NCBI RefSeq assembly: GCF_031381455.1
Contig: NZ_JANMXZ010000048.1
Coordinates: 16,972 to 80,971 of the forward strand
Reading direction: 5' to 3'
Length of the DNA: 64,000 bases
Source: Flavobacterium sp.
Lineage (GTDB): Bacteria; Bacteroidota; Bacteroidia; Flavobacteriales; Flavobacteriaceae
Under the pieces are notes generated by a model that saw nothing but the letters and a program-made list of their open reading frames with translations, was not told the origin of the DNA and made no database searches. How positions within the stretch are numbered: the first letter of the stretch is position 1; each line of letters opens with the position of its first letter. Of this stretch, positions 1 through 64,000 are shown piece by piece. The position numbers and the translations under genes are program-made.

Positions 1-347
1 AAATTTCCCAAAGGCTGCAAACAAGATTCAATAATATCGTAATTTGAGAGTTCCTTTTTTTGATATAATTGCCAAGCCATTTCATAATTAGAAATCGCTT
101 TATTTGTAAATCCCAATTGGTTTTCATAGTAGGCTTTGTTGCATTTTAAGATGACAAATGCCAACCATTCTGACTTTGATTTTGGGCTAAATGTTTTTTC
201 TGAAACTTCTAATTTATGTAAACTTTCAACAGTTGGATTTGCCACAAAAGCATCAACCGAATTATAGATTTTATCCTCTAAAGCGCTTGGTTTACTTTGG
301 GAAAACACGAATGAAGTGAATAGGAAAAGAAGGATTATTTTTTGCAT
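1..347 (-). CDS. hypothetical secreted protein, N-terminal ~115 codons only (continues past window start)
   Basis: Own minus-strand translation from ATG (complement of 345-347): MQKIILLFLFTSFVFSQSKPSALEDK..., signal-peptide-like, open to position 1. It lies 3 nt downstream of the preceding minus-strand gene. Confidence 0.5.
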   Translation of the reverse strand, partial: MQKIILLFLFTSFVFSQSKPSALEDKIYNSVDAFVANPTVESLHKLEVSEKTFSPKSKSEWLAFVILKCNKAYYENQLGFTNKAISNYEMAWQLYQKKELSNYDIIESCLQPLGN

Positions 348-350
348 AAA

Positions 351-2363
351 TTAAAACTTCCAAATCGCGTAAAACTGCCAGTAATTAAAATCTGTTTCAA
401 AGTTGAGATAATAGCGGATTCCAAAACTCGGACCAATTCGTGCAAAGCCAAAAGTAGCATCGGCAAAAATACTTGTTTGCATTTTTTCAAAGGCGTTGGT
501 AGTATTTTTTTGCGAATTACTCGTTCTCATTGATTCTATTTCTTCACCGGGCGAAGGTGGAGTTGTTGTGAAAATTGGCGCATAAATTTTTCGCGTTCGG
601 TTCAGTTCATCGGTTTGACTAAGCAGTACAGAAAATTGTGGGCCAACGCCAAGACCAATATAATTGTTGATGTTGTATCTCAAGGAAACAGGCACCACTT
701 CTACAATATTTTTGACGGTCTTTGAGTTTATAGATGTTTGCGTAAAACCCGTGTCATAAATTGTTCCGTTCATTAAAACGGGAGGATTAAACGGAACCTG
801 TTGAAAGTCCGATACACTCGAAAAATTACTTTCAAAATAGCTGTAATACAATTCGGATTGCCAATAAAAGCGATAGGATTTATACGGAGAAATGGTAGCA
901 CCAAGAAAATAACTCTTTGAATTTTCCTGGTCGGGAAACAAATTATAGCCTGTTCTGACACCAATAGAAATTCCCGGTTTGAATCGCGTTACAGCATAAT
1001 TGGTAATCACAGGTTCATTTTTATCAAATATAATGGCGGTTTTACTTCGCGTTGTTTGCTTGTGAAAATCCTTGGCAAATTTCATCGTATATTTTACAAA
1101 TCCTTTGGTACTGTCTTTTTCCTTTACATTTTTTTGATTGCTTCCCGGAACGTAAATATTTTTAAAGACAAAATGAATTTGGTTTTTCTTAATAATCGTG
1201 TCCAAACAGCTATAATTTACTTCTTCGCCTTTGGGACAAATGGAACACTTGGGATACGAGTCTACAATTTGTAATGTTTTTTTATCAAACATGTCCGGAA
1301 TATCCGTTTCCAACCGAATCATTCTGGCCGGACCTTCGCCATCGTTTTGAAAACGGGTTTTAAAATTCAGGTTTTTAAATCGTACCAAACGATAATTCAT
1401 CGATGTGCCATTACTCGACATTTTATTTGGGTCATGAGAGGTTACGATTTCCATTTCGAGGGTTTTCTTTTTGTGGTTTTTGTAACTTCTGTCGGGGACA
1501 TAAATGCTTCGTATTTTAACAATGGCGCTGGTGTCTTTTACCATTTCCTTAGTGGTCTTGAAAGTAAAGAACATGTTTCGAGTTTGTTTGGCTTCCATGT
1601 TGTCAAACTCAAAAACCTTTACATCCGAAAAGAGCATTTTGCTTTCGGCTAAACTGAGTTCTAAATTCTCTTCGTCTTTTGAAAACGAATTCCTAAACGA
1701 AGGATAATAATCTGATGAAGCTACATTCTGATTGGAATTATTAAAATCATCTACGCATGCAATTCCGGTTTCATTTATTTCTTTTTCCCCGAAATGTGTT
1801 CTTGTTTCCAGCAGTTCGAAATTTTTGTTTTTGAATTCCTTGTCATTATAAAAAAGATATAATTTGCCATTGGTGGTGTAATCTAAAAGATTTTGATAGC
1901 TGATGGCTAGCACCATTTCTTCTTCAGGAACGGGATCTCTATTTGTGAAAAGATTAAAACCATCCAATGTTTCTATAGATGCTATTTCATCATATTTTGT
2001 TTCGGTAATTTCAGTTACAGCAACTGTTTTTGGTCGGGTTTTTGGAGGTTTTCCGTTATCGTAATTATTGGTTACGGCTAAGTTGATTTTGTATTCGCCT
2101 GGTTTTTTATAGACTTTTTTTGGAGTTACTTCTTTGCTAAAACTTCCGTCACCCATTTCCCAGAAATAACTAAAACTTGCTTTTGGTGCTCCGGCAACCT
2201 GAATTAAAGGCGGAACTTCGGGTTTAAAAATAACCTGATTTCCTTTTTTATCATAATTGATAGTGGCTTTTCGGGTTATGGTGTCTTTTACTTTTGTTTG
2301 CCCTTCAACAAATTTGGGATAAAAGAAAAGTAAAACGAATAATAGTATTTTTAATTTCTTCAT
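351..2363 (-). CDS. PKD-domain protein with C-terminal outer-membrane beta-barrel-like region
   Basis: 672-aa ORF with signal peptide MKKLKILLFVLLFF and a PKD-like FSYFWEMGDGSFS...YKINLAVTN segment. The C-terminus has alternating aromatic/polar strands ending YAIWKF. Confidence 0.65.
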   Translation of the reverse strand: MKKLKILLFVLLFFYPKFVEGQTKVKDTITRKATINYDKKGNQVIFKPEVPPLIQVAGAPKASFSYFWEMGDGSFSKEVTPKKVYKKPGEYKINLAVTNNYDNGKPPKTRPKTVAVTEITETKYDEIASIETLDGFNLFTNRDPVPEEEMVLAISYQNLLDYTTNGKLYLFYNDKEFKNKNFELLETRTHFGEKEINETGIACVDDFNNSNQNVASSDYYPSFRNSFSKDEENLELSLAESKMLFSDVKVFEFDNMEAKQTRNMFFTFKTTKEMVKDTSAIVKIRSIYVPDRSYKNHKKKTLEMEIVTSHDPNKMSSNGTSMNYRLVRFKNLNFKTRFQNDGEGPARMIRLETDIPDMFDKKTLQIVDSYPKCSICPKGEEVNYSCLDTIIKKNQIHFVFKNIYVPGSNQKNVKEKDSTKGFVKYTMKFAKDFHKQTTRSKTAIIFDKNEPVITNYAVTRFKPGISIGVRTGYNLFPDQENSKSYFLGATISPYKSYRFYWQSELYYSYFESNFSSVSDFQQVPFNPPVLMNGTIYDTGFTQTSINSKTVKNIVEVVPVSLRYNINNYIGLGVGPQFSVLLSQTDELNRTRKIYAPIFTTTPPSPGEEIESMRTSNSQKNTTNAFEKMQTSIFADATFGFARIGPSFGIRYYLNFETDFNYWQFYAIWKF

Positions 2364-2392
2364 GGTCAAAAGGTTTAAGATCTATAAAAATA

Positions 2393-2425
2393 GGAAAAAG
2401 TGGTGAACTAGTCACCACTTTTTCC
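2393..2425 (-). terminator. intrinsic terminator-like palindrome between two minus-strand genes
   Basis: ggaaaaagtggtga/tcaccactttttcc forms a 14-bp stem with a 5-nt loop. A T-rich tract follows on the minus strand. Confidence 0.5.
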
Positions 2426-2448
2426 AAAGGAATTTACCTTGCTTCGAT

Positions 2449-3432
2449 TTAAGGCAAACCGTTTATCGCTGCTATCAGTTGTGCTTCGGTTCCAACAGTA
2501 GTTTCGGCATTAGAGAAAACATAAACATCTCCGGCTGCAATGGTAACTGCTTTGATGGCATATCTGAAGTTTCCATTATCTTCTGTTACAAAAATTACAT
2601 GTGCCACTAATCCTACTGGTATTTGTCCGTAATGTTCAGAGAACTGATTGGTTCCGGCATTGTAAGTATCGAGTTTAGCTAAGGCACTTCCTTCACCATC
2701 GTAGTGTAAATAAATCGCACTGTTTTCAAAATCATAACCAGTTGGAGCTTCAGCAAGTATGGTAGTTTTTGGTCTTGGATCCGAATAGAATCTATCCACA
2801 TTAGTCCAACCAAAATCATTTAAGAAAGCATAGTAAGCAGCACTGGCACCTTGTCCTTCGCCAAATACACCTTGTCCTCCGGCAGGATTTTGATCTCGCT
2901 GATCCCAGTCTAAATTTCCATCTTCATCAATGGTTCCATCCCAAAGTGACATTCCGGTTTCAAGTCCACCAGTTAAATCAGCCGGAATTTTCAATTGCAT
3001 TGGACAAGTAATTTCCAATTGTTGACCGTTTTGAGTAGCGTTTATATAAAATTCACCACCAGAAATAATCAAAGCCATATCGCCGTTTGGTTTTCTACCC
3101 ATAGTAGGTTTATCGGTTACCAACATTGTTCCTTTGTCAAAGACTTCGGCGTATTCAATAGCTACCTGACCTGCTGTAACTGGGTGTCCATTTAAGGTTA
3201 AGCAGTCACCGTTGATGGTTAATTCTACTCCTTTTGCGGATGTAAAAGTTACAGAGCCACCTCCTGCGTTAAGAGTAAACTGTTGTGTAACATTTTCTAG
3301 AGCGGTTTGTTTAAGATTGCTAAACTCTAATGCAGTTGGAATTTGATTTCCATCTGGAGTGTCGGTTGAACAGCTTGCAATGGCTAATGAGGCGAAAAGG
3401 GATAATGCGGTGTTTTTAAAATTTGTGTTCAT
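2449..3432 (-). CDS. lipoprotein, function unknown
   Basis: 327-aa ORF with signal peptide plus lipobox (LAIASCS). I recognised no catalytic motif. Confidence 0.6.
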   Translation of the reverse strand: MNTNFKNTALSLFASLAIASCSTDTPDGNQIPTALEFSNLKQTALENVTQQFTLNAGGGSVTFTSAKGVELTINGDCLTLNGHPVTAGQVAIEYAEVFDKGTMLVTDKPTMGRKPNGDMALIISGGEFYINATQNGQQLEITCPMQLKIPADLTGGLETGMSLWDGTIDEDGNLDWDQRDQNPAGGQGVFGEGQGASAAYYAFLNDFGWTNVDRFYSDPRPKTTILAEAPTGYDFENSAIYLHYDGEGSALAKLDTYNAGTNQFSEHYGQIPVGLVAHVIFVTEDNGNFRYAIKAVTIAAGDVYVFSNAETTVGTEAQLIAAINGLP

Positions 3433-3464
3433 GATTTCTAAGTTTTTATATTTTATATTAATTA

Positions 3465-3908
3465 TTAAAAGAAAAATGCGGTTGGATTACTGATAACAGT
3501 TGTGGTTATTGTTCCATTATTTATAGTAATTGCTTCTACTGACCAAACATAATCACATAAGTAAGGAGGTCTACACGGACCGGTATAGATTCCGGCAACT
3601 GTAGTTTGGGTAATATTATCGACATCTTTTGTGACGATTGGTGGATTGGTTCTCATAGCTTCTGCGCTATTTTGACCTTGCATTAACTGCCATACTTTTA
3701 ATCTATAAATTACGGTTTGTGGTTTTGGCACAAGTGGTGTCCATCTAAAACTAATTGGTTGTGATGCTTCGTCTGCTGAAAATGATTTGCCATTCTCAGG
3801 CGCAACATTTTTTAGTGCTGCAGTTGTAGTTTGTGCTTCAGGAGTACAACTTGCTAAAGCGATTGTTGTTAAAAATAATAATGCGATGTTTTTAAATGTT
3901 GTTTTCAT
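3465..3908 (-). CDS. small lipoprotein, function unknown
   Basis: 147-aa ORF with signal peptide plus lipobox (IALASCT). It is the first gene of a minus-strand cluster divergent from an ECF sigma gene. Confidence 0.55.
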   Translation of the reverse strand: MKTTFKNIALLFLTTIALASCTPEAQTTTAALKNVAPENGKSFSADEASQPISFRWTPLVPKPQTVIYRLKVWQLMQGQNSAEAMRTNPPIVTKDVDNITQTTVAGIYTGPCRPPYLCDYVWSVEAITINNGTITTTVISNPTAFFF

Positions 3909-3951
3909 GATTTCTAGTGTTTTAATTGTTGTTAATTTTTGTTTTATATAG

Positions 3952-3982
3952 TTATATCAATTCGTGTTTTAATTTGTTACCC
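3952..3982. promoter_or_regulatory. 31-bp direct repeat copy A (TTATATCAA-N12-TTTGTTACCC)
   Basis: Same length and same conserved ends as 4042-4072. On the minus strand it reads GGGTAACAAA-N12-TTGATATAA and ends 43 nt upstream of the lipoprotein ATG. Confidence 0.35.
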
Positions 3983-4041
3983 ATGATTCTGATTTTTTTT
4001 AAAGAATCTTTTAAAACAGTATATTGATGAACTTTATATCC

Positions 4042-4072
4042 TTATATCAACACGATTAAAACTTTGTTACCC
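4042..4072. promoter_or_regulatory. 31-bp direct repeat copy B (TTATATCAA-N12-TTTGTTACCC)
   Basis: Second copy, 90 bp from copy A, inside the divergent sigma/lipoprotein intergenic region. Confidence 0.35.
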
Positions 4073-4149
4073 CAAATAGTTTTATTTTTTTAAATTAGCA
4101 GACTCGAGCCCGAAAGGGCGAACTGTACGAAGTAATAAATTAGGCACTC

Positions 4150-4728
4150 ATGACCGAAACAAAGTTGCATCCCGACCAACTATATATTGACGGATTAGTC
4201 CAAAACAATTCTGCAGTAATTCAATCTATCTATAAAAAGTTCGTGCCCAAAGTCAAAAACTACATCAGAACAAATAGTGGTGATGACGATGAAGCGCAGG
4301 ATGTAATTCAGGAAGTATTAATCACAATTTATAACCAAGCCAAAACCAACGGATTGCAACTTACCTGTCCGTTTGACGCCTATTTTTTTCTACTTTGTAA
4401 AAGAAGATGGCTCAATGAATTAAAAAAATCATCCAATAAAGAGGTAACATTAAAGGATGATAATGTATCTATAGATGAATCTGTTCAGGAAATGACATTC
4501 CAAACCGAAGTCTTTGACGAAAAACAATCATTGTTTGATGAGATGTTTCAAAAACTTGGTGAGAAATGCCAGGAAGTACTCAAACTTAGTTTTGTCACAA
4601 AAACTATGGAAGAAGTAGCCGAAAAACTGAATGTGACTTATGGTTATGTGCGCAAAAAGAAATCACTTTGTACTGGCCAGTTAACCGAAATGATACAGCA
4701 ATCACCCAGATTTCGATCTATAAACTAG
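4150..4728 (+). CDS. RNA polymerase sigma-70 family (ECF-type) sigma factor
   Basis: 192 aa with region-2-like DDEAQDVIQEVLITIY and a C-terminal HTH MEEVAEKLNVTYGYVRKKKS. A membrane partner gene follows 8 nt later. Confidence 0.8.
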   Translation: MTETKLHPDQLYIDGLVQNNSAVIQSIYKKFVPKVKNYIRTNSGDDDEAQDVIQEVLITIYNQAKTNGLQLTCPFDAYFFLLCKRRWLNELKKSSNKEVTLKDDNVSIDESVQEMTFQTEVFDEKQSLFDEMFQKLGEKCQEVLKLSFVTKTMEEVAEKLNVTYGYVRKKKSLCTGQLTEMIQQSPRFRSIN

Positions 4729-4735
4729 GAATACC

Positions 4736-5458
4736 ATGAACGAAGAACTATACATTGGCTTTGAAAGTTACCTCGCTAACGAAATGCCTACCGACGAAAA
4801 AATACTCTTTGAAGAAAAGCTACATAACGATGCTAAATTCAAACAGCAGTTTAATTTGTATAAAGGGACAACACAGTTATTATCACATAAATTTTCTGCC
4901 GAAACTATCAATTTCAAGAAAAATTTAGAAGCTATTTCTAAAGGACATTTCACAGAAACTATCAAAAACAAATCAAAAGTCATTGCATTTAAACCTTGGT
5001 TTTATGCTGTTGCAGCTTGTTTGGTTATCGGATTGGGAATTTTCACATTCACAAAAAATGACCCAAAATACAGCGAATACAATCAATATGAAACGGCTCA
5101 ATTTGTAGAAAGAGGTGACAACGATACCAATCTTAAAGAAGCGCAGGATTTCTTTAATGAGAAGCAATACCAAAATGCAATAACTTCTTTTGAGAAATTA
5201 CAACATATCAATAATCCTGAACTACTGTATTTTTATTCCATTTCTTTAATTGAAACCAACAACTATACAAAAGCAGAAACAATATTAAGCTCTTTAAAAA
5301 ATGGCAATTCCGTTTATAAAGACAAAGCGACGTGGTATTTGGCGTTGTCTAATTTGAAACAAAAGAAATTTGACGAATGCAAAGCCTACTTAAAACAAAT
5401 TCCGGTAGATGCAGAAGATTATACAAAAGCGCAAAAGCTATTAAAGGATTTGGATTAG
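4736..5458 (+). CDS. putative anti-sigma factor / TPR-like membrane protein
   Basis: 240 aa with a single TM (WFYAVAACLVIGLGIFTF) after a ~95-aa cytoplasmic N-domain and a TPR-like C-terminal half. The call rests mainly on its position after the ECF sigma gene. Confidence 0.5.
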   Translation: MNEELYIGFESYLANEMPTDEKILFEEKLHNDAKFKQQFNLYKGTTQLLSHKFSAETINFKKNLEAISKGHFTETIKNKSKVIAFKPWFYAVAACLVIGLGIFTFTKNDPKYSEYNQYETAQFVERGDNDTNLKEAQDFFNEKQYQNAITSFEKLQHINNPELLYFYSISLIETNNYTKAETILSSLKNGNSVYKDKATWYLALSNLKQKKFDECKAYLKQIPVDAEDYTKAQKLLKDLD

Positions 5459-5537
5459 AACTTAGTACCTTAGTCACTCAGACCCGAGCCATGTAATGGC
5501 GAACGGATATTTATATAAACTTAGCTACTTTTCACTA

Positions 5538-6305
5538 ATGATTTTAACCGACACACACACGCATCTTTATTCTGAAGAATTTGAAAGCGACAGAACCGAA
5601 ATGATTCAACGAGCCATTGATGACGGAGTTTCTCGCTTTTTCGTTCCGTCTATTGATTCCAGTTATACGCAAAAAATGTATGATTTAGAAGAGCAGTTTC
5701 CAGAGAATATTTTCTTGATGGTGGGTTTGCATCCAACGTATGTCAAAGAAAATTATTTGGAAGAATTGGCACATGTAGAAACGGAATTAACAAAAAGAAA
5801 GTTTTACGCTATTGGCGAAATTGGGATCGATTTGTTTTGGGATAAATCCTTTTTGAAACAACAGCAACACGCATTTCAACACCAAATTCAATTAGCCAAA
5901 AAATATAAATTAGGGATCAATATCCATTGTCGTGATGCCTTTGATGAAGTTTTCGAAGTTTTAGACAGCGAAAAAGCAACTAATTTATTTGGAATTTTTC
6001 ATTGTTTTACCGGCGATTTTGGTCAAGCCAAAAGAGCCATCGATTTGAATATGAAACTCGGAATTGGTGGTGTTGCAACATTTAAAAACGGAAAGATTGA
6101 CCAGTTTTTAAATGAAATCGATTTGAAACACATTGTTCTCGAAACCGATTCGCCTTATTTAGCTCCAGTTCCATTTCGTGGCAAACGAAACGAAAGCAGC
6201 TATACCAAATTGGTTGCCGAAAAATTAGCTTCTATATATGATTTGCAAATAGAAGAAATTGCCCGAATTACGACCGAAAATTCTAAACAAGTTTTTGGGA
6301 TTTAA
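5538..6305 (+). CDS. TatD family metal-dependent hydrolase
   Basis: MILTDTHTHLY start, IGEIGID, INIHCRDA and ETDSPYLAP motifs. I prefer the internal ATG at 5538 over the 5496 ORF start, which lies in repeat DNA. Confidence 0.85.
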   Translation: MILTDTHTHLYSEEFESDRTEMIQRAIDDGVSRFFVPSIDSSYTQKMYDLEEQFPENIFLMVGLHPTYVKENYLEELAHVETELTKRKFYAIGEIGIDLFWDKSFLKQQQHAFQHQIQLAKKYKLGINIHCRDAFDEVFEVLDSEKATNLFGIFHCFTGDFGQAKRAIDLNMKLGIGGVATFKNGKIDQFLNEIDLKHIVLETDSPYLAPVPFRGKRNESSYTKLVAEKLASIYDLQIEEIARITTENSKQVFGI

Positions 6306-6371
6306 GCCAAAAAATCTAACAAAAATTGACTTTTTTTTTGTTCATTTGTTCCTGCTAAATTGTAAGCCAAG

Positions 6372-7508
6372 ATGCAAAGATTTGATCCGATTCGACCGTT
6401 TTATGATGCCGAAGTCAATGAAGCCATTCAATCGGCTGTAAATCATCCGATGATGAAGGCGTTGATGAGCTTCACTTTCCCAGATGTGGAAGAAGAAGTT
6501 TGGAAAAATCAACTCAAAAAAACACATTCAATTCGTGATTTTCAATGTAATTTCATCTATCAATCCATTCAAAAAGTATTGGAAAAAAGCTCGGAAGGAT
6601 TATCTACTTCGGGTTTTGAAAAATTGCAGCCCAACACATCGTATCTTTTTATTTCCAATCACAGAGATATTATTTTAGACACTTCATTACTGAATGTTGC
6701 GCTATTTGATCACGGATTAGTGATGACAGCCTCAGCAATCGGAGATAATTTGGTTAAAAAATCATTTATAAAAACGCTATCAAAACTCAATAGAAATTTT
6801 TTAGTACAACGAGGTTTGTCCCCAAGGGAATTGTTGGAAAGTTCAAAATTGCTATCGGAATACATCGGACAATTATTGTTGCGTGAAAATCGTTCGGTTT
6901 GGATTGCGCAACGCGAAGGGCGAACAAAAGATGGTAACGATGCAACACATTCCGGCGTATTGAAAATGCTGGCAATGGGTTCAGATGAAGTTAATTTAAT
7001 TGACTATTTTAAGAAAATAAAAATTGTTCCTGTTTCGATTTCGTATGAATATGACCCAACCGATGCTTTGAAAATGCCCCAGTTAATTGCCGAAGCCAAT
7101 GACGAAATTTACATCAAGGAAAAAAATGAAGATTTTATTACACTGTTAAGCGGAATAATCGGTCAAAAGAAACACATTCACATTCATGTTGGCGATATTT
7201 TAGATGCCGAATTAGATAAAATTGAACAAGAATTTGATAACACAAATAAGCAAGTTCAGGCTTTGGCGCAGACTATTGACGACTCCATTTTGCAGAGCTA
7301 TAAACTTTGGCCAACGAATTATATAGCATATGATTTATTGAATAAATCCAATACCTATAGCCATTTCTATACAGAAAACGAAAAATCATTGTTTGAACGA
7401 AGACTGGAAATGAAGATTGACGTAAACAATCCGCAAATGGTAGAAAGTTTTTTAGCGATGTATGCCAATCCGGTGGTGAATAAATCAAAATATTTGAATG
7501 CAAACTAA
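6372..7508 (+). CDS. glycerol-3-phosphate/lysophospholipid acyltransferase family protein
   Basis: 378 aa with acyltransferase block FISNHRDIILDT and a WIAQREGRTKDG block. Confidence 0.7.
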   Translation: MQRFDPIRPFYDAEVNEAIQSAVNHPMMKALMSFTFPDVEEEVWKNQLKKTHSIRDFQCNFIYQSIQKVLEKSSEGLSTSGFEKLQPNTSYLFISNHRDIILDTSLLNVALFDHGLVMTASAIGDNLVKKSFIKTLSKLNRNFLVQRGLSPRELLESSKLLSEYIGQLLLRENRSVWIAQREGRTKDGNDATHSGVLKMLAMGSDEVNLIDYFKKIKIVPVSISYEYDPTDALKMPQLIAEANDEIYIKEKNEDFITLLSGIIGQKKHIHIHVGDILDAELDKIEQEFDNTNKQVQALAQTIDDSILQSYKLWPTNYIAYDLLNKSNTYSHFYTENEKSLFERRLEMKIDVNNPQMVESFLAMYANPVVNKSKYLNAN

Positions 7509-8526
7509 ACCCAACATACTTTTAATATACACCGGTGGAACTATTGGTATGATAAAAGATTTTGAAACGGGTGTTTTAAAAGCGTTCAACTTTAAAAAGC
7601 TATTGCAAAAAATTCCGGAACTCAAGCATTTGGATTGCGATATCGAAACGATTTCCTTTAAAAAACCTATTGATTCCTCGAATATAAATCCGGAAAAATG
7701 GATTGAAATTGCAGAAATCATTGAAAGCAACTACGCCAACTTTGATGGATTTGTGGTGCTTCACGGTTCGGATACGATGTCGTATTCTGCATCAGCCTTG
7801 AGTTTTATGCTAGAGAATTTGAATAAACCGGTTGTATTTACAGGTTCTCAATTGCCAATAGGAGATTTAAGAACCGATGCTAAAGAAAATCTGATTACGG
7901 CTATACAAATCGCCTCGTTGCAACAAAAAGGGAAATCCGTAATACATGAAGTCTGTTTGTATTTTGAATACAAATTATATCGCGGAAACCGAACAACAAA
8001 AATAAATGCGGAACATTTTAAAGCGTTTGCTTCGCCCAATTTTCAACAGTTAGCAGAATCAGGAGTTCATTTGAATGTTAATACCAATTTGGTTTTGCCA
8101 AAGCAATCGGCCAAAAAATTAGTAGTCCATAAAAAATTGGACAGTAATGTAGTGATTGTAAAAATGTTCCCGGGCATTAATGAATCTGTTTTATCGGCGA
8201 TTATTGAAATTCCAAATTTAAAAGGAATACTCCTTGAAACCTATGGTTCGGGTAACGCACCAACAGAAGAATGGTTTATTCAAACCTTGAAAAAAGCCAT
8301 AAAAAAAGGGTTGTACATCATCAATGTTACCCAATGTTCTGGTGGAAGTGTTAACATGGGGCAATATGAAACCAGTTCACAATTGAAGAAAATAGGAGTT
8401 ATTTCTGGAAAAGACATTACTACGGAAGCTGCCGTTACAAAACTGATGTACTTGTTGGGGCAAAATGTAGCTCCGGCTGTTTTTAAAACTATTTTTGAGA
8501 CCTCTCTTCGTGGCGAAATGCAGTAA
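7498..8526 (+). CDS. ansA: type I L-asparaginase
   Basis: LLIYTGGTIGM, VVLHGSDTM and GSGN motifs in 342 aa. It overlaps the upstream gene by 11 nt. Confidence 0.85.
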   Translation: MQTKPNILLIYTGGTIGMIKDFETGVLKAFNFKKLLQKIPELKHLDCDIETISFKKPIDSSNINPEKWIEIAEIIESNYANFDGFVVLHGSDTMSYSASALSFMLENLNKPVVFTGSQLPIGDLRTDAKENLITAIQIASLQQKGKSVIHEVCLYFEYKLYRGNRTTKINAEHFKAFASPNFQQLAESGVHLNVNTNLVLPKQSAKKLVVHKKLDSNVVIVKMFPGINESVLSAIIEIPNLKGILLETYGSGNAPTEEWFIQTLKKAIKKGLYIINVTQCSGGSVNMGQYETSSQLKKIGVISGKDITTEAAVTKLMYLLGQNVAPAVFKTIFETSLRGEMQ

Positions 8527-8583
8527 TAAATTATTAAACTAACTTTTTTTACTGAAAAAATTTGTTGTTCTTTGCATCCCAAT

Positions 8584-8668
8584 AGAAAGGTGGCCGAGTG
8601 GCTGAAGGCGCACGCTTGGAAAGCGTGTTTATGGTAACATAACGAGGGTTCGAATCCCTTCCTTTCTG
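8584..8668 (+). tRNA. tRNA-Ser (anticodon GGA), class II with long variable arm
   Basis: Hand-folded. Acceptor agaaagg/cctttct, D arm gcc..ggc, anticodon stem cacgc/gcgtg with loop ttGGAaa, variable arm ttatg-gtaa-cataa, T arm gaggg-ttcgaat-ccctt. CCA is not encoded. Confidence 0.9.
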
Positions 8669-8672
8669 CGAT

Positions 8673-8706
8673 AAAACCAAAGCGGTAGCTTTGGTTTTTT
8701 GTTTTT
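8673..8706 (+). terminator. intrinsic terminator after tRNA-Ser
   Basis: aaaaccaaagc-ggta-gctttggtttt followed by a T run. Confidence 0.7.
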
Positions 8707-8713
8707 CACAGCG

Positions 8714-8843
8714 CGTCGAAAGTTCACTTTCGTAAGCGATGAGGAAAACAAAAAGCCAGCCTTGCAAAGGCTAAGGTTTTATCGCACAAGATTCCCCAAA
8801 CGGGAACAGCGTAGCTAATCCCTTTTTACTATGAAACCTATCT
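8714..8843 (+). repeat. tandem structured repeat, unit 1 (130 nt)
   Basis: The first ~74 nt are identical to unit 2. It contains hairpins cgaaag-ttca-ctttcg and agcct-tgcaa-aggct, then ggga(8802-8805)...tccc(8819-8822) followed by ttttt. Confidence 0.8.
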
Positions 8844-8965
8844 CGTCGAAAGTTCACTTTCGTAAGCGATGAGGAAAACAAAAAGCCAGCCTTGCAAAGG
8901 CTAAGGTTTTATCGCCCAAGATTTCCCGCCAAGGGATCACCGCAGGTAATCCCTTTTACTATGAA
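8844..8965 (+). repeat. tandem structured repeat, unit 2 (122 nt)
   Basis: Same architecture as unit 1. The 3' hairpin ggga(8933-8936)...tccc(8950-8953)+tttt carries ACC/GGT where unit 1 has AGC/GCT. Confidence 0.8.
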
Positions 8966-9064
8966 AGGCGAAAGTTTACTTTCGTAAGCGCTCTGAAAAA
9001 CAAAAAGCTAGCCTTGCAAAGGCTAAGGTTTTATCGGCCAAGATTACTTTACTTGGGCTTTTTT
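8966..9064 (+). repeat. tandem structured repeat, unit 3 (diverged, 99 nt)
   Basis: It shares gcgaaagtttactttcgtaagcg...aaaaagctagccttgcaaaggctaaggttttatcg with units 1 and 2. It ends in a different hairpin, ccaag-attacttta-cttgg, plus tttttt. Confidence 0.7.
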
Positions 9065-9097
9065 AGCTAGACTAAAGTTAAATTTTCTTTCAAAAAG

Positions 9098-9128
9098 TTG
9101 CACAACCAGAATAATCTTGCCATATTTG
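9098..9128 (+). promoter_or_regulatory. candidate Bacteroidota-type promoter for the cys leader (TTG ... cATATTTG)
   Basis: TTG at 9098-9100 and a 7/8 match to TAnnTTTG at 9121-9128, with 20-nt spacing. The uORF ATG lies 16 nt after the box. Confidence 0.35.
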
Positions 9129-9143
9129 TGTAATATAATTCAA

Positions 9144-9218
9144 ATGAAATCAAATTTTTTCCATAACAGTATTTGTTGTTGTTTCTCAAAAAAAGAGGAG
9201 TCATTTGTTATGGACTAA
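9144..9218 (+). CDS. candidate leader peptide MKSNFFHNSICCCFSKKEESFVMD (three consecutive Cys codons)
   Basis: Own translation: ATG 9144, TGT TGT TGT at 9174-9182, TAA 9216-9218. It sits upstream of cysE-cysK and overlaps the 5' arm of an antiterminator. Confidence 0.55.
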   Translation: MKSNFFHNSICCCFSKKEESFVMD

Positions 9219-9253
9219 TGCTATCATATAGTTTTTAAACAATGAGACTCTTC
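9195..9253 (+). promoter_or_regulatory. candidate antiterminator hairpin of the cys leader
   Basis: 9195-9202 pairs with 9246-9253 (8 bp including one G-U), and 9203-9209 pairs with 9238-9243 after an internal loop. It sequesters the 5' arm of the terminator. Confidence 0.5.
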
Positions 9254-9279
9254 AATTTTTTGAAGGGTTTTTTGTTTTT
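9246..9279 (+). terminator. intrinsic terminator in the cysE leader (attenuator)
   Basis: Core stem cttcaa/ttgaag (9250-9255 / 9260-9265) extends to about 10 bp (9246-9255 / 9260-9269) with a tttt loop. The run ttttttgttttt follows, and the cysE ATG lies 30 nt downstream. Confidence 0.65.
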
Positions 9280-9308
9280 AGAGCATTCTCAAAATCAAAT
9301 TTTATACT

Positions 9309-10133
9309 ATGAAATCAGTAAACAAAGCAATATACCAATCCAATTTTCTGGAAAAGAGAATTTTGCTGAATAAAAAGAAAGCTAAATATTGGATCAATGA
9401 ACTAACCTATTGGCTGTTTTGTTCCAACAAAGAATATATTGAATATGATTTTTTCGAACAAAAAGAGGTTGAACTAAAAACGGTTTTAAAAGAATTATTA
9501 GAGCAAGAAGAGTTTTCAAATGAGGAATCAACTCAGTTAACAGAAGATTTCTTCAGTACTATTAGTGAAGTCTACAAAAAGCTTTTGCAGGATTTAAAAA
9601 CAATTTTGGCTTTTGACCCAGCTGCCAAATCAAGGAATGAAGTCTTGATTGCTTATCCAGGTTTTTTTGCCATAACAGTGCATAGGGTTGCGTATGTTTT
9701 ATGGAAGAAAAACGTGTTTATTTTGTCCCGATTCATTGCTGAATATGCCCATAGCAAAACAGGAATCGACATTCATCCAGCAGCAACCATAGGAGAAAGT
9801 TTCTTTATTGATCATGGAACTGGAATAGTAATAGGTGAAACAGCAGTTATCGGTAAAAATGTAAAAATTTACCAAGGCGTAACTTTGGGAGCGTTGACAG
9901 TAAGCAAAGACAAAGCCTCAGAAAAACGTCATCCTACTATAGAAGATGATGTTGTGATTTATGCCAATGCCACTATTTTAGGAGGCAATACCACTATTGG
10001 TAAAGGCGCTGTAATTGGCGGGAATGTTTGGATTACGAATTCTATTCCGGCACAATCTTTAGTTTTTCATAAAAGTGAAATCATTATAAAAAATATTCAA
10101 AACTTCCCTGAAGCAATAAATTTTAGTATTTAA
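9309..10133 (+). CDS. cysE: serine O-acetyltransferase
   Basis: 274 aa with left-handed beta-helix hexapeptide repeats GIDIHPAATIGESFFIDHGTGIVIGETAVIG and VIYANATILGG. Confidence 0.9.
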   Translation: MKSVNKAIYQSNFLEKRILLNKKKAKYWINELTYWLFCSNKEYIEYDFFEQKEVELKTVLKELLEQEEFSNEESTQLTEDFFSTISEVYKKLLQDLKTILAFDPAAKSRNEVLIAYPGFFAITVHRVAYVLWKKNVFILSRFIAEYAHSKTGIDIHPAATIGESFFIDHGTGIVIGETAVIGKNVKIYQGVTLGALTVSKDKASEKRHPTIEDDVVIYANATILGGNTTIGKGAVIGGNVWITNSIPAQSLVFHKSEIIIKNIQNFPEAINFSI

Positions 10134-10148
10134 TTTAATAAAAAACAT

Positions 10149-11057
10149 ATGAAAGCAAACAACATTTTAGGAACCATCGGCAATACGCCCGTTGTAAAAT
10201 TGAGTCGATTATTTGAAAACAGAAATGTTTGGATAAAATTGGAACGAAACAATCCAGGAAACAGTATCAAGGATAGAATTGCCTTAGCTATGGTTGAAGA
10301 CGCTGAAAAGAAAGGGCTTTTAAACCCTGATAGTGTCATTATTGAGCCAACTTCGGGTAACACCGGAATTGGATTAGCATTGGTAGCTGCCGTAAAAGGA
10401 TACAAAGTTATTTTGGTTATGCCCGAATCGATGAGTGTCGAAAGAAGAAAACTAATGGAAATCTACGGAGCTGAATTCGAATTGACACCTCGTGAAAAAG
10501 GAATGAAAGGTGCTATCGAAAGAGCAGCGGAACTCGTTAACGAAACCCCAAACTCTTGGTCACCAAAACAATTTGAAAATCAAGCGAATATTGATATTCA
10601 TAAAACTACTACAGCATTGGAAATATTAGCCGATTTCCCTGAAGGATTGGATTATATCATTACCGGAGTTGGAACTGGCGGGCACATTACAGGTGTTTCC
10701 GAAGTTTTAAAAGAAAAATTTCCAAATCTAAAAGTCATTGCTGTCGAACCTGAATTATCTCCTGTATTAAGCGGTGGTAGTCCATCGCCACACCCAATAC
10801 AGGGAATTGGAGCCGGGTTCATTCCTCAAAATTATCATGCCGCTGCTATCGATGAAATCATTCAAGTGAGTAAAGATGAAGCTTACGAATTTGCCAGAGC
10901 TATTGCCAAAAAAGAAGGAATTTTGGTTGGCGTTTCTTCGGGAGCTTCTTTGGCGGCTGTTGCCAAAAAACTGCAAGAGATTCCAAATGATGCCAGTGTA
11001 TTGACTTTTAATTATGATACAGGAGAAAGATATTTATCCATAGAAGGATTGTTTTAA
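10149..11057 (+). CDS. cysK: cysteine synthase A (O-acetylserine sulfhydrylase)
   Basis: 302 aa with PLP-lysine block NPGNSIKDR, plus TSGNTG and [10 protein letters not shown]. Confidence 0.9.
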
Positions 11058-11080
11058 TTTTTCAATCAAAATATTTCATA

Positions 11081-11109
11081 AAAAACACCTTTTTGCAAAG
11101 GTGTTTTTT
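11081..11109 (+). terminator. intrinsic terminator after cysK
   Basis: aaaaacaccttt-ttgc-aaaggtgttttt. Confidence 0.7.
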
Positions 11110-11136
11110 CGTAAGTTTATGGCTTATAACATCAGT

Positions 11137-11853
11137 ATGCGAATCGGTCTTTTCATCATAACATTTTTTACTACGCTTAGCATTTTTGCTCAGGAAACTG
11201 AAATCAAGAAAGAGGTTAAAGATGAAATTGATTTTGATGCCATTGATTCGTTATATCGCGAAGACCAATTTTATTTAAACATTACTTATAACGCATTACA
11301 GAAGCGTCCTGATGGTATTACCCAAAACAAACTTTCTCCGGGAATTGCTATTGGTTTTTTGAGAGATATGCCCATTAATAAAAAACGAACAGTTTCTATA
11401 GCAGCTGGTTTGGGCTATACATTGGCGATTTACAATCAAAATTTAGGAATTACAGAAACAAATGGGGCATATACCTATCAGGTTTTGGATTCTGGGGTTT
11501 CATTTACCAAAAACAAATTATCATTTCATTATATTGATTTGCCTATAGAATTCAGATGGCGAAACTCGACTCCTGAAAGTCATATATTTTGGCGCGTTCA
11601 TTCTGGAGTAAAATTGAGTTATCTTTTTTATGACCAATACAAATCGGTTTCGTCAAGCGGGACAGTTACCATTTCTAACAATAAGGATTTGAATCAATTT
11701 CAATATGGAGTTTATTTAGCTTTTGGTTGGAATACCTGGAATTTCTCTGCTTATTATGGGTTAAATCCGTTGTTTAAATCTTCAGCCAAAATAGACAGTC
11801 AATCGATTAATATGAATACAATCAATTTCGGTCTGATGTTCTATATTCTATAA
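11137..11853 (+). CDS. outer-membrane beta-barrel (porin-family-like) protein
   Basis: Signal peptide MRIGLFIITFFTTLSIFAQ, beta-strand periodicity, C-terminal FGLMFYIL. I chose the internal ATG because the 11101 start lies inside the cysK terminator. Confidence 0.6.
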   Translation: MRIGLFIITFFTTLSIFAQETEIKKEVKDEIDFDAIDSLYREDQFYLNITYNALQKRPDGITQNKLSPGIAIGFLRDMPINKKRTVSIAAGLGYTLAIYNQNLGITETNGAYTYQVLDSGVSFTKNKLSFHYIDLPIEFRWRNSTPESHIFWRVHSGVKLSYLFYDQYKSVSSSGTVTISNNKDLNQFQYGVYLAFGWNTWNFSAYYGLNPLFKSSAKIDSQSINMNTINFGLMFYIL

Positions 11854-12453
11854 CCAAAAATAGAGTAAAATACTTTGTGGAATCACGCCACACAAAAAAC
11901 CAACAAACAATTCTTTATTTGAATGTGCTTTCATAACTAAACGCGAAGAAGCAACAAGTCCATTCATCACTACAAAAAAAGTAACCATATTGATGGTGTT
12001 AATTTGGTTATGAATGCTTAACCCAATTATAAAAACGGTTAGTGAACTAATGCCAATCATGTGAATACTCGCTTTGAATTTGGCATACAATAACAGAAAT
12101 GCAAAAATGGTACTTAACAATCCTCCAACAAAAAAGAAATACAAGCTTGGAAATCGGTCAATCGTGATGCTTTTTTCTATTAAAACCGCAAATAGCATTA
12201 GCTGTAATAACAAAGGAATTTTACGTTGCGAAATATCAGAAAGCATGACACTTTCTATTTTTCCGAAAGTTCTCAGGAGATAAAAAAACGCAATGGGTAA
12301 TAGGAAAGTAATGATGATTATTTGCAGAAAAAGAATGAAGTATTGTGGTAAAGTAAAATACCGAGCTTCGAGCAAAACATAAAAAAAAGTTCCTAAAAAC
12401 GGAATGAAAATAGGGTGAAAGAGATACGAAAAAAAAGGAAGGATTTTTTTCAA
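11848..12453 (-). CDS. polytopic membrane protein, PAP2-phosphatase-like
   Basis: 201 aa with about 6 TM segments. SIHMIG and SRLVMKAHSNKE resemble PAP2 motifs PSGH and SRx5Hx3D/E. This is a weak call. Confidence 0.45.
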   Translation of the reverse strand: MKKILPFFSYLFHPIFIPFLGTFFYVLLEARYFTLPQYFILFLQIIIITFLLPIAFFYLLRTFGKIESVMLSDISQRKIPLLLQLMLFAVLIEKSITIDRFPSLYFFFVGGLLSTIFAFLLLYAKFKASIHMIGISSLTVFIIGLSIHNQINTINMVTFFVVMNGLVASSRLVMKAHSNKELFVGFLCGVIPQSILLYFWL

Positions 12454-12463
12454 AGTGCTATTG

Positions 12464-13933
12464 TTAAATCTTTTTCCTCATTCTGGCCACAGGAATATCA
12501 AGCAAGTCTCTGTATTTAGCAATGGTTCTTCGGGCAATTGGATAGCCTTTTTCTTTTAGGATTTCGGCCAACTGATCATCAGGCAAAGGTTTGTTTTTGT
12601 CTTCTTCTTCGATAATGTTTTTCAGAATTTTTTTGATTTCAAGCGTAGAAACATCTTCGCCCTGATCGTTTTTCATGGATTCCGAAAAATACTCTTTTAT
12701 TAATTTGGTGCCATAAGGTGTGTCGACATATTTACTATTCGCAACACGGGAAACCGTAGAAATATCAAGCCCAACCATATCGGCGATGTCTTTCAAAATC
12801 ATTGGTTTCAATTTGGTTTCTTCGCCATCAAGGAAATATTCCTGCTGGAAATGCATAATCGCATTCATCGTTACAAAAAGCGTTTCCTGACGTTGTCGAA
12901 TTGCATCGATAAACCATTTGGCTGAATCCAATTTTTGCTTGATAAACTGCACCGCATCTTTTTGCGAATTCGATTTGTCTTTGGAGACTTTATAGGTTTG
13001 CAGCATCTCCTGATAATCTTTGGAAACGTGCAAAGTTGGAGCATTTCTACCGTTCAACGTAAGTTCTAATTCGCCATCAACAATTCGGATAGCAAAATCG
13101 GGAACAATTTGTTCTACCGTTCGGCTGTTGCTGTCAAAAGCACCACCTGGTTTTGGATTTAATTTTTCAATTTCTTCAATCGCCTTTTTTAGTTGCTCTT
13201 TCGAAATTTCGTACGTTGACTGAAGTTTTTCGTAATGTTTTTTGGTAAAAGCATCAAAATTGTTCTCTATAATATTGATTGCCAAATCAACATATTCTGT
13301 TGGCGTTTTGTGTCGGAGTTGTAATAACAAACATTCGTGCAAATCTCTTGCGCCAACACCGGAAGGCTCTAAGTCATGAATGATATGCAGAATTTTTTCC
13401 ACGCTTTTTTCATCCGTATAAACGCCTTGTGTAAACGCCATATCGTCTACAATGTCTTGAACATTTCTGCGCAAATAACCATCATCATCAATACTGCCAA
13501 CCAAAAATTCAGCGATATCGCGCTGTTCATCCGATAAGATAAAAGTATTTAACTGATTGATTAAATCTTGGTGAAAACTTGTTGATGCCGCAAAAGGCAT
13601 TTGTCGTTCTTCATCATCGTCACTATAATTATTGGCCTGCAATTTATAATCGGGCGTTTCGTCGTTACTTAAATATTCATCAATATTGATTTCGTCAGTG
13701 TCAATGTTGTCGCTACCTTCATAATCATCATAATCATCTTCATTATTGTCGAATTCATCTTTCTCATACAATTCTTCCTCTTCTTTACCACTTTCCAAAG
13801 CCGGATTTTCTACCATTTCCTCTTTGAGTCGTTGCTCAAAAGCCTGCGTAGGCAATTGTATCAACTTCATCAACTGAATTTGTTGAGGTGATAGTTTTTG
13901 TGATAATTTTAGATTTAGAAACTGCTTTAACAT
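12464..13933 (-). CDS. rpoN: RNA polymerase sigma-54 factor
   Basis: 489 aa with an N-terminal Gln/Leu-rich region, an acidic linker, an HTH, and the RpoN box ARRTIAKYR. Confidence 0.9.
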   Translation of the reverse strand: MLKQFLNLKLSQKLSPQQIQLMKLIQLPTQAFEQRLKEEMVENPALESGKEEEELYEKDEFDNNEDDYDDYEGSDNIDTDEINIDEYLSNDETPDYKLQANNYSDDDEERQMPFAASTSFHQDLINQLNTFILSDEQRDIAEFLVGSIDDDGYLRRNVQDIVDDMAFTQGVYTDEKSVEKILHIIHDLEPSGVGARDLHECLLLQLRHKTPTEYVDLAINIIENNFDAFTKKHYEKLQSTYEISKEQLKKAIEEIEKLNPKPGGAFDSNSRTVEQIVPDFAIRIVDGELELTLNGRNAPTLHVSKDYQEMLQTYKVSKDKSNSQKDAVQFIKQKLDSAKWFIDAIRQRQETLFVTMNAIMHFQQEYFLDGEETKLKPMILKDIADMVGLDISTVSRVANSKYVDTPYGTKLIKEYFSESMKNDQGEDVSTLEIKKILKNIIEEEDKNKPLPDDQLAEILKEKGYPIARRTIAKYRDLLDIPVARMRKKI

Positions 13934-14008
13934 ATTTGTTTGTTTATGGTTTGTTGTTTGTGGTTTATAGTTATCTACAAACTATAAACCATAAACTATA
14001 AACATTTT

Positions 14009-15442
14009 TTAGAATTCTGCATTTTGTGGCGTTCTTGGAAATGGAATTACGTCGCGGATGTTTGTCATTCCAGTTACGAATAATACCAATCTTTCAAATC
14101 CTAATCCGAAACCTGAATGCACTGCCGAACCAAATCTTCGTGTATCTAAATACCACCAAAGTTCCTCTTCGTCAATGCCTAAGGCTTTCATTTTTTCAAC
14201 CAAAACATCATAACGTTCTTCTCTTTGCGAACCTCCAACAATTTCTCCAATTCCGGGGAAAAGAATATCCATGGCGCGAACGGTTTTTCCGTCTTCGTTC
14301 AAACGCATGTAAAATGCTTTGATGTTGGCTGGATAATCAAACAAAATCACCGGACATTTAAAGTGTTTTTCAACCAAATATCTTTCGTGTTCACTTTGTA
14401 AATCGGCGCCCCATTCGTTGATGATATAACTGAATTTTTTCTTTTTATTCGGAGTAGAATCTCTTAAAATATCAATAGCTTCGGTATAAGATACACGTTT
14501 GAAATTGGTTGACAAAACGAAGTTTAATTTCTCCAATAAAGACATTTCGCTTCTTTCAGCTTGTGGTTTTTGTTTTTCTTCTTCAGCTAAACGACCTTCA
14601 AGGAATTTCAAATCTTCGGCACATTTATCCATCGTATATTTAATTACATATTGGATAAAATCTTCAGCCAAATCCATATTGTCATTCAAATCATTGAAAG
14701 CCACTTCCGGTTCAATCATCCAGAATTCAGCCAAATGACGCGAAGTATTTGAATTTTCAGCTCTAAATGTTGGTCCGAAAGTATAAATCTGTCCCAAAGC
14801 CATCGCAAAAGTTTCCCCTTCTAATTGTCCCGAAACCGTTAGGTTTGTATGTTTCCCGAAGAAATCTTTTTTGTAATCAATGTTTCCTTCTTCGTTTTTT
14901 GGCAAATTGTCTAATGGCAATGAGGTTACTTGGAACATTTCTCCCGCACCTTCGGCATCGGCACCCGTAATTACAGGAGTATTCACATACACAAAACCTT
15001 TTTCCTGAAAATATTGATGCACCGCAAAAGCCAAAACCGAACGCACTCTCATAATCGCTCCGAAAGCATTGGTACGAACACGTAAATGTGCATTTTCACG
15101 CAAGAATTCCAATGAATGTTTCTTTGGCTGCATCGGGAATTTCTCGGCATCAGAATCGCCTAAAATTTCTAATTTAGAAACCTGGATTTCATATTTCTGA
15201 CCGGCACCTTTACTTTCTACCAAAGCTCCGGTTACCGAAACTGCAGCTCCGGTTGTAATTCTTTTCAAAATTTCTTCAGGCGTGTTTTCAAAATCGACAA
15301 CACACTGAATATTATTAATTGTCGAACCATCGTTCAACGCTATAAATTGATTGTTTCTAAAAGTTCTTACCCAACCTTTTGCATTTACTTCTGTAATCGT
15401 TGTTTCACCGTTTAGTAAGCTTTTAACTTTTGTATGTTTCAT
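14009..15442 (-). CDS. asnS: asparagine--tRNA ligase
   Basis: 477 aa with an OB-fold N-terminus and class II motifs ([34 protein letters not shown]). Confidence 0.95.
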
Positions 15443-15501
15443 TTAAATATCAGATATAAAATTTTAAATAGTAGATGTTATAATCTAAACGCAAATATAA
15501 T

Positions 15502-17922
15502 TTATTTATTGTTCATTTCCAGTTCGTCAATTTCCTCATCTGTGCGTTCCAAAATATCGATAGTTGGTTCTGGTAAATCCTGTTCATTAGCCAATCTTTT
15601 ATTCAAGGTTAAAACCAATGACGGAAGCAAAACTAAATTAGACAACATTCCGAAGAATAAGGTTAGTGCAACTAATCCGCCTAAGGCAACCGTTCCGCCA
15701 AAACTAGACAGCATGAATACCGAAAAACCAAAAAACAAAATGATTGAAGTATAGAACATGCTGATTCCAGCATCCTCAAATGTGGCAAAAACGGATTTTT
15801 TGATTTTCCAGTCGTTGCGCGATAATTCGAGTCGGTATTGTGCCAAAAAGCGCAAGGTATCATCGACCGACATTCCGAAAGCAATTCCGAAAACTAATAA
15901 AGTTGATGGTTTTAACGGAATGCCCAAAAAGCCCATCAATCCAGCGGTCATCAATAATGGTAATAGATTTGGAATTATCGAAACCAAAACCATCTTAAAC
16001 GATCGGAACATAATGGCAACCAACCCTCCGGTTAGGAAAAAGGCAAACAATAATGAAGACAGTAAATTGTCTAATAAGTATTTAGTTCCTTTTTGGAATA
16101 CCGATGCTTTCCCCGTTATGATAACTTCATATCTTGGCGAAGGAAATAATTTATTCACTTTGTTCCGAATGTGCGCTTCAATAGCTTCCATTCGTTCCCC
16201 GTTTTCGTCTTTGATAAATGTTGTCATTCTGGCCACACTTCCATCTGCAGTAATGTAACTTTTCAGTTGATTGTCTTTGTCGTTTTTAAGTGAGTTTTTG
16301 ATATATGGCAACAAGAAAATTTCTTCTTGAGATGATGGTAAAGTGTAAAAATCCGGATTTCCATTGTAATACGCCTGATTGAAACTTTTGGCAATATTTA
16401 CGATGGACAACGGCTTTGAAAGTTCGGGAATATCGGAAATCGTATGTTCCAATTCTTCCATTTTTCTCAGATTGGATAGCTTCATTGCACCATTTTTCCT
16501 CTTGGTATCAATCATGATTTCCAAGGGCAGCACGCCGTCAAATTCCTTTTCGAAGAAACGGATATCATCAAAAAACGCTGTCTTTTTAGGCATATCTTCC
16601 AAGATACTTCCCGAAACCTTGATTTCGTATATTCCGACAATTCCAAAAACTAGCAAACAAACAGCGGTAATGTATACGCCAATACGCTTGTATTTCACTG
16701 TATTTACTATCCATCTCAAAAACGACGTCAAAGACTCACGTTCTAAATGTCCGAGATGCCTCTGAATTGGAGGCGGAATATAACTGAAGAAGACAGGGAT
16801 AATTAGCAAACTCAGTAAATAGATAGCCATAATATTGATCGTAGTAACTACGCCAAATTCTCTCAACAATACATTATTGGTTGCAATAAACGTTGCAAAA
16901 CCAACTGCAGTTGTAATATTGGTTATCAATGTTGCGGTTCCGGTTTTGGTAATTACACGTTGTAATGCCTTAGCCTTATTGGAATGTTTGTGGTATTCCT
17001 GATGGTATTTATTGATAAAGAAAATACAATTCGGGATTCCGATTACGATAACCAATGTTGGAACCAAAGCAGTCAATACTGTAATCTCGTAACCCAAGGC
17101 ACCAATTATTCCAAATGACCAGACTACACCGATAATCACGACAATAAGTGACGCCATTGTTGCTCTGAACGAACGGAAAAAGTAAAAGAAAATCAGTGAA
17201 GTGATTAGCAAAGCTGCTCCAATAAACAAACCAATTTCGTCGATAATGGTTTTGGCATTCAACGTTCGGATATAAGGCATACCCGAAGTATGTAATTCGA
17301 TTCCGGTTGTTTTTTTAAATTTGGCAAGAGCCGGAATTAAATTGTTCAAAACGTATTCCTTTCGGGCTTTCGTATTGACAATCTTTTTGTCTAAGTAAAT
17401 GGCAGAGCGGATTGCGCCTGTTTTTTTGTTGAACAACAAGCCTTCATAAAAAGGCAGTTTGGTGAATAGTTCTTTTTGAATCTGTTTCAGATAGCCTTCG
17501 TCCTGAATTTTGCTGTCATCCACCAATGGTTTTAATTCGAATTTTTCAAGCGAATCATTTTTGGTAAGTTTTTGCAGATTATCTACTGAAACTACTAGAC
17601 TTACTTCTTTACTTGACTTGATAGTATTCATCAAATCGCGCCATTCAAGATAAACTTTCGGGGTAAATAGTTTTTTGTCTTTGGTTGCAATGACAATCAA
17701 ATTGCCTTCTTCACCAAAATGATCCAGGAATTTATCGTAATCTAAATTTACTTTGTCGTTAGCAGGAATTAAATTGGCTTCTGTTTGCGTAAACCGTATG
17801 TGTTTGAATTGCGTTATCAGCATTCCTGTAACGACAAGAATACCTATTATAATAGCAATACGATTTCTTAAGATTATCCGAGCGATAAATTCCCAAAAAC
17901 CAATACCTGACAACTTTTTCAT
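15502..17922 (-). CDS. RND/MMPL-superfamily exporter
   Basis: About 806 aa with two 5-6 TM bundles, each preceded by a large loop (SSD-like architecture). I prefer ATG at 17922 over the TTG at 17943. Confidence 0.7.
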   Translation of the reverse strand: MKKLSGIGFWEFIARIILRNRIAIIIGILVVTGMLITQFKHIRFTQTEANLIPANDKVNLDYDKFLDHFGEEGNLIVIATKDKKLFTPKVYLEWRDLMNTIKSSKEVSLVVSVDNLQKLTKNDSLEKFELKPLVDDSKIQDEGYLKQIQKELFTKLPFYEGLLFNKKTGAIRSAIYLDKKIVNTKARKEYVLNNLIPALAKFKKTTGIELHTSGMPYIRTLNAKTIIDEIGLFIGAALLITSLIFFYFFRSFRATMASLIVVIIGVVWSFGIIGALGYEITVLTALVPTLVIVIGIPNCIFFINKYHQEYHKHSNKAKALQRVITKTGTATLITNITTAVGFATFIATNNVLLREFGVVTTINIMAIYLLSLLIIPVFFSYIPPPIQRHLGHLERESLTSFLRWIVNTVKYKRIGVYITAVCLLVFGIVGIYEIKVSGSILEDMPKKTAFFDDIRFFEKEFDGVLPLEIMIDTKRKNGAMKLSNLRKMEELEHTISDIPELSKPLSIVNIAKSFNQAYYNGNPDFYTLPSSQEEIFLLPYIKNSLKNDKDNQLKSYITADGSVARMTTFIKDENGERMEAIEAHIRNKVNKLFPSPRYEVIITGKASVFQKGTKYLLDNLLSSLLFAFFLTGGLVAIMFRSFKMVLVSIIPNLLPLLMTAGLMGFLGIPLKPSTLLVFGIAFGMSVDDTLRFLAQYRLELSRNDWKIKKSVFATFEDAGISMFYTSIILFFGFSVFMLSSFGGTVALGGLVALTLFFGMLSNLVLLPSLVLTLNKRLANEQDLPEPTIDILERTDEEIDELEMNNK

Positions 17923-18108
17923 AAATCCTAAAATGGGTTGCAAAGGTAATCAAAACGGCAAAAGAAGTAGACCATTTGCATAAAGTTTTCCTTAATTTAT
18001 GCGAGATTAAATGGCTAATTTTAAATAATTGTTAATAGCATAAAAAAAACTAAAAAAAATCAGCTTGTTTTTAGCATCTTTGTATGCACAAGCGGCAACT
18101 ATTTTTGG

Positions 18109-20379
18109 ATGAGAAATTTTAAAAACTCTTTATTTTATATTTTCATTACAGGTGGATTTACCTATTTGATATATAGAATTGTTGAACAAGGAAAACTACT
18201 GGAAGTTGGCAGAAAAATAGTTTCTCCTTCATCAGATGATAGTCAATGGGTTCAGTTTCTTTCTTCATTATTTCACAATTTACAGCATCCATTAGCATTA
18301 TTACTATTCCAAATTATTACGATTGTTGTTGTTGCCAGAATTTTTGGTTGGATTTTTAGAAAAATTGGACAGCCTTCCGTTATTGGAGAAATCATTGCCG
18401 GTATTGTTCTTGGGCCATCACTTTTTGGACAGTATTTCCCGGATATGAAAGAAGCACTTTTCCCAGTGGCTTCACTTGGAAATCTTCAAATGTTGAGTCA
18501 GATTGGTTTGATACTTTTCATGTTTGTGATAGGCATGGAATTAGATTTGAAAGTCTTAAAAAACAAAGCCAACGAAGCAGTTGTAATCAGTCATGCGAGC
18601 ATTATAATTCCGTTTGCTTTGGGTATTGGATTATCCTATTATATCTATCATCAATTTGCACCGCCTGGTATAGAGTTTTTATCGTTTAGTTTGTTTATGG
18701 GAATTGCCATGAGCATCACGGCATTTCCGGTTTTGGCTCGAATTGTTCAAGAACGAGGCATTCATAAAACCCGATTAGGAACTATTGTTATCACGTGTGC
18801 TGCGGCCGATGATATTACTGCTTGGTGTATATTGGCAGCAGTTATTGCCATCGTAAAAGCAGGAAGTTTTGTGAGTGCGTTGTATGTTATTGGGTTAGCG
18901 GTTGCTTATGTTCTAATGATGCTGTTTGTAGTTAAACCATTCCTAAAACGAATTGGGGATTTATATGCCAAAAAAGATAATATTAAAAAATCGGTTGTAG
19001 CTATATTTTTCCTGACACTTATTGTATCTTCTTATTTGACTGAAATCATTGGTATTCATGCATTGTTTGGTGCTTTTATGACAGGTGTTATTATGCCAGA
19101 TATATCGAAATTCAGAAATGTTTTTATTGAAAAAGTAGAAGATGTTGCCCTGATTTTATTATTGCCATTGTTCTTTGTTTTCACTGGATTGCGAACAGAA
19201 ATAGGTTTAATAAACGAACCTTATTTGTGGAAAATTACTGGATTTATCATTTTAGTTGCTGTTGCCGGAAAATTCTTTGGAAGTGCTTTAGCGGCAAAAT
19301 TTGTTGGACAAAGTTGGCGCGATAGTTTAACTATTGGTGCTTTGATGAACACGCGTGGTTTGATGGAATTGGTTGTGTTAAACATTGGTTACGAATTGGG
19401 TGTGCTTTCGCCAAAAGTCTTTACGATGATGGTAATTATGGCGTTGGTTACTACTTTTATGACTGGTCCGGCGTTGGATATTATTAATTTTATTTTTAAA
19501 ACCAAAGATGCCATTATTCCTTCAGAGGTTAAAAAGAGTTCCGATTATAATATTCTTATTTCTTTTGGGAACAATCAGAAAGGAAAATCACTACTCCGTT
19601 TAGCAAACAGTCTTGTTAAAAAGCAACCCGATTCTGCAAATGTGACGGCTATGCATTTAACGGCAAGTGATGAAATGCACGCGTATAATTTGCAAGAATA
19701 TGAAACCCACACTTTTGAGCCTATTGTGAAAGAATCTCGAAAACTAGAACAACATATCACCACTATTTTCAAAGCAACCAACGATATTGAAACTGATATT
19801 GCTAACATTGCACATGAAGGGAAATATGATTTGGTATTGGTTGGTTTGGGGAAATCTATTTTTGAAGGAACCTTACTAGGGAAAGTGCTAGGATTTACCA
19901 CAAGAATTATCAATCCGGATAGATTATTGGATAAATTTAAAGGGAAAGAAGGATTGTTTGAAAATTCACCTTTTGATGACAGAACACGTTTGATAATTTC
20001 CAAAACCAAACCACCACTTGGCGTTTTGATTGATAAAGATCTGCATCAAATTGATAAAGTATTCGTTGGTATTTATAGCGTTGGCGATGTTTTTCTGATT
20101 GATTACGCCCAAAAATTAATATTCAATAATGATTCTCATGTTACGATTTTGGACAGTAACGGACATACTAAAAATAACTTTATTGTTGAAAATGCTTTAG
20201 CTGCTTTAGAACAAAATCATCCGGATAACATCGAAGTGTTACATCCTGATCAACTCAACAAACCATTTTTGGCTCAGCAAGATTTAATCGTTTTTAGTTT
20301 AGAAACTTGGAAAAAATTGGTTGATGACGAGGTTTCTTGGCTTACGGACATTCCTTCGGTTTTGATAATTAAGCCGTAA
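18109..20379 (+). CDS. cation:proton antiporter (CPA2/Kef-type) with long C-terminal soluble domain
   Basis: 756 aa with about 12 TM segments, GEIIAGIVLGPS and MNTRGLMELVVLNIG blocks, and a C-terminal ~300-aa cytoplasmic extension. Confidence 0.8.
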   Translation: MRNFKNSLFYIFITGGFTYLIYRIVEQGKLLEVGRKIVSPSSDDSQWVQFLSSLFHNLQHPLALLLFQIITIVVVARIFGWIFRKIGQPSVIGEIIAGIVLGPSLFGQYFPDMKEALFPVASLGNLQMLSQIGLILFMFVIGMELDLKVLKNKANEAVVISHASIIIPFALGIGLSYYIYHQFAPPGIEFLSFSLFMGIAMSITAFPVLARIVQERGIHKTRLGTIVITCAAADDITAWCILAAVIAIVKAGSFVSALYVIGLAVAYVLMMLFVVKPFLKRIGDLYAKKDNIKKSVVAIFFLTLIVSSYLTEIIGIHALFGAFMTGVIMPDISKFRNVFIEKVEDVALILLLPLFFVFTGLRTEIGLINEPYLWKITGFIILVAVAGKFFGSALAAKFVGQSWRDSLTIGALMNTRGLMELVVLNIGYELGVLSPKVFTMMVIMALVTTFMTGPALDIINFIFKTKDAIIPSEVKKSSDYNILISFGNNQKGKSLLRLANSLVKKQPDSANVTAMHLTASDEMHAYNLQEYETHTFEPIVKESRKLEQHITTIFKATNDIETDIANIAHEGKYDLVLVGLGKSIFEGTLLGKVLGFTTRIINPDRLLDKFKGKEGLFENSPFDDRTRLIISKTKPPLGVLIDKDLHQIDKVFVGIYSVGDVFLIDYAQKLIFNNDSHVTILDSNGHTKNNFIVENALAALEQNHPDNIEVLHPDQLNKPFLAQQDLIVFSLETWKKLVDDEVSWLTDIPSVLIIKP

Positions 20380-22863
20380 TTAAAATCCAAAATCAAAAAC
20401 AAAACTTAGTTTGACCGCTAAGTTATCTTCAAATCGAGGCAGTTGGTTTGGGCCATATCTGTAAAATCCAGTTAATCCAAAACCTTTATAAATTTGATTC
20501 AATTCGATACCCGATTCAAAGAAACCTTGGTCTAAAGTTTTGTATGCAATGCCAACGTGACGTTCAGGATGTTGCAGATTTCCCCATGCCATTCGTGTTA
20601 CTAAAACCATTGATGGCTTCACTTTTTTTAACAATTCCAGTCTTTTTAATCCATGTTTGAATTGAAGCATCACAAATTCACTCGAAAAGAATTCATTGAA
20701 ATAAATCGTCTCAAAACTGTTTTTTCCAGCAATGGTTATTCTTTGTAAAAGATTGTCTTTGGTCAGATTATTTGGTGAAGTATTGTACAAGTGCGTGATT
20801 GGAAGTGCTCCAAAAGCATAACCTGCTTGTAGTAAAACAGTCGATTTTTGTCCGTTTAAATATTTTTTTTCATACTCAATTCGGGCATCAACTTTTCCAA
20901 AATTAAAATCATTAGCAAAGAAATTTGGCAGCGATTTAGTAAACTGAAATGCGAACTTTGGGTATCGTTTTTCATATTCAATTTTACCATTTGGTGTTTG
21001 CATAAGATCGCTAAAAGGATTCCATTGTATAGAAAACATTGCCGTTGTCATCGTAAAATCACTATACAAATGATTATTATAATTGAAAGTGTAATTAAAC
21101 AACGGACTTATTTCGCTATGTGAAAGCTGCCAAATAGTTTCTGTTTTTGGAATAATTTTGGTTTCAATATAGCCACGCCACGTTTTGTGATTATAGAAAG
21201 TACTGATGTTGATTGGCCGAGGATCATAGAGTTTAAAAACCCTTTTGTCTGTAGCAAAACTGGTACTCGCAATCTCGCGAACATCGTCAGTATACGAACC
21301 ACCAATCCAAGTGTTGGAAAAATTACCAATTCTAAAAGCCGTTCCTAAATTGTACTTTATGTTTTCATCTTTCAAGCCATACGCTGTATAGCCTTCAATA
21401 CGAAGTTTTTTCGAAAAAGCATCATTGGTAATACCGCCAATTCCAACGCGAAATCCTTCATAATTATTATAACTCAAAAGATAACGCAAATCAAAATCAA
21501 ACGGACCAAATGGCACATAACCATTGATAATTTTTCTGCCAAATTTGATTTTTTTCTCTATATTTTGTTTAGTTATGATACTGTCTAAGACGACATAAGT
21601 TCTCTCGCTTCTCGTGTCCAAACTATCCATTCTGTTTTGGTTCCAAAAAGCGTCGTCTCTTTTGTTGGCATTATCTTTAACTTCAATGGCAACAAAAGAT
21701 TTTTTAATTTTCAGATTGTTATTCACCGCTATATCAAAAGCTTGCATTTCGGAAGAAAGATAAGTGAAATCGGAAGCCGCTTTTTTCGAATTGGTATCAT
21801 CATTTTCGGCAGCAAATTCAATTCGACCGCCCAAAATTTTGGTAGGCTCTTTACTTTTTCCTTTGACTATTTTAAAGTTTTTCCGAATAGGAAACCAAAT
21901 TTTTTCTTCGGGCAAATAGGTAAATTCGTGAATTCCGGTAATGTCTAAAACGCCACGAATTCGCATCACCGCTTTAGCGATAGCATTGTTTTCTTGGTCA
22001 ACATATAGTAAGCCTTCCAAGCCTTTCTTGTTTTTATTTTTAAAATATAAAACAAACACCTGTCGATTGTCAATTGAAGTTGTGTCAAGAATTTTATACC
22101 GATATTCTTTGAGGGCTGCATTGGAAATTGGGCTTTTGTACTTGGTTTCAAAAAGCTCGTATTTATCATCATAAATAGAAAATGACTGCAGACTAAATCC
22201 TAAAAACTCATAAATAGGTTCTTTAAAACCAGCCATTTTGGTGCCCAAAATAGTTTCTTTTAGTATTGGTTTTTCAAACTGAAATTGTGATACTTTTTCG
22301 GTTAGAAACAAATGTTGTTTGTCAATAATTTTCTTAAACTTATAATCGGACGAATCTATTTTGGCAATTTTATCTTTGGAAACTGCATTCACAAAAACGG
22401 TATCAATTTTCCCGACAATTGAGTCAGGATTTGCTGTCACCAATAATTTAGTATACGATTTGAATTGAAAACTATTCAATTTTTTTTGCGGATTGTTGTT
22501 TTCTTTTTCTCTGATTACCTTGGCAATAATGGCATTTGCAGGATTTATATTTGAAATGCTTACTTCCTTCAGCACATCAATTTTTGGTAAAAGATAAAGC
22601 GTAAAAAAAGTTTTTATCTCGAATAGCGAAATGGTTTTTGATTCATAGCCAACATAGGAAACCGTCAATGTTTCGGGTTGTGATGCCAAAAGAAAATTGA
22701 ACTTCCCATCAACATCGGCAATAGTAGAAAAGCCATTCTCGGTTTTTATAGTGGCAAACGGAAGCGCTTTTTTTGTTTCAGAATCTTTTATAATTCCATT
22801 GACTTGGAATTGTGCTTGTAGCGACAGCGTGAAAAATAAAAATAGTAGAAATAGTCGCTTCAT
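20380..22863 (-). CDS. CarboxypepD_reg-like plus DUF5686-like outer-membrane protein
   Basis: 827 aa with a signal peptide and N-terminal VNGIIKDSETKKALPFATI...DVDGKFNF. The C-terminus is beta-barrel-like and ends FVFDFGF. Confidence 0.6.
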   Translation of the reverse strand: MKRLFLLFLFFTLSLQAQFQVNGIIKDSETKKALPFATIKTENGFSTIADVDGKFNFLLASQPETLTVSYVGYESKTISLFEIKTFFTLYLLPKIDVLKEVSISNINPANAIIAKVIREKENNNPQKKLNSFQFKSYTKLLVTANPDSIVGKIDTVFVNAVSKDKIAKIDSSDYKFKKIIDKQHLFLTEKVSQFQFEKPILKETILGTKMAGFKEPIYEFLGFSLQSFSIYDDKYELFETKYKSPISNAALKEYRYKILDTTSIDNRQVFVLYFKNKNKKGLEGLLYVDQENNAIAKAVMRIRGVLDITGIHEFTYLPEEKIWFPIRKNFKIVKGKSKEPTKILGGRIEFAAENDDTNSKKAASDFTYLSSEMQAFDIAVNNNLKIKKSFVAIEVKDNANKRDDAFWNQNRMDSLDTRSERTYVVLDSIITKQNIEKKIKFGRKIINGYVPFGPFDFDLRYLLSYNNYEGFRVGIGGITNDAFSKKLRIEGYTAYGLKDENIKYNLGTAFRIGNFSNTWIGGSYTDDVREIASTSFATDKRVFKLYDPRPINISTFYNHKTWRGYIETKIIPKTETIWQLSHSEISPLFNYTFNYNNHLYSDFTMTTAMFSIQWNPFSDLMQTPNGKIEYEKRYPKFAFQFTKSLPNFFANDFNFGKVDARIEYEKKYLNGQKSTVLLQAGYAFGALPITHLYNTSPNNLTKDNLLQRITIAGKNSFETIYFNEFFSSEFVMLQFKHGLKRLELLKKVKPSMVLVTRMAWGNLQHPERHVGIAYKTLDQGFFESGIELNQIYKGFGLTGFYRYGPNQLPRFEDNLAVKLSFVFDFGF

Positions 22864-22900
22864 TTGAAAGTAATTGGCAGCAATGATTTGACAAAAATAG

Positions 22901-22938
22901 GAATAAAAAAATCCGTCTCGATGTATCAGGACGGATTT
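22901..22938 (-). terminator. intrinsic terminator after frr
   Basis: aaatccgtc...gacggattt stem followed on the minus strand by a T run. Confidence 0.6.
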
Positions 22939-22956
22939 AATATTGAATTAATAAAG

Positions 22957-23517
22957 TTACACTTTCATGATTTCGGCTTCTTTGATAGTCAAATGTTCAT
23001 CCACTTTTCGGATAAAACCATCCGTCAGTTTTTGAATGTCTTCTTCAGCAGATTTACAAATGTCTTCAGAAGTTCCTTCTTTTTCTAATTTCTTGATATC
23101 AGTGTTGGCATCTTTACGCGCATTTCGAATACTAATTTTAGCATCTTCTGCTTCTGATTTTGCTTGCTTTACCAAATCGCGTCTTCTTTCTTCAGTTAAA
23201 GGCGGAACGCTTATGATTATATTTTCACCATTATTCATTGGATTGAAGCCAATATTTGCCACCATAATTGCTTTTTCTATGGGCTGCAACATACTTTTTT
23301 CATACGGTTGAATGGTAATCGTTCGGGCATCTGGAACATTCACATTGGAAACTTGAGATAATGGTGTTTGAGAACCATAATAGTCTACAAAAACACTACC
23401 CAACATTTGTGGTGATGCTTTTCCGGCGCGTATGTTTAAAAATTCTTTTTCTAAATGTGCAATAGAACCAACCATTGATTCTTTTGTACTGTCTAAAATA
23501 AATTCTATTTCTTCCAT
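22957..23517 (-). CDS. frr: ribosome recycling factor
   Basis: 186 aa with typical RRF sequence (LNIRAGKASPQML, PPLTEERRRDLVK). Confidence 0.95.
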   Translation of the reverse strand: MEEIEFILDSTKESMVGSIAHLEKEFLNIRAGKASPQMLGSVFVDYYGSQTPLSQVSNVNVPDARTITIQPYEKSMLQPIEKAIMVANIGFNPMNNGENIIISVPPLTEERRRDLVKQAKSEAEDAKISIRNARKDANTDIKKLEKEGTSEDICKSAEEDIQKLTDGFIRKVDEHLTIKEAEIMKV

Positions 23518-23586
23518 TTTATTTGGTTTATGGTTTTGGGTTTGTGGTTTTGGGTTAACAATAAACTATAAACAACAAACTATAAA

Positions 23587-24294
23587 CTATATTTTCACAA
23601 CGGTTCCAACATTTTCTCCGCTGCAAATTTTCAATAAATTTCCTTTTTTATTCATATCAAAAACCACAATTGGCAATGCGTTTTCCTGACTTAAAGTAAA
23701 TGCCGTTGAATCCATAACGTTCAATCCTTTTTTGATAACGTCATCAAAAGTAATGCTTTCGAATTTTACGGCATTGGTGTTTTTTTCAGGATCAGAATCA
23801 TAAATTCCATCAACACGTGTTCCTTTCAAAATCACATCAGCATGCACTTCAACGCCACGAAGAACCGCAGCAGTATCAGTAGTAAAATAAGGGTTTCCTG
23901 TTCCCGCACCAAAAATAACAATTCTTCCTTTTTCAAGATGACGCACCGCTCTTCTTTTGATATAAGGCTCGGCAATCGCTTCAATTTTTAAAGCCGTTTG
24001 CAAACGTGTCAACATTCCTTTGTCTTCCAATGCGCCTTGTAAAGCCATTCCGTTGATAACTGTTGCCAACATTCCCATATAATCGCCTTGAACTCTATCC
24101 ATACCGTTACTGGCTCCGGCAATTCCTCTAAAGATATTTCCACCACCAATAACAATGGCAATTTCTACACCTTTATTATGAATTTCTTTAATTTCATCAG
24201 CATATTCAGCAAGACGTTTTGGGTCAATTCCATACTGTCTGTCGCCCATTAAAGCTTCACCACTTAGTTTTAGAAGAATTCTTTTGTATTTCAT
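23587..24294 (-). CDS. pyrH: UMP kinase
   Basis: 235 aa with [22 protein letters not shown] and TTDTAAVLR. Confidence 0.95.
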
Positions 24295-24337
24295 TGGTAT
24301 GTCCTTTTTAATTTAAAATTTGACTGAGACTATAAAG

Positions 24338-24374
24338 CCGAATGTCCACTGGACATTCTCCTCTTAATATCAAA
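24338..24374. repeat. 37-nt interspersed repeat, copy 1 (ccgaatgtccactggacattctcctcttaatatcaaa)
   Basis: Identical 37/37 to 31737-31773. Contains hairpin gaatgtcc-act-ggacattc. Confidence 0.9.
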
Positions 24375-24495
24375 AGTGATGCAAATATAAACATATTCTC
24401 TTTTTTTATGGTATTTGGTAAAAAGAATGTTAACCAACAATTATCATGTTTTTTGACATGTGGGTTTTGTAACTTCGCAGCATCAAAATGCAGTT

Positions 24496-25098
24496 ATGAA
24501 ATCGATTATAGAAAAAAGCCTTTTGCAAAGTCACAGTTACACGGATTATAGAAATCAAATCAAAGCCTTATTAAATGAAGGGAAATCAACAGGCAACGAA
24601 CAATCGGAAGCATTGACACATTACAGCGAACTGAACGAAACCAGAATGAATCGTTTAGAGAAAACGATTGTAATTGCAGATGAAAATGTGCAAAAACTGC
24701 AGCGTTTACAAAAGGAATATATTTGGTTAGTCATTTCCGAAGGTTGGTGTGGCGATGCAGCGCAGCTTCTTCCTATCATTTATAAAATGGCACAACTCTC
24801 AGAAAATATAGAATTAAAAATCGCTTTTCGCGATGAAAATGATGACTTGATGAATTTGTTTTTAACCAATGGCACTAAGTCAATTCCGAAGTTAATTATT
24901 CTTGATAAAAACACCTTAGAAGTTTTGGGTGATTTCGGACCAAGACCAATTGGCGCAACACAATTAATTTTGGATTATAAAAAGCAATACGGACTAATTG
25001 ACGAAAAAGGGAAAACCGATTTGCAACTTTGGTATTTGCACGACAAAGGATTATCGACTCAAAAGGAAATAATAGATTTAATAAATGCTTTGGAATAA
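24496..25098 (+). CDS. thioredoxin-fold family protein
   Basis: About 200 aa with the thioredoxin-like block ISEGWCGDAAQ (single Cys). I prefer the internal ATG at 24496. Confidence 0.6.
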   Translation: MKSIIEKSLLQSHSYTDYRNQIKALLNEGKSTGNEQSEALTHYSELNETRMNRLEKTIVIADENVQKLQRLQKEYIWLVISEGWCGDAAQLLPIIYKMAQLSENIELKIAFRDENDDLMNLFLTNGTKSIPKLIILDKNTLEVLGDFGPRPIGATQLILDYKKQYGLIDEKGKTDLQLWYLHDKGLSTQKEIIDLINALE

Positions 25099-25668
25099 TT
25101 ATTTAAAATTGTAGGTCAATCCAAGGCAGAAGCTACCTATTTTTTCATCTGTGATTTTGCTGAAACCGTATTGACAAAGTTCTATATACAAACCAATCCC
25201 ACCATTATCGGGTTCTTCAATTCCCAAGCTTATTTTTTTAAAATAACCGGCTAATTTATCTTTCCCGAGAGCAAAAGATCTTCCAAAACCGGCTTCTACA
25301 AAATAGCGTAAATCCATTCCGCCTCTTGGACAAATTTTGAGTGATCCAAATACGGGTGCCACCACTAAACATTTACTGCCTTTCCAATCAATTCCTAAAT
25401 TCGCACCAATGCCAATCCAGTCGACTGGCTTCACGCCAAATCCAAATCGGGCGTTAATTCCGTCAGGTAAAAACCAATATTCACTTTCACCTGTGTAAGG
25501 ATCGATTTCTCCGGCATATTGATTGGCTTTTATAGGAACCGAAAAGTCTAATTTTGCATACGAATGTCTAGGCTCTTTTACGTCTGTTTGTTTTGGTGTT
25601 TCCTGTGAATAACCAAGGCAGCAAAAAAATAAGATGGATAATAATACATAAACTCTCATAATCTTCAA
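25099..25668 (-). CDS. hypothetical outer-membrane beta-barrel protein
   Basis: 189 aa with a signal peptide and a C-terminal LGLTYNFK strand ending. Confidence 0.5.
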   Translation of the reverse strand: MKIMRVYVLLSILFFCCLGYSQETPKQTDVKEPRHSYAKLDFSVPIKANQYAGEIDPYTGESEYWFLPDGINARFGFGVKPVDWIGIGANLGIDWKGSKCLVVAPVFGSLKICPRGGMDLRYFVEAGFGRSFALGKDKLAGYFKKISLGIEEPDNGGIGLYIELCQYGFSKITDEKIGSFCLGLTYNFK

Positions 25669-25670
25669 TA

Positions 25671-26351
25671 TTATTTCTCGAATTCTTCCGGAGAAATACC
25701 GTTTTCAACAGAGAAATCTCCAATTTTTGTTCGGCGTAAAGCGGATAAATGCGCTCCAGAATTTAGTGCTTTCCCAAAGTCAAAAGCAAGTGAACGAATG
25801 TATGTTCCTTTGCTACAAACTACTCTGAATTCTATTTTAGGCATATCAAATTTAGTAATTTCAAATTCATATATGGTAGTTTTTCTGGAAGAAATTTCAA
25901 CTTCTTCTCCTGCACGGGCGTGTTCGTATAATCGTTTCCCATCTTTTTTTATGGCAGAGAAAACGGGCGGTTTTTGGTCAATTTCACCAACGAATTGTTT
26001 TACCGTTTCCTGAATTAATTCAGATGTAATATGTTCTGATGGAAAAGTAGCGTCAACTTCGGTTTCTAAATCATAGGAAGGCGTTGTTGCACCAACAGTA
26101 ATTGTTCCGGTATATTCTTTTGCTTGCGCCTGAATTTCTGTAATTCGTTTGGTAAATTTTCCGGTGCAAACAATCAGTAAGCCTGTCGCCAATGGATCTA
26201 AAGTGCCTGCATGACCAATTTTGAATTTTTTAGGAAGATTGTATTTGCGTTTTAAAATGTACTTCAATTTATTCACCGCCTGAAACGAAGACCAAGTCAA
26301 AGGTTTGTCAATCAAAAGGATTTGACCTTCTAAAAAGTCTTCGGAAGTCAT
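25671..26351 (-). CDS. truB: tRNA pseudouridine(55) synthase
   Basis: GHAGTLDPLATGLL catalytic Asp block, 226 aa. Confidence 0.9.
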   Translation of the reverse strand: MTSEDFLEGQILLIDKPLTWSSFQAVNKLKYILKRKYNLPKKFKIGHAGTLDPLATGLLIVCTGKFTKRITEIQAQAKEYTGTITVGATTPSYDLETEVDATFPSEHITSELIQETVKQFVGEIDQKPPVFSAIKKDGKRLYEHARAGEEVEISSRKTTIYEFEITKFDMPKIEFRVVCSKGTYIRSLAFDFGKALNSGAHLSALRRTKIGDFSVENGISPEEFEK

Positions 26352-27148
26352 TAGATTGTCGTTAATTTCATGATGCAGAAATGAATAATCAGAATAGCTA
26401 AACCAGCTACAATTCGGTAATAACCAAACATTTTAAAACCATGTTTAGATAAATATCCAATGAAAGATTTGATAGCTAACATTGCTACAATAAAGGCTAC
26501 AACATTTCCAATAATCAAAAAGTTAATCTGATCGGGGTTTAAGTCAAAACCGTCTTTATAATAATCATAACATTTTTTAACTGTCGCGCCAAGCATTGTT
26601 GGAACCGCCAAGAAAAATGAAAATTCAGCCGCAGTTTTTCGAGATAATTTTTGTGACATTCCACCAATGATACTCGCCCCACTTCGGGAAACTCCTGGAA
26701 TCATAGCCAAACATTGGAACAAACCAATTTTTAAAGCTGTAGCATAACTTATTTTTTCAGTTTCCTGAGTTTCCTCTTTTTGTGTAAACCAATCATCAAC
26801 TTTTAATAAAATGATTCCACCAAGTACTAACGAAACTGCAACAGTTACCGGATTTTCCAACAAAGCATCAATCTTTTTGCTGAAAAGCAATCCAAAAACA
26901 ACAGCCGGAATAAAGGCAACTAAAAGTTTAAAGTAAAAATCGAGTGTTTGAAAAAATCGCTTGAAGTATAAAACAACCACCGAAAGTATCGCGCCAAGCT
27001 GAATCACGACAGTAAATAATTTGGTAAAATCGTCATGAGCAATGCCAAAAAATGACGAAGCAATAATCATATGACCAGTTGAAGAAATCGGAAGAAATTC
27101 AGTTATTCCTTCAATAATGGCTAGTACAATAGCCTGTAAATAATCCAT
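26351..27148 (-). CDS. uppP: undecaprenyl-diphosphate phosphatase
   Basis: [14 protein letters not shown] and PGVSRSG motifs, 265 aa, about 8 TM segments. Confidence 0.9.
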
Positions 27149-27390
27149 TATTTAGCTTTAGATTTTTTGAAAATAGAATAAATCGTAATTCCAAAACCGA
27201 TTAAAACTACGGTTGGTGCCAAACGAATTCTTCTAAAACTGAAAACATCTTCGCTAAAAACGGTTGGGTCATCGCTTCCGCCGCCACTCATCAAAATAAA
27301 CCCTAAAGCGATAACTCCAATCCCAATCAACAGGATTTTATAGTTTCCCTTTTCAAAAAGAAAATCAGGTTTTTGCTCGTTGTTTTTCAT
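27148..27390 (-). CDS. small two-TM membrane protein (DUF3098-like)
   Basis: 80 aa with two TM segments. The position between ftsX and uppP is typical of Flavobacteriia. Confidence 0.55.
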
Positions 27391-27444
27391 ATTGTCATTG
27401 CGAGGAACGACGCAATCTCGTCCTCTTTTTAAGTTTATAATTTC

Positions 27445-28320
27445 TTAATAAAGATCATCAGTTCTCAAATTCAAAAAGCGCTGTGTAGCAAAGTAAGTGC
27501 TTATCCATGTAATCACAACACCTAGAACCAAAACACTCAGAAGAACTACTGTAATAGCTAATTTATCTTCTATTATGCCAAGATTTGGGAACGTAGTTTG
27601 AATATAAACTAATACGCCAATCAAAGCAAATATGGCTAATGCAGAACCAATCAATCCCAGAAAAACGCTGCGTTGAATAAATGGTTTTCTGATAAATGAT
27701 TTGGTTGCGCCAACCATTTGCATGGTTTTAATAATAAATCGGTTAGCGAAGATTGATAAACGCAATGAACTATTGATTAGTAATACCGAAACAAAGGCAA
27801 AAACACAACTGATAATCAAAATCCACATACTGATATTCTTGATGTTATCATTGACTAAAGTTACTAGTTGCTTATCATAAACGATATCGGCAATCATTTC
27901 GTTTTTGCGTAGTCGATTTTCAATTTTAGCAATGCCGGCATTGGTAACATAATCGGCTTTCAAGTGAATGTCAAAAGAATTCTGAAGTGGATTAACACCT
28001 AAAAACTGCATAAAATCCTCGCCAATTACTTTCATGTGTTTTTTAGCGGCTGCTTCTTTCGAGACATATTCAAAAGATTTTGCAAATTTTGCCGTTTTCA
28101 ATTCACTTGTAAAAGCGGTTATTGTTGAATCAGATGCTTCTGTTTTAAAGAAAACAGTCATCGCGATTTCTTCTTTGAAATTGTCTGATAATCGTTTGGA
28201 ATTGATTACAAACAGTCCCAAAATCCCCAATAAAAACAACACTAAAAAGATACTCAACACGACCGAAAAATAGGAAGTAATAACTCTGCGTTTCTGGAAC
28301 TTTTCAAATGATGATAACAT
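27445..28320 (-). CDS. ftsX: cell division protein FtsX (permease-like)
   Basis: About 291 aa from the internal ATG, with an N-terminal TM, a periplasmic domain and a C-terminal 3-TM FtsX-like bundle (MQMVGATKSFIRKPF). Confidence 0.8.
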   Translation of the reverse strand: MLSSFEKFQKRRVITSYFSVVLSIFLVLFLLGILGLFVINSKRLSDNFKEEIAMTVFFKTEASDSTITAFTSELKTAKFAKSFEYVSKEAAAKKHMKVIGEDFMQFLGVNPLQNSFDIHLKADYVTNAGIAKIENRLRKNEMIADIVYDKQLVTLVNDNIKNISMWILIISCVFAFVSVLLINSSLRLSIFANRFIIKTMQMVGATKSFIRKPFIQRSVFLGLIGSALAIFALIGVLVYIQTTFPNLGIIEDKLAITVVLLSVLVLGVVITWISTYFATQRFLNLRTDDLY

Positions 28321-28440
28321 AAATGGTTTTTTGATGTGGTAAAAATAATAAAGAAAATTGTTTTTCTTCTTTATAACGTACAAACTTTTAACTTTATTAT
28401 AATAAACGTAAATTTGCCGCTTAAATTTCTTTTGCGCACT

Positions 28441-28473
28441 ACACCTGTCAGGTTTTTAAAACCTGACAGGTGT
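28441..28473. repeat. perfect palindrome acacctgtcaggttt-tta-aaacctgacaggtgt
   Basis: 15-bp arms in the divergent ftsX/leuS intergenic region. It is related to the palindrome at 62925-62960. Confidence 0.85.
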
Positions 28474-28495
28474 AAAAAAACAATAAAAAAGAGTA

Positions 28496-31400
28496 ATGAA
28501 ATATCATCACGAAAAAATCGAAGAAAAATGGCAAAAGTATTGGGCTAAAAACCAAACTTTTGCTGCCAGCAATAATTCAGACAAGCCAAAATATTACGTA
28601 CTCGACATGTTTCCGTATCCTTCCGGTGCCGGACTTCACGTTGGTCATCCGTTAGGTTATATTGCTTCCGATATTGTGGCGCGTTTCAAACGACACAAAG
28701 GTTTTAATGTGTTGCATCCGCAAGGCTACGATTCTTTTGGACTTCCCGCGGAGCAATACGCAATTCAAACCGGGCAACATCCCGAAAAAACAACTCGAGA
28801 AAATATTGCGCGTTACCGTGAACAATTAGACAAAATAGGTTTTTCATTCGATTGGAGTAGAGAAGTACGTACTTCAAATGCCGATTATTACAAACATACG
28901 CAGTGGATTTTCATTCAATTATTCAATTCTTGGTATAACAAGGATACGGACAAAGCCGAAGACATATCGACACTAATTGACATTTTTGAAAAAGCCGGAA
29001 ATGCAACAGTGCATGCGGTTTGCGATGACAATATTGAAATCTTTTTCAAGTCAGAATGGAATGCTTTTTCAGAAGAAGAAAAGCAAAAAAGATTATTACA
29101 ATACCGATTAACCTATTTGGCAGAAACCGAAGTAAACTGGTGTCCTGCTTTGGGAACAGTTTTGGCGAATGACGAAATCGTAAACGGCGTTTCCGAGCGT
29201 GGTGGTCATCCGGTTATTCGTAAAAAAATGACACAATGGTCGATGCGAATTTCTGCTTATGCTGAAAGATTATTGCAAGGCTTAGAATCCATCGATTGGA
29301 GCGAATCTATCAAAGAATCACAACGCAATTGGATTGGAAAATCGGTTGGAGCTACAGTAAAGTTCTCCGTTCTCGGTTCTCCGTTGTCAGAGCAACCGAC
29401 AACCATTGATGTTTTCACTACGCGTCCTGATACGATTTTCGGAGTTACCTTTATGACTTTGGCTCCGGAACACGAATTGGTTTCAATTATCACAACTCCA
29501 GCACAAAAAGCAGCCGTTGAAAGTTATATAGAAGCAACAGCAAAACGATCGGAACGTGAGAGAATGGCGGATGTAAAAACCATTTCCGGAGTTTTCACTG
29601 GCGCTTATGCCGAACATCCATTTACAAAAGAATCGATTCCGGTTTGGATTGGCGATTACGTTTTAGCAGGTTACGGAACCGGAGCGGTTATGGCGGTGCC
29701 TTGTGGAGATGAAAGAGATTATGCTTTCGCGAATCATTTCAAAGGCAATCCCGAAACTTCGGGAGGAATGCCGGAAATTAAAAATATTTTCAATCAAGAT
29801 ATTTCGCAGGAAGCGTTTGCTTCTAAAGATGGTTTTGAATTGATAAATTCTGATTTCCTAAACGGTTTGGGTTATAAAGCCGCAACCAAAAAAATCATCG
29901 AAGAACTAGAAAAAGTTCACCACGGAAAAGGCAAAACCAATTACCGTTTGCGCGATGCGGTTTTCTCCAGACAAAGATATTGGGGAGAGCCATTTCCAGT
30001 TTATTATGTAAATGGAATGCCTCAGATGATAGACTCAAAATATTTACCAATCATTTTACCTGAAGTTGAAAAGTACTTGCCAACCGAAGATGGACAGCCA
30101 CCTTTAGGCAATGCAACGGATTGGGCTTGGGATAGTGTTCAGTGTTCAGTGGTTAGTAATCAGTTGATTGATGAAGCGACAATATTTCCGTTAGAATTAA
30201 ACACCATGCCGGGTTGGGCAGGAAGTTCATGGTATTGGATGCGTTATATGGATGCGCATAATGACGCCGAATTTGCTAGCAAAGACGCATTGAAATATTG
30301 GGAAAGCGTTGACTTATACATAGGCGGAAGCGAACACGCCACAGGCCACTTATTATACTCGCGTTTTTGGAACAAATTCCTAAAAGACAAAGGCTTTGCG
30401 CCAACCGAAGAGCCTTTCAAGAAGTTGATTAATCAGGGAATGATTTTGGGAGAAAGCGCTTTTTTATTTGTGTTACAGACCAGATTTGGTGAGAAAAGCG
30501 GACAAACTCAGGTGATAATTTCTAAAGAATTATATACACAGTTTATTAATGGAGGTTCAATAGATATTTTACCTATTGTTCTAAAAAGCTATCTATATGA
30601 GAGAATGAGCTTTCAACTTGAATTCAATCAAGATTTAAACGGGTTGCCATTTAATTTTATTTGCTACAGAACTCCAGTTGATGTAAACTATGTTAATTTG
30701 AAAAACGAAATTGTAGTTGATGAACTTCAAGATGACAATAGGTACAAGATTGATATTTTGAATTCTTCATGTTTTGATGGTGATGTAATAACAAGTGGTG
30801 ATAGAATCGAGATTCTTTCAGTTCATAGAGAAGTAGAAAAAATGTCTAAATCAAAATACAATGTCGTTAATCCTGATGATATCTGTAATGATTATGGTGC
30901 CGATACTTTGCGTTTGTATGAAATGTTCCTTGGTCCATTAGAACAAGCAAAACCATGGAATACTGCCGGAATTACCGGAGTTTCAGGCTTCCTGAAAAAA
31001 CTGTGGCGTTTGTATTTTGATGACAATACAGGTTTAAATATTTCTGATGAAGAACCAACAGCAGACATGTACAAATCATTACACAAAACCATCAAAAAAG
31101 TAACCGAAGATATCGAGAATTTCTCATTCAATACTTCAGTATCACAGTTTATGATTTGTGTAAACGAATTGGCAACGCTAAAATGCCATCACCGAAAAAT
31201 ATTGGAACCATTGGCAATTGTAATTTCACCTTATGCGCCACATATTGCTGAAGAACTTTGGTCACAATTAGGGCACGAAGGTTCAATTTCAACAGTAGAT
31301 TTTCCAATCGTTAACGAGAAATACTTAGTAGAATCAGAAAAAGAATATCCAGTTTCCTTCAACGGGAAAATGCGTTTTACGATTAAATTGTCTTTAGATT

Positions 31401-31522
31401 TAACGGTGCAGCAGATTCAGGAAATTGTTTTGGCAGACGAAAGAACCATTAAACAACTTGACGGCAGAACACCAAATAAAGTCATTATCGTTCCAGGGAA
31501 AGTGATTAATCTGGTAGGTTAA
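28496..31522 (+). CDS. leuS: leucine--tRNA ligase (unusually long, 1008 aa)
   Basis: HIGH-type HVGHPLGY, the CP1 editing region, KMSKS at residues 782-786, and a C-terminal anticodon-binding domain. Confidence 0.95.
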   Translation: MKYHHEKIEEKWQKYWAKNQTFAASNNSDKPKYYVLDMFPYPSGAGLHVGHPLGYIASDIVARFKRHKGFNVLHPQGYDSFGLPAEQYAIQTGQHPEKTTRENIARYREQLDKIGFSFDWSREVRTSNADYYKHTQWIFIQLFNSWYNKDTDKAEDISTLIDIFEKAGNATVHAVCDDNIEIFFKSEWNAFSEEEKQKRLLQYRLTYLAETEVNWCPALGTVLANDEIVNGVSERGGHPVIRKKMTQWSMRISAYAERLLQGLESIDWSESIKESQRNWIGKSVGATVKFSVLGSPLSEQPTTIDVFTTRPDTIFGVTFMTLAPEHELVSIITTPAQKAAVESYIEATAKRSERERMADVKTISGVFTGAYAEHPFTKESIPVWIGDYVLAGYGTGAVMAVPCGDERDYAFANHFKGNPETSGGMPEIKNIFNQDISQEAFASKDGFELINSDFLNGLGYKAATKKIIEELEKVHHGKGKTNYRLRDAVFSRQRYWGEPFPVYYVNGMPQMIDSKYLPIILPEVEKYLPTEDGQPPLGNATDWAWDSVQCSVVSNQLIDEATIFPLELNTMPGWAGSSWYWMRYMDAHNDAEFASKDALKYWESVDLYIGGSEHATGHLLYSRFWNKFLKDKGFAPTEEPFKKLINQGMILGESAFLFVLQTRFGEKSGQTQVIISKELYTQFINGGSIDILPIVLKSYLYERMSFQLEFNQDLNGLPFNFICYRTPVDVNYVNLKNEIVVDELQDDNRYKIDILNSSCFDGDVITSGDRIEILSVHREVEKMSKSKYNVVNPDDICNDYGADTLRLYEMFLGPLEQAKPWNTAGITGVSGFLKKLWRLYFDDNTGLNISDEEPTADMYKSLHKTIKKVTEDIENFSFNTSVSQFMICVNELATLKCHHRKILEPLAIVISPYAPHIAEELWSQLGHEGSISTVDFPIVNEKYLVESEKEYPVSFNGKMRFTIKLSLDLTVQQIQEIVLADERTIKQLDGRTPNKVIIVPGKVINLVG

Positions 31523-31553
31523 TTTTCTTTTGCCTTGATGCAAAAGACCCGAG

Positions 31554-31595
31554 GCGAAGCTGAACGAAGCGAAGCTGAACGAAGCGAAGCTAAAC
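31554..31595. repeat. 15-nt tandem repeat (gcgaagctgaacgaa) x about 2.7
   Basis: Read directly. It is flanked by the inverted gccttgat / atcaaggc pair. Confidence 0.8.
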
Positions 31596-31736
31596 AAAAA
31601 ATCAAGGCTCTGACCCGAGCCGTAGGCGAACGGATGAAATAATCTTCGGCGGTCAAATCTATTCTTAAATCTTAAATATTTGAAATTAAAAGGAGGACTG
31701 CCAGTGGCAGTCAGGTATTTTTTGTTTAATTTATCC

Positions 31737-31773
31737 CCGAATGTCCACTGGACATTCTCCTCTTAATATCAAA
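31737..31773. repeat. 37-nt interspersed repeat, copy 2
   Basis: Identical to 24338-24374. Confidence 0.9.
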
Positions 31774-31902
31774 TGCTCAGACAGCTTTTCATTTTACAGA
31801 TTTTTCGAATATTTGACACTCGCCTGCGAGATTCTAATGCCGATGCTACACTTCAAATGTAACCTTTTTTTATTTTTTCGTATAAGAAGAAAAAACAACA
31901 TT

Positions 31903-32088
31903 ATGAAAAAACACGAAATCCACACCATTGTTGAAAAAGCTGGTTTCAGCAGCATGAAAGAAAAGCTAACCGACAAAGTAGCGCACTTTCTGAACGAAAA
32001 AGCAAATGCAGGTTACGAAATTATAAGTGTCAATTTCACTTATTATGAGGCCGCAGAACTTGTTGCTTTTATCACAATTTGCAGATAA
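31903..32088 (+). CDS. small hypothetical protein (61 aa)
   Basis: MKKHEIHTIVEKAGFSS...GYEIISVNFTYYEAAELVAFITICR. The upstream part of the 115-aa ORF lies in repeat DNA, so I used the internal ATG. Confidence 0.4.
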   Translation: MKKHEIHTIVEKAGFSSMKEKLTDKVAHFLNEKANAGYEIISVNFTYYEAAELVAFITICR

Positions 32089-32158
32089 ATGTCAAGATGT
32101 CATTGCAAAGATAATGGCGTACAATTTGATGAAAGGATAAAAACTAATTTTATAAATC

Positions 32159-32854
32159 ATGATAGGATATTATATTTTAATCGGCTTGATTGCCTTAGTC
32201 AGTTTTGCCGTTAGCTCTAAGTTAAAGAGTAAATTCGAGGAATACTCACACGTTCATTTACGCAACGGCATGAGTGGTGCAGAAATCGCCACCCAAATGC
32301 TACACGATCACGGTATTTATGATGTTAAAGTCATATCAACACCGGGACAATTAACAGATCATTACAATCCAGCCGATAAAACAGTTAATCTCAGTGAGAC
32401 CGTTTACAACGAACGGAATGCTTCGGCTGCAGCAGTTGCTGCACACGAATGTGGTCACGCTGTTCAACACGCGACGGCATATACTATGTTACAGTTGCGC
32501 TCACAATTAGTTCCAGTTGTAAACGTTTCATCGACCTTATCGCAATGGTTAATTTTTGGAGGATTAATTCTCGGAGCCGGAGCGCATTTAGGTTTCGGAT
32601 TTTATGTAGCTGTTATCGGTTTGGTATTGATGGCAGTCGCTACTGCCTTTAGTTTTATTACATTGCCGGTCGAATACGATGCCAGCAACCGAGCTTTAGC
32701 ATGGCTGAAAAATAAAAACATGTTAAGCCAACAAGAATACGCCGGTGCCGAAGACGCCTTGAAATGGGCCGCACGTACTTATGTAGTTGCCGCTATCGGA
32801 GCGTTGGCTTCGCTCTTATACTGGGCACTCCAGGTTTTTGGAAATAGAAGATAA
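32159..32854 (+). CDS. membrane zinc metallopeptidase (YugP-like)
   Basis: 231 aa with an N-terminal TM, HECGHAVQH zinc motif and C-terminal TM segments. Confidence 0.8.
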   Translation: MIGYYILIGLIALVSFAVSSKLKSKFEEYSHVHLRNGMSGAEIATQMLHDHGIYDVKVISTPGQLTDHYNPADKTVNLSETVYNERNASAAAVAAHECGHAVQHATAYTMLQLRSQLVPVVNVSSTLSQWLIFGGLILGAGAHLGFGFYVAVIGLVLMAVATAFSFITLPVEYDASNRALAWLKNKNMLSQQEYAGAEDALKWAARTYVVAAIGALASLLYWALQVFGNRR

Positions 32855-32858
32855 ATTG

Positions 32859-32897
32859 AAATCCGTCTCGTTTTTTGGAACGAGACGGATTTTTTCT
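32859..32897 (+). terminator. intrinsic terminator
   Basis: aaatccgtctcg-ttttttggaa-cgagacggattt followed by a T run. Confidence 0.75.
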
Positions 32898-33024
32898 TTT
32901 ATACATTTCGTCGAACGGTTTTATAATCCATTTCCCGCAAGCCTTGTTATTCTTGAGTTTATTCAAAATATTTAAATCCTAAAGAATAATTTTTCGTAGA
33001 TTTGAGCATCTAATACCACAATAG

Positions 33025-33603
33025 ATGATTATACTTTATTCAAACGAAGAATTTCGGGAAATCGAGACAGATATTTCCTTGAAATTTAGATACGCTGTTT
33101 CTAATAGAGGAAGGCTCATAAGTTTTTCAGAAAATTTTATGGACGGAAACGAATTAAAAGGATCTTATGCAGATGGCTATAAAACCTTTCGTTACGGAAA
33201 ATCGGTGAATGGAAAGAGAAGTTACAAGACCCTATTTATATACAAACTTGTGGCTGAATTATTTATTCCGAAAACGTCTGAAGAGCAGCAATATGTATTG
33301 CACTTAGATTATGTTCGCGATAATGATTTGGTAAAAAACCTAAAATGGGCTACATACGAAGAGAAACTGGCTCACCATAAGAAAAGCCCGCATGTTATCA
33401 ATTCATTGAGAAAATTAACAGAGCATAACATAAAAGCCGACGGTAGAAAGCTAACTACAACAAAGGTTATCCATTTAAAAAAGTTACTTAGTAAACCAAA
33501 TCAAAAAACACGTATCAAGATTTTGGCTAAACAATTCGGAATCAGTGAAATGCAGATTTACCGAATTAAGCGTGGCGAAAACTGGGGTCACATAAAAGTT
33601 TAA
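33025..33603 (+). CDS. free-standing HNH (HNH_3/NUMOD4-like) homing-endonuclease-like protein
   Basis: 192 aa with N-terminal ...YAVSNRGRLISF (NUMOD4-like), HLDYVRDNDLVKNLKWAT (H-N-N spacing of HNH_3), and C-terminal HTH ILAKQFGISEMQIYRIKRGENWGHI. Confidence 0.6.
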   Translation: MIILYSNEEFREIETDISLKFRYAVSNRGRLISFSENFMDGNELKGSYADGYKTFRYGKSVNGKRSYKTLFIYKLVAELFIPKTSEEQQYVLHLDYVRDNDLVKNLKWATYEEKLAHHKKSPHVINSLRKLTEHNIKADGRKLTTTKVIHLKKLLSKPNQKTRIKILAKQFGISEMQIYRIKRGENWGHIKV

Positions 33604-34074
33604 CTATAACTGAATCTGTCTTTCAATTTGTTGTTCTAAAGAAATAAACGTTTCTGTTCTGGAAACGCCATTAATAGGTTGAATTTTTTTGTTAAGCAGT
33701 TGCATCAAATGTTCGTTATCGCGGCAAATCATTTTGATTAAGATGCTCCAATTTCCTGTTGTATAGTGACATTCGAGAACTTCCGGGATTTTTTTAAGTT
33801 CTTTCACTGCTTCCGAATTACTCGAAGCTTTCTCGAGATAAATTCCAATAAACGCCATGGTTTTATAGCCCAAAACTTTATTATCTACAATTAGTTTCGA
33901 GCTGGCAATTACGCCTGCATCTTCCAGTTTTCGTAAACGTTGGTGAATCGCAGCACCGGAAATTCCGATTTTATTGGCGATTTGCAATATCGGTTTTCGG
34001 GCATCTTCCATAAGGTCGCGGAGGATTTCTTTATCGATACCGTCGATTTCTATTTGTAGTTGATTTATTTTCAT
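33604..34074 (-). CDS. Lrp/AsnC family transcriptional regulator
   Basis: N-terminal HTH (DKEILRDLMEDARKPILQIANKIGISGAAIHQRLRKLE) plus a C-terminal RAM/AsnC_trans_reg domain. I used the internal ATG at 34074. Confidence 0.9.
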   Translation of the reverse strand: MKINQLQIEIDGIDKEILRDLMEDARKPILQIANKIGISGAAIHQRLRKLEDAGVIASSKLIVDNKVLGYKTMAFIGIYLEKASSNSEAVKELKKIPEVLECHYTTGNWSILIKMICRDNEHLMQLLNKKIQPINGVSRTETFISLEQQIERQIQL

Positions 34075-34118
34075 TGTATAAATTTGAAATGTCATTATCG
34101 GATAAAATCCGAATTATT

Positions 34119-34333
34119 TATATGTCGCCCCGCTGGGGCTTAAAAACATAGAACAACCTTTTTCTACCAAGATTTAGCTCCTAAAGGAGCTTTTTTACTC
34201 CCATCGGGACTGCATTTTTGTAGTTTTCTACCAAGATTTAGACCCTAAAGGAGCTTTTATAGTCCCATCGGGACTGCATGTTGGTAGATAATTTATCAAT
34301 CCAAAAGTGTGAGCCCCAGCGGGGCGATATATA
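34119..34333. mobile_element. MITE-like composite: 22-bp terminal inverted repeats flanking two 64-bp-period direct repeats
   Basis: Left end tatatgtcgccccgctggggct (34119-34140) matches the reverse complement of 34312-34333 at 21/22. Internal units at 34162-34215 and 34226-34279 each contain hairpins agctcc-taa-aggagct and gtccc-atc-gggac. No ORF is present. Confidence 0.5.
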
Positions 34334-34481
34334 ATATGAGTTAATAATTAGCCCTAATGTACAGTTATATTGTATTTTTATTAAAAAACAGTTTATTTTA
34401 AAGCAAAAATAGAAATTTTGTTTTAAGTTATAAGTAAAAGATTTGATTAACAACTGATTTAACAAAAGGCCATGGCTAAAT

Positions 34482-34560
34482 AGCCCTGATGGGAGTGGCA
34501 CGAAGTATAACGGACAGCAGGAATTACCATTCCTAAAATGCCCAAACCATTCGCTTCAAA
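34482..34560. repeat. ~80-nt interspersed repeat, copy 1 (agccctgat...cccaaaccattcgcttcaaa)
   Basis: It shares conserved ends and the internal cggaNagcagga block with 44638-44718. Confidence 0.6.
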
Positions 34561-34603
34561 TAACTCAGTAACTCAGCTTCTCAGGAACTTAGTAACTCAG
34601 AAA

Positions 34604-35977
34604 TTAATTCCCCAACAACTTATCAGGATTATAACCTACGTAAGGCATTTCGGTTTCGTGAAAAACAATACCATGTGTTGCCATTTCTTTCAAAATAGGT
34701 TCGTATACTTCTTTTTTAATTGGTAATTGTACACCAGGTGTTTTGATGTTGCCATTCAAAATTTGTAAAGTCGCTATCGCAACAGGTAAGCCAACGGTTT
34801 TTGCCATCGCGGTATAGATTTGGTCATCACCGATGCAAACCATTTTGGAATCTATTTGTTTGCGCTCGCCATCAAGTTCGTAACCAAATTTGTGGTACAT
34901 CACAATCATGTCTTTGTCTTCAGGTTGTAAGGTCCAACTGTCGTTTAAGATGCGTTCTAAAATTTGTGCCGGAGTAGCATTTTTGAGTCCAACAATCTTC
35001 TTTTTATTAAAGATATCGAGTTCCATTAATTTGTCCCACATGATGTCGTCTTGTTCAATACCAAGAGACATTCTGGTTTTTAATTCTACCGAGTCGGATG
35101 CGTGAAAAGGCAAAAAAGAATTTATAAAATCTCGATAACTCATCGTCTCTGAATTTTCCATGACATAAGAATCATCGGTCATGCCTAATTGCACAAACAT
35201 GTTCCAAGCTTTGGAAAAACCAACTCTACGGATTGTTCCGCGATATAACGTCAGGATATCATCAAGACCATAAATACTTCTGTATTTTAAGGAATCACGA
35301 TTAGCATAGCCTTCAAATTTTCCGAAACCTTCGACGTGAAAGAATTCGGTTCTGCGGAACAATTTGTGATACGGAATGTATTTGTATTTGCCTTCCTGAA
35401 TAAATTTCGCGGCACCACCTTGGCCAGCTAAAACCACGTTTCGTGGAGCCCATGTAAATTTGTAATTCCAAAGATTATTATCTGATTCCGGTGCTACTAA
35501 ACCGCCACAAAACGATTCAAATAAAATCATTTTACCGCCTTTGGCTTCAATTTCATGAATTACTTTCATGGCACTCATATGGTCAATGCCAGGATCGAGT
35601 CCCACTTCATTCATAAAAACCAAATTATTAGCCTTTACTGCTTCATCCAAGCTTTGCATTTCATCCGAAATATAAGAAGCCGTAACCATATTTTTTTTAA
35701 AAGTTACACAGTCTTTAGCCACTTCTATATGCATGTGTGCCGGTAACATGGAAATAACGATATCTGCTTTTTGAATTTCGGCTTGGCGCTGTTCAACATC
35801 ATTTATGTCTAAAGCAATTGGGGTTGCATTGGGATGATTATATGTTTTTCTTCTGGCTAATTCAATTGATAAATCGCCAAGTGTTACATTTAAGTCTTCC
35901 TGAGTAGATTTTCTTAAAAGATATTTTATTAGTGAAGATGCCGAACGTCCGGCACCGATGATTAAAATTTTTCTCAT
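34604..35977 (-). CDS. saccharopine dehydrogenase family protein
   Basis: 457 aa with N-terminal Rossmann motif KILIIGAGRSASS and family-typical length and blocks (GLDPGIDHM). Confidence 0.85.
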   Translation of the reverse strand: MRKILIIGAGRSASSLIKYLLRKSTQEDLNVTLGDLSIELARRKTYNHPNATPIALDINDVEQRQAEIQKADIVISMLPAHMHIEVAKDCVTFKKNMVTASYISDEMQSLDEAVKANNLVFMNEVGLDPGIDHMSAMKVIHEIEAKGGKMILFESFCGGLVAPESDNNLWNYKFTWAPRNVVLAGQGGAAKFIQEGKYKYIPYHKLFRRTEFFHVEGFGKFEGYANRDSLKYRSIYGLDDILTLYRGTIRRVGFSKAWNMFVQLGMTDDSYVMENSETMSYRDFINSFLPFHASDSVELKTRMSLGIEQDDIMWDKLMELDIFNKKKIVGLKNATPAQILERILNDSWTLQPEDKDMIVMYHKFGYELDGERKQIDSKMVCIGDDQIYTAMAKTVGLPVAIATLQILNGNIKTPGVQLPIKKEVYEPILKEMATHGIVFHETEMPYVGYNPDKLLGN

Positions 35978-35987
35978 GCTGTTGTTT

Positions 35988-36314
35988 TTATTCCAAATCC
36001 TTTTCTAAATCTTCGAGTTCTTTTTTGGCTTCTTTTTTGGTTTCAATTTTTTCTTTTTCAAATTTGGTGTCTTTCACCACCTCGTCTTTTATTAGAAGTG
36101 TTTTCCCCAAAACAAATACGGAGGAAAGAACACATAAAAGTAGTAAAATATTAGGAAGTTTTTTTTGATTTGCCTCAGATTTTTTAAGCAATAACAAACA
36201 AAAAACCATAGCCAACCCAATTGGTAAAAAAGCAATAGTATCCATCGGCAAAGCCGAAAAAACAATTGCTAAAATCGTAAATAGTATTCCTAAAACTAAA
36301 TATAATTTTCTCAT
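35988..36314 (-). CDS. small membrane protein with charged C-terminal tail
   Basis: 108 aa with 3 TM segments, then a KE-rich tail. Confidence 0.4.
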   Translation of the reverse strand: MRKLYLVLGILFTILAIVFSALPMDTIAFLPIGLAMVFCLLLLKKSEANQKKLPNILLLLCVLSSVFVLGKTLLIKDEVVKDTKFEKEKIETKKEAKKELEDLEKDLE

Positions 36315-36316
36315 GA

Positions 36317-37081
36317 TTAAATCCTAGTTGCTGAGGTTAACGTTAATTGTCCAGTTCCAACTGGAATACTAAACTTTAGCAAAGCCGGAACTTTTTTTGA
36401 GTCGGCTGTAAGCCAAATTAGATTTTTGTCTTTTCCTTTTAAGGCATCGGTTTTAGCGCCAATTGATAGTTTGTAGCATTCTTTGCTACCTAAATTTCCA
36501 GCAGAAATAGTTTCTTTGCCCATGTATTTTAAGGTAACTGGAATTTGTTTTTCGTCAAAAACAATCATTAAGTTTTGTGTTTGTCCAACTTTAAATTTAG
36601 ACAAATCCATAGTTCTTACTTTATACAAAAGCGAAATCACATCTTGTGTGGAACCGCCAATGGTAAAGGTGTTTTGAGTTTCGGGTCGATTTCTTTTCTT
36701 CGAAGTACTATTAACCGTGTTTCCTTTGAAAACGTATTTTTCTTTTTTGGTCCAACCGCCTTCGTCTATGTTCCTTTTATATAAACTTGGTTTTAAAGTT
36801 ATCGGATTCACATAAGATTCATATAAATCTCTGATTTTGAAAAACGAATCCCATTTGCTGTAGGTTGATAATTCGCAACTCAAATGCAAATAAGTGTTTT
36901 TGGCAGTGGTAACATTTTCGGTCGACATGGTAACTTGCGCCAATTGCGTCATTAAACCGCTCATATTATAGGAACCCGCAAAAACAAGTCTTTCGCCTGA
37001 TTTTATTGTTTGGCAATTAACTATTGTGATAGGGCTGAAAACAAAAACGCAACAAAGTATAAGAGATATCTTTTTACTCAT
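36317..37081 (-). CDS. DUF3108-like secreted protein
   Basis: Signal peptide MSKKISLILCCVFVF from the internal ATG (complement of 37079-37081). The DUF3108 assignment is from memory of this neighbourhood. Confidence 0.5.
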   Translation of the reverse strand: MSKKISLILCCVFVFSPITIVNCQTIKSGERLVFAGSYNMSGLMTQLAQVTMSTENVTTAKNTYLHLSCELSTYSKWDSFFKIRDLYESYVNPITLKPSLYKRNIDEGGWTKKEKYVFKGNTVNSTSKKRNRPETQNTFTIGGSTQDVISLLYKVRTMDLSKFKVGQTQNLMIVFDEKQIPVTLKYMGKETISAGNLGSKECYKLSIGAKTDALKGKDKNLIWLTADSKKVPALLKFSIPVGTGQLTLTSATRI

Positions 37082-37274
37082 GTTTTTAATGTTGTTTTTT
37101 TGGTATTGTTTCACCAGTTCGCTGGCGCTAGTGTCGTGAATCTTCGATTTCATAATTGTAAATTGATGGTGCAAAAATAAATTTTAAAATGGTTCCTATA
37201 CCAAAAGAAACGTGAAATTTCTTTAATAGTATTCAGATAACGAATAAATTTGTGTTTTAGTATAGACTCATAAA

Positions 37275-37661
37275 ATGGAAAGAAAAATTACAAGTGTTGC
37301 TGCTTTGATGGGAATGATAGCAATAATTTTAGGAGCATTTGGTGCTCATGCTTTAAAAAAACAATTGTCGGTTGAGCAACTCACAGCTTTTGAAACCGGC
37401 GTAAAATATCAAATGTATCACGCGCTTTTTTTATTGTTTTTAGGACTCAATACCTTACTTGATGAAAAAGCAAAAAAAATGGTGTTTCAATTGGTCATTT
37501 TTGGAGTAATTTTCTTCTCGGGTTCTATTTATTTGTTAACTACCAAAGCGATAACAGGAGTTGATTTTAAATTTATTGGGATTGTCACGCCAATCGGTGG
37601 AGCCCTGTTAATACTGGCTTGGGGTATTTTGTTTTGGAATATTTGTAAAGCAAAAAGATAA
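37275..37661 (+). CDS. DUF423 family membrane protein
   Basis: 128 aa with 4 TM segments and the GAFGAHAL signature. Confidence 0.75.
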   Translation: MERKITSVAALMGMIAIILGAFGAHALKKQLSVEQLTAFETGVKYQMYHALFLLFLGLNTLLDEKAKKMVFQLVIFGVIFFSGSIYLLTTKAITGVDFKFIGIVTPIGGALLILAWGILFWNICKAKR

Positions 37662-37699
37662 TATTTTAATAAAAAAAATAGTTTGTAGAATTTAATTTT

Positions 37700-37707
37700 T
37701 ACCTTTG
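37700..37707 (+). promoter_or_regulatory. perfect TAnnTTTG box (TACCTTTG) upstream of pckA
   Basis: Read directly, 15 nt before ATG 37722. The -33 TTG spacing is non-ideal. Confidence 0.3.
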
Positions 37708-37721
37708 TCGTCTAATTTATA

Positions 37722-39368
37722 ATGCAACACACACTAATTTCTATGGAGAACTACGCTCAAATTACGAAATCGATTTCGTTAGAAAAATATGGGATTAAAA
37801 ACGTTCACGAAATTATTCACAATCCTTCCCTTGAAAAGTTATATAATGATGAGTTAAATCCAAATTTAGAAGGTTTTGAAAAAGGCCAACTAACAGAACT
37901 TGGAGCAGTAAATGTTATGACTGGTGTTTTTACCGGGCGTTCACCAAAAGATAAATACATTGTTAAAGATAGCATCACCGAAAATACCATTTGGTGGAAT
38001 TCTGAAAAAGCAGTTAACGACAACAAACCCATAAACCAAAATACTTGGGTAGCGTTAAAAAACAATACCACTACTCAATTATCAGGAAAGAAATTATATG
38101 TTGTTGATGCTTTTTGTGGTGCCAATGAAAACACAAGGTTGAAAGTCCGTTTCATTATGGAAGTGGCGTGGCAAGCGCATTTTGTAACCAATATGTTCAT
38201 TCGCCCAACGGAAGCCGAACTAGAACATTTTGGCGAGCCAGATTTCATTGTAATGAATGGTTCTAAAACTTCTTTCAAAGATTTTGCAGAGTACGGATTA
38301 AATTCTGAAGTATATGTCGCGTTTAATTTAACCGAGAAAATCCAAATTATTGGTGGAACTTGGTATGGCGGCGAAATGAAAAAAGGAATGTTTTCTATGA
38401 TGAATTATTATTTGCCATTGCAAGGAATTGCCTCGATGCATTGTTCAGCAAATAAAGGGGAAGAAGGAGATGTTGCTGTTTTCTTTGGTCTTTCGGGAAC
38501 GGGAAAAACAACATTATCTACCGACCCAAAACGAGAATTAATTGGTGACGATGAACACGGCTGGGATAACGAAGGCGTATTCAATTTTGAAGGCGGTTGT
38601 TATGCCAAAACCATAGATTTATGCAGAGAAAATGAACCGGATATTTATAGTGCTATCAAAAGAGATGCATTATTAGAAAATGTTACGGTTGATTCTGATG
38701 GAACAATTGATTTTAAAGACACTTCTGTAACACAAAACACGAGAGTTTCTTATCCGATTTATCATATTCATAATATTGTTAAACCAGTATCAAAAGCGGG
38801 TCATGCTAATAAAGTTATTTTCTTGACAGCCGATGCTTTTGGTGTAATGCCACCAGTTTCAAAATTAACACCGGAACAAACTCAATATTATTTCCTTTCC
38901 GGATTTACAGCTAAATTAGCGGGAACAGAACGCGGTATTAACGAACCAACACCTACATTCTCTGCTTGTTTTGGAAAAGCATTTTTGTCCTTGCATCCAA
39001 CAAAATACGGAGAAGAATTGGTTAAGAAAATGGAGCAAAACCAAGCCAAAGCGTATATGGTGAATACTGGCTGGAACGGAACAGGAAAACGTATTTCGAT
39101 AAAAGATACACGTGCTATTATTGACGCAATTCTTGACGGTTCAATTGAAAATGCAACTACTAAAACAGTTCCAGTTTTCAATTTTGAAGTTCCAACGTCA
39201 TTACATGATGTAAATTCAGCGATTTTAGACCCAAGAGACACCTATGAAAATGCTTCAGACTGGAATGCAAAAGCCAACAACTTAGCATCGCTTTTCATCA
39301 AGAATTTCGAACAATATACCGATAACGAACAAGGAAAAAGCTTGGTGAAAGCCGGGCCACAATTATAA
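37722..39368 (+). CDS. pckA: phosphoenolpyruvate carboxykinase (ATP)
   Basis: 548 aa with P-loop [20 protein letters not shown] and [14 protein letters not shown]. The start may instead be the ATG at 37743. Confidence 0.95.
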
Positions 39369-39387
39369 TTAACCAACCTAACCAAAG

Positions 39388-39426
39388 AAAAAAGCCATTC
39401 CCTTAATTGAGAATGGCTTTTTTTAT
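39388..39426. terminator. bidirectional intrinsic terminator between convergent pckA and hemD-like gene
   Basis: aaaaagccattc-ccttaattga-gaatggcttttt with A and T runs on both sides. Confidence 0.7.
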
Positions 39427-39441
39427 GATTCTAATTTTGTT

Positions 39442-40200
39442 TTATTTTCCTTTGTTGGCGTCGGCAATATATCTTTCCAAAGCCATTGTCATCGATGGTG
39501 TTTCTGGTGTTGGTGCCAAGATATCAATCCGTAATCCGTGCTCCAAAGCTTCTTTCTGAGTAGTACTTCCAAAAACAGCAATACGGGTATCGTTTTGTTT
39601 AAAGTCCGGAAAATTTTTGAACAATGATTTAATTCCGGTTGGACTAAAAAATGCTAAAACATCGTAATATACATCTGCCAAATCAGACAAGTCGCTCATT
39701 ACTGTTTTGTAAAAAGTGGCTTGTGTCCAATCTACTTTTAACGCATCCAAAGTCTGTGGTACATCATAATTCAATTGATCTGAAGCGGGTAAAAGAAATT
39801 TTTCTTCTTTGTATTTTTTGATTAGCGGAGATAAATCAACAAAGTCTTTTTGACCAACGTAGATTTTACGTTTTCTATAAACCACATACTTTTGTAAGTA
39901 AAAAGCAATCGCTTCCGATTGGCAAAAATATTTCAAATCCTCGGGAACTTTATAACGCATTTCTTCGGCTACTCTAAAGAAGTGATCCACGGAATTTCTG
40001 CTATTCAAAATGATTGCAGTAAAGTTATTTAGGTCTATTTTTTGAGCTCTTACATCTTTTGCACTTACACCTTCTACATGTATAAACGATCGAAAATCAA
40101 TCTTTACTTTATGCTTTTGTTGCAATTCAAAATAAGGTGAATTCTCTACTTTTGGTTCTGGCTGTGACACCAAAATTGTTTTCACTTTCAAGTTTGACAT
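39442..40200 (-). CDS. uroporphyrinogen-III synthase-like (HEM4 family) protein
   Basis: 252 aa with a two-lobed alpha/beta pattern. The call is from family resemblance and the conserved pairing with the next gene. Confidence 0.55.
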   Translation of the reverse strand: MSNLKVKTILVSQPEPKVENSPYFELQQKHKVKIDFRSFIHVEGVSAKDVRAQKIDLNNFTAIILNSRNSVDHFFRVAEEMRYKVPEDLKYFCQSEAIAFYLQKYVVYRKRKIYVGQKDFVDLSPLIKKYKEEKFLLPASDQLNYDVPQTLDALKVDWTQATFYKTVMSDLSDLADVYYDVLAFFSPTGIKSLFKNFPDFKQNDTRIAVFGSTTQKEALEHGLRIDILAPTPETPSMTMALERYIADANKGK

Positions 40201-40201
40201 T

Positions 40202-40876
40202 CTAATGTGCTAAATTTTTTGTAATCAAATAATATATAAAATAGTAGGGCGCTATTTCAAGTGCGCAAAGATACAAAATAAAATAAAACAACTTGCCGAT
40301 GAGTAAGTTTTGATAAATCTTCAACGAAATAAGATAAGAAAACAAATTAATTATTAAAATCACAGCAATTGTGCAATAAATCAAAATATTTGATGGCGTA
40401 TTGTTATAAAACAAGTAAATGTTTATTGGCAATAAAATCAATCCAATAAAAGTTCTGTAACTAACCTTTTGTAAATTGAATTGTTCGGCAAATTCTTCAA
40501 TGTTAAAAATGGTTGCCACAATCTTTTCTATCAAGAATTTTGAAAGCACAAATATTCCGAAAAAAGTAAAAATACGAACAAAAATTACCCAATCGCTTTT
40601 AGATACATAACCAAGATAACTCAGCACCAATTGAATGAAAAAAGTAAAAGAAATAATCTGTACAATAAACAACAATATCGTAAAACCACTCATCAAATGA
40701 GAAGTGTCTTTGTATACCTTGATATATTTATCGGAAACCAAAATTCTTAGAAATTCGCTAAACCGAGTTTCAAAAGCAGTCTTGGTTATCGCAATTAAAA
40801 CAAAAGAAAAAACAAACAAACAGGTTGCCCAATCTTTAGGTTCTAGAATTCTTGGCTGTAAAACAGTTTCTATCAT
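40202..40876 (-). CDS. polytopic membrane protein (DUF4271-like)
   Basis: 224 aa with about 6 TM segments, 1 nt upstream of the HEM4-like gene. Confidence 0.5.
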   Translation of the reverse strand: MIETVLQPRILEPKDWATCLFVFSFVLIAITKTAFETRFSEFLRILVSDKYIKVYKDTSHLMSGFTILLFIVQIISFTFFIQLVLSYLGYVSKSDWVIFVRIFTFFGIFVLSKFLIEKIVATIFNIEEFAEQFNLQKVSYRTFIGLILLPINIYLFYNNTPSNILIYCTIAVILIINLFSYLISLKIYQNLLIGKLFYFILYLCALEIAPYYFIYYLITKNLAH

Positions 40877-40984
40877 AATCCCGACAAAATTACTAATTTT
40901 TTATTTCTTAAAATTATTATATAATTATTAAGATAGTGCTCTGATAAAAGTTTATTTTTGCAACTAAGTTTGACGGCACTTACT

Positions 40985-41710
40985 ATGAATGACGGTATTG
41001 TAATTATTCCAACCTATAACGAAATTGAAAACATCGAAGGTGTCATTCGGGCTGTGTTTTCGTTACATAAAACGTTTCATGTGCTTGTTGTTGATGATAA
41101 TTCGCCAGACAAAACGGCTGAAAAAGTTATGGAATTGCAAAGCCAATTTCATGACAAATTATTTTTATCCGTCAGAAAGAAAAAATCAGGTTTAGGAACA
41201 GCTTATGTTCACGGATTTAAATGGGCATTGGAGCATCACTATGAATATATATTCGAAATGGATGCTGATTTTTCACACAACCCAAATGATTTAGAAAAAC
41301 TATATGATGCGTGCTATTTTAATGGAGCAGATTTGGCTATTGGTTCTCGTTATGTAACGGGTGTAAATGTTGTCAATTGGCCTTTGAGCAGAGTATTACT
41401 TTCTTATTTTGCATCGGTTTATGTACGAATGATTACGGGTATGAAAATCATGGATGCTACCGCTGGTTTCATTTGTTATCGAAGAGAAGTTTTGGAAAAA
41501 ATAGATTTAGAAAAGATAAAATTTATTGGTTACGCTTTTCAAATAGAGATGAAGTATAGAGCTTTCGCCAAAAATTTTCATATACAAGAAGTTCCGGTCA
41601 TCTTTACAGACAGAACAAAAGGACAATCCAAAATGAGCGGCTCTATTATTAAGGAAGCTATTTTTGGAGTAATTTCATTGAGGTTTAAGAAGTTTTTAAA
41701 TAAATTATAA
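40985..41710 (+). CDS. polyprenol-phosphate mannosyltransferase-like GT2 glycosyltransferase
   Basis: IVIIPTYNE, VVDDNSPD, DADFSH and IGSRY blocks. I prefer the ATG at 40985. Confidence 0.8.
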   Translation: MNDGIVIIPTYNEIENIEGVIRAVFSLHKTFHVLVVDDNSPDKTAEKVMELQSQFHDKLFLSVRKKKSGLGTAYVHGFKWALEHHYEYIFEMDADFSHNPNDLEKLYDACYFNGADLAIGSRYVTGVNVVNWPLSRVLLSYFASVYVRMITGMKIMDATAGFICYRREVLEKIDLEKIKFIGYAFQIEMKYRAFAKNFHIQEVPVIFTDRTKGQSKMSGSIIKEAIFGVISLRFKKFLNKL

Positions 41711-41711
41711 C

Positions 41712-43052
41712 ATGAATACCGTTTTAATTAAAAATGCCAAAATTGTAAACGAAGGAACCGTTTTTGAAGGTGATGTTTTGATTGAAAACGAATTTATTGT
41801 TGAAATCGCAGAAAGCATTAGCCCAAAACTTTCCAGTTGCAAAATCATTGATGCCGAAGGTAGTTATCTTATTCCCGGAGCTATTGATGACCAAGTGCAT
41901 TTTCGCGAGCCGGGTTTAACACATAAAGGCGACATTGCTTCTGAAAGCCGTGCCGCTGTTGCCGGTGGAATTACTTCTTATATAGAACAGCCCAACACCA
42001 TTCCGAATGCAATCACACAGGAAATCTTAGAAGAAAAATATCAAATTGCCGCCAAAACATCCTACGCCAATTATTCCTTTATGATGGGTGGGACAAATGA
42101 CAATTTGGAAGAAATTCTAAAAACAAATCCAAAAAATGTTGCAGGACTTAAACTTTTTTTAGGCTCTTCTACAGGCGATATGCTTGTTGATAGTTCAGAA
42201 GCATTGGAAAAAATATTTTCTAATACAAAATTGTTGATTGCCGTTCATAGTGAAGATGAAAATACTGTAAAAGCTAATTTAGAAAGATATAAATTGCAAT
42301 TTGGTGAAGATATACCTGTAAAGTTTCATCCAGAAATTAGAAGTGTTGAAGCTTGTTATAAATCGACTGTAAAAATTATTGATTTAGCAAAACGTACTGG
42401 AGCTAGACTTCATGTTTTTCATCTTTCAACGGCCAAAGAATTAGAGTTATTTACCAATAAAATTCCATTAGATGAAAAACAAATCACAGCAGAAGTTTGT
42501 ATTCATCATCTTTGGTTTTCGGATGAAGATTATGCTACTAAAGGCAATCTTATTAAATGGAATCCAGCCATAAAAACTGCTCAAGACAGAACGGCTTTAT
42601 GGGAAGCATTGTTAGATGATAGAATTGACGTTATTGCAACTGATCATGCGCCACATACTTTAGAAGAAAAGCAACAAGTTTATACCAAAGCACCATCAGG
42701 CGGACCATTGGTGCAACATGCTGTGGTGGCAATGTTTGAGGCCAATCATCAAGGAAAAATTTCGGTGGAAAAGATTGTAGAAAAAATGTGTCACAATCCG
42801 GCAAAGATCTTTAAAATTGAAAAAAGAGGTTTTATCAAAGAAGGATTTTATGCCGATTTAGTAATCATAAATCCGAGTTTGCCATGGAATGTCAAGAAAG
42901 AAAATATACTGGCCAAATGTGGTTGGTCGCCATTTGAAGGTTATAATTTTAAATCAAGAATTACGCACACCTTTGTCAATGGCGAATTGGTTTATCAAAA
43001 TTTTAAAGTAAAAGATATTCCTGTTGGAAAGCGTTTGCTTTTTGACAGATAA
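41712..43052 (+). CDS. dihydroorotase (cyclic amidohydrolase family)
   Basis: 446 aa with PGAIDDQVHFREPG, VHSED and IATDHAPH metal ligands. Confidence 0.85.
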   Translation: MNTVLIKNAKIVNEGTVFEGDVLIENEFIVEIAESISPKLSSCKIIDAEGSYLIPGAIDDQVHFREPGLTHKGDIASESRAAVAGGITSYIEQPNTIPNAITQEILEEKYQIAAKTSYANYSFMMGGTNDNLEEILKTNPKNVAGLKLFLGSSTGDMLVDSSEALEKIFSNTKLLIAVHSEDENTVKANLERYKLQFGEDIPVKFHPEIRSVEACYKSTVKIIDLAKRTGARLHVFHLSTAKELELFTNKIPLDEKQITAEVCIHHLWFSDEDYATKGNLIKWNPAIKTAQDRTALWEALLDDRIDVIATDHAPHTLEEKQQVYTKAPSGGPLVQHAVVAMFEANHQGKISVEKIVEKMCHNPAKIFKIEKRGFIKEGFYADLVIINPSLPWNVKKENILAKCGWSPFEGYNFKSRITHTFVNGELVYQNFKVKDIPVGKRLLFDR

Positions 43053-43062
43053 AAATTTTAAT

Positions 43063-43467
43063 ATGAAGAAAAGTCTTCTTTTAGGTTTAACAATGTTGTT
43101 TTTTGGATGCAATAGTAATTCGGTTGAAAAGCCTAAAAACCTTATTGGTAAAGATAAAATGGTAGATATTTTATATGATATATCCTTATTGGAAGCCATC
43201 AAAAGCCAAAATATCAATGGTGGTATAACTGTGAAAATGGAGAACGATTATATTTATAAAAAATATAAAATAGACAGTATTCAATTTGCGAAAAGCAATA
43301 AATATTATGCTTCCGATCTTGAGGAATACAAAAAAATGTTTGAAAAAGTTAAAGAAAAACTGAGTGCAGAAAATTTGAAAATTGAATCCGAAATGAAGAA
43401 AAATGGTCAGACTGTTCCGCCAAATCCAAACAGTACCTTAAATTCGGATACGCCTCAAGTGCAATAA
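43063..43467 (+). CDS. lipoprotein (DUF4296-like)
   Basis: MKKSLLLGLTMLFFGCNS lipobox, 134 aa from the internal ATG. Confidence 0.55.
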   Translation: MKKSLLLGLTMLFFGCNSNSVEKPKNLIGKDKMVDILYDISLLEAIKSQNINGGITVKMENDYIYKKYKIDSIQFAKSNKYYASDLEEYKKMFEKVKEKLSAENLKIESEMKKNGQTVPPNPNSTLNSDTPQVQ

Positions 43468-43481
43468 TTATTTTTGCAGAG

Positions 43482-43515
43482 TTTGATATTAAGAGGAGAA
43501 AGCGGGAGCTTTCGG
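43482..43515. repeat. variant of the 37-nt repeat, opposite orientation with a different hairpin
   Basis: tttgatattaagaggagaa is identical to the reverse complement of 24356-24374. The following hairpin is gaaagc-ggga-gctttc instead of gaatgtcc-agt-ggacattc. Confidence 0.7.
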
Positions 43516-43548
43516 CAAGCTTGGAGAAGCTATAGTTATGGTGAATCT

Positions 43549-44562
43549 TTAATCATACTTGTGTTTTGCACAGACTTCTTTAATCACGCTATCAATGCTT
43601 TGGAACTCGAAATTCAGTCCCAAAACTTCGGGATTTTTTATTTTTTCATTGGAAATAAAGTCAGAAGAATGTAGTGAATTTGCGCTGTATTTTGACAGTT
43701 TTCTTTTGGTTCTAAAAATGGTGGAAATAAACAAATCCAACCGCCAACCTATAGCTGTCATCCATGGTTTAGCTTCAATTTTAGGTTTTTTAGCATTCAG
43801 ATTTTCAGCAATTAAAAAAATAACTTTTTTGAAAGTTAGGTTTTCAGCAACAAGAGTAAATCGTTCGCTAACTATAGTGCTGTTCATTAACCGAATCATG
43901 ATTTTTACTACGTCGGTAACGCCTACATATCCTGTAGAGCCATTTGTGTAAAATGGAAATTCATTTTTTATAGAACTAAAAAATAAACCGCTTCCTTGAT
44001 TCCAGAAACCGGCGCCAAAAATTACTCCCGGATTTACAATTACCACATCTAAGCCTTCTTGTTGCCCACGCCAAATCTCCATTTCGGCACCATATTTTGA
44101 AATGGCATAATCGCTGTGTGCTGTTTCGGGATTCCATTCGGTTTCTTCGCTGATTTCTGTTTCATGAGATTGCTGATTTCCTAGCGCTGCAATAGAACTG
44201 ACATGGCAGAGTTTTTTTATTTTATTGTCGATGCAAAAATTCACGATGTTGGCAGTGCCTTCTATGTTTACTTTTCGTAGTAAATCTTCGTCATTTGGGT
44301 CATACGAAATCAAACCCGCGCAATGATAGACAAAATCTACATTTTTGAATGCAATTTCTAATGTTGGAACATCAATTATATCTGCCTGAACCCAATCTAT
44401 TTTGGAAAATAAATATTCTTTTTGATAAAGTTTGAAAAGTGATTTTGTCTTTTCGATGGATTTTGGTTCTCTATAAATTGCTCGAACAGTAGTTTCACTT
44501 TCAACCAAATGCAGCAGCAAATGCGCTCCGACTAAACCTGTTCCTCCTGTGACTAATATCAT
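43549..44562 (-). CDS. NAD-dependent epimerase/dehydratase family protein
   Basis: MILVTGGTGLVGAHL Rossmann motif and YAISKYGAE (YxxxK), 337 aa. Confidence 0.8.
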   Translation of the reverse strand: MILVTGGTGLVGAHLLLHLVESETTVRAIYREPKSIEKTKSLFKLYQKEYLFSKIDWVQADIIDVPTLEIAFKNVDFVYHCAGLISYDPNDEDLLRKVNIEGTANIVNFCIDNKIKKLCHVSSIAALGNQQSHETEISEETEWNPETAHSDYAISKYGAEMEIWRGQQEGLDVVIVNPGVIFGAGFWNQGSGLFFSSIKNEFPFYTNGSTGYVGVTDVVKIMIRLMNSTIVSERFTLVAENLTFKKVIFLIAENLNAKKPKIEAKPWMTAIGWRLDLFISTIFRTKRKLSKYSANSLHSSDFISNEKIKNPEVLGLNFEFQSIDSVIKEVCAKHKYD

Positions 44563-44637
44563 TTTGTAAAGATAATTAGATTGTTAGATTTTTAGATAAT
44601 TAGATTTGATAAAAAGTACGCCAAAAGACTTTCTTCC

Positions 44638-44718
44638 AGCCCTGATTGCAGCAGCTACCATGTAGCGCGGAAAGCAGGAAAATGGATAACTGATAAATCC
44701 CAAACCATTCGCTTTAAA
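44638..44718. repeat. ~80-nt interspersed repeat, copy 2
   Basis: agccctgattgcagcagc...cggaaagcaggaaaa...tcccaaaccattcgctttaaa. See 34482-34560. Confidence 0.6.
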
Positions 44719-44734
44719 AATTCCTAAATCTGTT

Positions 44735-44742
44735 TATCTTTG
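44735..44742 (+). promoter_or_regulatory. perfect TAnnTTTG box (TATCTTTG) upstream of tyrS
   Basis: Read directly, 20 nt before ATG 44762. No clear -33 TTG. Confidence 0.3.
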
Positions 44743-44761
44743 CGCCAAATCTCATTATAAT

Positions 44762-46063
44762 ATGAACAACTTAGTAGAAGAATTAAAATGGCGTGGATTG
44801 TACCACGACAGCATGCCAGGAACTGAAGAACAACTACTTAAGGAAGTGACGACCGCTTATATTGGTTTTGATCCGACGGCGGATTCGTTGCATATTGGGA
44901 GCATGGTGCAGATTATTTTGCTACTTCATTTGACAAATTTTGGACACAAACCAATTGCTTTGGTTGGCGGTGCTACGGGTATGATTGGTGATCCGTCGGG
45001 AAAATCGGACGAGCGTAATTTGCTTACTGAAGAGCAGTTAGCGAAGAATGTGGCGGGAATTAAAAGCGTGCTTTCAAGATTTTTAGATTTTAATGAGACT
45101 GGATCAAACGCTCCAATTATGGTGAATAATTACGATTGGATGAAGTCGTTTTCGTTTATCGATTTTGCGCGTGAAGTTGGTAAAAGAATTACCGTTAACT
45201 ATATGATGGCTAAGGATTCAGTTAAGAAACGTTTGTCGGGTGAAGCTGGAGTTGGAATGTCGTTTACGGAGTTTACGTATCAATTGATTCAGGGTTATGA
45301 TTTTTATCATTTACACAAGCATTACAATTGTGTTTTGCAGATGGGCGGTTCTGACCAATGGGGAAATATTACAACTGGAACAGAATTGGTTCGACGAATG
45401 AATCCTAATATAGAGGCAAAAGCTTTTGCTTTGACTACGCCTTTAATTACTAAAGCTGATGGTTCGAAGTTTGGAAAATCGGAGGGAGGCAATATTTGGT
45501 TGGATGCTGATAAGACTTCTGTTTATAAATTTTATCAGTTTTGGTTGAATACCTCGGATGAAGATTCGGAGAAATATATTAAGATTTTTACTTTTTTAGA
45601 TAAGAATGTTATTGATGCATTGATTGCTGAACATAAAGAAGCCGCTCATTTGAGGGTTTTACAAAGAAGATTAGCTGAAGAAGTGACGATATTAGTTCAC
45701 GGAAAAGCAGAATTGGAAAAAGCCATTCAAGCTTCGAATATTTTGTTTGGAAATGCCACTGCTGCTGATTTGAAACAATTAGATGAAGCTACTTTTTTAG
45801 AGGTTTTTGATGGTGTTCCGCAAGCGGAAATTTCAAGAAATGATATTTCTAATGGAATCAATATCGTTGATGTGCTGAATGAGAAATCAGGATTTTTGAA
45901 ATCAAATGGTGAAGCGAGACGCGCTTTGGCAGAGAATTCGATTTCGGTAAACAAAGAAAAAGTTACGGAAGAATTTCAGTTGACTTCAACCGATTTGATT
46001 AACAAGCAGTTTGTGTTATTGCAACGCGGAAAGAAGAATTATTTTGTGATTAGGGTTGTTTAA
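44762..46063 (+). CDS. tyrS: tyrosine--tRNA ligase
   Basis: 433 aa with [13 protein letters not shown] (HIGH), KFGKS (KMSKS) and a C-terminal S4-like domain. Confidence 0.95.
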
Positions 46064-46147
46064 CCACGAAGAGCACTAAGTTTTTTCACAAAGAGCACAA
46101 AGTGTTAAAATAGTTTGGGTTGTATAGAAAGTAGAAAACCAATTTTA

Positions 46148-47140
46148 TTACATTACCATCAAATTACAACCACGAATATCAGAATTATGAAAACGCCCCA
46201 ATATTTCGAAAGTATTATTGGGGTATTTTTTGCCTAAATCTTGTGTGGCAATAAAGCAGCACGAATTGATGTTGGCTAAATCAATGACATTAACACCGCC
46301 AGATTTCCCCATATTTACATAAGTTAATGCATCTTCCGTATCGCGAATTAAGATTTGCATCCAAGCCGGACATTCGAAAATTCCGTTTCCAAGAGAATAC
46401 GCTTGTGATAAAAGCTCAGTCATTCCATATTCGGAATGGATATTTTGTACTCCAAAACCATTACGCAAAATTTCATGTAATTCTTCGCGTATCATTTCTT
46501 TGCGTTTGCCTTTCATACCACCAGTTTCCATGATAATGGTGTTTTTTAGTTGGAACTTTTGTTTCTCAATCAAATCTAATAAAGCATAAGTCACACCAAT
46601 TAGAATCACATTTTGACCAGTACTATCAAGGGCAACCAACTTGGTAATCAACTCATCATAATTATGTAAATAAAAGCCGCTGTTTTCATTGTTTGAAAGT
46701 TCAATCAAATCTTTAACCATATATATTAAGGATGAACCACTACGCTCTAAATAGGAAGGAAGCAAAGCCAAAACAGCGTAATCTTCAATGTTTCCATAAA
46801 ATTCGGAAAAGGTGTATCGATAGCTTTGTTCGTACAGAGAAACGTCTGTCACCAAATGTTTACTGGTAATCATTCCGGTAGTTCCGCTGCTGGTAAATGT
46901 TTCCTGAACTAGTCCCGAAGACTCTGTATTATTCGAAACCACATCATGATTCTTAAAAAATTGAATAGGTAGAAACGGAATTTGCTGTAGCGATTTTACA
47001 GCTTGTTTATCCACTTTCAGAAAATTGCAAAACTCTTGATAGACTAAGTTGTTTTCGTATTGAAAACGAAAAACTTTTAGCGCTATTTTTTCAAATTGCT
47101 TTTGGGAAGAAATTGTAAATATGTCTTGTGGGTTTATCAA
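46148..47140 (-). CDS. LuxE-like acyl-protein synthetase / adenylate-forming family protein
   Basis: 330 aa with FTSSGTTG (adenylation P-loop-like) and ETGGMKG blocks. Confidence 0.55.
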   Translation of the reverse strand: MINPQDIFTISSQKQFEKIALKVFRFQYENNLVYQEFCNFLKVDKQAVKSLQQIPFLPIQFFKNHDVVSNNTESSGLVQETFTSSGTTGMITSKHLVTDVSLYEQSYRYTFSEFYGNIEDYAVLALLPSYLERSGSSLIYMVKDLIELSNNENSGFYLHNYDELITKLVALDSTGQNVILIGVTYALLDLIEKQKFQLKNTIIMETGGMKGKRKEMIREELHEILRNGFGVQNIHSEYGMTELLSQAYSLGNGIFECPAWMQILIRDTEDALTYVNMGKSGGVNVIDLANINSCCFIATQDLGKKYPNNTFEILGRFHNSDIRGCNLMVM

Positions 47141-47191
47141 TCTATAAAGGTTCTGAAACTTGTTCAGAACGATGCAAAAGTAATGAAAATA

Positions 47192-47235
47192 AAAAAGCCC
47201 TAATCTCGTTTTTTTGGAACGAGATAGGGCTTTTA
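47192..47235 (-). terminator. intrinsic terminator after T9SS cargo gene
   Basis: agccctaatctcg-tttttttggaa-cgagatagggct with a T run on the minus strand. Confidence 0.65.
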
Positions 47236-47252
47236 AGTATATTGAATAGAAA

Positions 47253-48140
47253 TTATCTAATAACTAATTTTCTTGAAGCTGTTTTTCCTCCTTCAGTAAT
47301 TTGAACTATGTAAACACCAGTATTAAGTGAACCTAAATTAATAGCATTTTCATTTGTAGAAGTGCTTAAAACTTTTTTGCCTAGCACATCATAAACAGTA
47401 ACTTTTTTTTCAGCATTAGCAGAGGTTTCAATAAACAATGTTCCGTTTGTAACCGGGTTCGGATATACTCTTAAACCAGAAATTGAATTCTCACTAACAC
47501 CTAATACACCACTGGAAAAAGTTGCATTGTCTATCCTCCAAGTTCCTCCAGGTCCATAGTTTGATGGAGTTGGAGTTATTGCATATCCAACAGGAGAATA
47601 ATCTGTTCCTGCAGGATCAAAAATAGAAACAATTCTGAAACCAAAATTCGCATTATTACCAGCACCAGAAGGGAATGTTAAGGCTACCATTGGAGTAGCA
47701 GTAAATGAATTGGTTAAAGCTCCATTGTTGTTGCTTAATACAAGCCAGTTTGTACCATCAATCGTGTATTCATATTGTTGAAATCTAGATGATGTATTTG
47801 AACCTCTTGGGTCAAATGTTACATTAATCGGATCTGCAAATCCTACTGTACTTACAGCAAATTGAAAACCAGCTGTACCTGATGCAGTTCCTGCAGCAGG
47901 GAAAGTTTTTACACTGTAAGCTAAATTACCAGCTGCGGTAGGATTACCAGCAGGCATAACTGCTGGAGTGCCAGAAGTGTTATCAACAACACCACCAATT
48001 AACGTAAATGTCCCAGATCCAGTTGTTGGAAGCATTGCAGTAGCTGGAGTAGTATTGTCAAAATTCCATTGCGAAATTGTTGTCTGTCCATAAGAAACAG
48101 AAGTAATTACTAAAAGTAATAAAGAGTAAATTTTTTTCAT
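47253..48140 (-). CDS. secreted protein with T9SS type-A C-terminal sorting domain
   Basis: 295 aa with a signal peptide, a Gly/Thr/Asn-rich beta-rich body, and CTD YPNPVTNGTLFIE...GVYIVQITEGGKTASRKLVIR. Confidence 0.7.
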   Translation of the reverse strand: MKKIYSLLLLVITSVSYGQTTISQWNFDNTTPATAMLPTTGSGTFTLIGGVVDNTSGTPAVMPAGNPTAAGNLAYSVKTFPAAGTASGTAGFQFAVSTVGFADPINVTFDPRGSNTSSRFQQYEYTIDGTNWLVLSNNNGALTNSFTATPMVALTFPSGAGNNANFGFRIVSIFDPAGTDYSPVGYAITPTPSNYGPGGTWRIDNATFSSGVLGVSENSISGLRVYPNPVTNGTLFIETSANAEKKVTVYDVLGKKVLSTSTNENAINLGSLNTGVYIVQITEGGKTASRKLVIR

Positions 48141-48244
48141 TTTTTTTAAATTTAATTAGCCTACAAATATAAGGACAAATTTCAATTATAAAAAAAAAGA
48201 ATGTAAAAAAATGATTAAAAAATGATTAATTTTCAGAAAGGCAA

Positions 48245-48553
48245 CTATCTGACAATTAGTTTTCTGGTGGCAGTAGTGTCGCCTTCAGTAATTTTGATTA
48301 TATAAACACCAGGTGGGATAGAAGCAATGTTTAATTCGCGAGATGATATAGTAGTTTGTAAAACTTTTTTACCTAACACATCAAATATCGAAATTTCTTT
48401 ATCCAAAGAAGTTTTTGAAGTAATGTATATCTTACCATTACTTACCGGATTTGGATAAAAACCAAGGGATTCGATGGGCTGCTTTCCATCTTGCGCAAAG
48501 CTGACAAGAGAAAACATAAGGAATACAGTTATTATAAAGTAATTTTTTTTCAT
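48245..48553 (-). CDS. mini-protein consisting of signal peptide plus T9SS type-A sorting domain only
   Basis: 102 aa. After the signal peptide ...SLVSFAQ only about 10 residues precede FYPNPVSNGKIYI...GVYIIKITEGDTTATRKLIVR. Confidence 0.6.
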   Translation of the reverse strand: MKKNYFIITVFLMFSLVSFAQDGKQPIESLGFYPNPVSNGKIYITSKTSLDKEISIFDVLGKKVLQTTISSRELNIASIPPGVYIIKITEGDTTATRKLIVR

Positions 48554-48605
48554 GACTTCAATTTGGTTATTACAAATATATAAAATTTATTTCAAATAGT
48601 ATACC

Positions 48606-48640
48606 AAAAAAAAACATCCTGAATTTTTCAGGATGTTTTT
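48606..48640 (-). terminator. intrinsic terminator
   Basis: aaaacatcctga-atttt-tcaggatgtttt with flanking A and T runs. Confidence 0.7.
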
Positions 48641-48659
48641 AACATTTATAAAGATTTCT

Positions 48660-49844
48660 TTATTGTATTAAGTTAACTCCGCCCACAGTTGACCATGCGC
48701 CTGTAGTTAAGGAAGCTCCAGTAGCAGTGGTGCTTGTGGTGAATTGTCCGCTTGGTAGCGAAACAGAAATAGCTCCTGTTGCACCAACAGGATTAGTTTG
48801 AGTTGTGTTTGATATTTTAACGTTTGTCAATTTGATTTTAGAACCATTGACTTGATTAGTGTTAGTTGTTGCATCTTGGATTTTTACAGCTGCACCTTGA
48901 TAAACATTGGCACCTTCAGTATAATTTCCATATCCATCAACAATTACATTACTAAAATCTCCGTTTCCTTCTTTTTTAAATTGGAATGCATCAACTTGGA
49001 TATCACCAGCAACTTCTGGCGTACAACCTGCGGCTCTTTTTAGCGTAACGTTAGTCACTTTTGGCCAAAATGCATTATTGTTATTAGAACATTCTATTTC
49101 CATACCGAAATTTCCTTTTGTAACTTGTAAAGCATACCAGTTAGAATTGTTTTGGCCTTGCCATCCATCTTGCCAGTCAAAAGCATCATCATAATTTCCA
49201 TAAGAAATAGCATTAGTCATGCTTACTGTTCCTCCAAAAAATTCATAACCATCGTCAGCACCTTTATAAGATACCAAGTGATCTAATGTAGTTCCGGAAC
49301 CACAAGAATAAAAAGTAAATCCGTTATTTTCTTTTGTTCCGTCAGCCAATTTAGCCCCAGCATATTCTACTCTAACATAGTTTAATGAACCACCATTGTG
49401 CGTTGGGTTTGTCCCTCCGTATGGTAAAGCATTTCCATCTTCTGAAGTTGAGGTAGTTACACCACCAATAGCTTTTATCGGAGCATCACCATACACTATA
49501 ATTCCACCCCAAGAACCAGGAATTCCAGATTTTTCAGTAAATACAACTGGCAAAGCAGAAGTTCCGTTGATGATAAGTTTCCCACCATTTAAGACTACTA
49601 AGGCATTGTCTCCTGTTATTTTGTCGCAAGTAATTGTTGATCCAGCATCAAAAGTAACGGTTACACCAGCATTAATTTTTACAATTCCTTTTAAGGTATA
49701 AGTTCCTAACGGATACGTTTTGTCAACAGTTATTGGCCCTGTAATTTCGCCTGTAACCGGTTGTGCACTCGAATTGTCATCACTACTTGTACATGCAGTG
49801 AAAGTTGAAGCTAGAATTGCTAAGCTTAAGATTAATTTTTTCAT
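48660..49844 (-). CDS. surface lipoprotein, beta-helix-like, partner of upstream TonB-dependent receptor
   Basis: 394 aa with lipobox LASTFTACTS and repetitive G/T/N-rich beta strands (GGKLIINGTS, GGTVSMTNAISYGN). Confidence 0.55.
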   Translation of the reverse strand: MKKLILSLAILASTFTACTSSDDNSSAQPVTGEITGPITVDKTYPLGTYTLKGIVKINAGVTVTFDAGSTITCDKITGDNALVVLNGGKLIINGTSALPVVFTEKSGIPGSWGGIIVYGDAPIKAIGGVTTSTSEDGNALPYGGTNPTHNGGSLNYVRVEYAGAKLADGTKENNGFTFYSCGSGTTLDHLVSYKGADDGYEFFGGTVSMTNAISYGNYDDAFDWQDGWQGQNNSNWYALQVTKGNFGMEIECSNNNNAFWPKVTNVTLKRAAGCTPEVAGDIQVDAFQFKKEGNGDFSNVIVDGYGNYTEGANVYQGAAVKIQDATTNTNQVNGSKIKLTNVKISNTTQTNPVGATGAISVSLPSGQFTTSTTATGASLTTGAWSTVGGVNLIQ

Positions 49845-49981
49845 AAGTTTTGTTGTTTAATTTTCTGGTACAAATGTAAATTTGAGAGAAAGAAAAGAGG
49901 TTATCTAAATATTATAATAGCGTTACGATTCATCTATTAAAAAGTAAATTTATTGTTAAGAACATGATGTTTATATAACAT

Positions 49982-50009
49982 AAAAGCCGTCTTTGAAGGA
50001 CGGCTTTTA
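49982..50009 (-). terminator. intrinsic terminator-like hairpin after TonB receptor gene
   Basis: aaaagccgtc-tttgaag-gacggctttt. Confidence 0.65.
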
Positions 50010-50024
50010 ATAGGATATTAATTT

Positions 50025-52820
50025 TTAAAATGTGTAACTCAAATTTAAAGAAAAGCCAACGCCTTTCTTGTAATTGCTGATTAAGTTCGATGGTTCATTA
50101 ATCGGAGAAGTTCCATCAGTACCCAATTCAAATTTTCTATCTGGGTTTAACAAATTGTCGGCAGCCAATTTCAAATCAAAATGGTCTGATAATTTACTGC
50201 TCCAAACAAAATCCAATTGACTTACCGGAAGCTCATATATGTGATCCAATCCACCAGTCCCGACTGCATATATTCTTTTTCCGAATACAGAATACACTAA
50301 TGAAACTGTATTACTCCATTTTTCACTAAAATTAAATTGGTATTTCAAATCAGAATTCACTAACCATTTTGAAGCACCTTGAAGTTCTCTAGATTTATGC
50401 GTTTCAATAGAATTGGTGACGCTTCCGTCAGGATTAGTTATGGTTGGTTTAACATCTACTTGAGTTTTCATCAATGATGTGTTAAATCCAAAAGAGAAGT
50501 TGGAAAGAGATTTATTAATTCTAGCCAAATCCAATAAAAACTCAATTTCCGCGCCGTATAAATTTGCTTTGTCTGAATTTAAATAAGTAGTTATAGTTGC
50601 ATTAGCAGCATTGGCTATAAAAGTTCTTTCAATTGGATTTTTTATTGATTTTCCAAAAACTCCTACAGCTAACATTTCTTTTGCTGTTGGGAATAATTCG
50701 TATTTCAAATCAACATTAAAGTTATCGCTATTTACCAAAAATGGATTTCCTCTTGTTGAAGTACCATCCGCATTTATATATTCTATAGGATACGCTTCCA
50801 TAATTACCGGTCTCGTATACGTTTGACTTGTTGCAAAACGAAGATTAGCTTTCTCAGTCACTTCATATTTTGCATTCAATGAAGGTAAAACATATAGTTT
50901 ATTTCTATTTATTTTTTGAAAAGGATCATCAAAAGAACCTTGTAATCTGTATTTAGTTTCTCTCAAAGTATTTTCTGCTCTTAAACCACCATTTACTTCC
51001 CATTTTTCAGCAAATTTAAACAATACATTAGCATAACCAGAATTAGCTAACTCCATTAGTTTTGCTTTGTAAGTGGCATTTGAACTTTCTCGGAAACTAA
51101 AAGCATTTTGACTTAAATACTCATTCAATTGTGAATCTAAAGCATTTACCGGAACCGTAAAACTGTTAGGTGCAAAATTGTTAACCGGCGTTATAAAACG
51201 ATACGAAGATTGCATCAAAGACGCGCTTCCGTTATAACCAATAGCCAATTTGTTTTTCTTGTCTTGTCCACCAAATTTCAAGCTGTATTCCAACATTCCC
51301 GATAAATAAATATCGCTTTTAATATCTAAATATTGTTTGATAAAATTGTTACCTGCAATTGATGTTTGAATATTATCACCATCTAATGTTCCTGAAAAGA
51401 ATTTTCTGTCTGGCTGTTGATACGATGTTTTGGCAAATGAACCACCAGTTTTTATCATTTGGTTTTTGTCTTTTGTCAGAGCATATTCTCCCAATAACTG
51501 AGAGTTGAAGTAGTCAGATTGGTCTAATTGATTTGTTCTAATTAAAACTTTGTTATTACTAGCAGTCAAATCAGCATATCCAAATTGATCTTTAATTAAA
51601 TTTTCGGTAGTTCTTAAATAAAAATTATTCCAAGTCAATTTTATTCTGTCGGCGGAATAATTCAACCCAATTAAAGTAGATGTTGAGGTTTTGTATCGGT
51701 ATTCTGTATTGATGAAATCGTTTCTATATACAAATCCGCTAGGGTTATTATTGAAATTTCGTTCTACACCTTTTCTGACACTATAATTATTGTCGGCGTT
51801 TAAGGAAAGTAAATAAGAAAAACTGGCTTCGTTTTTTAATTTAAATTTCTCCGAATGCAAAACACCAAAACTCATGTTCAAAGGCGCTTTTGTCTTTGTA
51901 ACATCAAAACCGCTTTTGAAAGATTGCAACGATTGATCTGGCGTAAAAGTATAGCTGGCGGGTTTCCCACCTAATAATCCCGGCAAAGCTCTGTCGTCTC
52001 CAGTCAAACCAAAGAAACCTTTGCTTCCATCAGCATCCTTAGAAATCAAAAAATCTTTCATATTGTTATCGGTAGTAAAATTTGTTCCGATGCTGATTTT
52101 GGTAATGCTTTTGGTTCCTTTTGAAGTGGCAATGTTAAAAGTTCCACCGGCAAAATCGCCATAAATATTTGGATTGAATGTTTTGTAAACATCAATAACG
52201 CCTACAATATCGGTTGGAAACAAATCCAAAGGAATAATCTTCTTAAATGGATTGTTGGTTGGAGCAGCCAAATCATTAATCAATAGATTATTATAGCGGT
52301 CTTCCAAACCACGAACAAATAAACCTCTTGAACCTACTTTGGTAATTCCGGTAATTTTTGTCAAACCTTCTTCGACATCGCTTACGCCTTTTCTCGACAT
52401 TTCCTGTGCACCAATACTTTGTTTTATTTCGACAGCTTTTTTCTGTTCCAATAACAAAGCGGTTTCTTTTTCGCGGCTTGTTGTGTTTTGAATTACAACA
52501 TCTTTCAGCTGGTAACTTCCGGAACCAAGGGCTTTGTTAAGTGTAACAGTTTCTCCGGCCTTTACTTCAACTTTTTCTTCGATGGATTCATAACCTAAAA
52601 AGCTAAATTGAATCATATAAATTCCGGTATCAACACTAATCGTATATTTCCCGGTTTCATCTGTTGTTACTCCAATGGTAGTTCCTTTAATCACCACATT
52701 GGCAAAAGGAAGTGTTTCATTATTTAAATCTTTATCCGTTAATGTTCCTGTAATAGTTCCTTTTTGTGCAAAACCAATTGCAGTTAAAAGTAAAAAAGTA
52801 ACAATTAATTTAAATTTCAT
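50025..52820 (-). CDS. TonB-dependent receptor with N-terminal CarboxypepD_reg domain
   Basis: Signal peptide MKFKLIVTFLLLTAIGFAQ, GTITGTLTDKD...VVIKGT, a plug region (TKVGSRGLFVRGLEDRYN), and a 22-strand-type barrel ending LNLSYTF. Confidence 0.85.
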   Translation of the reverse strand: MKFKLIVTFLLLTAIGFAQKGTITGTLTDKDLNNETLPFANVVIKGTTIGVTTDETGKYTISVDTGIYMIQFSFLGYESIEEKVEVKAGETVTLNKALGSGSYQLKDVVIQNTTSREKETALLLEQKKAVEIKQSIGAQEMSRKGVSDVEEGLTKITGITKVGSRGLFVRGLEDRYNNLLINDLAAPTNNPFKKIIPLDLFPTDIVGVIDVYKTFNPNIYGDFAGGTFNIATSKGTKSITKISIGTNFTTDNNMKDFLISKDADGSKGFFGLTGDDRALPGLLGGKPASYTFTPDQSLQSFKSGFDVTKTKAPLNMSFGVLHSEKFKLKNEASFSYLLSLNADNNYSVRKGVERNFNNNPSGFVYRNDFINTEYRYKTSTSTLIGLNYSADRIKLTWNNFYLRTTENLIKDQFGYADLTASNNKVLIRTNQLDQSDYFNSQLLGEYALTKDKNQMIKTGGSFAKTSYQQPDRKFFSGTLDGDNIQTSIAGNNFIKQYLDIKSDIYLSGMLEYSLKFGGQDKKNKLAIGYNGSASLMQSSYRFITPVNNFAPNSFTVPVNALDSQLNEYLSQNAFSFRESSNATYKAKLMELANSGYANVLFKFAEKWEVNGGLRAENTLRETKYRLQGSFDDPFQKINRNKLYVLPSLNAKYEVTEKANLRFATSQTYTRPVIMEAYPIEYINADGTSTRGNPFLVNSDNFNVDLKYELFPTAKEMLAVGVFGKSIKNPIERTFIANAANATITTYLNSDKANLYGAEIEFLLDLARINKSLSNFSFGFNTSLMKTQVDVKPTITNPDGSVTNSIETHKSRELQGASKWLVNSDLKYQFNFSEKWSNTVSLVYSVFGKRIYAVGTGGLDHIYELPVSQLDFVWSSKLSDHFDLKLAADNLLNPDRKFELGTDGTSPINEPSNLISNYKKGVGFSLNLSYTF

Positions 52821-53009
52821 TTTAGTGAGTTTAATTTGGTACAAAGAAACCACCGCAATGTAAAGGTCGTGTTACTCTAGCATTACCATTTTGTTCTCTA
52901 ACTATTACCAAATTGTTAACAGATTAAATTACGGTTAACTCCGGTTTCATTTATCAATTCATTTTGTATTATCTTTACATTTACATCCACAAAACAATTG
53001 TGTCCACTT

Positions 53010-53693
53010 ATGAAAAAAAAAGACATCAAGATTTTATTAGTAGATGATGAGCAAGATATCCTAGAAATTGTGGGATATAATCTTTCTCAAGAAGGTTACC
53101 AAATCGTAACCGCTACAAACGGGAAAGAGGCAATATCCAAAGCCAAAAAAGAATTGCCACAACTCATCATTATGGATGTGATGATGCCTGAAATGGACGG
53201 AATGGAAGCGTGTGAAAACATTAGAAAAATGCCTGAATTGAGTAACGTTATCATTACGTTTTTAACAGCACGAAGCGAAGATTACTCTCAAGTAGCCGGA
53301 TTTGATGCCGGTGCCGATGATTATATCACCAAACCAATCAAACCAAAATTATTAGTAAGCAAAGTCAAAGCACTGCTTCGTCGTTTGAAAAGTGACGAGC
53401 ACGCTTCAGAAACCCTCAATGTTGGTGGCATCGAAATCAACAGAGAAGAATATAAAATCATCAAGGAAGGAAAAGAAATTATATTGCCAAGAAAAGAATT
53501 TGAATTGTTTTATCTCTTAGCATCCAAACCCGGTAAAGTATTCAAACGCGAAGAAATTCTGGATAAAGTTTGGGGCAATGAAGTTATCGTTGGCGGAAGA
53601 ACTATCGATGTTCACATTAGAAAACTCCGCGAAAAAATCGGTGAAGATTTATTCAAAACCATCAAAGGTGTTGGCTATAAATTAGAAGTATAA
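53010..53693 (+). CDS. OmpR/PhoB-family response regulator
   Basis: Receiver domain KILLVDDEQD...LIIMDVMMPEMDG...KP, plus a winged-helix C-terminus (RTIDVHIRKLREKI...GVGYKL). Confidence 0.9.
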   Translation: MKKKDIKILLVDDEQDILEIVGYNLSQEGYQIVTATNGKEAISKAKKELPQLIIMDVMMPEMDGMEACENIRKMPELSNVIITFLTARSEDYSQVAGFDAGADDYITKPIKPKLLVSKVKALLRRLKSDEHASETLNVGGIEINREEYKIIKEGKEIILPRKEFELFYLLASKPGKVFKREEILDKVWGNEVIVGGRTIDVHIRKLREKIGEDLFKTIKGVGYKLEV

Positions 53694-54737
53694 ATGAAAA
53701 TAAATTTCAAGAAAACCTATACGTTTGCTTTAATTTCAACGTCTTATATCACTGCTTTTTCTACAGGTTTTCTTTCTATTTTGTTATGGTTTTTCAATGA
53801 ATTTTCATTACCAATTATAATCGTTTTTGCCGTTTCAATTGCTACATTTTCCTTTTTTGTTATCCAATATCGTGTTGAACGATTCATCTATCGAAGGGTA
53901 AAAAAAATCTACGATGATGTTTCTCTTTTAGAATCTACTTCTTTCCGAAATCAGCCTATTACAACCGATATGGAAACGCTGACCAAACAGGTTCAAAAAT
54001 TCGCCACCGATAAAAAACTCGAAATAGAAACTTTAAAAGTTCGTGAAGAATACCGAAGAGAATTTCTTGGAAATATTTCTCATGAGCTCAAAACACCTTT
54101 ATTTACAGTGCAAGGTTACTTATCTACCTTGATCGATGGGGCGATGGATGACAAAAAAATTCGTAAAAAATACCTGGAACGAGCTGAAAAAGGAGTAGAA
54201 AGATTAGTCTATATCGTTGAAGATTTAGATATGATTTCCAAACTCGAAATGGGCGATGTAAACCTGGAAATGTCAAAGTTTAACATTGTTGATTTAGTGC
54301 AGAGTGTTTTCGATTTACTCGAAATGATAGCCGATAAAAAGAACATCATTCTCATGTTTGACAGAAAGTACAATAAAGCAATAAATGTTTTTGCCGATCA
54401 GGAAAAAATTCAACAAGTGCTTTCCAATCTGATAATGAATTCCATAAAATACGGAAAAGAAAATGGCACGACTGAAGTTACCATTGAAGATTTGGTTAAC
54501 GAAAAAATAATCGTTCGCATTCGAGATAATGGCGAAGGAATCGAAAAGCAATATATTCCAAGATTATTCGAACGCTTTTTCAGAGTAGACAAAAGTGGCT
54601 CAAGAAACGAAGGTGGTTCAGGTCTTGGACTTTCTATTGTAAAGCATATTATTGAAGCACACGGCGAAAAAATCTATGTGGAAAGCGAATTTAGTAAAGG
54701 TTCTGAATTTTCATTCACGCTCGAAAAGCACCAATAA
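53694..54737 (+). CDS. sensor histidine kinase (two adjacent TM segments, minimal extracytoplasmic loop)
   Basis: H box ISHELKTPL, N box LIMNSIKYG and G boxes DNGEGI / GGSGLGLSIV. The start abuts the regulator stop codon. Confidence 0.9.
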   Translation: MKINFKKTYTFALISTSYITAFSTGFLSILLWFFNEFSLPIIIVFAVSIATFSFFVIQYRVERFIYRRVKKIYDDVSLLESTSFRNQPITTDMETLTKQVQKFATDKKLEIETLKVREEYRREFLGNISHELKTPLFTVQGYLSTLIDGAMDDKKIRKKYLERAEKGVERLVYIVEDLDMISKLEMGDVNLEMSKFNIVDLVQSVFDLLEMIADKKNIILMFDRKYNKAINVFADQEKIQQVLSNLIMNSIKYGKENGTTEVTIEDLVNEKIIVRIRDNGEGIEKQYIPRLFERFFRVDKSGSRNEGGSGLGLSIVKHIIEAHGEKIYVESEFSKGSEFSFTLEKHQ

Positions 54738-55775
54738 CTGTTTCCAGTCGATTTCCTTTTTAAGTTGCGGTAAACCTCCGTAGATGGGAACTTCCAGTAA
54801 ATTTTCTATAATAAAATCATCTTGTTTTGCATAAGGTATAAACCCATTTCGTTTTAATCTTTTTGCCAAATATTCTTGTTCAAATTGCCCAGGAGTTGGT
54901 ATAAAAAATGCCTTCTTTTGTAGTTTTGCCAAATCCATAACCGTTGTATAACCTGAACGACAAAGTACCATTACACTTTCGTTAAAAGCGGTTTCAAGTT
55001 CTGACGAAGTCATGAAATTATAATAAGTAACATTTCCGTCTTCTTTTGTTTTTTGTTGAGTTTCAATTATTCCTTTGATGAAAAGTACTTTTCCCTTAAA
55101 TGATTGAATTTTATATATTAGTTTTTCTTCCAAAAAAGTACGCTGAGGTTCAGGTCCTGATAGTATAACCATCAAATCGTATTTAATTGGAAGGTCTTTC
55201 TTCTCTAATCGGCTTAATGGGCCAAGATATTTTAGATTTAGCGAACTGTTTTTCAAATGCCCAAGTTTCCCAGTCAGATTTGGGTTTTCTTTTATATCAG
55301 GAATCCAGCATTCTGTAAATTTTTTGATAAAATGTTGGTGCAACTTACTCGAAATCCAAGTGGTTTTTCCGGACAAAACATTGAGTTGATGCGTCATAAA
55401 TACACTCGGAATCTTCTTGCTGTAAACACCCAAACGATTATCCGAAATAATGCCTTGCAGATTAAATTCAACAATCCATTTTTTGACAATTTTCCTTTCA
55501 GCAAAAATCGCTTCAATCATTTTTGGACTGTTCTTAATTAACTTCCATTTGAAATCGGCTCCGTTTTTGGCATATTCAATTTCATAGGAAGGCAATTCCA
55601 ATGATTGCAAATGCGGGAATTCCTTTTGAAGCAGTTGCAAAGCCACGCCATCGGAAGCAATAATCGGAGTAAAACCATTTTTCTCTAATTCGCGAATAAT
55701 AGGAATACAGCGTGTAGCGTGACCTAAACCCCAATTTAACGGAGCAACAAGAATATTTTTTGTAGAATTTTCCAA
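54711..55775 (-). CDS. GT-B glycosyltransferase (MurG/UDP-glycosyltransferase-like)
   Basis: 354 aa with N-terminal ILVAPLNWGLGHATRCIPIIREL and a C-terminal nucleotide-sugar-binding-like half. Confidence 0.65.
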   Translation of the reverse strand: MENSTKNILVAPLNWGLGHATRCIPIIRELEKNGFTPIIASDGVALQLLQKEFPHLQSLELPSYEIEYAKNGADFKWKLIKNSPKMIEAIFAERKIVKKWIVEFNLQGIISDNRLGVYSKKIPSVFMTHQLNVLSGKTTWISSKLHQHFIKKFTECWIPDIKENPNLTGKLGHLKNSSLNLKYLGPLSRLEKKDLPIKYDLMVILSGPEPQRTFLEEKLIYKIQSFKGKVLFIKGIIETQQKTKEDGNVTYYNFMTSSELETAFNESVMVLCRSGYTTVMDLAKLQKKAFFIPTPGQFEQEYLAKRLKRNGFIPYAKQDDFIIENLLEVPIYGGLPQLKKEIDWKQLLVLFERE

Positions 55776-55861
55776 GTAGTGAAATTACGGTTTTAACATT
55801 GCAAAGTAAAAAAGATTTTGAATAGTTTATATTTCCTTAATTTTACCAAAAAATTAAGTTT

Positions 55862-56536
55862 GTGGGAAGTAAGAATAAATTAAAACGGTTTAAGGAAAAC
55901 GAAACTTTTGAAAATGTTTTTCAACCAACAAGAGAAGAGGTGGTTGGCGGAGAATTTCCACTAAAAGGGAAATGGAATAAAGAATTTTTCAAAAATGACA
56001 ATCCGATAATTATTGAACTCGGTTGTGGTAAAGGCGAATATTCTGTTGGCTTGGCAGAGCGTTATCAAGATAAAAATTTTGTTGGAATCGATATAAAAGG
56101 CGCAAGATTCTGGCGTGGCGCTAAAACAGCTGTTGATGGCGGTATGTTCAATGTGGCTTTTGTCCGCACACAAATTGAGTTAATCAATTTTATTTTTGCC
56201 GAAAATGAAGTAGACGAAATCTGGATTACTTTCCCCGATCCGCAAATCAAATACAAACGCACCAAACATCGAATGACCAACTCGGAGTTTTTGAAGTTGT
56301 ACAAAAAAATCCTGAAACCAAACGGTGTTGTAAATCTCAAAACCGATAGCGAATTCATGCACGGTTACACGCTTGGATTGTTGCATGGTGAAGGTCACGA
56401 AGTCTTGTATGCCAACCACAATGTTTATAAAAATGAAGGTGCACCAGAAGTGGTAACAGCTATTCAAACTTTTTACGAAAATCAATATTTGGAAATCAAC
56501 AAGGCAATTACGTATATTCGTTTCAAAATCAAATAA
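55862..56536 (+). CDS. trmB: tRNA (guanine46-N7)-methyltransferase
   Basis: GTG start, IIELGCGKGEY SAM motif and ITFPDPQIK. A TAAGTTTG box overlaps the start codon. Confidence 0.85.
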   Translation: MGSKNKLKRFKENETFENVFQPTREEVVGGEFPLKGKWNKEFFKNDNPIIIELGCGKGEYSVGLAERYQDKNFVGIDIKGARFWRGAKTAVDGGMFNVAFVRTQIELINFIFAENEVDEIWITFPDPQIKYKRTKHRMTNSEFLKLYKKILKPNGVVNLKTDSEFMHGYTLGLLHGEGHEVLYANHNVYKNEGAPEVVTAIQTFYENQYLEINKAITYIRFKIK

Positions 56537-57163
56537 ATGCAGTTTTTTTTACCACTTATTTTAGGTTTTAGTATTGCTTTTTTGGCGGTTATTCTTCCGG
56601 GTTTAATCAACATGACAGCAGCAAAAATAAGTACCCAGGAAGGTAAAATTGTAGCGGTAAGTTTTGCTGGCGGAGCTTCAGTAATCATATTTTTTCAAAC
56701 ATTCATTGCCGTATTATTTGCCCGATTTATAAGCATACACCAGGAAATTGTTTCCACACTTCAGGAAATTGGCATTTTTGTTTTTTTATTACTAAGTATC
56801 TATTTTTTCTGGATTGCCAAAAAGCCAAAGAAAATAAAAACGGATAGCAAAGTCAAAGGAAAATCGAACCGTTTCTTTTTGGGAATGCTTTTGTCTACAC
56901 TTAATTTGTTACCCATTCCATTCTATGTTTTTGCTAGCATGAGTTTGGCGGCTTCGGGCTATTTTAGTTTTGATAAAATTCCGGTTTCATCTTTTGTGAT
57001 TGGAGTTGTCTGCGGTTCGTTTACTGTTTTTTACATCTACATTGTAGCATTCAAAAAGATTGAAAAGAAAACAGAATTTCTGATGCGAAACATTAATACC
57101 ATCATCGGTTCGGTAACTACTTTTATGGCGGTTGTGACACTTTTTAAATTGCTGTATAAATAA
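56537..57163 (+). CDS. LysE/RhtB-type amino-acid exporter family protein
   Basis: 208 aa with about 6 TM segments and an N-terminal PGLINM-like motif. Confidence 0.65.
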   Translation: MQFFLPLILGFSIAFLAVILPGLINMTAAKISTQEGKIVAVSFAGGASVIIFFQTFIAVLFARFISIHQEIVSTLQEIGIFVFLLLSIYFFWIAKKPKKIKTDSKVKGKSNRFFLGMLLSTLNLLPIPFYVFASMSLAASGYFSFDKIPVSSFVIGVVCGSFTVFYIYIVAFKKIEKKTEFLMRNINTIIGSVTTFMAVVTLFKLLYK

Positions 57164-57486
57164 TGGAAGCTAATTTTTTCGAAAGAGTTTATGCTATTGC
57201 ACGTCAAATTCCGGAAGGAAAAGTAACCTCTTATGGTGCTATTGCTAGAGCGTTAGGAACTGCTCGTTCCGCCCGAATGGTAGGCTGGGCGATGAATGCA
57301 TCACACAATATGCAAGATGTTCCGGCACATAGAGTGGTCAACAGAAAAGGATTGCTTTCGGGGAAACATCATTTTGACGGAACTAATTTAATGCAGCAAT
57401 TGCTCGAAAACGAAGGAATCAAAATCGTGGATAATCAAATTGTCGATTTTGAGAAACATTTTTGGCAGCCTGAAGTAGAATTGTAA
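57163..57486 (+). CDS. MGMT-family DNA-binding protein lacking the acceptor cysteine (alkyltransferase-like)
   Basis: 107 aa. IPEGKVTSYGAIA...VPAHRVVN has Ala where O6-alkylguanine transferases have the PCHR cysteine. Confidence 0.8.
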   Translation: MEANFFERVYAIARQIPEGKVTSYGAIARALGTARSARMVGWAMNASHNMQDVPAHRVVNRKGLLSGKHHFDGTNLMQQLLENEGIKIVDNQIVDFEKHFWQPEVEL

Positions 57487-57664
57487 TTATTTCCTAATTT
57501 TTCAAAAATTTACAGAACTTCCAACTTCCCTCATCAATCTCCCAACTATTTCCTCATAAACATTTTCAATTCATTAACGACAGTTTCAACACAATTCGTA
57601 TTATCTTTGCAATCTGTATTCAGTCTTAATAAAAGATTGTAACTTGTTAACAGTAAGCAAAAAA

Positions 57665-58798
57665 ATGAAATTAGATAGAAAAGAAATCCTTTCAGCATTG
57701 GAAACCATTACCATTGCTGGCGAAGGAAAAAATATGGTAGAAAGCGGTGCGGTAAAAAACGTACTGATTTTTGGCAACGAAGTAACTGTAGATTTACTGA
57801 TTGCAACACCGGCAATGCACATAAAAAAACGTGCTGAAGACGATATCAAAAAATTAATCCACGAAAGATTTTCACAAGATGCTGTGGTGAAAGTAAATAT
57901 CAAGGTGGAAGCACAAGCAAATCCAAACGAGATTAAAGGAAAAACAATTCCAGGAATCAGCAATATTATAGCTGTAGCTTCAGGAAAAGGAGGCGTTGGA
58001 AAATCAACGGTTACGGCAAATTTAGCGGTGACTTTAGCCAAAATGGGCTTCAAAGTTGGAATTCTTGATGCTGATATTTATGGGCCAAGCATGCCAATCA
58101 TGTTTGATGTGGAGAGTGAAAAACCAATTTCGGTTACCGTTGATGGGAAATCAAAAATGAAACCTGTAGAAAGCTATGAGATAAAAATTCTTTCCATCGG
58201 ATTCTTCACCGCACCAAGTCAAGCTGTTATTTGGCGAGGACCAATGGCATCCAAAGCATTAAACCAAATGATTTTTGACGCCGATTGGGGACAATTAGAT
58301 TTTATGTTAATCGATTTACCACCAGGAACAGGCGATATCCATTTGTCAATCATGCAATCGTTACCAATTACTGGTGCTGTTGTCGTAAGTACGCCACAAG
58401 CTGTAGCTTTGGCTGATGCCAAAAAAGGAGTTTCGATGTTCTTATCTGACAGCATCAATGTTCCCGTTTTGGGAATCATAGAAAATATGGCGTACTTCAC
58501 TCCGGAAGAGTTGCCAAACAACAAATATTACATCTTCGGAAAAGAAGGTGCCAAAAACCTGGCGGAAGATTTACAAGTGCCATTTTTAGGTGAAGTTCCA
58601 TTGGTGCAAAGCATTCGCGAAGCCGGAGATTACGGTCGTCCGGCAGCATTGCAAACCGCATCGGTTATCGAAAAAGTTTTTGAAGATATTACACGAAATG
58701 TGGTTCAGGAAACGGTAAACAGAAACGAAAGTTTACCACCAACAGAAGCAATCAAAATAACAACTATGGCTGGTTGCTCAGCCGTTAAAGGAAAATAA
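57665..58798 (+). CDS. Mrp/NBP35 (ApbC) family Fe-S cluster carrier ATPase
   Basis: DUF59-like N-terminus and deviant Walker A ASGKGGVGKST. I prefer the ATG at 57665. Confidence 0.9.
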   Translation: MKLDRKEILSALETITIAGEGKNMVESGAVKNVLIFGNEVTVDLLIATPAMHIKKRAEDDIKKLIHERFSQDAVVKVNIKVEAQANPNEIKGKTIPGISNIIAVASGKGGVGKSTVTANLAVTLAKMGFKVGILDADIYGPSMPIMFDVESEKPISVTVDGKSKMKPVESYEIKILSIGFFTAPSQAVIWRGPMASKALNQMIFDADWGQLDFMLIDLPPGTGDIHLSIMQSLPITGAVVVSTPQAVALADAKKGVSMFLSDSINVPVLGIIENMAYFTPEELPNNKYYIFGKEGAKNLAEDLQVPFLGEVPLVQSIREAGDYGRPAALQTASVIEKVFEDITRNVVQETVNRNESLPPTEAIKITTMAGCSAVKGK

Positions 58799-58799
58799 G

Positions 58800-59039
58800 A
58801 TGACACACGAAGAATTGACTTTAAACATCGAAAAAGCATTAGACGAAATCAGACCTTTTCTGAACTCTGATGGCGGTGATATTAGCTTGGTTTCCATTGA
58901 AGATGAAAAACACGTAAAAGTGCGATTACAAGGAGCGTGTACTTCGTGTAGTTTGAGTATTAGCACGATGAAAGCTGGTGTAGAAACAACAATTAAAAGA
59001 TATGCGCCACAAATAGAAACGGTAGAAAATATTGCTTAA
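58800..59039 (+). CDS. NifU C-terminal-domain (Nfu-type) protein
   Basis: 79 aa with IRPFLNSDGGDISLV and CTSC motifs. Confidence 0.85.
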   Translation: MTHEELTLNIEKALDEIRPFLNSDGGDISLVSIEDEKHVKVRLQGACTSCSLSISTMKAGVETTIKRYAPQIETVENIA

Positions 59040-59124
59040 CGTCATCCTGTCCCGAAGTGTCGGGAGTCGGAGGATTGTGCGTTCCCTCGTTAAAAACAAA
59101 CGAGGTCGGGCTATACGCTACAAT

Positions 59125-59172
59125 CTTTTTATAAATTGCCACTGGTTTAAACCAGTGGCAATTTATAAAAAG
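59125..59172. repeat. perfect 48-nt palindrome (ctttttataaattgccactggttt|aaaccagtggcaatttataaaaag)
   Basis: Read directly. It is embedded between degenerate inverted flanks (gctacaatc... / ...gatttccac). Confidence 0.9.
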
Positions 59173-59293
59173 GATTTCCACTTCACACGAGCGAAGCGAC
59201 TGCCGAAGGAATCCCTAACGCAAACCAGAATACTATAGAACAAATTTTTTAAACTCAGTAACTCAGCTACTCAGTAACTCAGCCACTCAAAAA

Positions 59294-60352
59294 ATGATTA
59301 AAACAGACATACTTATAATCGGAGCCGGACCAACCGGACTTTTTGCCGTTTTTGAAGCAGGATTATTAAAACTTAAATGCCATCTCATTGACGCCCTACC
59401 ACAAATAGGCGGACAGCTTTCCGAATTATATCCAAAAAAGCCCATCTATGATATTCCAGGGTTTCCTGAAGTTTTAGCCGGAGATTTAGTCTCCAATTTA
59501 ATGGAACAAATCAAACAATTCCAACCGGGCTTTACTTTGGCAGAAACCGCTGAAACGATTGAAAAATTAGAAGACGGAACTTTTATTGTAACCACTAATA
59601 AAGGAACAAAGCATCACGCTAAAGCTGTTGCTATTGCAGGTGGATTGGGAACTTTTGAACCAAGAAAGCCTATCCTTAAGGACTTGGAATTCTACGAAAA
59701 TGAAGACCGAGGCGTAGATTATTTTGTCAAAGATCCGGAAAAATACAGAGGCAAAAATGTTGTGATTTCTGGTGGTGGCGATTCGGCGCTGGATTGGAGT
59801 ATTTTCCTTTCTAATGTGGCAGCTTCCGTAACTTTAGTACACCGAAGAAATGAATTCCGTGGTGCATTAGATTCGGTTGAGAAAGTACAGGAATTAAAAA
59901 ATTCAGGAAAAATAAAATTAGTAACACCAGCAGAAGTTATTGGTTTTAAAGGTTCGGAACGAATTGAATCGGTTGACATCGAAATCAACGGCGCTCGCAT
60001 GAATGTGGTTACCAACTATTTTATTCCGCTTTTTGGATTAACACCAAAATTGGGTGCCATTGCCAATTGGGGTTTAGAAATAGAAAAAAATGCTATCAAA
60101 GTCAACAACGCTTTAGATTATCAAACCAATATACCAGGTATTTATGCTATTGGCGATGTCAATACTTATCCAGGCAAATTAAAATTAATTTTGTGTGGTT
60201 TTCACGAGGCTACCTTGATGTGTCAAAGTGTCTATCAACGATTAAATCCAGGAAAGAAATACGTGTTGAAATATACAACTGTTTCCGGAGTAGACGGATT
60301 TGATGGAACTCGAAAAGAAGCAGAAAAAGCAGTTGTAAAATCAATTGAATAA
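59294..60352 (+). CDS. thioredoxin-reductase-like ferredoxin--NADP(+) reductase
   Basis: 352 aa with ILIIGAGPTGLFA and VISGGGDSALDW dinucleotide motifs. No CxxC redox pair is present. Confidence 0.85.
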   Translation: MIKTDILIIGAGPTGLFAVFEAGLLKLKCHLIDALPQIGGQLSELYPKKPIYDIPGFPEVLAGDLVSNLMEQIKQFQPGFTLAETAETIEKLEDGTFIVTTNKGTKHHAKAVAIAGGLGTFEPRKPILKDLEFYENEDRGVDYFVKDPEKYRGKNVVISGGGDSALDWSIFLSNVAASVTLVHRRNEFRGALDSVEKVQELKNSGKIKLVTPAEVIGFKGSERIESVDIEINGARMNVVTNYFIPLFGLTPKLGAIANWGLEIEKNAIKVNNALDYQTNIPGIYAIGDVNTYPGKLKLILCGFHEATLMCQSVYQRLNPGKKYVLKYTTVSGVDGFDGTRKEAEKAVVKSIE

Positions 60353-60353
60353 A

Positions 60354-60686
60354 ATGCCACAAGACGTAACCATAAAAATTACCGACCGCAAAGGCGTAAC
60401 TCATCAAGTACAAGCACCGACGGATATGAACATGAATATCATGGAACTAATTCGCGCCTATGAACTTGCCGAAGAAGGAACAATCGGAATTTGTGGTGGA
60501 ATGGCAATGTGTGCCTCGTGTCAGTGTTATGTTTTGAACGATGTTATTTCACTGGAAAGGAATCCCGACGAAGAAGCGATGCTCTGGGAAGCTTATCACG
60601 TAAAAGAAAACAGCCGCTTAGGTTGTCAAATTCCAATAACAACTGCAATTGACGGATTGGAAATAGAAATCGCTCCGGAGCAATAA
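60354..60686 (+). CDS. 2Fe-2S ferredoxin (adrenodoxin/putidaredoxin type)
   Basis: CGGMAMCASCQC ... LGCQ cluster ligands. I prefer the ATG at 60354 over the TTG at 60345. Confidence 0.85.
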   Translation: MPQDVTIKITDRKGVTHQVQAPTDMNMNIMELIRAYELAEEGTIGICGGMAMCASCQCYVLNDVISLERNPDEEAMLWEAYHVKENSRLGCQIPITTAIDGLEIEIAPEQ

Positions 60687-60711
60687 GAAATGAACTCTTA
60701 ATATTTGAAGG

Positions 60712-61407
60712 TTAATCAGCGATTTTAGATCTGGCTTCGGGCAAAATCCGTTGTACAAATTTTGAATAAGCAATCGTGGAAGGATGTAGTCCATCAGAGG
60801 CAACTAATTCAGGTTGTGCTAATCCCAATCTAGTAATATCAGTAATAGTAATGAAGGTTATATTGTTTGTTAAGCAGTAATTTTCGGCAAACGCGTTATA
60901 GCTGTCAATCTCAGTCGAAATGGTTGTATTTCCATTTCCAAAAGGCGTAAAAGCATAATCAGGAATCGAAACTACAATCACATTATTTTTATCGCCTTTT
61001 GCTTTTTGAATGGCAGTGTTTACCAACTCTGGAAATTCCTGTTCGTATAAAGTAAAAGGTTGAAGCTGATATTGATTATTTACACCAATTAAAAGGGTTA
61101 CTAAATCATAATCATTGGTTGTATTTTCAGCAGCAATAGCCGATTTTAAATTGGTCGTTGTCCAGCCTGTTGTTGCAATAATTTTAACCAGAAAAGTGTC
61201 GTTTGTGTTTAAATACTTCCCAATGCTGTCTTTCAGTTGAACAGGAAAGCGACAAGTTTCGCAAACGCTTTGACCAATAGTATAACTGTCGCCAAGTGCA
61301 AGATATTTGTAGTTTTTTGAAGGAGTTATCATGGCACTATCAGTGCTACAACTTTGTAATAACAAAATTGACACTATAAGAAATAATAAACGGTTTATAA
61401 ATTTCAT
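60712..61407 (-). CDS. SGNH/GDSL hydrolase-family lipoprotein
   Basis: Lipobox LLQSCS, block I ALGDSYT, block III GVNN and block V DGLHPS. Confidence 0.75.
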   Translation of the reverse strand: MKFINRLLFLIVSILLLQSCSTDSAMITPSKNYKYLALGDSYTIGQSVCETCRFPVQLKDSIGKYLNTNDTFLVKIIATTGWTTTNLKSAIAAENTTNDYDLVTLLIGVNNQYQLQPFTLYEQEFPELVNTAIQKAKGDKNNVIVVSIPDYAFTPFGNGNTTISTEIDSYNAFAENYCLTNNITFITITDITRLGLAQPELVASDGLHPSTIAYSKFVQRILPEARSKIAD

Positions 61408-61521
61408 TGTTGCTAATTTAGATAATGTAAGCTACGACAGTAAAGATGAAAAGGTTTGCTTCGCCAGTTCGCCTTTCAGGCTTGGGTGTCAAAAAAAATT
61501 ATAATAATTTATATAAAAGTA

Positions 61522-61552
61522 AAAATGCTCCTCGAAACGGAGAAGCATTTTG
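61522..61552. terminator. terminator-like hairpin after acyl-CoA dehydrogenase gene
   Basis: aaatgctcctc-gaaac-ggagaagcattt, one mismatch. Confidence 0.55.
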
Positions 61553-61577
61553 TATCAATTTTATCTATTGTCTAATT

Positions 61578-62756
61578 TTATTTAAAAGCCGGAATACCTG
61601 TAATATCCGCACCGGTAATCAACAAATGAATGTCGTGCGTTCCTTCATAGGTAATTACACTTTCCAAATTCATACTGTGGCGCATTATTGAATATTCTCC
61701 TGTGATTCCCATTCCACCTAGTATCTGACGCGCTTCACGAGCAATATGAATTGCCATGTCAACGTTGTTTCTTTTCGCCATCGAGATTTGAGCTGTAGTC
61801 GCTTTCCCTTCATTTCTCAAAACACCCAATCGCCAAGTTAATAATTGAGCTTTGGTGATCTCGGTAATCATTTCCGCTAATTTTTTTTGTTGTAATTGAA
61901 AGGATGCTATAGGTTTTCCAAACTGAATCCTTTCTTTTGCATAACGCAAAGCAGTGTCGTAGCAATCCATTGCGGCTCCAATTGCGCCCCACGCGATTCC
62001 ATAACGAGCTGAATCCAAACATTGCATTGGTGCACCCAATCCAGATTTTCCTGGCATCAGGTTTTCTTTTGGCACTTTCACGTTATCAAAAATCAATTCA
62101 CCTGTTGCCGAAGCACGAAGTGACCATTTGTTATGCGTTTCCGGTGTTGTAAATCCTTCCATGCCACGCTCAACAATCAAACCGTGAATTCTTCCTTCTT
62201 CATTTTTTGCCCAAACCACAGCAATATCTGCAAAAGGGGAGTTTGAAATCCACATTTTAGCACCATTCAACAAATAATGGTCGCCCATATCCTTGAAGTT
62301 GGTTGTCATGCCACTTGGATTTGAACCATGATCCGGTTCGGTCAATCCGAAACATCCCATGAATTCGCCTGTTGCTAATTTTGGTAAGTATTTTTGACGC
62401 TGCTCTTCAGTTCCGAATTTCCAAATAGGATACATCACCAAAGAAGATTGCACTGATGAAGTTGAGCGAACACCTGAATCACCTCTTTCAATTTCCTGCA
62501 TGATTAAACCATACGAAATTTGGTCTAAACCTGCTCCGCCATATTCTTCAGGAATGTATGGGCCAAAGCCACCAATTTCGCCCAAACCTTTAATGATTTG
62601 CTTCGGAAATTCAGCACGTTGCGCATACTCTTCTATGATAGGCGAAACTTCACGTTTTACCCACGCACGAGCCGAATCACGAACTAATTTGTGTTCTTCC
62701 GTTAGTAAATCATCTAAATTGTAATAATCCGGAGCTTGAAATAAATCTGGTTTCAT
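61578..62756 (-). CDS. acyl-CoA dehydrogenase (glutaryl-CoA dehydrogenase-like)
   Basis: 392 aa with GCFGLTEPDHGSNP and the C-terminal YEGTHDIH block. Confidence 0.9.
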   Translation of the reverse strand: MKPDLFQAPDYYNLDDLLTEEHKLVRDSARAWVKREVSPIIEEYAQRAEFPKQIIKGLGEIGGFGPYIPEEYGGAGLDQISYGLIMQEIERGDSGVRSTSSVQSSLVMYPIWKFGTEEQRQKYLPKLATGEFMGCFGLTEPDHGSNPSGMTTNFKDMGDHYLLNGAKMWISNSPFADIAVVWAKNEEGRIHGLIVERGMEGFTTPETHNKWSLRASATGELIFDNVKVPKENLMPGKSGLGAPMQCLDSARYGIAWGAIGAAMDCYDTALRYAKERIQFGKPIASFQLQQKKLAEMITEITKAQLLTWRLGVLRNEGKATTAQISMAKRNNVDMAIHIAREARQILGGMGITGEYSIMRHSMNLESVITYEGTHDIHLLITGADITGIPAFK

Positions 62757-62924
62757 TTTATAAAATGTTGGTTTACGAAAACGTTTGCAAATTTAAACAA
62801 ACTATATTTAGAAACAAATGAACAACTGTTATAAATTTTCCAAATTGTCATTGTGAGAAGCTTGTACTGAGCTTTGTCGAAGTAAAGCAATCAGAAGCTA
62901 TCTCCAGCTGTTCGCTATATCTTT

Positions 62925-62960
62925 TATACCTGACAGGTTTTTGAAAACCTGTCAGGTATA
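62925..62960. repeat. palindrome tatacctgacaggtttt-tg-aaaacctgtcaggtata
   Basis: Same cctgacagg core as 28441-28473 but inverted. It is nested between inverted flanks (cgctatatctttta / taaaaggatgccg). Confidence 0.85.
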
Positions 62961-62989
62961 AAAGGATGCCGCTTCCATCTGGGCTAGGG

Positions 62990-63754
62990 CTAAATTTTTA
63001 AATAGAAATCCTTAGTCAAAGCGATGTAGTCTTCGGTATACTCGTGACGTGCGGTTTCAATAATCAATTCGTCAATAGGAGTTTGCTTCGTATGTTCGCT
63101 ATCGCCTGAGTCCTTTTTAACTCTGGAGAAAGCTAATAAACTTCTTTTGATTTCGGTACTTGGCGCTCCTTTTACACGAGTAATTTTAAAAGGATATAAT
63201 TCAAAATTTTTGGCTAAAGCGATAAACTTTTCTTCTTCTTTAAAAGGAATAATTACAGCAAAAATTCCGTTTTCTGAAAGCAATAAATTAGCGGCTTCAA
63301 CCAAATCTTCAAAAGGTAAGGCGTCTTGAAACCTTGCTAAATCGCGTTGTTCATTATCAGTTTTATAATCTTCGGCATAAAAAGGAGGATTCGAAATGAT
63401 AATGTCATACTGCTGCGCCAGTTCACTATCGCTCGGGTCATCTTCGAGTTCCTCCATAAATTCTTCCAAACCGGCGTGAAAGCAGAATAATCTGTCTCCC
63501 CAAGGAGAACTTTCAAAATTTTCTACGCATTGTTCAAAAGCGTCTTCGTCTATTTCGATGGCGTCAATTTGCTCGGCGTTGCTTCTTTGGGCTAATATCA
63601 AGGATAAAATTCCGGTTCCGGCACCAATATCCAAAACAGAAAAAGGATGATTGTCTATTGGACACCATGCGCCAAGTAAAACGCCATCGGTACCAATTTT
63701 CATGGCGCAGCGGTCTTGATTAAGAGTAAATTGTTTGAATTGAAATGTTGACAA
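62990..63754 (-). CDS. tRNA (adenine37-N6)-methyltransferase (YfiC/TrmN6-like)
   Basis: VLDIGAGTGILSL SAM motif and ISNPPFY catalytic motif, with an acidic insert EELEDDPSDSE. Confidence 0.8.
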   Translation of the reverse strand: MSTFQFKQFTLNQDRCAMKIGTDGVLLGAWCPIDNHPFSVLDIGAGTGILSLILAQRSNAEQIDAIEIDEDAFEQCVENFESSPWGDRLFCFHAGLEEFMEELEDDPSDSELAQQYDIIISNPPFYAEDYKTDNEQRDLARFQDALPFEDLVEAANLLLSENGIFAVIIPFKEEEKFIALAKNFELYPFKITRVKGAPSTEIKRSLLAFSRVKKDSGDSEHTKQTPIDELIIETARHEYTEDYIALTKDFYLKI

Positions 63755-63844
63755 AAGAATGTTTTTAAAATTTTAAACCATTAAGAAATTAAGATAATTA
63801 AGACTTAATGAACCTTAATTATCTTAATGGTTCAAAAATAAAAT

Positions 63845-64000
63845 TTATAAATACATTTCAACGAGTCCTTCCGGTAAATCCATCACGACTTTTTTGTTCT
63901 CGCGATCAATTTCGACTAAGAAATGGTCAATCATCGGAATCAGCATTTCGACTTCGCCATTCAGTACTTCAAAAAGCGGCTGTGCTGTGGTGTCGTTGAT
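63845..64000 (-). CDS. rimM: 16S rRNA processing protein RimM, C-terminal 51 codons (gene starts beyond window end)
   Basis: Own minus-strand translation ...EVLNGEVEMLIPMIDHFLVEIDRENKKVVMDLPEGLVEMYL* resembles the PRC-barrel C-terminus of RimM. Confidence 0.65.
   Translation of the reverse strand: MNDTTAQPLFEVLNGEVEMLIPMIDHFLVEIDRENKKVVMDLPEGLVEMYL

Follow-up and report, generated by a model that had tools for sequence, protein, structure and literature searches.

A candidate cysteine-sensing transcription attenuator upstream of cysE-cysK in Flavobacterium

The stretch of Flavobacterium DNA analysed here (64,000 nucleotides, referred to as the window) carries, in this order on the plus strand, a putative promoter, a short upstream open reading frame (uORF) with a run of cysteine codons, an intrinsic terminator, cysE and cysK (Table 1). 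An earlier sequence-only reading of the same DNA had described this arrangement, with TTG and cATATTTG boxes in front of a 24-codon uORF containing three TGT codons, and a terminator 30 nt before cysE. All of its coordinates agree with the sequence and the open reading frame list, and the terminator is recovered by a terminator scan. The two gene assignments are confirmed by profile matches, CysE to NF041874 (162.5 bits, cut-off 150) and CysK to TIGR01139 (410 bits, cut-off 351), and an NCBI Flavobacterium sp. protein (P0001) matches CysE with 100% identity. cysK is located 15 nt 3' of cysE, with which it is presumably co-transcribed, and the cysE-cysK pair is kept in all relatives looked up. 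A tRNA-Ser gene and a repeat array at 8700-9049 lie 5' of the leader, and the terminator scan assigns the tRNA-Ser a terminator of its own at 8673-8698. A direct repeat, D2 (8533-8573 versus 9144-9184, 71% match), was taken as chance.

Table 1. Features of the cysE-cysK leader and of the genes that follow it (numbering of the window)
Feature	Position	Strand	Basis
-33 element TTG of a putative Bacteroidota-type sigma-A promoter	9098-9100	+	read from the sequence; promoter role putative
-7 element cATATTTG (consensus TAnnTTTG)	9121-9128	+	read from the sequence
Leader ORF, 24 codons, MKSNFFHNSICCCFSKKEESFVMD	9144-9218	+	ATG at 9144, stop TAA at 9216-9218; translation predicted
Segment 1, 5' half of the anti-antiterminator	9160-9187	+	MFE, centroid and free-leader folds
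Regulatory codons TGT TGT TGT (Cys 11-13)	9174-9182	+	read from the sequence
Segment 2, last 7 uORF codons, partner of segment 1 or segment 3	9195-9214	+	folds
Segment 3, overlaps the terminator 5' arm	9238-9253	+	nascent-RNA folds
Intrinsic terminator (3:4)	9244-9279	+	terminator scan; stem 9244-9255 / 9260-9271, loop 9256-9259, T run
cysE, serine O-acetyltransferase, EpsC-type, presumed first regulated gene	9309-10133	+	ORF list and profile match
cysK, cysteine synthase A	10149-11057	+	ORF list and profile match

The known consensus of Bacteroidota promoters is TTTG / TAnnTTTG, and the match of the boxes at 9098-9128 to this consensus points to a promoter. Transcription is predicted to start a few nucleotides past the -7 box, which would give a 5' UTR of ~8-12 nt before the uORF ATG. 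The box ends 15 nt before this ATG, suggesting a short 5' UTR and not a leaderless mRNA. The uORF is one of five Cys-rich ATG-sORFs among the 921 ATG-sORFs found on both strands of the window and the only one that is intergenic. The other four (at 18246, 29483, 47705 and 58497), each within a long ORF in a different frame, were dismissed. A lone CCC sORF is not rare by itself, and the pattern TG[TC] x3 occurs 17 times in the window, the two strands taken together.

The leader RNA is predicted to form three mutually exclusive hairpins. The terminator consists of a stem of 12 pairs and a loop of 4, followed by TTGTTTTTAG; its T run, 12 long with one G, reaches to 9279, which is 30 nt 5' of the cysE ATG at 9309, and the stem is extendable by AAACAA / TTGTTT (9237-9277). 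The pairing of segments 2 and 3 proposed in the sequence-only reading is reproduced in nascent-RNA folds as an antiterminator of 8 pairs (9195-9202 / 9246-9253) and 5 pairs (9205-9209 / 9238-9242). That reading had also suggested comparing the energies of the two structures by folding, and the result is -17.7 kcal/mol for the antiterminator (2:3) versus -16.3 kcal/mol for the terminator alone. The antiterminator fold of the window has a z of about -4 relative to shuffled sequences, and 0 of 300 shuffles reach the same energy. The hairpin design is thus upheld by the folds, with one component that had been overlooked, segment 1. Its two parts pair with segment 2 (9160-9169 with 9205-9214, and 9180-9187, which includes the third Cys codon, with 9195-9203), and this 5' part of the leader alone folds at -13.4 kcal/mol. 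Segment 2 is therefore predicted to be free only while a ribosome occupies the Cys codons and to be sequestered otherwise, and the addition of segment 1 makes the predicted element a full three-hairpin attenuator of the trp type (1:2 / 2:3 / 3:4).

The free leader folds into 1:2 plus 3:4. When the positions from A-15 to A+12 are masked to mimic a ribosome at the first Cys codon, the 2:3 antiterminator becomes the MFE structure, and it is also the MFE structure when 9183-9279 is folded alone (-22.7 versus -16.4 for the terminator). For a full-length leader at equilibrium whose last Cys codon is occupied by a ribosome, the terminator is predicted to be preferred or tied (-21.4 versus -21.3), and the thermodynamic preference between the alternative leader states is small. 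Because of this near-tie, the attenuator model depends on kinetic, co-transcriptional folding. The switch was judged on nascent-RNA folds, that is, on an assumption of kinetic control, because equilibrium folds with a masked ribosome sometimes fail to favour the antiterminator.

Eight homologous loci (L001, L161, L002, L081, L003, L082, L168 and L165) from other Flavobacterium genomes or metagenomes, with CysE proteins 68-91% identical, form a family of nine together with the window. The usable close relatives from a CysE-based metagenome scan are L081 and L082 only; L083 comes without upstream DNA. The full layout (promoter, ATG uORF, Cys codons, segment 2, antiterminator and terminator) is kept in all eight homologs. 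The Cys uORF, the competing hairpins and the T run, which the sequence-only reading had proposed to look for in relatives, thus recur there. All nine members retain the ATG and its frame, and each has two to four Cys codons at codons 9-14, with TGT and TGC interchanging. In L002 and L081, one TGT is lost in frame and an AGT at codon 9 has become TGT, so that three Cys codons are kept. The start of segment 2 is 13 nt past the last Cys codon in the window and 11-14 nt past it in the other members. The remaining part of the leader peptide diverges among homologs (e.g. MQLVYITFCYCFPQLLRSDLL, MSFTKSIFIQCCTCSKLESYRLL and MKTIKSIALHCCRNSF). TTG or TTTG is found at an equal distance 5' of the -7 motif in 9/9 members; the -7 box itself reads nAnnTTTG in all of them, with A33 and T36-G39 invariant in the whole-leader MAFFT alignment A1. 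The leader is absent in L162, L167 and L169, close relatives in which it was expected. In five further loci (L163, L164, L166, L170 and L004) cysE is located behind cysN with a gap of ~12 nt, and a search of 3 kb of upstream sequence in L004 gave no Cys uORF. It follows that the element is dispensable.

Because alignment A1 mis-registers distant members, pairing was assessed in the trimmed alignments A2 and A3 and in per-sequence folds. In every one of the nine members, the nascent-RNA fold has the 5' arm of the terminator paired to the uORF 3' end (dG from -9.3 to -17.7, z from about -1.4 to -4.2). A 1:2-type structure is predicted in eight of the nine, being weak or absent in L082; its equivalent is seen when the free leaders of L001, L002, L081, L003, L161, L168 and L165 are folded. 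Over the nine sequences, 95.5% of the terminator cells are paired, and three pairs are changed on both sides. The core helix of the antiterminator is 86% paired versus 36-61% with the partners slid; in the covariation test on the nine sequences it exceeds the shuffle controls moderately only. Alignment column 77, which corresponds to 9252 of the window, changes from T to C in L082, L168 and L165. It covaries with its segment-2 partner, which changes from A to G (AU 5, GC 3, GU 1), and with its segment-4 partner (UA 4, CG 3, UG 2). In these alignments, covariation at position 9252 of segment 3 thereby extends to both alternative pairings; five of the nine sequences are closely related, and the double change that matters most is common to three sequences and may be one event.

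Leaders with Cys codons are also found in front of cysE genes outside this family. Of ~148 loci, 19 have a Cys-rich ATG-sORF in the 300 nt before cysE, versus 1 on the antisense strand, and the background rate elsewhere is 0.011 per 300 nt (Poisson P ~2e-14, Fisher P ~1e-5). The loci with unrelated Cys-rich uORFs before cysE belong mostly to Bacteroidota and Ignavibacteriota. At least four further unrelated sequence families with terminators (L020/L116, L090/L092, L044 and L036) repeat the layout of uORF, antiterminator and terminator, and several Bacteroidota and Ignavibacteriota loci have C-terminal polyCys uORFs and no visible intrinsic terminator. Judged from these sequences, a Cys uORF before cysE is not a one-off and is present in several unrelated sequence families.

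The leader features, their predicted structures and energies, conservation, covariation, spacing and recurrence upstream of cysE are what is observed. On this basis the element is most likely a ribosome-mediated transcription attenuator, which would control cysE-cysK of Flavobacterium by sensing charged tRNA-Cys. The trp/his/leu-type logic put forward in the sequence-only reading is thereby supported computationally by the folds, the eight relatives and the covariation. For the model we infer the transcription start, translation of the uORF, coupling of transcription and translation, termination and the response to cysteine. After initiation a few nucleotides past the -7 box, a ribosome would begin the leader at 9144. 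With ample Cys-tRNA(Cys), the ribosome would pass the three TGT codons and cover segment 2 (9195-9214) while segments 3 and 4 are synthesised. The 3:4 terminator (9244-9271 plus the U run) would then form and transcription would stop ~30 nt before cysE. Under a shortage of Cys-tRNA(Cys), the ribosome would stall with a Cys codon in its A site; its footprint (roughly 9159-9194) would cover segment 1 and end just 5' of segment 2. The free segment 2 would pair with segment 3 as the latter emerges, and the terminator 5' arm would be sequestered, allowing read-through into cysE-cysK. If the leader is not translated, 1:2 would pair and the terminator would form, making off the default state. A ribosome at the stop codon (9216-9218) would mask the 3' part of segment 2 only; repression must come mainly from ribosome transit and from the re-formation of 1:2.

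The same hairpins could, in principle, be operated by something other than a ribosome. The 1:2, 2:3 and 3:4 structures alone could serve a riboswitch or a protein-dependent switch, and the small thermodynamic preference between leader states also speaks for this. The terminator would then be leaky or conditional under the control of a protein, an sRNA or a small-molecule-binding RNA, and the small ORF would be untranslated or irrelevant. We regard this as improbable. A cmscan of 8000-10000 against Rfam with E up to 10 returns no leader, riboswitch, T-box or SAM (S-box) family; its hits are the tRNA-Ser and sub-threshold noise (Phe_leader, E 3.5, 19.7 bits, cut-off 55). The short leader lacks a conserved unpaired pocket. 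Furthermore, the start codon, frame and Cys codons persist throughout the family while other codons drift, the 11-14 nt between the Cys codons and segment 2 correspond to the edge of a ribosome footprint, and the unrelated leaders upstream of cysE have the Cys run alone in common. A ribosome-dependent alternative is that the uORF controls translation of cysE, or acts via Rho, in the style of the mycobacterial polycysteine sORFs, which work translationally (bioRxiv 10.1101/834739), the hairpin not being the regulated step. The loci with C-terminal polyCys uORFs and no visible terminator described above are compatible with such control. In the window, however, the uORF is separated from cysE by a canonical terminator that is 95% pair-conserved, the partner of the Cys codons is segment 2 and not the cysE start region, and the 30 nt from the T run to the cysE ATG lie outside any conserved helix, all of which makes this explanation very improbable.

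Two other explanations would take regulation by cysteine out of the picture. The terminator might end or insulate the upstream unit (the tRNA-Ser and the repeats at 8700-9049), the Cys sORF being a T/G-rich coincidence, given the 17 triple Cys-codon runs in the window and the abundance of terminator-like hairpins in the region. This is most improbable, since the tRNA-Ser already has a terminator, a conserved promoter separates the repeats from the uORF, homologs with wholly different upstream genes (asparaginase, DUF3857 and other) keep both the uORF and the switch, and the enrichment of Cys sORFs upstream of cysE is strand-specific. The 24-residue Cys-rich peptide might also be a functional product, for instance a small protein with metal or redox activity that is expressed together with cysE-cysK; Cys-rich small proteins exist, and the pattern MxSNFFH..C..F..EE..VMD is kept in close relatives. 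Distant members, however, keep only the Cys cluster and those residues that segment 2 encodes, the peptide length ranges from 16 to 24 residues with shifts of the stop codon (L002 and L165), and the conserved residues coincide with the RNA helices, leaving this explanation with hardly any likelihood.

The recurrence of Cys uORFs raises a broader proposal than the attenuator of the window, to which we give an even chance of being correct. Cys-codon leaders could be the main, as yet undescribed means of cysteine sensing and cysE control in Bacteroidota and their FCB neighbours, with several independent origins and two mechanistic forms. The taxa concerned would be Ignavibacteriota/Melioribacter, Marinifilaceae, Chitinophagaceae, Bacteroidales and Flavobacterium. 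The proposed first form is the terminator/antiterminator type (the window, L020/L116, L090/L092, L036 and L044). The proposed second form is a C-terminal run of 4-13 Cys codons without an intrinsic terminator (L012, L026, L027, L029, L030, L034, L043 and L067), which would act via Rho or translation, as in mycobacteria.

To our knowledge, the control of cysteine and sulfur assimilation in Bacteroidota is poorly known, and none of the regulators familiar elsewhere (CysB, CymR, T-box and S-box) was detected here as an RNA element. The attenuator, if real, would provide a concrete cis-regulatory mechanism for cysE-cysK in Flavobacterium. Together with the polyCys uORFs that recur before cysE in the phylum, it would extend transcriptional attenuation to an amino acid for which it has so far been predicted only (at cysS of Rhodobacterales), and to a phylum in which ribosome-RNA polymerase coupling and initiation without Shine-Dalgarno sequences lend such devices mechanistic interest. 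It would also offer a compact, portable cysteine-responsive switch for Bacteroidota genetic tools. The element reveals no new principle.

The classical attenuators are trpL, hisL, leuL, thrL, pheL and ilvL of E. coli and Salmonella, which are represented by leader families in Rfam. Similar to these, the window element has a leader ORF with codons for the end product, located in segment 1, exclusive 1:2, 2:3 and 3:4 pairings and a U-run terminator just 5' of the first biosynthetic gene. Unlike them, it is predicted to sense cysteine and to control a cysE-cysK operon, it resides in a Flavobacterium host, its putative promoter is of the Bacteroidota type, a Shine-Dalgarno sequence is absent, and its segment 2 lies inside the uORF, 5' of the stop codon, where the classical segment 2 follows the stop. 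It shows no similarity to them in sequence or to their Rfam models. The mechanism is most likely of the known trp-operon type, with an amino acid and a phylum for which no published description was found. A full-text search of literature other than Lopatovskaya et al. 2010 (PubMed 20198868), a wide survey of attenuators in different phyla, returned no Cys leader upstream of cysE in Bacteroidota.

The sequence-only reading had named mycobacteria as the precedent for polycysteine uORFs; its account was incomplete, omitting a uORF upstream of cysS in Rhodobacterales (PMC8632094). This element, uORFC-8-2, is a predicted Cys-Cys uORF followed by an intrinsic terminator (Brewer et al. 2021, PMC8632094). 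It shares with the window element tandem Cys codons (UGC/UGU) in the first stem, a terminator with a U run and predicted attenuation, but it precedes a Cys-tRNA synthetase gene, belongs to Alphaproteobacteria and has two Cys codons, at positions 14-15 (PMC8632094). There is no detectable homology between the two, which are set apart by downstream gene and organism, and uORFC-8-2 is computational as well (PMC8632094). Mycobacterial polycysteine sORFs and other Actinobacterial Cys leaders precede genes of cysteine biosynthesis, among them cysK1-cysE of M. tuberculosis (Canestrari et al. 2020, bioRxiv 10.1101/834739; Seliverstov et al. 2005, PMC1262725). They too have consecutive Cys codons and sense cysteine through ribosome speed (bioRxiv 10.1101/834739; PMC1262725), as the window element is proposed to do. 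The mycobacterial elements, however, are leaderless, carry the Cys tract at the C-terminus, have no intrinsic terminator and mask the Shine-Dalgarno sequence of the next gene (bioRxiv 10.1101/834739). In the window, the Cys codons are in the middle of the ORF and are followed by a canonical terminator/antiterminator pair; the mycobacterial-type combination of a Cys tract paired with the downstream start region and no terminator is not found.

The closest parallels by taxonomy come from Bacteroidota, for which a Bacteroid-trp motif was reportedly described by Weinberg in 2010. In Flavobacterium psychrophilum, leader-peptide attenuation has been proposed from transcriptome data for ilvE and other operons (Guerin et al. 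2021, PMC9723704); the text and supplements of that study contain no Cys leader and no cysE or cysK leader (PMC9723704). These leaders share the phylum or the genus with the window element, and likewise consist of structured 5' regions with short ORFs rich in cognate codons. They belong to ilvE, branched-chain, Trp and other operons, whereas the element in the window would respond to cysteine.

The leader that precedes cysE-cysK in the window is a real feature and very probably a regulator of a well-known kind, built on a textbook principle. It carries promoter-like boxes of its own, a 24-codon ORF (uORF) with Cys codons and a terminator-like site (see table). Reading positions 8800-9500 and listing the ORFs showed that all the positions given in the sequence-only reading are correct. 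The protein search returned an NCBI 'Flavobacterium sp.' protein with 100% identity to the window CysE. The leader is divided here into segment 1 (9160-9187), segment 2 (9195-9214), segment 3 (9238-9253) and segment 4 (the terminator 3' arm), which can form an anti-antiterminator (1:2), an antiterminator (2:3) and an intrinsic terminator (3:4).

Features of the cysE-cysK locus in the window and of Cys-rich leaders at other cysE loci (L numbers)
Feature	Position	Strand	Description
uORF	ATG 9144, stop 9216-9218	+	Peptide MKSNFFHNSICCCFSKKEESFVMD; sequence reading and ORF list
Cys codons TGT TGT TGT	9174-9182	+	Sequence reading
Terminator-like site	9244-9271	+	Consensus scan: loop of 4, 12 pairs, then TTGTTTTTAG
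cysE	9309-10133	+	EpsC-type serine O-acetyltransferase; NCBIfam NF041874, 162.5 bits (cut-off 150)
cysK	10149-11057	+	Cysteine synthase A; NCBIfam TIGR01139, 410 bits (cut-off 351)
tRNA-Ser, anticodon GGA	8584-8669		Own 11-pair terminator hairpin directly downstream, 8673-8698
Homologous leader, L001			CysE identity 90%; leader peptide MKSNFFHNSICCCFSKNGECFVMD
Homologous leader, L161			CysE identity 84%; leader peptide MTSNFFHTSTCCCFSKTEEYFVMD
Homologous leader, L002			CysE identity 91%; leader peptide MKSNFFHNCICCFSKKEE
Homologous leader, L081			CysE identity 89%; leader peptide MNSNFFHNCICCFFQKEEDIVMD
Homologous leader, L003			CysE identity 78%; leader peptide MQLVYITFCYCFPQLLRSDLL
Homologous leader, L082			CysE identity 72%; leader peptide MSNIKIIIISCCTCSVVESFVL
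Homologous leader, L168			CysE identity 68%; leader peptide MSFTKSIFIQCCTCSKLESYRLL
Homologous leader, L165			CysE identity 70%; leader peptide MKTIKSIALHCCRNSF
Further Cys-uORF leader, L020	160-240
Further Cys-uORF leader, L116	1360-1434
Further Cys-uORF leader, L090	1136-1213
Further Cys-uORF leader, L092	1278-1349
Further Cys-uORF leader, L044	2808-2891
Further Cys-uORF leader, L036	2675-2713

The terminator is present in both the MFE and the centroid fold of 9130-9290 (z = -2.8). In the same folds segment 1 forms a hairpin with segment 2, in which 9160-9169 pairs with 9205-9214, and 9195-9203 pairs with 9180-9187, a stretch containing the third Cys codon. Segment 2 is thus sequestered by the segment that holds the regulatory codons. 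The hairpin scheme proposed from the sequence stands as regards the terminator and the 2:3 pairing, both of which appear in the folds, but it lacked this segment 1 hairpin. When the footprint of a ribosome holding the first Cys codon in its A site is masked, the MFE of the full leader is the 2:3 antiterminator (-21.3), and with the ribosome masked at the stop codon the full leader folds as the terminator. The nascent-RNA fold, restricted to RNA outside a stalled ribosome at a point when the 3' arm of the terminator is still to be transcribed, pairs 9195-9202 with 9246-9253 and 9205-9209 with 9238-9242, with a small hairpin between. This antiterminator has a dG of -17.7 kcal/mol (z ~ -4), matched by 0 of 300 shuffles; the competing terminator by itself reaches -16.3 to -16.4, and the global MFE of 9183-9279 is the antiterminator (-22.7). 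Because the equilibrium energies of the states lie close together, the switch must be kinetic, as the classical attenuation model assumes.

Cys-sensing leader-peptide attenuation of the classical type is the very probable mechanism at the window cysE-cysK, and the data are in keeping with it. A ribosome stalled at the Cys codons would have a footprint of ~9159-9194, and so would cover segment 1 with its edge just short of segment 2; the dimensions of the footprint are established by bacterial ribosome profiling. Segment 2 would then capture segment 3 as it emerges, and the polymerase would read through. If there is no stall, the ribosome would sit on segment 2 during synthesis of segments 3 and 4, allowing the terminator to form, while an untranslated leader would fold as 1:2 plus 3:4 and terminate.

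Relatives were sought with CysE in one genome per species and in JGI metagenomes, then by a protein search and in ten contigs, and a homologous leader was found in eight loci. All eight have promoter-like boxes (TTG or TTTG, plus nAnnTTTG), a uORF that starts with ATG, is 16-24 codons long and has 2-4 Cys codons, TGT as well as TGC, at codons 9-14, and a hairpin with a U run behind it. Segment 2 starts 11-14 nt past the final Cys codon in the cluster in each, a spacing that fits the prediction of a ribosome-footprint ruler. One TGT is deleted in frame in L002 and L081, where AGT to TGT at codon 9 supplies a new Cys codon, and three Cys codons are thereby retained. The terminator 5' arm pairs with the last uORF codons in the nascent-RNA fold of every member; in L002 and L165 the stop codon is earlier and coincides with the partner or slightly precedes it. 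Free-state folds of 8/9 members tie up segment 2 in an upstream structure that takes in the Cys codons.

In alignment A3 (nine sequences), pairing in the antiterminator core helix is 86%, compared with 36-61% in controls whose partners were shifted by 1-3 columns. For the main terminator helix the figure is 95.5%, with both sides changed in three of its pairs. The most informative position is column 77 (window 9252), where L082, L168 and L165 carry C instead of T, and an A to G change accompanies this both in the segment-2 partner (AU 5, GC 3, GU 1) and in the segment-4 partner (UA 4, CG 3, UG 2), so that a single segment-3 base retains both alternative pairings. This covariation supports the switch but is not proof, as the sample is small and the three loci may share one ancestral change. 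Together with the folds and the relatives, it upholds and extends the attenuator interpretation.

Upstream of the leader lie an asparaginase-like ORF and the tRNA-Ser gene, whose own terminator means that the leader terminator is not needed for ending the tRNA transcript. Three tandem copies of a ~122-130-nt unit (84-nt core 85-98% identical) occupy 8700-9049, between the tRNA and the leader promoter. Every copy has the hairpin AGCCTTGCAAAGGCT between an A-rich and a T-rich run, reads as intrinsic-terminator-like on the minus strand, and is similar to the tRNA-Ser trailer and terminator (8668-8705) in inverted orientation. Their 27-nt core occurs in the window at this array only and once in L002; Rfam has no match for the repeats.

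The leader is not universal and is gained and lost along with operon rearrangement. L162, L167 and L169 (CysE 69-77% identical) have a long AT-rich intergenic region and no leader, and in L163, L164, L166, L170 and L004 cysE belongs to a sulfate-assimilation operon, with cysN ~12 nt ahead of it; CysE identity across these Flavobacterium relatives is 57-77%. Cys leaders as such appear to be widespread and recurrent in Bacteroidota. Among ~148 loci, 19 have an ATG-sORF with 3 or more Cys among 5 residues on the sense strand within 300 nt 5' of cysE, against 1 on the antisense strand and 0.011 per 300 nt in the remaining locus DNA (Poisson P ~ 2e-14; Fisher P ~ 1e-5; the loci are not all phylogenetically independent). 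At least four families from Bacteroidales, Chitinophagaceae and unassigned metagenome contigs, L020/L116 (..CCCCKIFLQKG..), L090/L092 (..CCCCAISAQLKG..), L044 and L036, share the layout of the window leader, to which they are unrelated in sequence. In each, the 5' arm of a strong terminator is able to pair with the uORF's 3' part, which suggests that the same switch evolved convergently.

Eight further loci (L012, L026, L027, L029, L030, L034 (= L097), L043, L067), from Melioribacter, Marinifilaceae and other Bacteroidota, have uORFs with 4-13 Cys codons at the C terminus (e.g. ..SLVCCCCCC*, ..CCSTVCCCCCKQVCCCCCC*) within the 50-260 nt before cysE; an obvious intrinsic terminator is absent after them. 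A Syntrophobacterales MAG (L063, 2444-2581) has the uORF MVMCEDDMCCCCCLVH... 5' of cysE in a GC-rich, highly structured leader; as this is a Desulfobacterota genome, Cys uORFs before cysE extend beyond the FCB group. In L078, where the cysE match is at 3001-3768, the sORF MKTKNINIIKNSNVTCCCLSSFKLWWKGTI (3864-3956) follows it closely, has a weak terminator-like hairpin and may be a second Cys leader, ahead of the next gene.

No Rfam family matches the leader, and a full-text search, with the broad survey of Lopatovskaya 2010 outside it, found no Cys leader upstream of cysE in Bacteroidota. As far as could be found, the element is new in its amino acid, operon and phylum. We give about even chances to a Cys-leader regulon that spans the phylum, evolved several times and comes in two mechanistic forms. 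In Flavobacterium psychrophilum, leader-peptide elements were inferred for ilvE and other genes, none for cysteine (PMC9723704), and for Rhodobacterales cysS a published prediction has an upstream Cys-Cys uORF and an intrinsic terminator (PMC8632094). Terminator-less Cys leader peptides were predicted ahead of actinobacterial cys operons (PMC1262725), and those of mycobacteria were shown to be translational attenuators, uORF-mediated attenuation for cysteine being previously undescribed according to the authors (bioRxiv 10.1101/834739). The terminator-less uORFs with C-terminal polyCys resemble the mycobacterial arrangement and, by analogy, may form a Rho-dependent or translational class of Cys attenuator. 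The window leader is like trpL, in that segment 1, with the regulatory codons, sequesters segment 2 in both.
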